A DNA stretch of 63,546 nt, filler included, from Kipferlia bialata (taxonomy: Eukaryota): assembly GCA_003568945.1 (NCBI GenBank). It is 7 parts of 6 records of this genome, joined end to end, with 100 filler letters (N's around TTAATTAATTAA, not from the genome) between each part and the next. Parts side by side here need not be neighbours in the genome. Positions count along the whole stretch, not along the records: positions 24,088 to 30,345 come from BDIP01000776.1; 6 more parts are not named here. One strand, given 5' to 3'. Position numbers and translations under genes: made by a program. This document shows, one piece after another, positions 1-63,546 of this stretch. Position 1 is the first letter of the stretch. Each line of letters starts with the position of its first letter. The notes below the pieces were generated by a model. It saw only the letters and a program-made list of their open reading frames with translations. It had not been told where the DNA came from and made no database searches.

Positions 1-20
1 GGGGGGGGGGGGGGGGGGGT

Positions 21-55
<35 letters not shown>

Positions 56-67
56 CTGGATTGGTAC

Positions 68-790
68 CTGTGCATCCAGTGGCAGAGTGGGCGCAGGTAT
101 ACTGGCACACTGGTCCTGGCAGGGTGAGACAGTCAGTGGGAGACAGTAGGTATTTCACATCAGGGTCACATAGGGTTTCAATGAGCGGTGTCACAATAGC
201 TACTCACAGACAGGGACCCAGCTCTATCACATATGATCCTATTTTGTGTGACAGACGTCAGCTATGAACACATGTATAATGTATATATGGAATAATAAGG
301 ATGGCAGAACAACGATTGTAGTGTTGACACCGACCGCAAACCCAATCAATCAATAGACATACAGGCAACCAAGTACCTTTCCCCAGGTCACCTTGAGGTG
401 CTTCCCGGCAGCCTCCTTGACGAATATGGCCACCGAGAACTGGGGCGCATGGGCAGGCGGCAGCAGGCTCTGGGGTCAGAAGGTACAGGATACAGAGACC
501 TAACCAACCCATCTCCATATACAGTGCATGCTACCTGCATTCCAGTGGAATCCCCCTCTGTTGGGACTAGGGTGCTAGCTATACACCACTTTGAGAGTCC
601 AAGTGTTTGATGAAGGCAACAGTGTATTAGCAGTATAGGACGTGACGTTGGGGCATACGGCTGCTACTCAGTTAATCCCTACACCCTTTGTCTCACCACG
701 CGAGATACTGAATGAGCCAGAGTAAGTCATATGATCAGTATATGGTCAGTATATGATGTATCCACATACCTTTCTGCCAAGTGTGGCCAT
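68..790 (-). CDS. 5' exons of an unidentified intron-containing gene running off the contig
   Basis: Exons bounded by GT and ..CCCCAG at about 536-566, 376-469 and 68-115 join to PTEGDSTGMQ|SLLPPAHAPQFSVAIFVKEAAGKHLKVTWGK|DQCASIPAPTLPLDAQ. The first exons are unresolved. Confidence 0.4.
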
Positions 791-1093
791 TCATGCGTAG
801 CATTGAACTTACCGTAGCAGTATCGACTGTATATATCGAGTGTATTTTGGCGTGAAAAGAGTCAATACAAAATACATTGTGCCCATCTAGGTGTATCCGC
901 GCATTTCCAACACCACTAGTACTGAACACTAATCATACAGTCCCGTGATCAAGTCATGCTTTATCTACACATGTACACATTTCCTCTCAGAAGAGAGGCG
1001 AACAATCTAAAATACTAACAGTTTACGAAACTATACATACATGCCACCTGGCCCAGACCACTGTAGAGAGAGGGCACTCACATCACACGCTTG

Positions 1094-4000
1094 TCACAGC
1101 CACTTGTGGATGGTGTTGCCATAGAAGCTGGCTGCGTTGCTACTGACAGCTGTGGACTCATTCTGGCGTCTGGCCGTACGCTCTGCGGTCACTGAGGTCA
1201 GTACGTTGCGCATGATCCCATTGGCTAGATATACAGCCCATGCACCCCTCCCCCCTCTATGCATACCTGCCCTCCCCCTGAGCCTTGTGTCCTGCTTGGC
1301 CACGGCCTTGCCATAGGAGGTGAGGGACCTGGGTGGTTAGGCATGATTAATCTGTCTACATGTAGACAGACAATACCGTTATAGACACACACATATATAT
1401 ACACACATGCACTCATACCTGCCCATGTCTGCCCCCACATCACGTGCCCGACGCTTGGCCTCCAGATACCTGGGGGGTAAGGGGGGGATACATACACACA
1501 TATGGCATGGAGGTACTTCAGGGATCATACATTATACGCAACATGCGGCACACCCACCTCCTGACCACTGAGGAGTCCTCCCCCTTGGGTACCACCTTCC
1601 TAGTGCCCCCCAGACCCAGGCTCTGTCGCCTCCACTCGATGACCTGGGGTGGGAGAGAGACACACAGGTATGGTAATAATATACTAGCATACCTCTATCT
1701 GTGGCACGTGGGATGACGTTGACCTCTCTCCCTCCCCATTTGCCTCTGTCTCACTGTGCACAGATGTCCTACCACTAGTGGCTGTGGATAGAGACGCCAC
1801 GCTGCCCCTGGCCAGACCGGACTGGGCCTGGGGGTGAGGAGGTATGTATACATATATATACCAGAGACACTAGTATTGTGCCATATTGAAATACCGTTGA
1901 AGTTGCTAGGTCTACCCACCTCCCTCCTTGGGTGGCACATCTCCCTGATGGCAGCTGCCCTCCTCTGTACAGCATCATCTACGGCATAGTGCAGCTTCTC
2001 ACGCTGCCTCTCCTGCCACCAGTGCTGGGTCAGTTAGTATGATATATAGGGTCAGGGTATGGTACATACAGATGTATCAGTATACCTTAGTGTCCAGTGC
2101 GGCTGCCGTCCTGTGCACTCTCTCTCTCTTGGCCTGGCCCTCAGCCTCCAGGGCAGACGAGGCCTGGGAACGTTGCTCCTAGGTATCAGAGGGAGAGAGA
2201 GAGAGCGACAGTGACATAGAAGATAGCAGCTTACCCTGAGCCTCCTTGTCCTTGTCATGAGGTCTGTCTTGGGCTGTCCCCTACTGACCCTGGGACTGGA
2301 CACAGAGGGGGCGGAGAGGGGGGTGGGGTACCCAGACACAACGGCAGTGTTGACCTGTGGTGGGAGAGATAGGGAGGGGGTGTTCCGTGCATGGTATACT
2401 GAGAAAACATACACATACACACACACCTGTCTCGTACTGAACACTGGCAACAGCCCACTCTCTATCTGGGGTGGGGGGAGGGTGGCGCCTGGGGGTCAGG
2501 GGGGGGATCCAGTGAATAGAAGACAATAAAGAGGATATACAGCCACATGCCCCCACCTAGCGCCATCCCCCTGGCCCCCTGTCTGCTGGATAGTGAGTAT
2601 GCCCCACTGACCCTGCTGTCCCTGCCCTCATCCGTGGAGTCATAGTAGCTGGGCATGCTCTCCGTCACTCTAGCCCCATCCCTCACATCCACACCCTCGT
2701 CATCACGCCAGGACAGCTCACTGGCCTGGGGGTAAGTGTCCTGTAGCGAAAGAGAGGGACTCGCACCATAAGGAGACACGACCTGTCTTATGTGGTATCA
2801 TATGATTGGTATCAGTATCAGTATCATATGCACACCGCACCTCGTCCTCCCCTGGGTACGGTCTGTCAGGGGTGTATCTACCCTCATACCCATTGGACAG
2901 ACGCCGCTGGGGGCTGTTCTGAGGGGGGGCAGAGGTCACAACGTGGTCTCTAGGGGTTAGCTTAGGGATACACGTAGCGTTTCTGCGGTGTATATACACA
3001 CAGAGACATGATGTGGATATACCGCACCTGTGGACCCTTGCATAGGTGGGTGAGGTGGACCTAGTACCGTCCACCCTCAGCCCTCCCTCCCCCTCCCCCT
3101 CGCCCTCCTGTGCCCCCACCCTAGGTACAGACGCAGTGATCTGTTCAATCTCTCTCTCGCACTCCAGCTGCTTCTGTCTCTCTCTCTCAGACATACCCTG
3201 GCCATTCGCTATCGTAAGAGAGATAGAAGTAGTACTGGACCCATCAATGTCCCAGAAATGCATGAGTCTAATGAATATGTCAAATAGAGGAACACCATAG
3301 ACGTACTTGTGAGGAATGTCGAGTCTCTGTCCCTGTCCCCGGTCTGGGGTCTGCTCCACACAGTGCCACCGTTCTCACCCTCCCCAGCTGTGGGAGGGGG
3401 GTAGAAGGAGAGACCGGAGTCAAGGCTAGGGGTGAGGCAGGGGGGAGAGTGAGATAGATGAATTGTATATGGTGCAATTAACACTAGATAGTGCCCCACC
3501 TTCTCAGGACCTGTGCCCTTCTGATGCCACTGAGCCTGCCAGACATAGCTGGGGGGTGAGGTGGAGAGAGAGAGAGAGAGAGAGACAGAAGGGAGAGAGC
3601 GTGACCTCCCCCACCTGATGTGTCTGGCACGACTGTCTTCTTGGCCCCCTTGAACGAGGCCTGCTTGAGGGACCTGGGGTGGGGGTACAGAGTGGTATAC
3701 ACATACTAGCCACACTTATTATACTACCACCCATCCACTCACACACCTCAGCACGGATGCCGCGTTGGCCCCCCTGTTGGTGGTACGGGCATAGGCCACA
3801 AGGTAGCCCCTGGGGGGTCAGAGAGGGATACAGAAGTAGAGTGAGAGTAGTAGTGGGTCAGCATACTACTTTGGTAAACACTGCCATAGATGTCTGTATA
3901 TGCGCACCTGTTGTCGAATATGGGCACTGCCTGCTGTCTCTGTGGGGCAGTCAGGGCACGGAGAGCACGGGAACGGGCCTGTAACACCTGGGGGTCAGAC

Positions 4001-7000
4001 ACAAAAAAGACCCACCCCTTAACTTCCATATACATACACGCCCTCACCTTCCCTTCCTCCTTGAGGTGCTGCCTGACACCCACCCTCACAGCAGCGGCAT
4101 CTGTCTGCACTACATCGGCCTGGGGGTGAAGGGGGAGAGTGTGATAAGGGATATACTACTAGACTAGCGTGGGGTATAGTTTGGATAGGGTTATAGACTG
4201 GTGTGCCTCTCCTATACCTGCTTCTTGATGTGCATGTCAATCTCATGCCTCCTGGAGTCGTATCGGTCACGGGTCGCACCCTCAGTCACCTGGGGTGAGG
4301 CAGGATAAGGGAGTTCAGTGTAATGCATACACATACATACATATACATACACACATGCATACCCTGAGTGTCTCTGTGAGGTCTATGTCTGCTGCTCCGT
4401 CCTGTCCACCAATCAGGCCAGGGTACAGGTCATCCCCCACCACACTCTCCCCTTGGTCCATGGACATGTCAAGGGAGGGGTGGGCACGGGAGGGGGTGTC
4501 ACGAGACATGCTGGGGGTGAGGGGGGGGGGAGAGAGAGAGAGAGGTACCATGTGGTGACCTGGTCAGAGTGGAATTAGCGAATTAAGTATCAGACGAATG
4601 TAGTAAGCCGCCGTACGCTGTGTCTGCTCTCGACCTAGGTGTACGAGGTGTTCTAGGGGTACGGGCACCAGGGGACGAAGGGGTTCTCCTAGGGTCAGAG
4701 ATCCACTCAGAGGAGACTGCCGGTATCCAGTTGAATACGGAGACATATATACACATGTAGATCTATCTCTTCCTACCTCGGCTCCAGAGGTGTGTCTATG
4801 TCAATGTCCATCTCGAAGGGATCTCCGGCATAGGGGGTGGGGGAACGGTGGCGGTTCTTGAGCCTTAGGGTAAGAGGATCACATTGCAAATACTGTAACA
4901 CAACAATACACACTTACAATGTACTACATACCTCTCTGCCACGTCTGGGTCTGTCAGTGGGTATCTATACATTGTGTATATGTACTATATCAAAATATAT
5001 ATATAGTGTCTATACACATATAAACCCATCCTGACCTCTCTGCCACGTCTGGGTCTGTCATTGTATATCTATACATCATAGAGATATACGATATCAATCC
5101 ATATACTATACATTGCATACACATGTATACCTCTCTGCGACGTCTGGGTCTGTCATGGTGTCCATGATGGAGGCCGAGGGGGACTTGCCCAGGTTCATGC
5201 CCATCTGCTTGGCCAGGGGCTGGGTGCCTGGGTCAGAAGAAGTGTGTGTATACAATGACACTATGTAAATGGCAGAGATATGTGTCACTACTCCCCCTCA
5301 CCCTTGAGACTGGGCATGCTGAGTGTGATGTCTCGGTGGGGCATGCTCTTCTCACGCTGGGTGCCCTTGGTCACCAGGATGGCCTGGGGTATAAGGAGAC
5401 CTGACTATAATTATATATATATACGAATATACATACAAATGTATACCTGGTATGTCCCCCTGGCCTCTAGCTCTGCCTGGTCTCTCTTGCTCATGCGCTT
5501 GGGGTTGCCTGGCAGGTCAGATGGTATACATATGTGGAGATATTCATATATATATATATATATATATATATCGCCTGACGTGAGAGGGTGGTGGATGAAT
5601 ACAGGACACATGTATACACACAGAGACCGCCTCATGTCAGTACCTGTGCCACTCCCAGTGCTGAGCCCCCTCTGCACAGCGTGTCTCTGCTGGGGGGTCA
5701 GAGACGGGTATGATGAGTGTCTATACTGTGCAAGAAGAGAAGTGGTAGTGCTACTTATAGGTAACCACTCGGCAAGGGTATGTATGTATAGAGTGAGAAG
5801 TACCTGCACTCCCTGCAGCCTAGTGTTGAGTCTGACTGCTGCCCCTTCCTCAGGGGTCACACTCACCACACTATCCTGTCTCGTGTCATCTCCCTCCTCA
5901 CCCTCCCCATCTCGGGACAGGGGCCGCAGGTGGGGCTGGTGTCAGACACTGTAGGACAAGCACCTGAATGCAGAATGGACATATGTATCATGTGGACACA
6001 TACCGGCAGAGCAGGCAGCCTCTGGGGTCCCCCCCTCCCCCTCTTGTCGATGGCTATCCTCTGGTGGTCATGTTTCACCGACAGGGGCTGGGGGAGAGAC
6101 GTGGCAGGGCGGGACCTGCAGTGAGTATCTTAGAGAGAGGGAGAGAGAGTGTGTGCCGCACCTGTCCCTTGTGAATGGCAGGTTGTACAGGAATATCCGC
6201 CTTGCAAAGGCCCTGGCCAGGAACCCTCTGATGTGTCTCTGCAACACTAGGGAGGCACACACACGCAGGATCTGAGGTGGTTAGAGAGAGATAGAGGAGT
6301 GTGCTACTGATTCCGACAGTGTAGGGTGATATTCACGTATCCATACCTCTGTGTCCGTTGCTATCTCTGGGTCTGCCTGTTGGGCATAGAAGTGCAGGGC
6401 CCGCATCCCATTGCCTGGCGGTGAGAGGGGGGGGACTGAAGTATGGGAGTGTAAGATGGGGTATCTGAATACACATGCAAAATCACCCGTACCTATCCCC
6501 TGTCCCCTTCTGAGCCACCTGGAACTGTCCCTGGGGGTGAGGGGGTGAGGCAGTATAGGGAAATGTACATACATACAATGCACCCACCTAGTTGACAGTA
6601 CCAGCAGTGCCGCCCTGTGTATGGCCTCCACCCATGTGTCAAACTCAACGGCATAGTACGTGTCCAGTAGCTTGTTGTCCTTGAGGATGCCCCCTGCCCA
6701 GAGGGGGAAGTCCTCGGTGGTGATACGGCGGATGACTGGGGGGTGAGAGGAGAGGGGAACAGAGAGAGACACTAACCATCTCTACTCCCTATACCTGTCT
6801 TGTGTGACATGAGCATCAGCATGTGCTTGGGGTTACGCGGTGCCAGGGATATGTCTCTGGCAACCTGGCAGTCAGACATAGGGATACAATTATGTATAGC
6901 GCAAATATCCATACCATATGTATATATACTATGCATAACCACCCCACCTCCGGAGTCATGTTGTACAGGGTGTCTGATCTAGTCATCCCTCTTGGCCTCT

Positions 7001-9043
7001 GGGGTGCAGGGGATGCCTCCCCCTCCCCCTCCCCCTCCTCGCTATCTGTCTCGTCTATCACTGCATCTGGTATCCCACCCACATTGTCATACCCATCATC
7101 ATCATCAACGTCATCTAGGGAGGGGTTCAGCCAGTCACCTGAGGGTGGGATAATAGTAGTAATAATAGTAGTATAGACAATACATCAGAGAGTACCACTG
7201 ATGTCTGTACATACCGATGTGTGCTGCCGAGTGCCTCCTGTCCTCCTGTACAAAGTCCGTGGCTACAGAGAAGGAGGTGGTGGCAGGGGGTGAGACAGTG
7301 AGGGGGGGGGGGAGAGAGAGATTTATACACATGCACTCTGTAGTCTGACTCACCCATGACACTGCTGGTCCTGTATGGGTACCCGTGCTCGTATGTGAGG
7401 CCTGGGCTGGTGCCGACCAGGGGAAGAGACCCACAGTCCACAGAGGGTAGGGTGTCCTAGGGGTGATGGGGGGAGAGGGAGAGGGTGAGTAGAGTAAGGT
7501 GCCACTGTACCTTGGGGATACTGGTTATGTACACGTTTGCAGCGTCCACCCCACATGTAGGGACTATGTTCTGTCGCCCACTCTGCACACAGGCCTTGTC
7601 AAGAGCCTGGGGTAAGGGGGGGGCAATAAGAATGGTGGATACACTGTACATCTACCATACCTGTCTGGTTGCCCTAGGCCACATGACCACCTTGGTGCCT
7701 GCATTATACTCAGAGTGCGCTGGGGTGGGGCAGGGAAGGGGGGTACATACATATAGACACGACATGCCAACAGGGACAAAACAGTGTTTGATCCGCCATA
7801 TGTCTTATACACATCACTGGATACCTGGCAGTATGGTGTCTCCCCCCCTGAGTGTTGTTGTGGCTGCCCCCCTAGACAGGACAGAGAACCCTACGTCATG
7901 CTCTGGGCCAAACCTAGGGAACCGGGGGTCGGGTAAGGGAGACGTCACATCCTCAGAGGCCTGGGGGGAGAGGGAGGGGGGGGGAGGGGCACAATACACA
8001 CAATGTACCCTACATACCTTCAGGAGATGGAAGAACAGCTCCCTCTTGATGAACAGGACAGGCCTACGCTGCACTCGCTTGACAGTGTTCTGGCGTGAGA
8101 ATGAAACTATATACGAGAGGCAACATATAGCTCCGTAAATGTGATATCCAGTCAAAGAATTAATGTATAACCATCACTCAATACCTGTATGGACAGCAGT
8201 GTGACTGCCCTGCACATAGCAAGGTGTCTTCTGAATGCACGCTGGATGACACAGGCACAGCGAGACCTAGATATAAGTAGAGGAGGGGGGATACATTAGA
8301 AAGAGAGATAAGACACTTATATACTCATTCAGCACTGTATAACCCACCTGAGGATGTGGTACCCCAGCCCGGGATACACCTCCCCCTCCCCCTCCTGCAA
8401 CCTCTTGGCCCTGCCCCTAGCCACACCCACCCTCTCTGTGCACAGCCTCTCCCACATGTCCCTTCTGGCAGCCACTCTGGTACGCACCCCACGCCACGCA
8501 GCATGGGGTGAGAGAGGGAGAGAACATACTATGTAATAACCACTATGTATGACAATGAATAATAACCCCATTACCTGAATGGTGCAGGTTGCCGCTAGCA
8601 CCACGGCACTGTATGCGGGTATGCACAGGAGGGGTGGGTCAGACACCAGACAGGACAGGGCAGAGTGGGCAGCGGTGGACAGGGACAGGTAGAGCTTCTT
8701 GCCCTGCACCTTGGCCCTCTCCTCCTCGGTGCTCTCTCTCTCCCCCTCCCCCTCCCCCTCCCCATCCCCTGGGTAGGTACAGTCATGGATCAAGGTGCGG
8801 TAGGGACCCATCTCCTCAATCACATACCGGATCACACCCATCATCTGGCAGTGAGGGGGGGGAGGGTATGAGAGAGAGAGGTATATAAATATGTATGCAT
8901 ATACTATACACCCCACCTGTTTGGGCACTCTGACCAGGTACAGGTAGGGTGTGCTGGAGTGGGCAGCAGCAGCTATCAGCTCTGCATCTGCTCTCCTATC
9001 TATGGCACCCATGGCCTTCAGGTGGGTGGCAGACAGCACACTC
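1094..9043 (-). CDS. Large multi-exon IQ (calmodulin-binding) motif protein with charged low-complexity C-terminal half; 5' truncated
   Basis: Dozens of GT..CCCCAG introns. IQ-like motifs CTIQ|AAWRGVRTR (about 8580/8490), CVIQRAFRRHL (about 8250) and LVLQRHIRGFLARAFARR (about 6240). Last exon ends SNAASFYGNTIHKWL* at 1094. More than one gene cannot be excluded. Confidence 0.65.
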
Positions 9044-9105
9044 CTGGGGTCGGGGGGGGGGGGGGGTCAGTGTAGTATAGCTAGATACTTGACACACGCA
9101 CCTTG

Positions 9106-9205
9106 NNNNNNNNNNNNNNNNNNNNNNNNNNNNNNNNNNNNNNNNNNNNTTAATTAATTAANNNNNNNNNNNNNNNNNNNNNNNNNNNNNNNNNNNNNNN
9201 NNNNN
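9106..9205. other. Artificial contig spacer (N44-TTAATTAATTAA-N44); identical spacers at 23988-24087, 30346-30445, 36841-36940, 51708-51807, 59478-59577
   Basis: Six identical 100-nt N blocks with a central all-frame stop linker; genes are truncated at these points. Internal gaps without the linker lie at 21341-21824 and 27088-27328. Confidence 0.97.
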
Positions 9206-9256
<51 letters not shown>

Positions 9257-9296
9257 ATTAGTGATTCCTAGGGCTCTGCTTATCCACTTCTACTCA

Positions 9297-9462
9297 CCAC
9301 GGGGGCTCTAGTGAGCATTGTGGGTGTCGGTCCCTGTCTGAATGCCCCACACCGGTGTATGGTCTTGGTGGCAAACTCCTCAGCATTGAATACGTGTGGA
9401 GAGACATGTTGAGGGGTGCCAGGGGAGGAACGCACTGGCCTCCTTTCCCCTCCAGGGGACAT
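9297..9462 (-). CDS. Probable first exon of an unknown gene (MSPGGERRPVRSSPG...), truncated at contig start
   Basis: ATG-initiated ORF followed by a GTGAGT donor, head-to-head with the gene at 9588. Confidence 0.35.
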
Positions 9463-9587
9463 GAAAGTACTAGTGTCAAGCTCTACTAGTATGGTACTGA
9501 GTAGTGGATGAAGAGAACAGTGATGTCAAACATTCCGATTGACTGTCCGACTCGGTCTCCGACCCCAAAGCTCTCTCTCTACTCACA

Positions 9588-11728
9588 ATGTCGAAGAAAC
9601 GACAACTGCCCACAGACCTGCTACAATTATCGTATTCTGATGCACTACGGCAGTTGGACGATCACATATCGCAGTATGAGAGACTGGATGCTGGTGTGAT
9701 TGCCGCTGTGGAGCATATTGAGACACACTCAAGGCAAGTCAGTGTGTCCTAGGTTGATGTATACAGCTGGAGTCTCACTGCAGACCAGCCCACTCAGACA
9801 CCACTCCTGCCATCATGTCTCTAGGAGGTGCCCTTGCAGCCACTCTCCAGCAGCACTCCACTGCTAAGACCCACCTGGATGCAGGGGCAGAGGCCAAGAG
9901 AGAGTTCAACAGGGCGTGCCCCCCGTCATCACAGGCCTCTCTTGCCTCCCTGCAGGTGCTACTAGACAACGCCTCGACTCTCAAGGGCGTTCTCTCTGAG
10001 TTGCGGACCCTGGAGTCCTGGGTCGGGTCTGATGCCCCCCACCCTGCCTCTGATGTCTCCAGACTGGCCAGGGCCGCCTCACTTGCCTCCCGGGTACCTA
10101 AGCTGGCCAAGTGTGCAGAGGCACATGCCAATGCTAAGAAGAGGGCCGTCTCCCGTCTCAAACAGGAACTGACCACTGCCCTCTCCCAGCTTCCCTCTCT
10201 CTCCGGATCTCCAGTCTCCCCTACCATGAGAGATCCTGTGCTCTCTATCTGTACTGGTCTGGAGTCGATGGGGGCAGCCAGTGACATGGTCAGTTCCGTT
10301 AGGTCATACCTGGAGGGGCCAACACACCTCCCCACAGAGGGTCTCTCCCGCCTCTGCACTCTGTATAGCTACCTGGGTCCCAAGAGAATGACGGCAGTGC
10401 TTGAGGCAGGGCAGCCCGGGGGTCACAGACTCAAGGGCCTTGTGTCCAGCCTGACCCAGGGGCTGTCCGCAGGTGACTCGGCCTACTCCTGGGAGGCTGT
10501 GACCAGGCACCTGGCCCCAGTCTATGCCCAGCTGGTCCAGGGCAGTGTGCCGCAAGAGGTGCAAGAGGTGCTGCGGAAGGGAGTCAGGAGTTCCATCCTG
10601 GCCCAGGCAGAGGCCAGCACCGTGCATGCCGTGACATGCAAGTCCCCACTGCCAAAAATGCCGAGTGCCGGCCCCCCCCCCTCTGTGGTAGATGGTCTGG
10701 CACACGCCACTGGGGCCTTCTCTTCTGCCCTCCGGCCTGTTCTGCTCTGCTGTACAGAGGAAGGGGTAGGGCTGAGGGGCCAGCCACCTGCCCCTCTGTC
10801 CCTTGATGTCCAGCAGGCCACCCAGGCTGCCGTGGCGTCCCTCACCTCAGACTACGGCAACAGGGTGATCAAGGGTCTGTCTGGCGTGACCAGTGCTAGA
10901 CTGACCGACGTGGCTGTCTCTGGCCGAGGCCTTGTGACCAAGGGCAAGGCCGACGCTGCCCCCCTCCCCACTATGCGTCAGGCACTGCAGGGTGTGCATG
11001 ACTCTGTGGACTGGGAGGGGGTGTTTGGGGAGCGGACTCCCTTCTCCCCTCCCTCTGAGTACCTCACTGCCCTGCCACTACCCCCCCTCCCCGTACCTGC
11101 CTCTGGGTCCCCCCATGCCTTCTCCGTCATGAGCCCTGGCAGTGCTGCCTCCCTGGTCAAGGCATGCATGGGCCTCGCAAGGCAGCTCGCCAAGGCCCCA
11201 CCCTCTGCACCCATATCTGCTGTCCAGGTGTTTGTCGCAGCCCTGCAGAGAGCAGCAGAGGAGCTCCTCTTCCTCTCCTTGCTCCACCCTGTCTCCTCCC
11301 CCCTTGCAGCATACGGCCACAAGGTCCGTGCTCTACTCTCTGCCCCCACCCCCCTTGTGCCCCCTGAGGCGTCTGTCGACATAGCCTCTGCCGGCAATGC
11401 TCTGCTTCTGGTGCCAGCTGCAGCCGAGTCTGCCCTCTCCCAGTCCGAGGTGTCAGGTCATTCGGTGTCTGGGTCTGGGGGGGTCATGTCTGTCTCAGCA
11501 TGGGCACAGGACATTGCGTCCAATGCCGCCACTAGGGTGTGTGGTCTGTTGCAGCTTGGGGTATCCAGGGCGTCTAGGGGTGGTGCCATGCAGGCCAGGG
11601 CAGACGCTGTCTACCTCAGAGCAGTGTGCGATGCAGTCAAGGCAGACAAGGCGTCATCCATGCTGGGATCGCTGGTGCAGGTCTGCGACAAGCGATGCCG
11701 CGCACTGGGATTCACTGCAGAACTGTGA
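9588..11728 (+). CDS. COG7: COG7-like (conserved oligomeric Golgi complex) helical tethering subunit
   Basis: 637-aa ORF plus a short upstream exon (MSKKRQLPTDLL...). The N-terminal SLASLQVLLDNASTLKGVLSELRTLESW, FSPPSEYL and C-terminal WAQDIA...GAMQARADAVYLRAVCDAV segments resemble COG7 (W.gsia...aKQLatDidYL.nVmdAL). Confidence 0.55.
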
Positions 11729-11925
11729 AATGTGGTTGAATAGATATTATGTTTCAGAGCACGTGACTCACCAGGTTATCGGACTCATAATTCAGTCTAT
11801 GTATCACAAGCATCTCAATTCGTGTGAGGAAAAAAGAGTGGCAAAGAAACCAAAAATCTCAAAAGGGTGTATAGAAGCCAGCCTTGTGCCTCGAAACCTT
11901 CTATTAATAACTGAGCTTGGGCCTG

Positions 11926-13053
11926 ATGAGCCTATGTGACATTGTAAACACCTCTGATTTTGGCGCTGATCCAGTCAAGCTCTTCTGCAGGTGGCTGTCT
12001 GACACCCTGGCACACCTACAGTCAAGCCATAAGGAGTGTGATACTGACAGTGGTAGGTGGGAGACCCTCAGCAGCGACTACTCTACCCTCTCCTCTGTTC
12101 TGGCCGACCTGTGGAAGGTGTCCTATGCCGCCAGGTCCAAGTCATCCAGTGCGGCCCTGATGGTGGCACCCCCAGTGGGCATGGAGGACGCATACTCTGT
12201 AGAGGTATATATTCTCTTGCAAAAATATGTCTCTCTCTTGCTTTCTTCTCTCTCCTACTCTGTCTCTCAGTTTCTCTTTGGGGCGATACAGTCTCTCTCA
12301 TTGTGACTCTCTGTATGCGTCTCTCTTCCTTTGTCTACTCTATCTATATTCTCTCTCTCTCCCCTCTCCCGCTCTCTCTTCCCCCCCTCCTCTCTGTCTT
12401 TCTCCCCCCGCCACTATAAACGTCTATATTTGCAGGATGCTTCTTGACAGCCTGATGTTGTAACCAAAGTCGCCTCTCATATTCAGCTGTCGGCCTCCGA
12501 ACTCACTGACATGTTCTTAGAGGTAGACTGCGTCCTCTTGGAGCCTGATGTCCTTGCTCTACAGAGCCACGCCCTGTCCACATGCCGAGAGGTCAGACCA
12601 GCTGTGATCAAGTACCTTCTAGCCTTGGCCAGACTCCGCCCAGACTCCATCCTCCAGCACCTGATGGGAGGTGGTGGTGCAGAGGCTGTCTCCCTGGCTG
12701 TGCTGGGTGTACTGTCTCAGGCACATAATGCAGAGGCAGCGGACTCTGTGGTGGCACCTGCCCTCCTGTACCTTAGGGAGGTGTGTCTGTCCCCCTTCCT
12801 CGTGACGCTAGTCAGACAGGGTCTGTTTGCTTCTCTTGAGGGTTTAGACCCTACCTCTCTCTCCCATGGGGCTGCTCACGCTATGGCAGATGTGCTCGAG
12901 GCCTGTCTCTCCTCTGGCAGTGCGTCACTAGCCGCCAAGCTAGGCCAGACCAAGGTGCTTCAGGTGCTCGAAGATGCTCTTGTCAATCGGTTTGACGATA
13001 TGGTGCCTTATCAGAATGTGTTGCGACGGGTTCGTGATCTAGAGTCTAGTTAG
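11926..13053 (+). CDS. Unknown alpha-helical protein, at least two exons (11926-12204, 12487-13053)
   Basis: GAG|gtatat donor and attcag|CTG acceptor join YSVE|LSASELTDMFLEVD in frame; Leu/Ala-rich helical pattern. Confidence 0.55.
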
Positions 13054-14524
13054 AGCAGTCGACTGAGTGTCTATACAGCCAGAAGTTTGGAGAATGGCTT
13101 CTCTTACGTTGAAGAGCTGACTATTGTGGCCGGGTTTTCTGTGACGTGGCCAGTAGGCATTTTGTTTTGCCAAAGTGCTAACGGGTACACGAGTCATTTG
13201 CATCTGACGCTGTCCTCTCTCAGTCCGCTGAGTGTTGGTGTTATACCGCTGGACTGGTGCCTCTCCAGGGTCACAGAGTACACATACGACAGTCGATATG
13301 ATCCTGTAGAACAAGGTGCTCGATCCAGTTGAGACATAGGTACCAGTGAGGGACGCGTCATCCAAGTGGTTGTGGGGAAATGTGCTCTTACGCACGCAAC
13401 AGTGGTAGTACTTGTCGGATGGCAAATAGAGACAGATACTGTCACCCTAGTATATCTTATAGTCGCAATGTCGGAGATGAGGCTCTCTTCATGAGAGACT
13501 CCTAACTCAGGAGTCCTGAGAGGACTGAAGAAGTGTGGATACAGGAGTAAGCAACAAAACCTCACTCTTCTCGTCTATATGAGGTTCACGGAGACGGACA
13601 GGAGTGAATACTACATATGAACATAGTATAGAAGTTCTATAATAGAATACACAACATTTAGTGCATTGGCAATGGGCAAGTGGGTAACACCAATGGTTAT
13701 CAGTGGCACCCATGAGAATATGAATCATAGACAAGGCTCTCAAGTGGTCCACCTATGCTCTAGATTCCACGGCATTGATGTCTAGAGTTCGACGCCATAC
13801 AGTGTATGGCGGCCATACACTGAGTTAGTACCAACATAATGAAGGCATCTCAAGTTGGTGCACTTCTCAATCGGTCCCCCTGTCTCATCAATACGTCACA
13901 CTTCCTCTCTGTCGAAAGGAAGATACCATTACCTCACTTCAATGCTTGAATCCATCCTCTTCCTGTTTTAGCAAGCAGATATTGATAGGGTGACTTTGCC
14001 TTGCGTGACTCGAATCTGAGTCAGACTATCTGATCGTAGTTTAGTCTCTTTATCGAGACCAAATCAAAGTCGGATCAAGTAAAAGGGCCGTCTCTTTACA
14101 AGTATTTAGACTTGCTGATTAGTACTTCAGGTTGCCATTGATAATTGAGTATCACAACATATATCACTCCGAGCCGACGAGAGAGTCTATCTGAGATTCC
14201 AACAGAGCAACTCAAACAATGACATAGACACCACTAGACTCTAGTGACTAGAGGTCAAGGATGGATTGTAATTGTTGGTGTAACACTTAAATCGTGTATC
14301 AACTCTGAATCAGAGTCTGATTCATGGTTTCCGGAAGCCAACGCTATGGGCTTCATAGTCATTGATCTATAGTCAATCATATGTATGATGTGACGGTGTA
14401 TGAGCTAACGTGTCTATTCAGCATTCGAGTGGATCTATCATCATATGACACAGTGAGCGACCAGGTCCACTTGTCACACCCTGTAAGTCACAGGGCCTGT
14501 ACTCACCATAGAATGGGAGTATCT

Positions 14525-17500
14525 TCACCCCATGGCCTCCGCCCTCTGCCTCTGCCTCTCATCGTGTGCCACCACCTCTGCCTCCACCATAGCAGCTATC
14601 TCAGCCTCATAGTAGACCTTGACGGCATTGCGGCGGATCTTCTGGGTGTTAGTATTAGTACTCAGTATCCAATCCGTGACAAGTATAGAGTCACCGTACC
14701 ATTGTCACAGTCATCAGGTTGTTCTCCACTGTGAACTCCTCAGCGATGTGCACACGTCTCACAACCTAGTGTTAGAGTAGTGAGAGTCAAGGTGACAAAA
14801 TGTCCTTATGGTCGCCACTTACAAATGTCTTTGGATCTGAGGAAGTTCTCTATAACACAATACATACCTCATAGCCGTGTAGTGAGTATCTCTTGGCCGT
14901 GTTCTTGATCTCTGCGAGCAGGGCCTCCTCTCTCTCAGCCACAGGGGTGGCCACACTATCCCACTCAGCTGTCTGCTCCTCACTGGGTACCACAATAGAC
15001 ACAAGGAAGGGGACCGTGGTGATGTCGGGGATGTACATGGTCTCTAGGCTGTTGTGCTCACAGTACATGGACTCCAGGCGCTCAGGGGCCACATACTCTC
15101 CCTGCTGCAGCTTGAATATCTCCTTGCACCTGCCTACAATCTGGAGGCAGTTCTTGTCGTCCCACCTGGGTCAGGGGTCCATAGAAGGCAAGTAGTAACA
15201 CAGATACATGAGGTGTTACTAAACAGTACACATCATCTCTTCCTACCTCCCAATGTCCCCTGTTCTGAACCACCCGTCTAGGAAGGCATCTGCCGTACCC
15301 TCTGGGTCCTTGTAGTACCCGGAGAAGATGGAGGTCCCGTTCACCAGGATCTCTCCCCTGCCATCATCTGGTAGGTCCATACCGGGCTGGGGTGGGATGA
15401 AGGTACAACTATAGCCATCACAGACAACTGATTGTATAATGATTATACTAATCCATCACAGTTACAGTATCAATGTGAACTGCTACCACATACCTCTCTG
15501 TACAGGGCTATTTCTGCGTTGGGTGTGGGCACTCCCACATTTCCCACATCCAGCTGGTCTGTGTGCTGCACAGTGGTGGCAGCGCATGTCTCAGTCAGTC
15601 CATACCCACATATGAACCTGCAGCCAAAGGTCTCCCTCATGAAGCACTGCACCTCCTCGGATATGGGTGCACCCCCACAGATCAGCAGCTCCATGCTGCC
15701 TCCCATCCTCTGTCTCACCTGGGTGATGAGAAGACTAGGTGCATAGATAGCATAGATCCATTGAGTGTCATATATGAATGGCAGGTATATTGACCCACCT
15801 TGCCGAGGATGAACCTGCTCACGGCTGAGGCGGCATAGGGGTACTGCTCGTGCTGGTCCCTCAGGGCGTAGCGGAAGAGTGCATTGACTACCTAGTATCA
15901 GACATGTGGATCACAATACAGCAACATATTAGAATGGATAGGCATTTGCCCACCTTGTGCTTGGCGAGCAGACGCCCGATGCCCTCGTAGATCTTGCAGT
16001 ACACCCTAGGCACACCCAGCATCACTGGGGGTAAGTGAAGGTATGTCAGAGAGATACATTGGTGACCGCCACCCACCGTGTGGCTTGATGATCCCGATGT
16101 CCCCGAGCAGGTGCTCGACATGGCCTGGGTATCAGCATATCATATGCATACACATATACAGATATTGATACTGATATTGATACTGGCCTGAGTAGAAGTG
16201 GATGTGGGCGCCGATGAACACGGCCACCCCGAACACCACTCTCTCCAGTACATGGGCCAGAGGGAGGTACGAGATGTAGCGCTGGGGTGAGTAACGTGGC
16301 ATCGGATAATAGAATAGGTGAAGTCTCTCTCTCATACCTTGTGGTCGAGCTGCATGTAGAGGGGTGCCAGCTTTGCCTGGTAGAACCCTATGACGGCAGT
16401 GGCCAGGGCACCGTGGGACATGACGGCGCCCTGGAGTTAGGAGTGAGAGACACTACACTAGCAGATACAGAGTGAGTCACTCACCCTTTCCCCACCTTCT
16501 GTGCCCCCGTTGTGCCACTTGTGTATATGATGCTGCACAGGGTGGCAGGGGTGGGGTCCTCGGGGGGTGCGGGGTCCGAGTGGCCCAGGGTCTCCAGGGC
16601 AGGCAGGCGGATGAAGGACACACCCACTGCAGAGCAGGTGGCCTGGAGGAGCTCCTGGTCTGGGTTAGTGACATGGGATGAATAGCTACACGATACTCTC
16701 TAGAACTCACCTCCACGGAACCACTCCTCGTCGGAGAGAAGCACCACGTGCTTGACACACAGCTCCCCGTCCCCCGCCTCCTCCTTTAGAAGGTCGAGGG
16801 CAGCAGCTATGGACCCAGCCCTGGGGGCCTCTACACACACGACAGATGACTCAGAGTGGTGGATGACATGTCTGGAGGTGGGAGGGGGGGTATGGTCAGA
16901 GTAGGTAGTACGAAAGAGGGCAGTTGTATATGTATACCGTACCTGTACCCGGTGACACCCAGGCTGTCGTAGAGGGGCACAGAGACAAAGGAGTTGCGGT
17001 AGCATGCCTGCTGGATCAGGGCCCACTCAGGCCGGTTGGCAGCGCATATGACCACCTTGTCCCCTGCTACTACACCCCTATGACACAGACCAGAGGCAAC
17101 GGCGTCAATCTGGAGTGAGGGGTGAACCCAACTGATATGACAGGTAACTGTATGTTACAGAAGAGAGAGTAGTTGAGGTATAATACTACCTATACCTTCT
17201 GATCGAACTCGGCGTATGTGAGGGTGGTAAATGTGTCAGCCAGCACATATGGCTTGGAGGATGCCTCATCGTCGGGATTGCTGGGTGAGTAATTGTGAGT
17301 GAGAGAGAGTGACTCACTAGTGAGACAGAAGGCACATTCTATATCGTACCGAACCCTCTTTGTACGGTACCCGCTGAATGGCTTCTCAGCATAGAGGCGC
17401 ACAGATCTCTGCCAGTTCTCCCTGGGGTGAATACACACACATGCAGCACATAATACCCAACACGTTATATCCAATAGTCACATGTGACTGAGTACAATAA

Positions 17501-17758
17501 GACAGACCCCCATTGTCCATGTCTTCCCCCACACTACCACACAATATAAATAGAAGCAGTGTGCCAGAACAGTGAATCTCACCTGAGTGTAGTTACCCCA
17601 TCCAGCTTGATGTCGGTGTAGATGTTCTCAGGTGCGAAGGGGCTCCTATGGGCAACAGTCTCCACCCCATTGATCACAATGGGCACCTCGCAGGGGTGAC
17701 CGGAGGGCTCCATTCCTCCTACAGTGAAGAGGGTGGGCCGAGGGGATGAGCCCTTCAT
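14525..17758 (-). CDS. ACSL: Long-chain acyl-CoA synthetase (AMP-binding), multi-exon
   Basis: Spliced motifs [76 protein letters not shown]; ends [15 protein letters not shown]...AMG*. Start codon tentative. Confidence 0.93.
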
Positions 17759-17890
17759 CCAGGCAAGCACTGTAGACCAGACCCAATGAACAGTGTGGGT
17801 AGCCTATTCCGGCATTTTTGTCTCGTTATGGTAAAAGGGTGCGGCCTGACTCGATGCCTTTGGAACATAGACTGCCTCTCTCTTGTTGTC
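17759..17890. promoter_or_regulatory. Compact bidirectional promoter between ACSL and ARP6
   Basis: Divergent start codons about 130 bp apart. Similar head-to-head pairs at 9462/9588, 32473/32680, 43807/44298 and 54150/54604. Confidence 0.5.
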
Positions 17891-19438
17891 ATGTCCAAGT
17901 ACCAGAACACTGTGGTTCTCGACAATGGGGGCCACACCCTGAAGGCAGGTGTTGTGGGCCAGTCTGACTTTGTGTGTGTGCCCAACATGGCTGTGAGGGA
18001 CAGGACCGGCAAGGTGCACGTGCACATGTCTGGGGACGATGTCCAGCTGGCCAGTGACGGCCAGATCCTGAGGCCCACGGACAGAGGGTACCCCCTGAGG
18101 TGGAGTGTGCAAGCCAGCCTGTGGGACCATGTGTTTGGCCACCAGTGCCTGGGTGTGGACCCGACTGACTCTGCCCTGTGTCTGGCCACCCCTCCCTTCC
18201 AGCCCAAGGAGATAGCCAAGGCATGTATATATATAGAGAGAGAGAGAGAGAAGACTGGCAAGGAGATGAAAGGTCAGGGGGTATGATGGGGGGGGGGGAG
18301 TTGTGATATATGCATATACATTGGATACCATCCCCACTGATATCAGGTGCTGTATGAGCATGTGTTTGAGTACTACGGCTTCCAGGGTCTGTTCCGCCAC
18401 ATCCCAGCCTTCTTCGCGTCCTTCCAGGTGGACACACAGGCTGGCCTGTACATCGACTCAGGCCACTCTGGCACATGGACGGTGCCAATCATCCACAACC
18501 AGGTGGGTGTCTCTCTCTCTCTCCCTATCTGCACTGGTCTCTTTGTCTGTCTCACACTAGGTGTTGCTCCATGGTGTCAGGAGGGTCGATGTTGGAGGGG
18601 CAGTGCTCAACAAGGTATAATTGTGTTGCTACCGTTGTAAGGAGTGACACACAACTCTAACTAGTACATTGTTATTCAGTACCCCCCCCCCCCTTGTAAA
18701 TCTCTGATCCCCAGGAGCTGCGTCGTGTTGTGTCCATGGCCCAGTTTGACTTGACTAGAGAGGCGCTGCTGGCAGAGCAGATCGGACACCTCATCTTCAG
18801 GGTGTCAGACAACTTCAGGTACATCATCCCCCACCCCCCCCACTCACAGTATACACTACACTTGTTGCTCACACCCCAGGGCCGATATGATGTCCTTCAA
18901 GGAGCAGCACTCGGTGGGCTCCCTCCGCAGCAGGTGCCGCCCCCTCTCTGTATTGCTCCCAGACTACACCACCTCCAAGGCCCCCGTGGTCCTGGACCCC
19001 ACCACCCCTGCCCCCCCTAGGAGGGATGTGTACAGACCAGGCCCAGAGCAGGTGTACTGCCCAGAGCTGCTCTTCCACCCCGAGTATGCGGGTATAGCCC
19101 AGGGGGGTGTACAGCAGGCTGCGGCCCAGGGCCTTGCCTGTCTTCCCTCAGCTGTGGCCGAGGCCTGCTGGGGCAGTGTGGTGCCCATAGGCGGTGTCAC
19201 CAACATACCCGGGTACAGGCAGAGGCTGCAGCAGGAGCTGTCGGGTGTGGCCCCCTCCTGTGTGAATGTGAGTGTGCTGGACCCTGGGCAGAGTGAGAGC
19301 GGGAAGGGTGGGGAGGGCATAGCCTTCAGGGGGATGGTCAAGTATGCAGCCGGGGATGAGTTCCCAAAGAGCATGGTGACCCTCGACCTCTACAAGGAGT
19401 ATGGCGACAACCTCTGCACATCCCGCTTTGCCTGGTAG
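17891..19438 (+). CDS. ARP6: Actin-related protein 6 (SWR1/SRCAP complex)
   Basis: TVVLDNGGHTLKAG, RPTDRGYPLRW, IDSGHSGTWTVP, RVDVGGAVLNKELRRVVS, VLLPDY, CPELLFHP, VTLDLYKEYG..CTSRF match the ARP6 pattern. Four introns, the first GC-AG. Confidence 0.88.
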
Positions 19439-19947
19439 CGTGTCAGTCAGATAGGCTAGGGGGGGAGTGGGGGGAGGCCCACGTTGCCTCCTCCCCCCCC
19501 CTTCTACCCCACCTGCCTAGGGACACAACCACTGACCCTGGCTGGTCCCATCCCACCAGGCCTGGATGCATGCAGCGGAGTCAAGTGCTATTCACTTCAC
19601 TACTCCATGCCATACCGTTGCAACACATTGGACACGCCGAGAGTCGACATGTACGCATGTGCATCCTGTATCCCAACCGCCCATCCCGTCTCTGTGTAGA
19701 AGACCACCATGGGCTGAGTCTAGTATGTGTAGTGCTCCTAATGATCCACACCAATACTCATACACCCAGTCCTGAGAGAGGTGACTGCACGGGTGTTTCA
19801 GTCAGAGATAGAATATTGGGAGCTGTGTATTATTTGTCCTAAGCCACTAAGCCGAGTGTTTTGGAGACATACATCTGTCATTGTTGATCTATATCTAACA
19901 CTCAAACACAGAGTGATATATATCTGATACACTAATGAATCTATTGC

Positions 19948-20193
19948 TCACTCGACGGACTTGAGGAGCCAGTCCACACCCGGCTTGACGTCCTTGTTCT
20001 CAATGGCTGAGCAGCCCTGGATCTGCCACTGCCTGGGGTGGGTGGGCAGAGATACGGATAGAACAGTTGAATCAAGACATAGAGGTGAATATGTATATAC
20101 GGATACACGGAATGCATATGGATACCTGTCCCTAAGCTGGTGGAGTCCCAGAAGGTCGCATATCTCGTCTGGCTTGGCAGATGTGATCAGATC
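19948..20193 (-). CDS. ARL3: Last two exons of an ARL3-like small GTPase; 5' half not found
   Basis: DLITSAKPDEICDLLGLHQLRDR|QWQIQGCSAIENKDVKPGVDWLLKSVE* matches the ARL3 C-terminus (DLLTAAPASEI..LNLHTIRDR.WQIQSCSA...V.DG.NW). Confidence 0.8.
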   Translation of the reverse strand, partial: DLITSAKPDEICDLLGLHQLRDRYPYAFRVSVYTYSPLCLDSTVLSVSLPTHPRQWQIQGCSAIENKDVKPGVDWLLKSVE

Positions 20194-20243
20194 CTGGGGT
20201 TAGTCATGGGACGCTTGGGGGGGGGGGGGGGGGGGAGGGGGAA

Positions 20244-20282
<39 letters not shown>

Positions 20283-21137
20283 AGAGAGTCACTCCAATCC
20301 TGTGTTGAGATACGCCTTGGTAGTTGCACTGACTAAACATAGGGTATATGATACCAATTCAGGGACTACTGGATCGGTGTGTAGCAAGTGAGCCCCTAAT
20401 ATCTGGTAAATATATATATACCTGGTATGGTGGCATAGACACCAGTGACACACACACACACCAGGGCCACCAGCGTCAGACACCATGTGCCTATGAGCAT
20501 TGGGAGTCAAGTGCTGGTGGGAGAGGAGATAAGAGATAAGAGAATGACAGTCACTGGACTGAAGAGGAAGAGAAGAAACAATGGTAACACTTATCCGGGG
20601 TGATATCCATACAAGCATACCTGTTAGCAGCAGTAACTAACTAGGCGGGGGTCAATAGCCGAGCCTCCTCCCAGCGAGACTACACTCTACTCTGAAGGAG
20701 AGGTTCGTGTGGATAGGTCAGACAGCCCAAAGGGTCCAGTGGGGTTGGCCAGATTGTCTGATGGACTTGTCACACTCAGAGTCAATATCAGGACTCAGAG
20801 ATCAGTAGAATCAGTAGTATTAACCTCAGCCAGATCCCCCGTTGAGTTAAGAGTACCCAAACATGTAACCTGGGCCAATAGAGACCCCCAAACGTATTCC
20901 AGATGTGCCAAGGAGACTGTGTGTATTGTCGAGGATGACTCCAAATACCATCAACCAGTGTGCACATCCACATCGTACACTCTATTGTCATGACCCCTAC
21001 TCACTCATATACAAGCTGAATCCCACTTTCTGAGCAGTACAGACAACATGGGGAGTGTCAGGAGGACTTGGGCCTCTAGATAGCCCTACAGACACCGATA
21101 TATACACGATGAGTCACTACTCATCTGCCCTCTCTCC

Positions 21138-22198
21138 TCAGTCGTACTCTGCCTCCCCCTCTCCCTGTTGGTACAGCGAGTCCAGTGCCTCCCTGAGTAT
21201 CATCTGTGCATCGGACAGACAGAGGTGGGGCAGGGGGGTCACAGCCTGTGGTCTAGGCAGACCCAGCAGCACAGACACGTCATCCTCTGAGGGGGTGAGG
21301 GGGGGGGGAGAGAGAGATACATGAGAGGGTGCCAATCCCGNNNNNNNNNNNNNNNNNNNNNNNNNNNNNNNNNNNNNNNNNNNNNNNNNNNNNNNNNNNN
21401 NNNNNNNNNNNNNNNNNNNNNNNNNNNNNNNNNNNNNNNNNNNNNNNNNNNNNNNNNNNNNNNNNNNNNNNNNNNNNNNNNNNNNNNNNNNNNNNNNNNN
21501 NNNNNNNNNNNNNNNNNNNNNNNNNNNNNNNNNNNNNNNNNNNNNNNNNNNNNNNNNNNNNNNNNNNNNNNNNNNNNNNNNNNNNNNNNNNNNNNNNNNN
21601 NNNNNNNNNNNNNNNNNNNNNNNNNNNNNNNNNNNNNNNNNNNNNNNNNNNNNNNNNNNNNNNNNNNNNNNNNNNNNNNNNNNNNNNNNNNNNNNNNNNN
21701 NNNNNNNNNNNNNNNNNNNNNNNNNNNNNNNNNNNNNNNNNNNNNNNNNNNNNNNNNNNNNNNNNNNNNNNNNNNNNNNNNNNNNNNNNNNNNNNNNNNN
21801 NNNNNNNNNNNNNNNNNNNNNNNNGAGATATAACATGAACCTGGGGTAGGCCCCCAACCTGCCCCCCCCCCCCCAATCTACCAGCACCACTATACATACA
21901 GTCTGTCATAGTCATACACTGTCACCACACATGCCCATACCTGATATGAACCCCAGGGTGTCTGTGGCGTCTCCCGGCATTCCGTCCCCCACCACGACGG
22001 GTATGGCACCCCCTCTGTCATACATGTCCCGGCCAGACATGCAGATGGGAGCAGACACACTCTCACGCACTACCCTGACCCCTGCCGCAAGACTAAGCCT
22101 TAGTCACAAAGGGCTCTCTCCTAGCCTTCAACAATCCCCACTGCAAGGATCACGAGAGAGTGGCTCAAATCCGAGGCTGTAAGTGAGGTCAGAGTCAT
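21138..22198 (-). CDS. Small unknown multi-exon gene interrupted by an N gap
   Basis: Exons at about 21941-22100 (..GGAIPVVVGDGMPGDATDTLGFIS|gt) and 21138-21286 (EDDVSVLLGLPRPQ...AEYD*) with typical splice signals. Confidence 0.4.
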
Positions 22199-22515
22199 GC
22201 AACCGGAGGCCGTGAAATCATTACCAGACCCTCAATTCACAGTTTTTTGGTGTTGAAGTGTCTTCGCTTAGAAGTGAGAATAGCATTCACTTCTTCTCAG
22301 CCGGCCTCTCTTCTCCAACTGAGTGATGCAGTGACTTCCGAACAGCCGCTAGCAGAGCACTTGCCCTTTATACCAGTGCCCTGTCCTCCAGATTTTTCAA
22401 CTCGTATATATATACGCTTCAGTGTTGATAACTATAGACCTAACTATAGACCTAACCATAACAGCTGCACTCAATCTCTATTACACTATCATACTACAGT
22501 CAGTCGACACTCCTA

Positions 22516-23867
22516 CTAGACAACAACATCACCATCACCCGACCCATAGGATGTACCCATGGTTGGGTCTGTGAGTGTGTCTTGGTCACCTATGATCTTG
22601 GTGAAGCCGTGGCTCTTACCAGACCTGTGGGTCAGAAATAGTGTTATGTAGCACAACTAGTTACAAACGCTTCAGGAGGCGTCAGTGATGAGACCTGGAT
22701 GCATTCACAAATCGGAAATGGTTAGCTACATATAGAACGCCAATGGGGGTAAGCGTAGCAGCTGTCAATACGCAATTAGATATAGTCTAACCTGTTGTGA
22801 CGCATGTGGAGGTAGTACCCCAGAGCACCCAGGAAGATGACCCCCTCCCCTATCAGTATGACTACGAGCCATGTCTCCATGAAGCCCATGCCATGGGAGA
22901 GGCCAGGGGCAGATATGTGTGATTCGATCTCACACTCGTTGGTGCCACGCCTGGAGTATTAGGTGGACAAACGAGACATTGCTATGAGACACACATGTTG
23001 TGGGTGTATCGGTTGACAAAATGTATCACAAGCACGGCAGTCAGAGTTGGATACAAGTCAGTGGATACCTGATCTTGAAGTACCCGTCCTCCCCCCAGGA
23101 TGTTCCCCACTGGTTCTGGACCAGCCAATAGGGGGTGCTCCCACTCATTCCCCAGCCCAGTATCTTAACAGCGTGTAATCCCTCTGGGTGCTCACCAGGG
23201 ATGTGGGAGTACACCTTGCTCCTATAGCTCTGGGATGAGACGTGTATCTAGACTGGCATCATACAGTACCCTCTCTCGTCATCTCCACATCCTCCGACAG
23301 TAGACTTCAATCACAATACCCACAAGTGATATCAAACCTTATGGTACTCACCGAGAAGGACTTGTATACCATCATCACGGCTGTCACAGGCCCGTTGGTC
23401 ATGATCTCACTCATTATGGCAGCGGAGGCAGAGACATCGTTAGTGGCAGTCGTCTGGTACCCTGGATGTTTTAGTATAGAAGACATGGGGTGAAGATGAT
23501 CTACGAATCTCTACGTACAGTGATCAGCCTTGAAGTTCTTCTGCTTGCTTCCATCCGTGCACCTTGATGGACACTCGGGTACCTGCCCGGCAGTACCTGA
23601 CACGTAGGGCACACAACTGTCTAGCACTGTCCCCTCAGACACTAGGAAGTCCCAAGTGGCAGGGGTTGTGGCACCGTCGCAGGCATATGCCCCGTCTTCC
23701 TCGTCACAGGACACCATGTACTGGGGGGAGAGGTAGTCGATGACGGGTAACCCCTTCTCGTACTGTGCGATGGAGAGCCTATCCTCCAGCACACCGGCAG
23801 AGGCAAAGGCCCAGCAGGACATGCACCCTGCCTGGTCACGGACAGGAGATATGTACCCTGGCCACTC
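22516..23867 (-). CDS. Cathepsin B-like (papain C1A) cysteine protease with C-terminal transmembrane helix; pro-region off contig
   Basis: [14 protein letters not shown] (catalytic Cys), [27 protein letters not shown] (His), [31 protein letters not shown] (Asn), then [21 protein letters not shown] and a cytosolic tail. Confidence 0.92.
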
Positions 23868-24087
23868 CTGATTGTTGGTAGTGCTAAGGATATTGCCCAT
23901 ACACAACTGAACTCATTGTATGGGATGAGACTGAAATACTAAAGAGAATACGGGGGGGGGGGGGGGGGGGGGGGGGGGGTCTCACAANNNNNNNNNNNNN
24001 NNNNNNNNNNNNNNNNNNNNNNNNNNNNNNNTTAATTAATTAANNNNNNNNNNNNNNNNNNNNNNNNNNNNNNNNNNNNNNNNNNNN

Positions 24088-24140
<53 letters not shown>

Positions 24141-24149
24141 AAAAGAAAA

Positions 24150-25077
24150 TCTGATGTCATCCAGCATGACAAGGGGGGACTGCACTCTGGTGTGAGTCAT
24201 AGACACTATTACTATATATATATATAGAGAGAGAGAGAGAGATTATATAGTGATGTCATCCAGCATGACAAGGGGGAACTGGACCCTGAGGTTAGGGAAC
24301 AGGATATAATATGGGTATAAGCATCTCTAAACACTGTTGTATATGATGTACTATTAGTGTATATAGTTGTTAGTCTGATGTCATCCAGCATGACAAGGGG
24401 GCTCTGCACTCTGGTGTGAGCCATAGACACTATATATATGTATACAAATGCAGATACATACCATGGTATATATACATATATACCTGTCTCCCTCCTCCCA
24501 TGCCATGTCCCCATCTAAGCCACTATATATATGTATACGATGCACATACTAAACACAGATATATTCATATAAACACTATATGCATAGTATATACCTATCT
24601 CCTTCTTCCCATGCCATGTCCCCGTCTATTCCCACTGTGGTATAAGCCTGGTGGGCAGAGGGGGACCTGGTATGAGTATGGTTCTGATACATACACATAT
24701 GTGTGTATATAGGAGAGGAGGGACAGAGAGAGGATGTATGCCCACTGCGGTATAGGCCTGGTGGGCAGAGGGGGACCTAATGTTAGAGGGAGAGAGAGAA
24801 AGGGAGAGAGAGAAAAGGGAAGGGCCTGGGCAGAGGGGGACCTGGGAAAAGAATATATACAGATAGAGAGAGGATTAGTACACATAAGGTACTATACATA
24901 TCATATATTGAGAGAGAGAGGGGGATAGGCCTCGTGCGCAGAGGGTACCATGAATGAGCTTTGTGTTTGGAGAGAGAGAGAGAGAGCACTGGATCATCAT
25001 ATGGATCGGGTGTGGAAGCCATAGAAGGAGAGAGAGTGATACACACCTGTCTTCATTAGGCATAAGGAATGTATATG

Positions 25078-25133
<56 letters not shown>

Positions 25134-25325
25134 TACACACCTGTCTTCAAGGGGGTCGGGATTGGTGTTCAAGTTTGCGAGACCTGGGGTGAGACACAAA
25201 CGGAGAAGAGAGAGAGAAAGGGTTTGTGTGTGAGAGAGAACGACAACCAATGAGGAGAGAGACATCTAGACCCAAATCACTTAACAGAGTGACGCTCTAT
25301 CCCTACCTAGCATTTGTCTGAGTGC

Positions 25326-25364
<39 letters not shown>

Positions 25365-25523
25365 CATGTATATATACACTATACCCTACCTAGCATCTGC
25401 CTCAGTGCCTTGGCCCTCTGGGTGTGCCTCTCCCTCTCTCTCTCTCTATATGTATACATATATATACATACTACATACCATACCCCTACCTAGCATCTGT
25501 CTCAGTGCCTTGGCCCTCTGGGT

Positions 25524-25562
<39 letters not shown>

Positions 25563-26114
25563 CATATATGTATATATATATACCACATACCTAGCATCTG
25601 TCTCAGTGCCTTGGCCCTCTGGGTGTGCCTCTTGCCAGCAGAGGCCCTGAGGATAAGTATGTTTCATATATATATATATACATCTATATGTGTGTGTACA
25701 TATAATGCACATACACACATCAGAGGCCCTGCTAACTCCTATTCCTATCTCTTTATGCATTGAGCATATACACACTGTGTACATACCTCTGAAACCTCTT
25801 CTTAGGTAGACTGGGCATGGTCTGCTACACATATCATATATATACTACCAGTACGTGTATCCATACATTCACTGATAACACAGTTCTTACAGTAATATTA
25901 CTTCTCTGCATAGTGTGTATACCTCTGGAATCTCTCTTCTTTGGCAGACTGGGCATGGTCTACATCAAATATATATATACACACTATATACATATCTATA
26001 TACATATATATATATACATAACTATATATACCTCTGGAACCTCTTCTTTGGCAGACTGGGCATGGTCTTGCTGAAGCCTCTGCCCTGCCTGGGGGTGGGG
26101 GTAATACTATACAC

Positions 26115-26152
<38 letters not shown>

Positions 26153-29100
26153 ATATGCTAGTATTGTGTATAGAGACAATACACATTGACAAACTGAAGC
26201 CTCTGCCCTGCCTGGGGGTAGGGGGAATACTATACACATACATGTATATATATGTTCATATATATACATATATATATATATATACTAGGCCTAGTAGTGT
26301 GTATAGAGACAATACTCATACACTAACTGAAACCTGCCCTGCCTGGGGTCAACAAAGTATATATTCATACAACATATCCAATATTGTGATTTCACTCTGT
26401 ATTAGTCACTGTAACCATACCTCCCATATGACACTGCCATGTCCCTGGTCCTCTCCATAGGTATACACTATACATACCATACATACTATCTGTACATACT
26501 ATCACATACACAATAGAGTACTTATTATATATACACTGTATGCACTACCTCCCATATGACACTGCCATGTCTCTGGTCCTCTCCCTTGTATCCCTAGTGG
26601 CCAGGGCCCTGAGGGTTAGAAAAGAGAAATAAATACATCAATACAGTATAATAAATAATAGCCAAAGAATATGAGAGAGAGAGAGAGAAGAAGGTGAGAG
26701 ACTCTCCCTTGTATCCCGGGTGGCCAGGGCCCTGAGGGGTTAGGTATAATTAGTTATAGTGATAGTGACAGAGAGAGAGAGAATGACACTCCCTTGTGTC
26801 CGTGGTGGCTTATGCCTTAGGGTAAGGGGTACCAGAAAAATATACGTATAGACATATATCATTGTACAATGTGTATCTGGATGTTACATTGCCATACCTT
26901 GTGAATCTGGGTGCACCCCCATACACATATTTACATATATATATACCTACAATGTATATATACACCACACTATATATACAATACTAATACTCCATACACT
27001 GTGTAGTATATTTACATGACACATATACACCCTATACCTTGTGAATGATGACAGCATGGACTGGGTGGGTGCACCCTCATATACCTCNNNNNNNNNNNNN
27101 NNNNNNNNNNNNNNNNNNNNNNNNNNNNNNNNNNNNNNNNNNNNNNNNNNNNNNNNNNNNNNNNNNNNNNNNNNNNNNNNNNNNNNNNNNNNNNNNNNNN
27201 NNNNNNNNNNNNNNNNNNNNNNNNNNNNNNNNNNNNNNNNNNNNNNNNNNNNNNNNNNNNNNNNNNNNNNNNNNNNNNNNNNNNNNNNNNNNNNNNNNNN
27301 NNNNNNNNNNNNNNNNNNNNNNNNNNNNTACCCAATATACCTTGTGAATGATGACAGCATGGACTGGGTGGGTGCACCCTCATCCCTCACAGTGCCAGGG
27401 ATGGAACACATCTGGAGTGTCAGACAGATATATATATACATATATATGAATGGTGATATAGATATATACATATCTGGGGGCAGTGCCAGGGATGGAACAC
27501 ATCTAGGGGTGAGAGAGGTGCATATCAAGAAGCATATATACTATATTTATACCACATACTATATGTAGATGTGCATACTCATCTGGAGTGTCAGACTGGG
27601 GAGTATATTAGCATATATACTACATTCTCATATAAACATATATCACTAGAGGCAGTGCCAGGGATGGAGCACATATGATAGTGGGAGTCTATGCATAGTA
27701 ATACAATGTGAGACACAATACCTGGTATGATCGACGTGTGGCCCAGCTCAATTCGTTTCTGGAGGTGAGGAGGTAAGGAAAGAGAGACAGAGAAGAAGAA
27801 ATGAACAAAAACTAAACAGAGAGGGTAGTTTTGTGCTGAACGTAGATTCGACGGTATTAGGGAGGTAAAGAAAGAGAGAGAGAGGGAGAGAATACCTCAG
27901 TGTTGTCATTATGTCAGGTGGGTACTCAAACACTGGTCTCCACTCTGCCCTGCTGCCAGTCTCAACTGGGATAAAAGGGTGTAGAGAGAGAGAGAAAGGG
28001 TGTAGAGGGAGAGAGAGAAATAATATATCGCTATTTAGTATCGATAAGACACTGGTCTCCACTCTGCCCTGCTGCCAGTCTCAACTGGATGGTAAAAGGG
28101 TGTAGGGGGAGAGAGGGGGGTAGGGAGAGAGATAGATACTAAAACATACACACTAAACTTACCTCCTGTGCCAGCCGATGACTGCATGCCAAAGACGGTG
28201 CCGCCTGGGGGTGAATAAGGGTGAAGATAGGGGGAGAGAGAGAGAGAGACATGCCAAAGACAGTGCTGCCTGGGGGTGAATAAGGGTCTAGATGAAGAGA
28301 GAGAGAGAGATATGTATATATGATACACATACCCTGTTCCTCATCGAAGTATGCCCCACCCCACATGCCTAACTGCTGGTTGGCCTGGGTATTAAGGGTG
28401 TAGGAGGAGAGAGAGAGAGAGACCAACGTCCATGAGGCAGTGACAATAAGGGTATAGACAGAGAGAGAGACAGAGAGAGAGAGACAGAGAGAGAGAAAAA
28501 GAGAGATTCACTAACCTCCATGTGGGCCAGAGTGCCAGCCATGCCCACATTGCATATGGTGGCACCTGGGAATAAGGGGCTAGAGGGAGAGAGAAACTCA
28601 GGGAGAGAGAGACTACGTGTGTGTGTGTGTTTATGCCAACATAGGTGGTGAAAAGGATGAAAGGGAGAGAGTACCTCCAGGTGATCCATCTATGTTTAGA
28701 AATATGGGGCTAGAAAGATAGAGAGAGAGAGAGAGAGAGTACCTCCTGGGGATCCATCTGGGTACAGACTCTGGGACATGCCTGGGAATGAGGGAGATTT
28801 ATATATGTATATATATATTTATTTACACCAGTGACTGGTGACCAGTCACATCCAATTCATACTTGTGCGTATGTGTGCATATGATTACATTGTTGTGAAA
28901 GGAACTATATACCTTGACGCTCATCCGGCTGTGGTGCCTGGGGCGCTGATACATGTTACTATAAACACTATATATGATATTGATATATTATATTTAGTAT
29001 ACACTATACATATAAATATATACATTAATGTCATACCTTGACACTCATCTGGCTGAGGGGCCTGCGGCGCCGATATAGAAACCTGGGGGTGAATGATATA

Positions 29101-29207
29101 TATATATATAAATATATATCTATATGGCATTGCGGTCATTTGTGATCATTGTATATCGGAAATACAATTGTGGGAACGTTGTCCCCAGCAGTCTGATTCT
29201 GACCAAT

Positions 29208-29242
<35 letters not shown>

Positions 29243-29550
29243 CTTCTACTAACCTATACACTTATATACTGTATACCTTGTATACAATTGCAGGGGGGAA
29301 CGTTGTCCCCAGCAGTCTGATTCTGACCAAGAGCTCTCTCTCTCTCTCTCTCTCCCTCTGTCTCGATATGCCTCATACATATATATATACTGCACATTAT
29401 ACACAATGGCAGGTGGGAACGTTGTGCCTAGCAGTCTGATTCTGACCAATATCTCTTTCTGTACTATTGTATATATATATGTATACTATATACCTTGTAT
29501 ACAATTGCGGGTGGGAACGTTGTGCCTAGCAGTCTGATTCTGACCAATAG

Positions 29551-29582
<32 letters not shown>

Positions 29583-30032
29583 ATACTTCTACTACCTATA
29601 CACATATATACTGAATACCTTATATACAATGGCAGGTGGGAATGTTGTCCCCAGCAGTCTGATTCTGACCAATATCCCTTTCTGTACTATTGTATATATA
29701 TATATGTATACTATATACCTTGTACACAATAGCAGGAGGGAACGTTGTGCCTAGCAGTCTGATTCTGACCAATCTCTCTCTCTCTCTCTCTCTCTCTATA
29801 CTTCTATCAACCTATACACATACATATTGTATACCTTATACACTATAGCAGGGGGGAACGTTGTCCCTAGCAGTCTGATTCTGACCAATCTCTCTCTCTC
29901 TCTCTCTCTCTCTATACTATTATATACATGCATTATATACCTTATACACTATGGCAGGTGGGAACGTTGTCCCCAGCAGTCTGATCCTGACCAATAGCTC
30001 CTGGACAGCCCAGTCAATGCAGTCAGCAGCAG
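24150..30032 (-). CDS. Unknown protein encoded by 13 or more short exons (about 37-92 nt) in echo-filled introns; both ends off contig
   Basis: Consecutive exons join in frame: AAADCIDWAVQELLVRIRLLGTTFPPAIVYK|VSISAPQAPQPDECQ|GMSQSLYPDGSPG|GATICNVGMAGTLAHME|ANQQLGMWGGAYFDEEQ|GGTVFGMQSSAGTG|VETGSRAEWRPVFEYPPDIMTTLR|NELSWATRRSYQ|MCSIPG... Confidence 0.7.
29165..29940 (-). repeat. Tandem array of 7 partial copies of the 3' half of exon 29941-30032 (most with the donor), separated by (TA)n/(GA)n
   Basis: Core GGGAACGTTGT(C/G)CC(C/T)AGCAGTCTGATTCTGACCAA at about 29172, 29296, 29415, 29513, 29638, 29738 and 29854. Confidence 0.95.
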
Positions 30033-31037
30033 CTGAGGGTAAAAGGGGTGTAGAGGGAGAGAGAAAAGGGTGTAGAGAGAGAGAGAGAGAGAGCTCCTGG
30101 ACAGCCCAGTCAATGCAGTCAGCAGCAGCTGATGGTAAGAAGGGGTATAGATAAAGAGGGAGGGAGAAAGTGGTGTAGAGAGAGAGATATATAGAGAGAG
30201 GAGAGCTGTGTCAATGCAGTCAGTGGTAGTATTCGTATAATGAACACTGCATACACCACTATATATGCCAGGGTCAATCACTAGCATAGTAAATCTCTCT
30301 CCCTCAAAGCCCCCCCCCCCCCCCCCCCCACCCCCCCCCCCTTTTNNNNNNNNNNNNNNNNNNNNNNNNNNNNNNNNNNNNNNNNNNNNTTAATTAATTA
30401 ANNNNNNNNNNNNNNNNNNNNNNNNNNNNNNNNNNNNNNNNNNNNGTGCCCCATCCCACCACCCCCCCACCCCCCCCCCCCCCCACCTCTATGTCCTCAT
30501 GTGCATATGACACCATCCTCACAAGGGCGTTCTCCATCCAAGGGGCAATGCGGTTGCCTGAGGGGAGAATCTATCTAAACATCACATACCCATCAACACT
30601 GGGGCACCAACCATCCACCCTATGACCCACACCCACACCCACCCATGTAGGACTGAATACCCGTGTGCTGATGCTTGTCCATAGCAAGGGTCCCACTGAT
30701 ACTGACAGTGTGTATTAATAGTGGAACCCAAGGAGAAGCCGTCGAGGTGATCGTTTGTTACTTGATCATTCCCCGGCACCCTTAGATCTACTCTCAAAGT
30801 GACTCAGTCACTGTGACTGTGGCTTTCTGCCTGTATCGCAGGTACACACCAACATCTAGGAAGAAGGCACCTACCCTCGGCCTCTGAATAGACAGGGACC
30901 CCCATTCAAACAACCAACACATAATTGACACTATCTATACACTGATATACAAACTCGAAGACGATAAACGAAAACATAGAAAGACTGCCTCCCACCGAAA
31001 TGGATATCAGGACTCAGGGCAATGTCCTAACAATGTA

Positions 31038-32473
31038 CTACGGCATACACTCTGCGTGCACCCACACCCCTCTCTCCCCCCTGGCGTCACTGACGGCCAG
31101 CACCGACAGGGGCAGGTTGTGTACACTGAGCAGTGTGGTGGGGAAGAGGGGAAGGGCCGAGACAGAGTCCGGCTGGTTGCTCCATAGCACTGCTGAGGCG
31201 TATCTAGCCTCTGGACTATCCTCCATGGATGTGTCCCCCATATCTAGGCACTCATCGGTATGATGTACAAGGGAACATGCCACACCTCCCACCGAGGGTA
31301 TGCCCCTGAGGATACTGCCACACACAGCACAGGGGGTGCTAGGGGTCAGGGGGGGGGGGAGACGTAGTAGAAGAATATGGAAATACAAATGTATAGTATA
31401 CAGGATAGATACACTGTACCTGGGCACTGTGGAGCATGCTATGAAGACACCCAGCATACACCTCATGCGTAGGGCTGCAGCCACCCTGCCGTCCAGCACC
31501 CCCCCTGCTGCCTGGGAGGTGAGCGCAGCACACACAGACTCAACAAGGGCTGTGGCTACAGGCTGTAGGAGGGAGGACAGGGGAGGGGCGTCAGAGTATC
31601 GCTCAGTCATGCGGGGTGTGTGAGGGGGAGAGTGGAGGGTCAGACCCACTGGCCGGTAGGGCTTCTTCCCATCTGGTCCCAGGGAGAGTGTGATTGTGCC
31701 GCAGAGAGTGGATGCCGCAAGAGAGACCCCTGCCAGTGTGTCCTCCACCAGTGGGACACGGCCTGGCTTGGTATCGGGTACATCAGAGTCCTCGTCCTGG
31801 GGGGAGAGGGGGGGGGGGTATTAGTATCTGTATATGAATCTAGAGAGGATAGACAGTAGGAGAAGGGGGGAGGGGGGGGTATCGCTGATGGGATTCATTC
31901 TGTATGTATATATGTGTGTGTGACTGTCCCTCACCTCCGACTCCGATATCCCCCCCTCATAGTCTGTGGGTTCATCACTGCTGGACACCTCGTGGTTCAG
32001 GTCAGCCTGGGGGTAGGGGAGGGGCGTAGACAATAGCATACATGGGTGTCAGGCTAATGAGAACAGAAGGATTATCCCGGTGTGGTCTCTCCTCTCCATA
32101 CCTTGACTGTAGCCCGTCTGATGCTGGCCATCAGAGAGTCCAGACGCTCAAAGGTGGTTGCATTCCGACCATCCCCCTCTCCCACAGCCCCCTCCCCGTC
32201 CTGTGTGGGTATAGCGGACCACAGCGGTGTGAAGGACACGCTGCACAGGTCAGACAGTGCCACGAGGTACTGGGCAAGGAGATCACTGGGGTGAGGGGAG
32301 GGGGATATATGATGCAGTTAAAGAGATACAAGGAACATACTATATGTGAACTGGAAGTGTGGAGACAACTAGAGGGGGAAAGAGAGAGTTGAAGACACGT
32401 CCAACATGTCAGGTCATTTGACTCACTTTCGATCCAGATGGCCCGGCTGGAATCGCCGCAGATAGTCCTGCAT
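31038..32473 (-). CDS. Divergent Mediator subunit MED27-like protein (tentative)
   Basis: Spliced C-terminus ..MLGVFIACSTVPSTPCAVCGSIL...GVWVHAECMP* has the terminal pCxxCGxxL...HxxC zinc-site pattern of MED27. First exons uncertain. Confidence 0.35.
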
Positions 32474-32679
32474 CTGTGCACTAATAGGTATGTGCTCCAT
32501 CACGCCTCTCCCCCACCCCAGGCGGTCAAGGATGCAAGAGGTAAGAGGAGCTACGCTCTCTACCCAATTCGGGTTGTGTGTCATGTCAAAACGGAACAAA
32601 TCTCAGACCCGGTCGCCAGGTCCCAACTTCTCAGACATAGTGGTCACAGAACCGGCCATAGTGCACCATCCAATCTGAA

Positions 32680-34794
32680 ATGGAACCGGAAGACCCAGGT
32701 TCCGCGTCCCTTTGGGATATGGACCTCAAAAGTGCGGAATTCTCGCCTGGAGTCGCTAAAGGAGCATCCAACATGCTTTCCCAGAGCGCCCCGGTGTCCC
32801 CTTCGCCTCAAGGGTACCATAGCGCCGGCCAGGCTCCTCTGCACTACAACAGGGCCGTGTTTTCTGCACTGAACATGATGCAGAAGAACCTGTACCACCA
32901 CGCTCTGGTTGAGGCCCGCCTTACCATCAGCAGCGACGGCTGGATCCCCCTGGGCCAGGTCAGCGATGTCACAGGCGTCAGCCGCAGTGATATTGTATCC
33001 ACGATCCTGGCAGACCGTAACAGGACCTACGAGCTGGAAGAGGGTCACAATGGTATGGATTTTCACTCTGTCCAGTCTCATACCCTGCCCACTGTTTGGT
33101 TGCTTATGTTACCTCTGCATAGATATTGGACTCGAGAGGTACCTCTTGTGTGATAATTGGTATTGGAGTTGGATTTACCCCCCTACCTATGCCTCTCACC
33201 CTAGGCCTGAGGCTTAACATGGCATCCCACCTGCAGAGGTGGGGGGGACGGGGCCAGGTGCCCCCCATTGTGTACTTCTATGCACCCCTCAAGCGGGTCG
33301 GCATGCTGGTCCACAAGGGAATCACCCCCTCCCCCCTCAACCGCCAGCTGATCCTGCTGCACCACTCCCCTTCACCCCCCGCAGACTCGGTTGCTCTCCC
33401 CATCCACACCCACCTTCTGCCCTCCTGTGCCGCCTCCAGCCGTGACCCCACAGTGGTCCTGGCCACAGAGGTCCCAGTCAGGTGGGGAGGTTGATGTATC
33501 ATGCACTACCTTGGGGTGTCATGAGGGACAGATCGTCTATCATTCATATTGTGCATGAATAATCATGAACACACAAGATATTTATGTGTGTGTATAAGTT
33601 CTCTGCAGTTCTGGTTGCCCTTGAACTCACCGCAGGGCCATTGACCTAGAGATTGCACCTGGTCAGCTCCTGCCCTTCTTCGAGGCAGTCTGCCCATACA
33701 GGTACTATGTTACTACTCATACTTGCTAAATGTGGTTACTGGTGTACTATCCGTGTATTTTGTGTTTCTGTCCATATTTCCAGTGTCATTGTTTCCCTAA
33801 ATCCTAGGTTATATGTATGTGTATACTTGCAGTATGCTTCCCGACTTCCATATCCCCACACGTCTCTCTCTGTCTTACCCCCAGACTCCTTATTGTGGTT
33901 ATGGGTCATGCATGCTACTCGCTCTACTCCGTGTCCCGCCCTCTGGCTGCCCCTGCCCCCCTCACCCCTGTGTGTGAGCTTGTCCCCCCCCATGTCCTCC
34001 TCCACTGGCTGTGTGCATGGTACCCCCACAACGTGTACAAGTCCCTGGTAGAAGGGGACTCCATCATGTACCACACCCTCCTGGTAGGGTGTGATGTGGA
34101 CAGTGTGGTGGATGCCTTGTCCACCCTTGCCAACTGTGCCGCAGAGGCTGTCAGGGAGAGTGGTCTGGAGGACGCCCGCCACCGCGTGCCCGACCTGTTC
34201 CTCAACGTGGTCCCTGACGCCCTGACCACTGGCCCCGACCCCCTGGATAGGCTGCACTCCCTGCACGACGCCAACACCCTCGGCTGCAACCTGCGCTTCC
34301 CCAACACGACCACCCCCCTCGACCCAGGTGTGCCCTGTGAGGTGGGGGGCAGTGGAGAGCCCGCCAGCTGGGAGCCAGTCGTCAGCCTCCCCGGCACATG
34401 GGTGGATGCGGAGGACGTGCCCCCTCCCCCTGCCTCATGTCCCGAGCCCAGGGAGACACGGGTGGTGTCCTGGAACGTACTGTCCAATGCCGGTATCACC
34501 ATGCCGGACATCTTCCTCGGTGCCTCGAGGCGTCCCTTCCTGGCCAGGGCTAGGTCCCACAAGGTCCGGTCCATCATCCTAGAGTCAGGTGCAGACATTG
34601 TGGGTCTGCAGGAGACAGGCAGCGACCTGCCCCTCTTCGCCCACCTCCGTGACAACGGGTTTGCAGCATCCTATGCCGATAGGCCATGCTCCAGTGACGG
34701 GAGTGTGTTCCCAGTAGGAGTGGCACTAGCCTGGAAGAAGGGTGCGACATGTGTATATGTCCCCATCACTCTATGTATTGTTATCTTTCTTATC

Positions 34795-34833
<39 letters not shown>

Positions 34834-35905
34834 CCCCCTTCTGACCCCAGCCCGGTACTCCAAGGAGGAGGAGGAGGTCATCAACATGGAGTGCCTGTCG
34901 GACAGACACACCCTCGAGGGTGTACTAGGGTGCAACCTGGACCACGTCTCTCCCTCGGACCTCAAGCGCTTCCACAGATACAACAGAGGCCTCATCCTCC
35001 GTCTCAAGTGCAGGGAGACCGGGCTCATGCTCATAGTGGGTATGTGGGAGTATGTCTCTCTCTCTCTCTCTCTATGCATATATACCCCTCGTGTTCTCAC
35101 CCCAGGCTGTGCCCATCTGCAGTGGGACCCCTGCCTGGTGCCTGTCAAGGTGTCCCAGGTGGCCCTTGTCCTACAGAGGATGCACCAGATGGGCCAGGCA
35201 GAGCTGCAGAGGCAGGAGAGTGGCGAGGAGGAGACGGCCAAGGGAGTGCGCTACATCCTGCTGGGTGACTTCAACGCAGAGCCCGACACCGTCACCAGGC
35301 GCTACATCACTGCGAGGGAGCCTGTTGACATTGCGTCCTACCTGTCTGTGGCCAAGAGCCACTGCGAGTTCCAGCACGACAACACATCGGGCTACAACAT
35401 GGACTGCTCGGCCTTCTTCCGCACCCCCCTGCGCCCCCCGGCCATAGCCCTGACCTCTAGCTACTCGCACTCCTCCCCCGCTGTCTGCACACCCGTGTCT
35501 GACAGGCTGGACTGCGGGGACGCCTCTCTCCCCAACCCCATCTGCTGCAACGAGCCCTACGCCACTACCCGCCACCGCACATTCACCGGCACCCTCGACT
35601 ATGTGTTTGTGGGCGAGGAGGTTGCTGTCAAGCGGCTGATGAGTGTACCCTGTCTGTCTGACAGCTACATACCCGACATGGGGTGCCCCTCAGACCATCT
35701 GCCCATAGGCGCCACACTCACCTTCGGAGTGGGGCAGGAGCCCGCCCCCTCTCCCCCCACCCCACCCCCCAAGCCCCGGCCTGTCTCCCCTGTCCCTGCT
35801 AGACTGGAGCCCACCCCTGAGCCTACCCTGCAGTTCAAGAGGCCCACGCCCCCTAAGAGACAGAGTGTGTGGGTGGCGATGGATGTCGACAAGACAAAGG
35901 GCTGA
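32680..35905 (+). CDS. Fusion protein: degenerate Tpt1/KptA (tRNA 2'-phosphotransferase)-like domain + unknown linker + CCR4/Angel-family EEP phosphoesterase, 853 aa
   Basis: Exons 32680-33052, 33205-33481, 33636-33701, 33885-34741, 34851-35039 and 35106-35905 sum to 2562 nt, in frame, all GT-AG. EEP motifs SWNVL, GLQET, HLQWDP..VK..Q, LLGDFNAEP, FTGTLDYVF, PSDHLPI. N-terminus LYHHA..L.ISSDGWIPL...DIV..I..DRNRTYEL....LRLNMASH...VLATEVP follows Tpt1 spacing. Confidence 0.75.
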
Positions 35906-36191
35906 GGGGGGAGAGAGGGTCGCAGTACCCATTTCACACACTCTCTCCATCATGGCACAGTGACCAAGAACAACAAAAACAAAAAGAAAGGAAGGAAGAA
36001 GACAAAAAGAAACAGTCTGTTGCAGAATAGACTTTGACCCAATCCTGTTGTGTGTTAGTAGTGTTACACTAGTTGGTACTAAGTATCTTGACCATCTTGA
36101 CACTGCTGACGTATTTATGGAAAGGGCGACCCTGGCATTAGGGCCATCATATGTGGTAGAAATATTGCTTCGGGATAAGCATATGTCAGTG

Positions 36192-36788
36192 TTACATATC
36201 CTCGAAGAATGCTGTGCGTGTTGCCCTCCGTCTGTCCTTGCCCTTCTCCTTGGCCAGCACCCTCTTGGCCCTCCTGCCCTTCTCTGACACTATGCCGGCC
36301 CTGGGGTGAGGTGGGGGGGGGGTAAGTAGTAGGTACTGCACTATATACACCCTACACTACCTAGCTCTCTTGACTGGTTCATCTGAGGCATCGTCTCTGA
36401 GGAAGGGGAGGTACCACAACTGGGATGAGACGGGGTGTGAGGATGAGACCTTCCATATATACCATACACCGCTACCCACCTTTGCCACGTGACTGTGTGC
36501 TGTGGTCACCATGGCACAACCATCCGAGGATAGACAGATGGAGGTCACGGGGAGCTGACCCTAGAGATGAGGGGAGAAGGTGACAGAACTCTAACGCTAC
36601 ATACGGAATGAAACAGAACACATTTTAGAACACCCATGTGAATACTGGTATGAGAACATATCGTGTGTGCGTGTAGTATACCTCGTGTACGCATGGTGTG
36701 CCAATGATCCTGTTGGGGCATATCTGCACCAGCCTCACACACCCGTCAAAGCACCCCAGCAGCAGAGTGGCCTCATCGGCCATGCACA
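36192..36788 (-). CDS. WDR55: 3' exons of WD40 protein WDR55/Jip5 (ribosome biogenesis)
   Basis: LLLGCFDGCVRLVQICPNRIIGTPCVHE|GQLPVTSICLSSDG..TTAHSHVAK|LW...TAFFEDM* matches WDR55 (TGSTDGVIRAVNILPNRVVG..GQH..EPV...HDQ.LKFW...FF..L). Confidence 0.75.
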
Positions 36789-37141
36789 CTGGGGTAAGGG
36801 GGGGGGGGGGGGGGGGGGGCGCCCAAAAAAAAAATATACTNNNNNNNNNNNNNNNNNNNNNNNNNNNNNNNNNNNNNNNNNNNNTTAATTAATTAANNNN
36901 NNNNNNNNNNNNNNNNNNNNNNNNNNNNNNNNNNNNNNNNCTTGTGGGAGAGGGCCTTCCCCCCCCCCCCCCCCCCCGCTTCCCTTGTCAGGCAATAGCT
37001 AGATCTGCTCTTTGGTACACCGCTGCTTCACTTACATACTATCACATATATATTTGTGTCAGTATGTAGGATATGACATGTAGGGGACACAAAGAATATA
37101 GAGAGGAATATGCTGTGCCATACATAGTTATGACATGTGTA

Positions 37142-38328
37142 CGAGTCCAGAATTTTGAAAGGGTCCAGTTTTTCGAGACTCAATCTTAATTCCGGTCAAA
37201 GAACTAAAAGTCGAGTGTTTAATTCTTAATGTCGACGCCAGTATGAGGAGTAAGTTTTGAGACCTTGAATTATGGTCTACTTTATTGGTTAGGATTTAGC
37301 TGGTTTTAGACGATGCTTCTATCATTATCTAGTTTATCCAGCGGTTTTTTTTCTAATTTCTCGCTCTGATTCCAATATTAGTCCGCCTAGGGACGAAGAA
37401 GACAATATTCGGTCTCTTTAGGAGTGTTTTGTATCTAACACAGTCTTGGTAACAGACCTATTGGGTACACCTACCACAACTTCAACAAGAACTTCATGAA
37501 GTTTTCACAAGAATTCATGTCAAGTTTGACAGCCTGATTCAGATCCTGAATCTGTGCCCAAAAAGGGTTCGTTCCGTTTCATTCTTTTTCTCTGCAATTG
37601 CAGACTGCAATCCATGAGACTCAGGACTTATTAATACGACTGGGCCTAGTAATATGGATAGACAATAATTATATTATTAGTCAAAGCCTCCTTCGAGATA
37701 GACATCGTAGAAACAAACTGAGACATTTATGCTGGGACGGCCAGGCTGGGACCCCCAAATAAGTGACTCTACTGAGCCTACTGAGAACAGCAGGCGTAGA
37801 CAGGGTCTGGATAAAAGTATTACTTTGGTTACATCGACTTTCCATGGAACTGTGAAACTCATCAGAGTAGCATAATATCAAGCAAGAGCAAATTATCAAA
37901 TACCTAATCATTATACTAGGCCTAGATCAAAGCCAAATACTACTAGTAAATCATAAAACTGGATGAAATAAGATCTGAGATATACTTGAAATGATTGCTG
38001 GAGAATAGACCCATTTACTTTTGTACTACTGATACTCCGCACTTTTGGTATACACTAAACAAGTCACTAATAGCATAGGGACCTTCAATACCCAATTACT
38101 TGTTGGCTTGATCTCCGACAGAATGTTGGTTTCAGAATTTGATATATTCAAATCGTACAGATTCCAATATTATCCTCCTACAACTAGTATAAGTATCAGT
38201 ATCAGTATCAGTATCAGTCATCGTCGACATTAACTAAAATGTCATTAAGAACTATACACTCGACTGTATTTTGACTGGAAAACTGAGATTGAGTTCGAAA
38301 AACTGGACCCTTACAAAATCTGTACTCA
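37142..38328. mobile_element. Non-autonomous Tc1/mariner-type element, about 1.19 kb, TA target duplication
   Basis: Imperfect TIRs of about 47 bp: CGAGTCCAGAATTTTGAAAGGGTCCAGTTTTTCGAGACTCAATCT vs reverse complement TGAGTACAGATTTTGTAAGGGTCCAGTTTTTCGAACTCAATCT. TA at 37140-41 and 38329-30. AT-rich interior without a long ORF. Confidence 0.8.
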
Positions 38329-38616
38329 TAGGGGAGCACGCAATGACCTCAGAATACTTTGTATGGCACTGCATATTCCTTGGCTACTCTCTAACTGGAG
38401 AGAGATGCCCACTGAACCAATTCTTTAGGAATAGATAACAGTATTTCATTTAGTGGGTCATTCAGAATCTAAATTTCAGGCAATTACTCGCTTTCTATAT
38501 TCAAACATCCGTCCGCCTAGGGACGATCAGACATGCGATGTCACAAGATTTCAGTGCTATTAATAAGTTGAGGAAAAACTCGTTGGCTCAAGTATTTATG
38601 TCTCAGTCACTTATAG

Positions 38617-41600
38617 TCACTTTCTAACACTCTTTACCATCTCCCTCAATGATACGTTCATCTCCAGTAGAATGCGATCCACATTCATACAATGAACGGC
38701 GGCCACAGCGGCTCGAGACAGGGGAACGGTGCAAATAGTGAGACCAAACGCATCCACTAGCCTGAGGAACGGAGGACCCTTCGCCTTGGATCCAGGGGAC
38801 TGAACAGCGGCAAGACATCTGTCACAAAGTGACACCACGGAAGCGTACTGGAGAGAACGCACATGTGTCATAATCCGATGGTATCGCACACCATCACCCA
38901 TCTGTTCATAGAGAGACAACCGGCTAAGACGCAGAGCAAGTGAGTATAAGGCTTCACATACAGCAATCGGACGCAAAATGGAGGGACGAGACCCAACCTT
39001 CCCCTGCTTGCAATACCCTGTGTGTGTGAACTGCAGGTCAGACAAAGCGTTGGAACCTGCACATGTACTGCTGAAAACACCGTGCTCCACAAGATACACC
39101 AAAACGTCATCCGGGCCTCGAGCAAGGCCAAGGGAGCTTCCGAAGGCAGCAATTCTTGTAAGGCGCAGTGCTGCCAATGGAGGAGACAGCGACATGAAGT
39201 CTTTACACCTAATGTTAAGAGAGGCAGTAGTCTGAGAGAGAGTACGATAAACTGATACTGATCCTGTTTCAGGATCATCCTGACACGTGACTACCTTGAA
39301 AGCAACTCGCTAGGAGGAAGGGCCGCAGGATACGATGCGCCAGTGAACAACGGAGATGCGTAGGCCAGGCGCACCAGTGTCACCTCACAGGGTGCATCAA
39401 CAGGACACCCTGGCATTGACTGTGCAACACATGATCGAGCAATCGTCTCATACGGGGACAATTGTCCACAGAACATGGCTGCCGGGTCGACGCAGAGAAG
39501 ACCTAGAAGTACCTGTATTTCGAGCTGTGACAGAGCCGGAATACGATCATCATATACCAATGCACCACTGGGACCATAACCAAGACCCAACCACGAAGCC
39601 GCCAGGAAGCTATGCTCCTCAACCAGCATCTGGCGTACAGAGGGCGGGGGAGTCGGCGGAAGGACGCCACTGTATTCACTCCTTGAGAGTGTTGGGGAAT
39701 CTTGCCCAGTTTTCACACAGACACCAACACCCTGGCCTGATGGAGAAAAGGCAAGAGGAAGATGACACGACCTCTCACCAGGTACAAAAGCCATAAGGCG
39801 GACCTTTGCAGTGGGAAACCTGGAAGACTTGGAATAGGATATCCCGCCTGCATGTCCGAGGCGTCCAAAGACATCAGCACAAGGTGGAAGCAAAGGATCT
39901 TGGTCCGGATGTACGTCGAGGGCAGCCCAAGGAGCCTTCTGCAATGAAACAACAGGTGAAGTGCGTCCCACAGCTGGTTCAGACTCTACCGTCCTGGATT
40001 CTGGAACAGACTCCCTCGGACTCTGCGTGATTTCAGGTGTGTCAGCACCTGATACCACTAACCAGCTATCAAGAGTCTGTACCATAAGACGAATCAATGC
40101 GGCCCCTGCAGCAAAAGAAGTGGCAACAACTGACCCACAGGAGGATACTACAATACCAAGTATGGCTTGCCGGACACGATATGTGTCAAACCAAACCGGC
40201 ACATAGAGGTTACCACCGTATATGTCAGCGCCGCTAGAATGGGAATCGTTCCTGGGCAGAGATGCTACAAGGGACTGGAGGTACACAACAGACACTCTTC
40301 CTCTACACACCCTGCCCAGAAACTCCAAAAAAGGGTTCAGCCTAAAGAGCCGACCAATGTCATTCACAACTGACATCGCTAGGGTCTCTCTAGCTTGCTC
40401 CCGTTTACTGGTCCGAACGGGGGCATCTCTCCCAGGAGGAATAGGCACAGAATCAATGGTGGACAAAGTCGCGGCTCCTGTAACCTGGTGCATGTAGGCT
40501 GCAGCCTTTGAGTATAACTGGTCTGATATGTACCCACGGAGGACAGAACGCAGGAATGAGCCAGAGCTAAATACTCGGACCATCACGCAAGTCGCCAGTC
40601 CGTAGGACACGAAACTCGGGCCAGAAACAGCAAATATGAGGTTGAGTACAACTAGACTGAGCCAGGCAATAGGATTGAGCACATTGCCAGATGCTAGAAG
40701 TGCGACAGCAACCCCTGGAGTGAGTGACAACTATAGTGATAGAACCATTGAATCAGACAGCATCACATACTGGACACACCTGCGAGAGCTCGCTTGTGGA
40801 CAGGCGTGTGGACAGCAACAGTGACTAGACCCACCCTAACGAAGGCAACAACCACACTAACAGCAAGGGCCAGTGTCGTCCGAGCATAGAACAAACCCCA
40901 TGACCGGGGACGAGGGCTGGGTCTGGGAATCATTGCAACAAGAGCTGATACAATCACAAGCAGACAGCTGCCCAGGGTGTGAGCCAACTCAAAGCCACAG
41001 AGAGTCTCTGCCTCAAAGAAGGAATCGGGCGCAATCGAGGTAGGATGTGGGAAAGACACCAGGAAGGCGATGTTCTGAGTCAGCATGCTGGGCGCCACTC
41101 GTAGAATGTCACTCTGAGAGGCGTAACGACAGAGACGGAACCCGTCTAGCAATCCATAGCGAGTCAGAGGTCCAGCCACTGCCAGAGAAAGAGAGAGGAC
41201 TCCAGATAGAAGCTGGGGAAGCGCCGCCAGTAGCAGAACGGGAACCCAGGTATGCACGGGATCTAGCATGAGTACCAGATAACTACGGTGCAGGGTCCTG
41301 CCGACAAGAAGGGTGAATGCCTCTGCTACGGCCAGCGCAATTACAACTCCCATGACCATCAGGCTGGCAACCACTCCGAGACAGTTAAACACCCATGTTA
41401 GTGCAATCAGAGGCAGTGTCACACAAATAGTGTGCAGTATATGGAGCGTGTTCTGCACAGTAGGACTCGGGTTACTCCCAAGAGGCAAGGGCGAAGGAGA
41501 TGACACTGAACCGGGGTGGGACGCAGACATGGAGTAAGATACTGAGGTCGAACAAGATGATGTTCTCTGGAACAACTCTGCAGGTCCGTCCTGCCCTTGA

Positions 41601-43807
41601 GACCCAGCCTCATCAACTACCATCACAGGGACTCTCACACACTGGTGACTACCATCAAGTTTCGTCTCTGGGCCAACATCCCCAGAGTACTCGAAGGGGT
41701 CTTCACCTGTCCTCGGTGGTTGCTCCATCCTGAGCCGGCGTTTCCGAGCACGACGCCTCTTAGCCAGGGACACCTTGGACTCGTTATACTCTGCACCCTC
41801 AGATAGGCGAGGTAACACTCGTGTCACGTCGCGAGGCGAAGATCTGTCTGGATCAGATGAGGGGGAATATCCAGGAGAAGGGGACATCGGGGAAAGTGGC
41901 CTCGGAGTCTCGTTCCTCGGAGAGCGCCGTTTGCTCTCAACATTGTTGCCATTACTTGCATGAATGCCTCTTGGATGGAAGAGTGGACATCCAGCTCTAA
42001 TACAATCCCTGGGTAAGAATTGTCCCTAAACCATCAAAAACCCCTCTCTTACAAGTATACACAAAAAGACAGACTCTTACCTCTCTCTACATATGCCAAG
42101 TCGAAGCCTCGCATCCACATTTCGAGGAACGGACCCCAGGGCTTGACGTACTAGCTCACGGTGAAACTCGGCATCTCCTACAATAGTAGCATCTCTGTCA
42201 TCCTGAATCAGCTCAGGGGTCTGGCGTTGAGAGAAGACGGGAGATTCAGTGGAACTCGGCTCTGGAAATACCGGAATTGCAGAGTGTCCCGAGGGCAGAG
42301 GTGAGGATGAAGGGGATGAGCTCAATATCAGCAGCACTGGAGGGTCCTCCTCCCCAGGTTTGTCAACAGAGTGAGAGGATTCAGATGCCCGGTCCTCCCT
42401 CTCCTCCCTGGAAACATCATTTTCTTCGAAAGACGGTTCCAACCCACACAGAACATGACTATCAAGTGACCCGCCGGAAACGGCCACTCTCTCAACATCG
42501 ATAGCACCTATGACACGTTCTATGGCAGGAGAAGCCTTCACCTGCTCTTCTTGACGACTGATCAGACGCATGGAAGCTGACTGAGCCTCGACATGGCCCT
42601 CAGCTGTTTGCTCCTGAGACCCATATACAGCCACAGTGTCAGACATATTGGATTGTTTTGATGGGCCCCAAAGGGAGCTGGGAAGAGACCCTTCTGGGGA
42701 ATCGTTGGCGACACGAGATACAGAAGATGACCTGACAGAGGCGTCACTTTCGGACTGAGACGCAATGTCAGGCAGTGGTGCAGAGTAAGTGTAGTGACTT
42801 CCTTGGTTCATGCAAGGACTGGTAGTGAAACAACCCTCAGCCCTCGTCATCCCGACTCTTCCATGCCCCACGTGAGAGGGATACAAGTCTCTCTCCGTGG
42901 CAACCCTGGAACTGGAACTATCTACCTTTGCCGGTGGGGTAGGGTGCAGCTCTCGTCCCGCAACAGACCCATCTCGGGAAAGGTGGGACCTGGGGACACT
43001 ATAGTCCCTATACCCATAATCAGGAATACCTGGAGAGTATTGATCACTGATATGGACTGGCATGTGGTATGGGATCTGCTGTCCCTGAGTTTGGTGGGGA
43101 GGAAACCCTGGATGCCTCACGTGCTGCTGTGCCGCGAATTGGCGAGAGTGCATTGAACCGGATTGCGGATACATGTGGTGACTTGGATGCAAGTGGTGCT
43201 GGGGAAGGGAGTGAGAGTGTCCATAGTGCTCTGGAATATGTACACTAGGATGTCCCTCGGTACCAGCATACGACCGTTGCATGTATCCACGAGGAGGTAA
43301 GTCTGGATACGGTACACCCATCCTTTCTCCTGGATACCTTGGTATGGTCTCCCGCGATCCACGAGTTCCCTGAGTATCCCACTCAGGATACAGCAGGTCT
43401 TGGTTGATCTGTTCCACCTCCCGAGTGGAAGCAGCAGAATGGGTATGGCGAGCTTCATAAAACCCATCGCCATAACTTGGAAGACGAGATACATGAGACC
43501 TCCTTTCACCAACTGAAGGAAGTGGTCTCGGGGGTGGCGCAGACTGGCGTGACACATCAACACTACTACGGCCGGAATGGCTCTCCGAGGGTACAAATGG
43601 ATTTGCAAGTTCGAGGTATGGATAGGAGGGCATGGGTGAGAAAGGATCTATGGGCAGGGCATTCCCAAAGAATGGGTCTCTCTCACTGGCTTCGCCCTCC
43701 GCGGTGCCAAAGAAAGGATCTCTGTCACCAGTCTCGGCTGCAGCATCGTCTTCGTTCAGAAAGGCGGGCAAAGACAGAGAGATGCTCTGAAAGAGGTTGT
43801 TCTCCAT
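38617..43807 (-). CDS. Large (about 1600 aa) unknown protein: disordered N-terminus, CCCH-type zinc finger, multiple TM helices, C-terminal globular region
   Basis: ORFs of 576, 374, 479 and 192 aa separated by short GT-AG introns. The first junction gives GICRERDCIRAGCPLFHP in frame with the next ORF. Hydrophobic segments at about 41450-40560. Last junction not fully resolved. Confidence 0.7.
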
Positions 43808-44297
43808 GTATTTCTGTCGCGATGATCTACCTACCAGTCTCCAACTGCCTGATTATCCCCTCACCAGAACTAGCCGTTCACTACGCCCAATTCAGCTCCC
43901 TAAAGCAATTCTGCTTTAGTTCAAAGAGTGGCACTGGACTGATACCGATTTCGAGACTTGTAACATAATTTCATTTAGTTATTATTTAGTAGATCAAATT
44001 AGACTAGGCCTACTATTCTCGTAAAACTGATGGTAATATTTGAGTTCTATGTGGTTCGGTGACTTTTGAACAGACAATCCGTTTTTAACCACACCTTATA
44101 TCATCTAGGCCTAATGAGAATTAGGCCCCGCTCCTGACTCATCCAATATTCATCACAATTTGAGTATATGAATCCAGTAATATCTTAGTAATTTAAGAAC
44201 TTTAGATTAACTATTTATAATTAGTATTAAGCTTAATACTGACACAGGCAATTCAGCTTAATACTGAGGACACAGAGCAATTCTCTTCACCATTAGT

Positions 44298-46147
44298 ATG
44301 GATGTGTCTGATGATCAAGCAAACGACCGTGTTGAGCATATTTTGAGGCGACTAGAGCCTCTTGCAGACCTTGCCAAGAACTGGGTAAGATATCGTTCAT
44401 TGGTTTGTTTGGCAATTCGATGGTTTGGGGCTGCACTCATCTATCAGGATATTGAAATCTCAGACTTGCTATCAGAGTTTCTCGAGACCACTCTCCACTA
44501 CACAGGCAGTTTCCATAGCGCTGCCAGTGTAGTGACCCGCAGTGCCAATGTATATGGGAAGAAGGTGGATGCTCTCTATGCTACAGCACTCAGCAGGGTC
44601 AAACAAGTGGCCGAGGACTCCAGGTAGATTCCTGATAACTTGATGGATAGTACCGCCATGTCTCCGTTTACAGTGCGAAGAAAATATATATGTATAACGT
44701 CAGGGACCCACGTTCAAAGTCAAGAGATTCATGCAGAGATCAGCGTCTTGGGTGTGATTTGTGTGGGGTAATGGTTTCGCTCGAAGCAACTGTGAGGAAC
44801 CCTGCTGTGGTTGATTCTTCCGCCACGACGACGAGAGACTATCATACTATCAGTCGTCCAGCCTCTCTCGAGTCTTGCCCCCTATCAGCATTAGCCACTG
44901 CAGAGGGAGCATGGGTACTGGAGCATTGGGAGCAGGGGTCTCTTGAAGATGCCCTCCGAGGCATGGGAGGGGCAAGACCCAGCGTTTCATCTACTCCAGG
45001 ACTCACTCCTCGTACCCAGAGACCTAATTCCCTGGGGGGTGCTACACCTAGGGCTCCTCTCGGGCGCCTTGGAATGAGTGCGGATCTGGGTTCTATGCAG
45101 GACTTTGACCTCGGCATCCCAGATACGTTCAATGACATGCAGGGTGATGTGTTGGGCGTTGAGACAGGGTTCGGTTCGGTAGAGGATCCTGTGGGTAGTG
45201 TTGGTGGAGATAGAAGTGACTGGTTGCCTCCCCTAATCCGCAAGGACACGCTTTTGGTTTTGAGTGGTGAGGGTCAGAGACCAGTGCCGCCCCAGTTCGT
45301 AAGATCAAAGGGGAGACCTGTCGTGTCACGACAAGTTTGCTTCTCTTCTATCATCAGCTGTGGCACATCGTCCAGACTTTCTGGGTTCGATCCCTTGGTC
45401 ACAGCCGCTGTGTATGGATGCTCTTCATATACGCCCCTTGTATCAACTGTGCAGAAGCTTAGATCTAGTTCTATGTGCAGGATAAGGCAAAGTCGAGTCA
45501 TTCCCGACCAGCTCCAGTCTGACGAGACAGATATATACTCTCCTGCATCAGTGTATGTTGGAGGTGGTGCTCTCGGAACTGAATCATCGGTCCAGATGGA
45601 CGATGTTTCTGGTTCTGGATCCGATTGGTTGGGAGACTCAGATGAGGGTGGGGGAGGTGACTTGTCCTTGGATATGGTTGAAGATGTTTCATACTCATCC
45701 ATTCATTCTCGCGTTCTCTCAAGGTACGCTGCAGTTCGTCGAGCTGCAAAAGCGCAATCTGGAGAGTCAGCCTCATTCGCCCACTGGCGGGATACAATAG
45801 CCGCTCATGTACTGGAGGTTAGGTCTTGGCCAGTGTATAAGGTTGACCATTCGACCAACACCATTCTACAGCATATGAGACGCTCTGGGATGGGGAAGGA
45901 GAACGGAACAGGGCTGAAGCGGAAGCGATGCTTGGATGCCGAGCCGTCTCCAGTGCTTTTTCAGGATGTGGTAGCCAGCCACTCCGCTTCTGGGGCAGCG
46001 GCTGCAATCCGGTGTCTGTTTACTGTTCTCCAGATGGCTAATGACAATATTGTTGAGATATTGGGAACAGGTAGTACTCTCTCTTTGAGATTGGCTGATG
46101 GTTCTGAGGTCCCAGACGACAATTCTGTACTTGACGATGGGATATGA
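44298..46147 (+). CDS. NCAPH2: Condensin II kleisin subunit CAP-H2
   Basis: LEPLADLAKNW|DIEISDLLSEFLE...FHSAASVVTRSANVYGKKVDALY and C-terminal WRDTI...FQDVV...RCLFTVLQMANDNIVEI match both CAP-H2 conserved domains. Introns 44385-44447 and 44624-44703. Confidence 0.88.
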
Positions 46148-46199
46148 TCTTGTGGTAGAGGTGAGGATTAGCGATTTATATAAACTGTCTGACAGACGG

Positions 46200-48157
46200 C
46201 ATGAAATAGAATGGTCTCTATGAGTCTATGCCTCAGTTGGCAAACGCAATTGCATCATGATGGCCTCTCAGTAGATGAGGGTATCACTGGCTTGTGACGG
46301 ATTGGCATGGTGCCCCCGATTAGATGGCTGAGTAGAAAGTACATCCTTCGATGTCAGGAGGGGTAATAATAGACTTCCTCAATGCCAGGGCTCTTTGAAT
46401 CACAAATCTACTTTACTTAAGTACTCGTCGTGGTCGTGTAGTAATACCACTGGATTTGAATAGGAATACATGAAGGATGGTATATTTAATGATGACCCTT
46501 ACACAATAAGCATAATCCAGACCTTATTAGTATACACTTCAACTACTCTATACGACAGTTAAAGAGTCGGTACCATTGACAGTTCAGAACAATTCGTGAC
46601 ATCTGAATCTGAAGTATGATTGATTTCGTATGTCGAAACGCCGTCTGTCCTACTTCGGATCAAGTAGGTAATGGAACAACAGTATCTGCAATCTTGGCAA
46701 GCCAAGGTCTTAGCTCACCTCTAAGGCTGAGCAATAGTTTCTCACATTCGGTCACAGACCAGCACAGTCTGATGTGAGAACTACTAAGTAGAAGATGCCA
46801 GTCCAGCTTCCCACCTCGAGTCTACCCCCGCGACATGTTTGAGAAAGGCCAGACCCTCTGGTCCAGGGAAGAGGCCTCGATTATTGGTGCGGAAGATAAG
46901 TGCATATCTGTTTGCCCTATACTAAGGAGAGAAATACAGAAACGACAACCTTCAGGATATGTCTACTAGAATGATACCACTCATCAAATACCACTCATAC
47001 CCACCTCCCCTGTAGAGTGATGCCGAGACTATAGAAGTATGTCTGAGCCCGATCCCCAGATATCCGCTCCCCCGCATCTGCGGCTTGCCTCTGAGAGAAC
47101 CTTGACAGTCTAATACCACATAGAGTCTGCACTACATGCACCGCCATAATAGAGTCCAGACACACCTTAGGGTCAGAAAAGAAAATGGAAACATATGGGT
47201 GTCTGAGCGGACAGCATAAGAAAGGATCTCATACCGCATTCATTGGAACACTGGAAGGAGAAAGGGACACCGTTGCAGGTATAGTGCCCATATCAGTTAT
47301 CCCAATACTAAACCACTGCAGAGGCGGCACTAGGCTGTGAGTGTTGCAAGAAAACTGGAAGGATATTCTCCTAACAAAGAGGCTGGCAGGCAGGACCACC
47401 AAGGGAGCCGAAACGAGCATTAACCCCGAGAGCACGAGTCCTTTCGTGTTGTTGGTATTGTTCACAAACTCAAAAGGAGGGTCGACCATGATGCAGAAAC
47501 ACAAGCTCCCTATGGATAAGGAAAAGGGGAAAAGAAAGATAGGCTCTTATGACTGAGATGATCGGTCCACGGCTTCTGACGCACACACAAGGCACGTGAA
47601 ATTACTATTAATGTCAATACATAGAAACACCTATACCTGCAAGAAGTGGTACAACCCCAACCAGGCTGGACATAGCCAAAGCAGTAAGGGTAACTGGTGT
47701 AAACAGCACGCCATTCTGCACTGGCCTACAGACAGTCCTGTAGTAAGAAGAGCCTGTCACCCCAGCAAACTCTAAGCGTATCCTACCTTCCTTCTCGATA
47801 AGCTCTGATGCCAAGGTTGGTGAGGACAGTGAGTACAAGAATAAGTGAAGTGGGGACCACAACAGTAGCCACAATTGCCAGCAAGTACGATGACGCAGAG
47901 GCATTCCCGTCAGAGTGCGGCAAAAATGATATGAACGAGATGAGACCAGCTAGAGCAATGAGCACTCCAGTGTACACAGGGCTTGGACCTGAATGTATTA
48001 CGTCCAAGAGTGGCGAAGGAATTGCTTGTACCTCCCACACTGGCAGCGTGGGTAAACGAAAGAGTCTGGGCGTTTGTTGCGTCGTTGGGTACACACTATC
48101 CCTCTGATACGACATCGGGATTGATACGACAAAGATCTGTGGAAGGGGGTCGAGCAA
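46200..48157 (-). pseudogene. Degraded membrane-protein gene fragments, possibly an ABCA-type transporter
   Basis: TM-like stretches broken by frameshifts and stops; LIEKEGRIRLEFAGV..SSYY resembles the ABCA v.EKE.r.k....G.....yw motif. Abuts the transposon end at 48159. Confidence 0.25.
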
Positions 48158-48172
48158 TTACTAGGCCTAGTA

Positions 48173-49111
48173 GGGTGTGGTTCAAATTTTGAACTGAGTT
48201 CAAAACTCTGAGACTTCGTCAAAAGGTATTATTAATACCGTATTAATAAGCCTTAGATCTATGGGAGACTCATGCAAAACGACTTTTATTCAAACCCTGG
48301 CCTCAAACCTGAGCTGCCTCCTCAGCCTCTCTTCTGCAGCGCGCTTGTCACGAATCTGTTCATACAAGATCCTGGTCTGCTCCTTGTGGTCCTTGACGGA
48401 CATGGGCTGCACGTTCTTGAGGCAGGTGGGGCAGACGTGGACACCCAGGATGGCAATGGCGATGGCAACATTGTTCTTCTTGGTGTCGAAGGCGTCCTTG
48501 TCGTACTCAGGCACCTCCTTCCTGGTGTTCTTGGAGGCGTCATAGACGATCTGATGCTGCTCAGCAAGGCCGTGGGGCTTGATGTAGGCCATCCTGACCT
48601 CTCTCAGATAGGTGATGTCATCGACCTCCACCTCGCAGTTGGAGAGGTCCCTGTCGAAACCAGCCTTCCTCCAGGCAGTCTTGGTCACTGCGCTGTTGGC
48701 ATTGGCCATGCCGATGGCGCGGACAGAGGCAATCACCTTCTTCTCATACTCAGGCAAGGGTTGTGCTCGCAACGGTCATACATCCGGTGGAACTCGGCGT
48801 TGAAGCCGAGGTCAAGGGGCTGCGTGATGTGGGGGGAGTGGGCTGGCAGCAGGGTGAGTGAGATGCCATGGGTGGACAGGTAGTGGACCACAGCGTCGGT
48901 CTTGTGAGTACCGTGTCCATCCCATATCACCTCTGCAACATCGTCCTCACACCTGTACTTCTTCTTGACAGAGTCAATAAATGGTACGAGGTGCTCCTCA
49001 GCCCACAGGCTAAGGGATGCGGTGGTGATGAAGCCTTCCCACAGCTGACACCTAGAATAGATGAATTAGTGATATATATAGGAGAATATTAGATATAATG
49101 ATTGGCCCAGA
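48173..49111 (-). mobile_element. pogo/Tigger-like DDE transposase remnant (frameshifted, 5' truncated)
   Basis: GFITTASLSLWAEEHLVPF..VIWDGHGTH..LLPAHSPHITQPLDLGFN (DDE_1 motifs), then after a frameshift near 48770 AVTKTAWRKAGF; stop at 48290. TA|GGGTGTGGTTCAAA is a possible TIR start. Confidence 0.85.
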
Positions 49112-49830
49112 TACTAGGCCTAGTAGTACTTAGTAGAGTACTTAGTAGAGTACTTAGTATGTGAGTCATAATGTGACACATACCTATGTGTCCTAAATTA
49201 GGAAAATGATAAATTAGTAGGCCTAGTGAGTCCACTGTCACATTTATACCATTTATTATATTATCTATTATATAATTTATTATGTCCTAAACTGTCCTAA
49301 ATTAGGACTCCTCTAAATTAGCGTAGGACCTAATGATTTGATCTAATAATATGGTATCTAATAAGCTTAATGGGGTAATAAGCTTAACACTTAATACCAT
49401 AGAGTCCATGAGTACCCAAAAATCTAAGAAATCCTTGAAGAATTATGGACAATCTATTCAAACATATAAACCAGCAGAGGACCTCTGCAAGTCTGTGTTC
49501 CCCAACACCAATGACAACAGGAAGTTGAGGTTCCTGAAGTCCATGATCAAGGTGTGGCAGAGCTACTAGTTTCCTCGCAAGTAGATCTAAGCCCTATGTG
49601 AAACTATCTATTATACTACTATTAATTCTAGTATTATCTCTGATTTAGGTGAATGAGCATGAGATTTAATTCTATTTCTGTTGCTTTTGGCCCATAAACT
49701 CCAAGTTACCGTAGCCTAATTAAGCATATTAAGTTAATAGAATAGACTAATTCCTGGTGCTCCTGGACATATTACATTCTCGCATTCTCTTCTTGGACCT
49801 CCTTGGGAGTTTCAATTTGGGAGGAGCACG

Positions 49831-51320
49831 ATGGCATCGGTGGAGCGATTCCGACAGACAGGTGACGTGGCGGGAGATGTTTCTCCTGAGTCACTTCCTT
49901 TCTCGTTGGTTTGTATCACAGAGTACGCAATCATAGCTATACACATTGCGGTATCTTCATACATTTCTCAACACAGGATTTTGACGCTCTTTGGGGATAT
50001 ATGGGGTCAAAGGTGTAATAGGGTTCATCACAAGCGTAGTCTCTCCCGGATGCTTGTGTTCTTTAGTGTGGTCTCTTGCCTCCAAGTGTTTTTGATTCTA
50101 TCACTTGTGCAAGTGTTTTGCCCGTCTTCTTTGACTGGTTCCATCTATGTTGGCCATGAACTACAACCATGCTATCAGGAATTAGATGTGGAGCATCTGT
50201 CAGTGAATTGCACCCCCGATATTTGTACAGTAATTCCGTGCCCATCGCAAGGACCGTTGTCCATACCATCATTAGTGTACCACAACCCAGCGCTGCTTCT
50301 CAACGGCTTGTTGAATGTTGTCTATTATGCCGCTGAGGTGAGTCTTTACGCTGAGCCACTGGGGATTGTGTTCATTGTGATGGCAACTCTGGCCTCTTCG
50401 TTTGTTATTACCCCTGTACAACGTATTTTGGGACTACCTGTCTCCCAAAGGATTCCTCTATGGGTGTACGCGCTTGGAATTGGAGGAGCCGTTCTCAGTG
50501 TTGCAGATTGGGGACTGTTGTTCGGGAATGGATTTCTTCATGGTCCACAGTTGACCACTGGACCTCGTAGAGTACATTCTGTAGTTCGCGTATGTGTGGC
50601 ATTCTGTGCTCTGGTATTCGTTGAGGCCATGTACTTTGTGGTCCAGGTATGCAGTACGTATTCTTTTCACTCTACAAGTGCAAACATCAGGTGTTCTTTG
50701 AGGAGACGGACAGAGTATCTGTGTGGGGATACACCTCCGTGGACCAGTGTCTTCTTCCCGTGTACCTCTATGCTTCATTACTGGCGTGTTATTTCAGTGA
50801 TACTGCCAGAGAGGCTGTATCCAAGTCGGTAGTCTCAGATGCAGACTCTGAGTGTGATTCCCTCGTGGAAGCCCCTCTTCTGCGTGCCCCATTCAAAGGA
50901 TCATCTGTCCGTTTACCGCCATCGGAGCCTTTGGTATATCCTCGGAAGAAGGGTATCACGTATGATGATACTGCCCGGTTGAGAGGGTTTAAGGGTGCTC
51001 TCTGTCGGTTCTGGGCCGACATTAATGCTGCATTTCGTGAGGGCAGCATGTTTGATACCTTTATGTATCGCCTCTTCATGAATGTAAAGGCCATTCTTTA
51101 CGCCTACTTCGCCATCATGTATGACACTAACATGGTGTACATGCAACTTAACCTGATGCGTACCATGCTATCCTGGGTGGGGTCTCTATGCCTTGCCACA
51201 ATTTTTCCAAGAGTCACCCATGTGAGTGGCCTTGAACAACGTCGCATGCTTACTCCTGTCTACCTCTTACCCAAGTGTCTTGGGTCTGTGTTAGTGTGTC
51301 TGGCTCTCTATTGGTTCTAG
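49831..51320 (+). CDS. Multipass membrane protein, DMT/CRT-like transporter architecture, 481 aa
   Basis: Two exons (49831-50646, 50691-51320) joined by a 44-nt GT-AG intron, in frame; about 9-10 hydrophobic segments. Confidence 0.65.

Positions 51321-63546: not shown

Follow-up and report, generated by a model that had tools for sequence, protein, structure and literature searches.

In five genes of Kipferlia bialata, introns hold half-exons, that is, copies of one end of the neighbouring exon together with its splice site, and these differ from the live exon mostly at silent positions. Untranslated sequence should lack protein-level constraint, and here such constraint is strong in several unrelated genes. 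We favour, with moderate confidence, the reading that these half-exons are untranslated relics: parts of other alleles that were working, left in the introns when breaks were repaired and later shuffled by exchange limited to exons. Since the differences are mostly silent, each copy is likely a piece of another working allele; its divergence from today's exon likely arose while both were working alleles of a very diverse population, and it was likely stranded in the intron by the repair of a break within the exon.

The window, by which we mean the whole stretch of DNA analysed (63,546 nt of assembly GCA_003568945.1), was surveyed by comparing each of 37 exons in five modelled genes with its flanking introns (Table 1). 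Above threshold, 42 half-exon copies were found, compared to 1.2 expected from matching exons against the introns of other genes, and local repeat pairs within 1 kb numbered 98, compared to 7 and 5 in distant bands of equal width. Polarity held in 42/42, with 26 donor-side copies (3′ halves) downstream of their exon and 16 acceptor-side copies (5′ halves) upstream, the arrangement that the initial annotation had described. Unit length is 83-128 nt in 34/42 copies with a spacing of about 100 nt, and the median intron measures 260 nt with copies and 89 nt without them. Divergence of the copies shows no steady rise with distance from the live exon. GA or CT runs adjoin several broken ends and may mark microhomology at the junctions.

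The gene on contig 3 was modelled as 14 exons with AG/GT ends and a single open frame of 264 codons. Exon A gave no match at E<=10, and exons A, I, and N matched no Pfam family; the search for the identity of the protein otherwise yielded two unrelated repeat ORFs. An earlier statement that nearly every exon of this gene is copied holds above threshold for 10 of the 14 modelled exons and fails for D, E, and H; exon M has a sub-threshold copy, and a fifteenth exon has three copies. All five codon comparisons named at that stage (exons B, C, J, K, and N) are present in the sequence, for instance TCC/TCA and CCA/CCT between exon C and 28675-28700, or ACT/ACC and AGG/CGG between exon J and 26702-26731, as are the decayed copies, with TAA at 26810-26812 in the copy ending near 26789 and a 2-nt insertion in 25923-25961. 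The feature also reaches beyond the range first noted, with an array at 29170-29894 and copies in contigs 1 and 6.

Table 1. Modelled exons of the contig-3 gene and half-exon copies in the window (syn, synonymous; non-syn, non-synonymous differences from the exon).
Feature	Position	Strand	Remark
Exon A	29941-30032	-	first exon present; gene extends upstream of contig
Exon A, acceptor-side copy (nt 1-37)	30092-30128	-	identical to exon
Exon A, second acceptor-side copy	30200-30223	-	decayed
Exon A array, seven donor-side copies (nt 33/37-92) with intron starts	29170-29894	-	mosaic, synonymous variants
Exon B	29037-29082	-	gene model
Exon B, donor-side copy	28913-28951	-	5 syn, 1 non-syn
Exon C	28743-28781	-	gene model
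Exon C, donor-side copy	28675-28700	-	3 syn, 3 non-syn; non-syn at ragged far end
Exons D, E	28516-28565, 28333-28384	-	no copy detected for either
Exon F	28163-28204	-	gene model
Exon F, acceptor-side copy	28250-28269	-	1 syn, 1 non-syn
Exon G	27896-27965	-	gene model
Exon G, acceptor-side copy	28049-28084	-	identical
Exon H	27722-27758	-	no copy detected
Exon I	27341-27411	-	gene model
Exon I, acceptor-side copies	27653-27674, 27481-27502	-	
Exon I, donor-side copy	27038-27080	-	adjoins 241-N gap; least secure
Exon I, donor-side copy	26898-26922	-	internal deletion
Exon J	26549-26608	-	3′ end spliced to exon K in RNA contig
Exon J, acceptor-side copies	26789-26816 (TAA), 26702-26731	-	
Exon J, donor-side copy	26421-26456	-	
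Exon K	26032-26088	-	gene model
Exon K, acceptor-side copies	26342 (2-nt deletion, sub-threshold), 26194-26211	-	
Exon K, donor-side copies	25923-25961 (2-nt insertion), 25787-25823 (3 syn)	-	
Exon L	25591-25646	-	RNA contig here equals exact exon length
Exon L, acceptor-side copy	25728	-	short, sub-threshold
Exon L, donor-side copies	25490-25531, 25390-25431, 25307-25327	-	
Exon M	25141-25183	-	gene model
Exon M, donor-side copy	25047-25055	-	9 nt, sub-threshold
Exon N	24595-24666	-	0 differences from RNA contig
Exon N, acceptor-side copies	24922-24945, 24827-24841, 24737-24776	-	
Exon N, donor-side copy	24484-24517	-	4 syn
Exon O (15th exon)		-	live form past contig end; RNA contig continues into sequence missing from window
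Exon O, three acceptor-side copies	24372-24410, 24251-24285, 24150-24186	-	live exon past contig end
Kinesin gene, intron copies (within 57497-58932)	58899-58932, 58610-58647, 58501-58536, 58163-58188, 57497-57515	-	n=5; 9 syn, 4 non-syn; frame fixed by Pfam PF00225
Gly/Met-rich gene end, four copies	51903, 52007, 52111, 52502	+	
Ubiquitin-conjugating enzyme gene, one copy	55118-55140	+	gene by PF00179
Contig 1, two donor-side copies of exon 5131-5227	4932-5064	-	3 syn, 0 non-syn; frame inferred solely from its being open

It could be argued that the copies are an assembly artefact, in which reads of different haplotypes were joined at microsatellites, and the shortness of the repeat-bounded contig and a 241-N gap adjoining one identical copy would agree with this. 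However, an 881-nt DNA contig at the full depth of 415 is collinear with 24254-24686 plus 24818-24958 with 0 differences, and further copies are contained in other DNA contigs at depth 347-400; this comparison covers contig 3 from its left end to slightly beyond exon K (the exon A array lies outside it) and uses a DNA run which may itself be the source data of the assembly. Of the sampled 31-mers, 0.94 are present in the read data, in which only one organism label accounts for more than a small share of the stretch; ten entries with a share of 0.05 stand outside the contig comparison. Moreover, mis-joins should give neither decayed copies nor strict polarity, and we regard an artefact as the least probable of the readings weighed here. 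No alternative letters indicating a second allele were seen in the DNA contigs over the 19/30 bins covered; because such contigs drop variants, their uniformity neither shows nor excludes heterozygosity.

The preferred reading draws on the kind of difference that separates copy from exon. Over all copies, 82/111 differences are synonymous (74%), whereas 26% is expected of a neutral copy and about 41% if the exon alone is under selection and the copy neutral; against the latter null P is 4e-12 with a transition/transversion weight of 2 and 3e-7 with transitions only. The synonymous excess noted at the outset survives full tabulation, also within exons B-N (32/43). It is found when each variant is scored once (56/82), 13/16 exons having differences lie above the exon-only-selection null, and reading the same 111 differences in the wrong frames yields 8/111 and 14/111. 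The four genes outside contig 3 give 15/24 (P 0.009 with weight 2, 0.075 with transitions only). The share depends on alignment, falling to 98/159 (P 3e-7) when alignments are forced to the splice end, and to 50/106 in exons B-N when two unaligned columns are added per copy, at which significance is lost (P 0.13). Synonymous changes are in balance, GC-to-AT 22 and AT-to-GC 21. From a pN/pS of about 0.12, a relic would have been silent for only about one tenth of the time since its split from the live exon, and with the pS of 0.22-0.34 obtained from the copies, synonymous diversity would be about 0.2-0.3.

These figures bear directly on an ordinary alternative, in which tandem duplicates of the same allele decay neutrally and the live exon gathers silent changes by drift. 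Such duplicates would explain the polarity, and the acceptor-side copies, with their weak bias (11/23 synonymous, P 0.24 against the exon-only-selection null), fit them, as do copies that hardly differ from their exon, for instance 28049-28084 and the 24251 copy of exon O, the latter with one replacement change. On the donor side, where 71/88 differences are synonymous (P 3e-13), the predicted 41% is rejected; the silent rate of the exon would have to be 7 times the neutral rate of the intron, and variants among the copies alone, the live exon excluded, are synonymous in 28/40, which neutral decay cannot yield (P 1e-4). Nor are the flanks copied: identity with the source is 0.91-0.96 in exon parts but 0.61-0.64 in intron flanks, compared to 0.56-0.59 between unrelated introns, and only 1/35 flanks reaches 0.85. 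Neutral same-allele duplication is in our estimation very unlikely. The junction-spanning tandem duplication proposed in the initial annotation is therefore retained as to the spanned junctions and the polarity, but not as to the silent share, for which it predicts 26-41%, nor as to the flanks, which should have been as faithful as the exon part.

A further property, new beyond the first reading, is that 5′ and 3′ copies of an exon are complementary at one point. In all exons copied on both sides (5/5, all of one gene) no more than 1-6 nt separate the end of the 5′ copy from the start of the 3′ copy (P 0.0015; 0.002 and 0.006 under nulls built from the observed lengths), and 13/18 exons that have copies are copied on one side. 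By eye there is no motif at the break points. That the break point represents a lost ancestral intron was rejected, there being no GT/AG at that point. Nor was the idea kept that a dedicated enzyme adds (CT)n(AT)n tails to broken ends: by eye, donor copies with a GA run before them occur at exons A and L alone, and both exons themselves offer GAG/AGAG.

The seven-copy array beside exon A is, as far as sequence can tell, a recombinant mosaic. Its 11 variable sites are all third positions and two of them are three-state, giving a pS of 0.34 with zero amino-acid change. All seven full-length versions are distinct haplotypes, sites go back and forth between one pair of bases from unit to unit, and the four-gamete test is failed by 6/10 informative pairs, which recurrent mutation could also bring about. 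Spacer divergence is 0.20 and uncorrelated with silent divergence (rho 0.0). It has to be considered that a new exon may arise when the sister is copied with very many errors, only silent outcomes surviving, since no second allele would then be needed for a silently changed exon to stand beside its old halves; however, the intron should suffer equally, and units 2 and 4 have 0/36 spacer mismatches with four synonymous differences, while errors would hardly flip sites between the same two bases. We hold error-prone copying to be slightly less probable than neutral duplication.

The donors could also have been a few long-diverged gene sets, such as hybrid parents, homeologs, or paralogs, whose exons were shuffled in before the extra set was lost. 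A pS of 0.22-0.34 is indeed very high for a single population, the intron flanks are close to unrelated, and one copy shows a Ser TCC to AGC switch. On the other hand, the two three-state sites and seven haplotypes of the array would call for at least three sources or else for prolonged shuffling, and the DNA contigs contain no second gene copy at exon N. We consider such an origin unlikely, while giving it some weight.

If alternative splicing or trans-splicing brought the copies into the coding sequence, direct selection on them would account for their constraint and for the retention of GT in 22/26 donor copies (score 5.9, compared to 5.8 for real donors) and of AG in 12/16 acceptor copies. 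Against such use, each copy carries one splice site only, GT being near the broken end in 2/16 and YAG in 9/26; inclusion would keep an open frame in 3/40 copies (2 beside the N gap excluded), insert length is a multiple of three in 10/40, and several copies are disrupted by indels or a stop or no longer have their GT. Splicing could conceivably also proceed recursively, by way of the terminal AG of a copy. A single RNA contig covering exons J to O, from a same-sample run that carries no RNA label and recognised as RNA by being spliced, skips all copies, although contigs lose rare forms; it differs by 3 letters from the 25787 copy of exon K, and its joints use the exons' own sites. Coding use is thus very unlikely.

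Returning to relics of working alleles, a two-step scenario can be proposed. In the first step, an exon would break at a point p, and the broken end would resume synthesis within simple-repeat intron sequence that adjoins the exon in a second gene copy, so that the whole exon with both splice sites is copied before rejoining and the old halves land in the introns on either side; if a single end restarts, or one half is later lost, the result would be one-sided. Strict polarity would follow because other orientations would leave no working gene. In the second step, misaligned exchange or conversion between live exons and relics, expected there since exons are the main homology islands between alleles, would add copies with the same p and repeatedly overwrite relics with working-allele sequence. 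The first template may be the homolog or the sister chromatid, and the second step would yield a silent bias in both cases. The model does not predict the narrow unit length of 83-128 nt seen in 34/42 copies. A stronger version, which we advance tentatively and hold to be somewhat short of an even chance, is that in this protist, taken to be without Ku and Rad51 and to use Dmc1 alone, exons are routinely replaced in place by a whole exon from another allele nested in the break, the cast-off halves cycling with live exons and thousands of introns forming an allele archive. If so, one assembly would give the synonymous diversity of the species (about 0.2-0.3, which ranks with the highest values known) and direct evidence that a free-living fornicate exchanges genes, and exon replacement would be one of the chief ways in which introns of this genome have grown.

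Metamonads are reported to lack Ku-type end joining, and the Fornicata examined have all lost Rad51A and retain two Dmc1 paralogs (PMC8516963), Dmc1 being reported to stabilise mismatched joints (PMC6719624); in such a group the copies would show, in sequence, the traces that break repair leaves. In the open literature searched, we found no documentation of sex or ploidy of K. bialata and no description of such partial exon copies; in its available portion, the genome paper covers introns by number and GU-AG ends (PMC5874029). If the copies are displaced alleles, one genome records many alleles of an exon, so that diversity, per-codon constraint, and recombination become measurable in a lineage that has neither population data nor documented sex. 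They also provide one definite way for introns to lengthen (from a median of 89 nt to one of 260 nt). Their donor sites, skipped although of full strength, allow site choice by this spliceosome to be tested in a natural setting, and the copies may mislead gene prediction and read mapping.

Among known systems, junction-spanning tandem duplicates, or dead partial exon copies, likewise place one end of an exon, splice site included, in the neighbouring intron in the same polarity, but here the silent share is 74%, flanks are uncopied, halves are complementary, and one array is mosaic. Mutually exclusive exon clusters, as in Dscam, consist of whole, expressed exons with both splice sites; tandem exon copies with mostly silent differences are common to both, whereas the copies here are halves, skipped in one RNA contig. 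In SD-MMEJ, a form of alternative end joining, the two ends come to flank an insert templated by sequence close to the break, with neither Ku nor ligase 4 involved (PMC2943611). Complementary halves flanking a whole exon in 5/5 two-sided exons, with 13/18 exons one-sided, recall this, but the insert here would measure 150-250 nt, contain a complete exon between its two splice sites, and have formed repeatedly, and silent differences in sequence are what reveals the outcome. Intron gain by tandem genomic duplication, where AGGT-containing exon sequence is duplicated (PMC3443670), resembles the present case in that duplicated exon sequence lies inside an intron and nearly all exons of the set end in AG; here, however, no new intron results, since the splice site of the copy is the old one and no splice site lies at its broken end, which is not AGGT. 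In the hypervariable fungus Schizophyllum commune, crossovers are reported to fall in exons (PMC4209137) and synonymous diversity to reach 0.20 (PMC4576712), a level that the 0.22-0.34 given by the copies as a proxy would resemble, and exchange may be centred on conserved exons here as well; there it was followed as equal exchange in crosses and populations, whereas here it is read from the relics of one genome, as unequal products left in introns.

A frame-blind self-comparison of the window, in which repeat pairs at most 1 kb apart were set against equal-width distant bands, gave 98 such pairs, while the distant bands gave 7 and 5, with clear exon-like pairs in contigs 1, 3, and 6 and none in contigs 2, 4, 5, and 7. 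When 37 exons of five genes (14 of the contig-3 gene, 9 of a kinesin gene, 7 of a ubiquitin-conjugating enzyme gene, 4 and 3 of two others) were each aligned with their own two flanking introns at score 12, 42 half-exon copies were found, compared to 1.2 expected from the introns of other genes. All 26 downstream matches are 3′ parts of the exon (donor-side copies) and all 16 upstream matches are 5′ parts (acceptor-side copies), the very side rule proposed in the initial annotation. It also stated that nearly every contig-3 exon is echoed: 10 of 14 have a copy at threshold; overall, 18 of 37 exons have at least one. Copies are concentrated in genes with long introns rich in TA/GA repeats, and median intron length is 260 nt with copies (n = 18) vs. 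89 nt without (n = 14).

The window joins seven contigs by N-linker-N spacers, and over 121 residues contig 2 shows 100% identity to a peptidase C1A of Kipferlia bialata. The available text of one report describes this species as a free-living fornicate whose genome of 51 Mb contains 124,912 GU-AG introns (PMC5874029). The contig-3 gene comprises 264 codons, with one of three frames open across exons A–N, and AG precedes the donor in 13 of its 14 exons, a very strong proto-splice-site bias. No relative of its protein was found with exon A at E ≤ 10 or in Pfam with exons A, I, and N. The intron-free ORF region of contig 5 looks unlike host genes and is possibly a mobile element.

Features of the window discussed in the text
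Feature	Position	Strand	Description
Contig 3	24088-30345	minus	Carries the main finding; 14 exons (A–N), each 37-92 nt, AG/GT ends
Exon A 3′-half array	29170-29894		Seven copies, just beyond the range of the initial annotation; assembly letters; clearest case, mosaic
Copy in ubiquitin-conjugating enzyme gene	55500-55540		Further acceptor-side copy; 12-nt insertion, apparently three silent changes; sub-threshold, uncounted
Contig-5 ORFs	36941-44200	minus	Four consecutive long intron-free ORFs, 230-591 aa, without Pfam match
Inverted repeat	37104-37231 / 38243-38380		144 nt, 75%; AT-rich stretch adjoining contig-5 ORFs
ORF	44651-46147		Weakly similar to the C-terminus of condensin II subunit H2 (PF16858, E 0.008, under curated cut-off)

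As far as short-read contigs show, the half-exon copies are real and no artefact. The DNA sequencing run X1 contains 0.94 of the sampled window words, and the copies occur at the same places in its contigs, which show 0 differences and depths of 347-415; since X1 may be the window's own source data, assembler error is excluded better than library error. In X12, a run of the same sample that proved to be spliced RNA, one contig was aligned and is spliced, joining exons J, K, L, M, and N to the next exon, O, which is absent from the window. This contig matches exon N exactly, is three letters off the copy at 25787, and contains none of the copies.

The copies are most probably non-coding: the reading frame stays open in 3 of 40 cases if a copy's splice site is used, their broken ends (those away from the splice site) are not splice sites, and several have indels, a stop codon or a lost GT. 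Donor copies keep GT in 22 of 26 with scores equal to those of real donors, yet they are skipped, so that the spliceosome bypasses good inner sites, which exon-wide recognition likely explains.

Between copies and live exons (the working exons beside them), 82 of 111 differences are synonymous, with 21, 8, and 82 at codon positions 1, 2, and 3; the share is 35/44 in exon A, 15/24 in the other four genes, and 56/82 with each variant counted once. A neutral copy predicts 26%, and a fairer null, in which the live exon changes at silent sites only and the copy everywhere, predicts 41%. Against the latter, P is 4e-12 overall and 0.009 for the other genes (transition/transversion weight 2; 56 transitions and 55 transversions were found), and the excess initially claimed for 24150-28960 holds there (32/43; P 8e-6 for exons B–N). 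The same differences read in two wrong frames are synonymous in 8/111 and 14/111, and 13 of 16 exons with differences exceed the 41% null. The acceptor side alone, at 11/23, does not significantly exceed this null (P 0.24). The share falls to 98/159 (P 3e-7) when every alignment is made to reach the splice end, and with two unaligned columns added to each copy it is 120/230 overall (P 0.001) and 50/106 in exons B–N (P 0.13). The three copies of exon O, left out of these counts, were compared by hand with the RNA letters: copy 24251 has one replacement change, copies 24150 and 24372 have two silent changes in common, and copy 24372-24410 has AGC in place of the TCC found in the RNA and the sister copy, a two-base change that keeps Ser.

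This bias has a further source beyond the live exon. When the copies are compared only with one another, without the live exon, synonymous variants make up 28 of 40 (P 1e-4 vs. the 41% null); a share of 74% would need an exon silent rate 7 times the intron's neutral rate, and silent changes are even in GC direction (22 and 21). In the exon A array, all 11 variable sites over exon nt 38-91 are third positions, two with three states and none changing an amino acid (mean pS 0.34), and all four gametes occur in 6 of 10 informative site pairs. The array spacers are homologous and 0.20 divergent, unrelated to exon-part divergence (rho 0.0), and units 2 and 4 show 0/36 spacer mismatches yet four silent-site differences. 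Exon parts have thus probably been exchanged independently of the spacers, the sources being ones without amino-acid change.

The initial annotation had viewed the copies as junction-spanning tandem duplications; as neutral copies these are contradicted by the excess over the 26-41% nulls and by the splice-side intron flanks, whose identity to those of the live exon is 0.61 (donor) and 0.64 (acceptor), vs. 0.91 and 0.96 for the exon parts. Flanks of different exons reach 0.56 and 0.59 against one another, and 6 of 35 flanks lie above the 95th percentile of this control. Copies of the same exon mostly have one common broken end, and in the two-sided exons A, I, J, K, and N the 5′ copy ends 1, 6, 4, 2, and 2 nt from the start of the 3′ copy (P 0.0015; 0.002 and 0.006 with nulls from observed lengths). 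The arrangement resembles an old exon cut at a single point, into which an entire exon has been placed together with its splice sites. Of the 18 exons with copies, 13 are one-sided. Median unit spacing is 104 nt; unit length is narrow, 83-128 nt in 34 of 42 copies, which roughly equals half an exon and the greater part of a short intron of normal size.

We consider it probable, on balance, that the copies are halves of other working alleles, left by break repair and exon-limited exchange. A break within an exon would be followed by repair synthesis restarting in flanking intron repeats on another gene copy and bringing in a whole exon, and the polarity would follow because a product survives only if it keeps the halves within introns. 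Exchange limited to exon homology would multiply relics that share a break point and also overwrite them with working-allele sequence; population silent-site diversity would be about 0.2-0.3, and by pN/pS of 0.125 a relic would have been silent for roughly one tenth of the time since it diverged. The alleles themselves were not observed, as the aligned DNA contigs show no second allele; the nearest rival, in which the copies come not from population alleles but from a small number of diverged gene sets, seems to us unlikely. In the available parts of published work, metamonads are described as having no Ku-type joining and the Fornicata examined as having lost Rad51A and carrying two Dmc1 paralogs (PMC8516963), Dmc1 as tolerating mismatched joints (PMC6719624), templated insertions as arising without Ku (PMC2943611), and Schizophyllum as having crossovers within exons (PMC4209137) and a diversity of 0.20 (PMC4576712). 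None of these five addresses the intronic half-exon pattern in those parts, and they serve as supporting context.

A literature search, covering mainly open-access main texts, turned up no description of the pattern in Kipferlia or elsewhere. The copies do not belong to alternative exon clusters, to neutral junction duplicates or to intron gain by AGGT duplication as outlined in the accessible text of PMC3443670. Their proposed working is likened instead to templated break repair combined with exon-focused recombination, and the half-exon pattern represents known processes in a new form, with an unusual consequence.

Follow-up and report, generated by a model that had tools for sequence, protein, structure and literature searches.

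A degenerate Tpt1/KptA-like domain apparently fused to an LRR-less CCR4-family EEP phosphoesterase in Kipferlia bialata

The predicted gene and its fusion junction

The window analysed, a stretch of DNA of the free-living protist Kipferlia bialata, 63,546 nucleotides including filler, contains at 32680-35905 on the plus strand a predicted six-exon gene which lies within one gap-free stretch (30446-36840). The six exons, joined at GT-AG introns, had been read in an earlier note as an open frame of 853 aa, and the same frame was recovered when nearby GT donors and AG acceptors were combined, only one of the 180 combinations being open. Residues 14-853 of this model are identical to an 840 aa public model, KIPB_008114/KIPB_003856 (P0001), which was the one protein matched among 7113 candidates when exon 4 was used as query. 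Our model starts at the ATG at 32680 and the public model at the second ATG (32719). Because public K. bialata models were produced by AUGUSTUS with transcript hints (PMC5874029), KIPB_008114 is counted here as a second prediction and not as a cDNA; more than 97% of these models are reported to be transcript-supported, which is a genome-wide and not a gene-specific figure (PMC5874029). The 840 aa protein is deposited under three GenBank accessions on three contigs, reflecting either a recent duplication or a redundant assembly.

Exon 1 (32680-33052) encodes a low-complexity N-terminus followed by most of the Tpt1-like RNA (winged-helix) lobe, which runs from 32860 to 33236 (aa 61 to approximately 135) and is interrupted by intron 1 (33053-33204, 152 nt, GT-AG, with the acceptor motif CTBACCSYAG). 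Exon 2 (33205-33481) completes the RNA lobe with its last strand and encodes the entire NAD-lobe-like part, which has a putative ADP-ribosyltransferase fold. Exon 3 (33636-33701) is 66 nt long and covers the end of the Tpt1-like domain and the start of a linker, with no ATG in a start role. A helical middle domain of about 150 aa (aa ~240-391, 33886-34341), for which a family was searched and none found, is followed in exon 4 (33885-34741) by a proline-rich linker and the start of the EEP domain, including N436 (34474) and E482 (34612). The EEP domain (PF03372, aa 428-794, 34450-35725) continues through exon 5 (34851-35039) into exon 6 (35106-35905), which encodes its C-terminal half and a tail (59 aa, 29% proline, 35726-35902) and ends in the stop codon. 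GC3 is coding-like in every exon (0.64-0.86; exon 1, 0.69; exon 2, 0.80), and the GC content of the introns is 0.41-0.48.

The fusion junction is intron 2 (33482-33635, 154 nt). As pointed out previously, an in-frame TGA is found inside it at 33492-33494, and retention of the intron would give a product of 220 aa. The acceptor which makes the fusion (33626-33635) is among the four of the gene's five acceptors that match CTBACCSYAG, the remaining one having an extra base. There were 17 such sites in the window against 2.45 expected, a number reached by none of 100 shuffles, although the motif was derived from the gene's own introns and four of the 17 sites are therefore not independent. The intron 2 donor starts with GTGGGG whereas three other donors start with GTA; the intron 4 donor also starts with GTG. 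Since two of the 30 combinations that skip exon 3 stay open (831 and 851 aa), the fusion is independent of this exon. It is very probable that intron 2 is spliced, and we are similarly confident that the Tpt1-like and EEP parts belong to one fused gene, as the earlier note had modelled it.

CTBACCSYAG looks like a branch-point sequence merged with the 3' splice site; it is approximately sevenfold enriched in the window and may be useful for verifying gene predictions in this intron-rich fornicate. An apparent spliced gene on the minus strand (31038-32500), starting about 180 bases upstream, has the acceptor motif at 32286-32295, and its 260 aa frame gave no Pfam matches. Three long intronless frames on the minus strand at 38617-42025 (230, 479 and 420 aa), unusual in intron-rich sequence, also gave no Pfam matches.

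The EEP domain and its relatives

PF03372 was the only Pfam family in P0001 (E 2.3e-17). All seven positions of the active site described in nocturnin and CCR4-family enzymes (PMC6158716) are occupied as expected (N436, E482, H591, D642, N644, D752 and H785), in agreement with the earlier description of an intact catalytic set. A profile built from P0001 and 80 relatives matched CCR4/Angel/PDE12/nocturnin structures at E 3e-91 to 3e-65, with yeast Ccr4 first and nocturnin last within the CCR4 family, while other EEP structures were matched by the same 81-sequence profile at E 7e-19 or weaker. Sequence comparison places the C-terminal domain among the CCR4-family EEP phosphoesterases, closest to the CCR4/Angel/PDE12/nocturnin group. 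Pfam found no LRR family in P0001, which bears out the claim that the CAF1-binding LRR of canonical CCR4 is absent, and for this reason CAF1 binding is probably absent also; an LRR was present in 2 of 37 long relatives.

Assignment within the family gave mixed signals. The five PDB sequence matches of P0001 were all Ccr4 or CNOT6(L) and all weak (E 0.01-0.59), and the motif following the catalytic His reads WDP..VK..Q as in CNOT6L, with no RG. The Angel motif NP-x-RG, a marker of our own taken from 6RVZ and the Angel-like matches and not a published criterion, was not found after the catalytic His of P0001. Angel-like sequences (P0002-P0005, best E 1.3e-17) score best among the relatives, and their profile ranked ANGEL2 first (E 5.7e-60), with PDE12 at 2.7e-56 and yeast Ccr4 at 6.6e-46. 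For both profiles nocturnin was last or near last among the CCR4-family structures. In a FastTree phylogeny of 113 sequences (20 matches shorter than 290 aa were omitted and 6 more dropped for gaps) P0001 was placed on a long branch in neither the CCR4 nor the Angel-like clade, and was not grouped with the LRR-bearing matches, the deep nodes of this tree being unsupported. Clade profiles scored P0001 at 112-165 bits, the Angel-like profile giving 129. Because deadenylases, ANGEL2 and NADP phosphatases share the CCR4-family active site, the substrate cannot be read from it.

The K. bialata protein resembles Ccr4/CNOT6/CNOT6L (4B8C, 3NGQ, 7AX1) in its seven active-site residues and WDP..VK..Q motif but differs from them in having pseudo-Tpt1 and helical domains at its N-terminus in place of an LRR. 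With ANGEL2 (6RVZ), a 2',3'-cyclic phosphatase as cited in PMC7897491, it shares an LRR-less CCR4-family EEP domain and the Angel-like character of its best relatives, but not the NP-x-RG which is common to ANGEL2 and the Angel-like clade.

Other domain combinations were seen among the 37 long relatives. A Mut7-C RNase domain (PF01927), mostly inserted after GDFN, accompanies the CCR4-family EEP in 16 of them (P0008, P0022, P0031, P0040, P0044, P0046, P0051, P0057, P0064, P0071, P0079, P0081, P0094, P0097, P0111 and P0116), with an additional N-terminal DUF4291 in P0008 (Ploeotia) and an additional WWE domain in P0022. These relatives fall mostly in one part of the tree and their profile gives P0001 its top score (165 bits). 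In P0120 (653 aa) a La winged-helix domain (aa 172-229, below the Pfam cut-off) precedes the CCR4-family EEP, which is a parallel architecture.

The N-terminal domain and its ligand residues

The likeness of the N-terminus to Tpt1 was below the threshold of every standard detection method. There was no Pfam match to PF01885 in P0001 at E up to 10, BLAST gave E 1.4 or worse, hhalign against Tpt1 returned a probability of 2.2%, and local HMMER with a 106-sequence Tpt1 profile gave E 0.06 for one comparison. All 30 ESM Atlas matches of the N-terminus were to PF01885, on a scale where scores of at least 0.9 were also obtained from 4-10 of 100 shuffled proteins and where scores for parts are uncalibrated. 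When aligned end to end with the Tpt1 profile, the N-terminus outscored all 2000 shuffles and all 316 natural segments; the score of the RNA lobe alone was reached by 1 of 2000 shuffles and none of the 316 natural segments, while the NAD lobe alone was weak (29 of 2000 and 20 of 316, respectively). With a softer Tpt1 profile 2 of 64 unrelated proteins scored above the N-terminus, and the exon 1 part gave a better E value against the unrelated amidase model AmiA (0.003; 16.9 bits, cut-off 400). Exon 2 modelled with the Tpt1 alignment reached a pLDDT of 78.9 with Tpt1 as first structural match, a result which is partly circular, and the single-sequence model had no Tpt1 among the matches listed. 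The N-terminal ~160 aa appear to keep the two-lobe order and spacing of Tpt1, a GW turn, and PP before the NAD lobe. That this region has a degenerate Tpt1/KptA fold, as the earlier note proposed, is on the ESM Atlas matches and the end-to-end alignment highly likely.

Ligand residues were compared with those of Tpt1/KptA/TRPT1 enzymes (PF01885; C. thermocellum 6E3A, T. kodakarensis 9LD3, mouse 7YW2). Four side chains of C. thermocellum Tpt1 (Arg18, Lys66, Arg68 and Tyr80) bind the 2'-phosphate, three (His19, Arg18 and Arg121) bind the 3'-phosphate, and Arg68, Lys11 and Ser10 hold the base (PMC6333775), while the NADP 2'-PO4 ligands of P. horikoshii Tpt1 are Arg14, Lys60, Arg62, Tyr74 and Arg133 (PMC10622864). 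Aligned with these, the K. bialata domain has Tyr or His (depending on register) for Arg18, N114 for Lys66, T116 for Arg68 (ungapped from both sides) and M130 for Tyr/Gln80, such that none of the four 2'-phosphate ligands is retained. Equivalents of His19 (H73 or H74) and Arg121 (R171, 33342-33344) are retained, which amounts to two of the three 3'-phosphate ligands and, with Arg18 and Arg68 replaced, two of the four residues of the Arg-His-Arg-Arg tetrad. The base groove has lost both Ser10 and Lys11. Depending on the aligner, HGT is replaced by FYA or YAP and LRH by LYH or YHH, and the Arg139/Arg140 arch (NAD) lies within a deletion of 7-8 aa. The four motif changes that the earlier note quoted as a substituted signature were in register, but the retained His19 and Arg121 equivalents had been overlooked.

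At the positions where Arg, Lys, His and Thr have been lost, 106 Tpt1 domains are 99-100% conserved, and mutation of these positions crippled the Runella enzyme (PMC6333775). Given the fold, these published mutants make it very likely that the Tpt1-like domain is catalytically inactive. The domain had been proposed to be a dead module which binds RNA or 2'-phosphate; the loss of the catalytic signature supports the first part of this proposal, whereas a role as 2'-phosphate reader is disfavoured because the residues that remain are two of three 3'-phosphate ligands and none of four 2'-phosphate ligands. The domain is also less basic than real Tpt1 (K+R 0.088 versus 0.128; D+E is lower as well, 0.069 versus 0.117), and RNA binding by it is accordingly putative.

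Rarity of the architecture and proposed function

A search of 1.84 billion representatives returned 138 relatives besides P0001, and in all 138 the best stretch began no earlier than residue 374 of 840, within the EEP part or a little ahead of it. No relatives of the N-terminal or middle part were found at E 0.001 among the same 1.84 billion. PF01885 was found in 0 of 37 long EEP relatives, and PF03372 in none of the 120 listed of the 272 long Tpt1 proteins found, the query for the latter being bacterial so that eukaryotic fusions may be missed. Neither the EEP-relative nor the long-Tpt1 search produced an orthologue with both domains, which is consistent with the earlier remark that the architecture was not recognised among characterised proteins, and the full-text literature, as far as it is searchable, yielded no paper on a Tpt1-EEP fusion or on CCR4 in Kipferlia. 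The combination of these two known parts, of which the Tpt1-like one is degenerate, is apparently new and unreported, and it is a singleton found in one species so far.

We tentatively propose, with somewhat less than even confidence, that the protein is an LRR-less, CCR4-NOT-independent enzyme of RNA 3' ends, its pseudo-Tpt1 domain serving to bind RNA. The exons would be spliced into one 853 aa protein in which the likely dead Tpt1/KptA domain would grip the RNA backbone in place of the LRR, while the LRR-less EEP domain, working apart from CCR4-NOT, would probably cleave a phosphoester by hydrolysis at the 3' end of RNA, presumably as a 3' exoribonuclease or end-trimmer that depends on Mg, like trypanosome LCCR4. 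The T. brucei protein, another LRR-less protist CCR4 homologue, trims tRNA CCA outside CAF1-NOT (PMC7897491); it is likened here by description and not by sequence, and the available part of its description mentions no Tpt1-like domain (PMC7897491). RNA binding by the pseudo-Tpt1 domain would have analogies: the RNA lobe is similar to the La winged helix, and one of the 37 long relatives has La before the EEP. A catalytically dead ADP-ribosyltransferase fold is also kept in the multidomain protein TASOR, whose pseudo-PARP binds ssRNA weakly (10.1101/2020.03.09.974832), although that domain is PARP-type and not Tpt1-type, has no RNA lobe and acts in the context of chromatin silencing.

An RNA end-healing enzyme had been raised as a candidate in the earlier note. 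In this reading a 2'-phosphate or 2',3'-cyclic phosphate would be recognised by the dead Tpt1 domain, and an ANGEL2-like EEP would remove it hydrolytically in place of the NAD-dependent step. The Angel-like best relatives, whose profile ranks ANGEL2 first, and the fusion of two domains that handle ribose phosphates are suggestive of this, and R113 and R115, which flank the lost Lys66 and Arg68 positions, might partly substitute for them; we nevertheless consider it unlikely, since no 2'-phosphate ligand and neither Ser10 nor Lys11 survives and P0001 lacks NP-x-RG and lies outside the Angel-like clade of the tree. Nor do we favour an EEP which, like nocturnin or plant CCR4C, strips the 2'-phosphate from NADP(H) while the dead Tpt1 domain serves to bind a nucleotide or to regulate the enzyme. 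NADP(H) 2'-phosphatase activity occurs in LRR-less CCR4 members of separate clades (PMC12557515) and the Tpt1 RNA lobe binds NADP+ (PMC10622864), but the low rank of nocturnin for both profiles and the lack of retained equivalents of the P. horikoshii NADP 2'-PO4 ligands make this improbable. A fused gene whose Tpt1-like domain no longer binds nucleic acid, but is a protein-interaction or structural module or the relic of a recent fusion, with the helical middle domain responsible for targeting, would fit the loss of most pocket residues and much basic charge as well as the singleton architecture. It is decidedly unlikely given that the reading frame of exons 1 and 2 is still open, that their GC3 is coding-like and that the fold's hydrophobic pattern persists, and that both retained residues are backbone-phosphate ligands.

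Two further explanations question the fusion or the fold itself. If exons 1 and 2 ended at the TGA at 33492-33494, a stand-alone pseudo-Tpt1 of 220 aa and a separate EEP would result, as two genes or as isoforms; the TGA is placed right where the Tpt1 domain ends, the GTGGGG donor departs from the three GTA donors, and the public model is an AUGUSTUS prediction and not a cDNA (PMC5874029). We regard this as quite improbable in view of the enriched motif at the intron 2 acceptor, the strong splice sites and missing start codon of exon 3, the GTG donor of intron 4, and the transcript hints and genome-wide transcript support (>97%) of the public models (PMC5874029). Chance likeness to Tpt1, the N-terminus being another winged-helix or an unrelated domain, could account for the non-significant Pfam, BLAST, hhalign and local HMMER results, the weak NAD lobe and the single-sequence model with no Tpt1 among the matches listed, but is highly improbable against the 30 of 30 ESM Atlas matches, a full-length colinear alignment above all controls and the (partly circular) exon 2 model with Tpt1 as first match.

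Returning to the RNA 3'-end enzyme that we favour, a dead Tpt1 domain kept on a CCR4-family enzyme would, if true, mean that this fold can be reused for targeting, like the pseudo-PARPs. LRR-less CCR4 proteins have substrates as different as tRNA ends, cyclic phosphates and NADP, and in the K. bialata protein the partner domain offers a concrete guess at the substrate. The case is limited in weight, coming from one species with no orthologue among the relatives searched and with an inferred function. A more far-reaching version, in which RNA junctions and ends that are damaged or have been repaired are picked out by the Tpt1 pseudoenzyme and passed on to the CCR4-family phosphoesterase of the same chain, whose hydrolytic step replaces the NAD-dependent Tpt1 step, is rather unlikely; if true, it would be the first case of a functional Tpt1 pseudoenzyme and would give an anaerobic protist a new RNA end repair route. 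Tpt1 is familiar as an enzyme, and its role in organisms without 2'-phosphorylated RNA is described as an open question (PMC6333775, PMC10622864).

Tpt1 itself is found in a variety of fusions. Among the 120 listed of the 272 long Tpt1 proteins (P0161-P0280) the partner was mostly PF10021 (TIGR02452), and other partners were WYL, Nudix, metallo-beta-lactamase, RtcB (PF01139), PF03747, ankyrin and methyltransferase domains.
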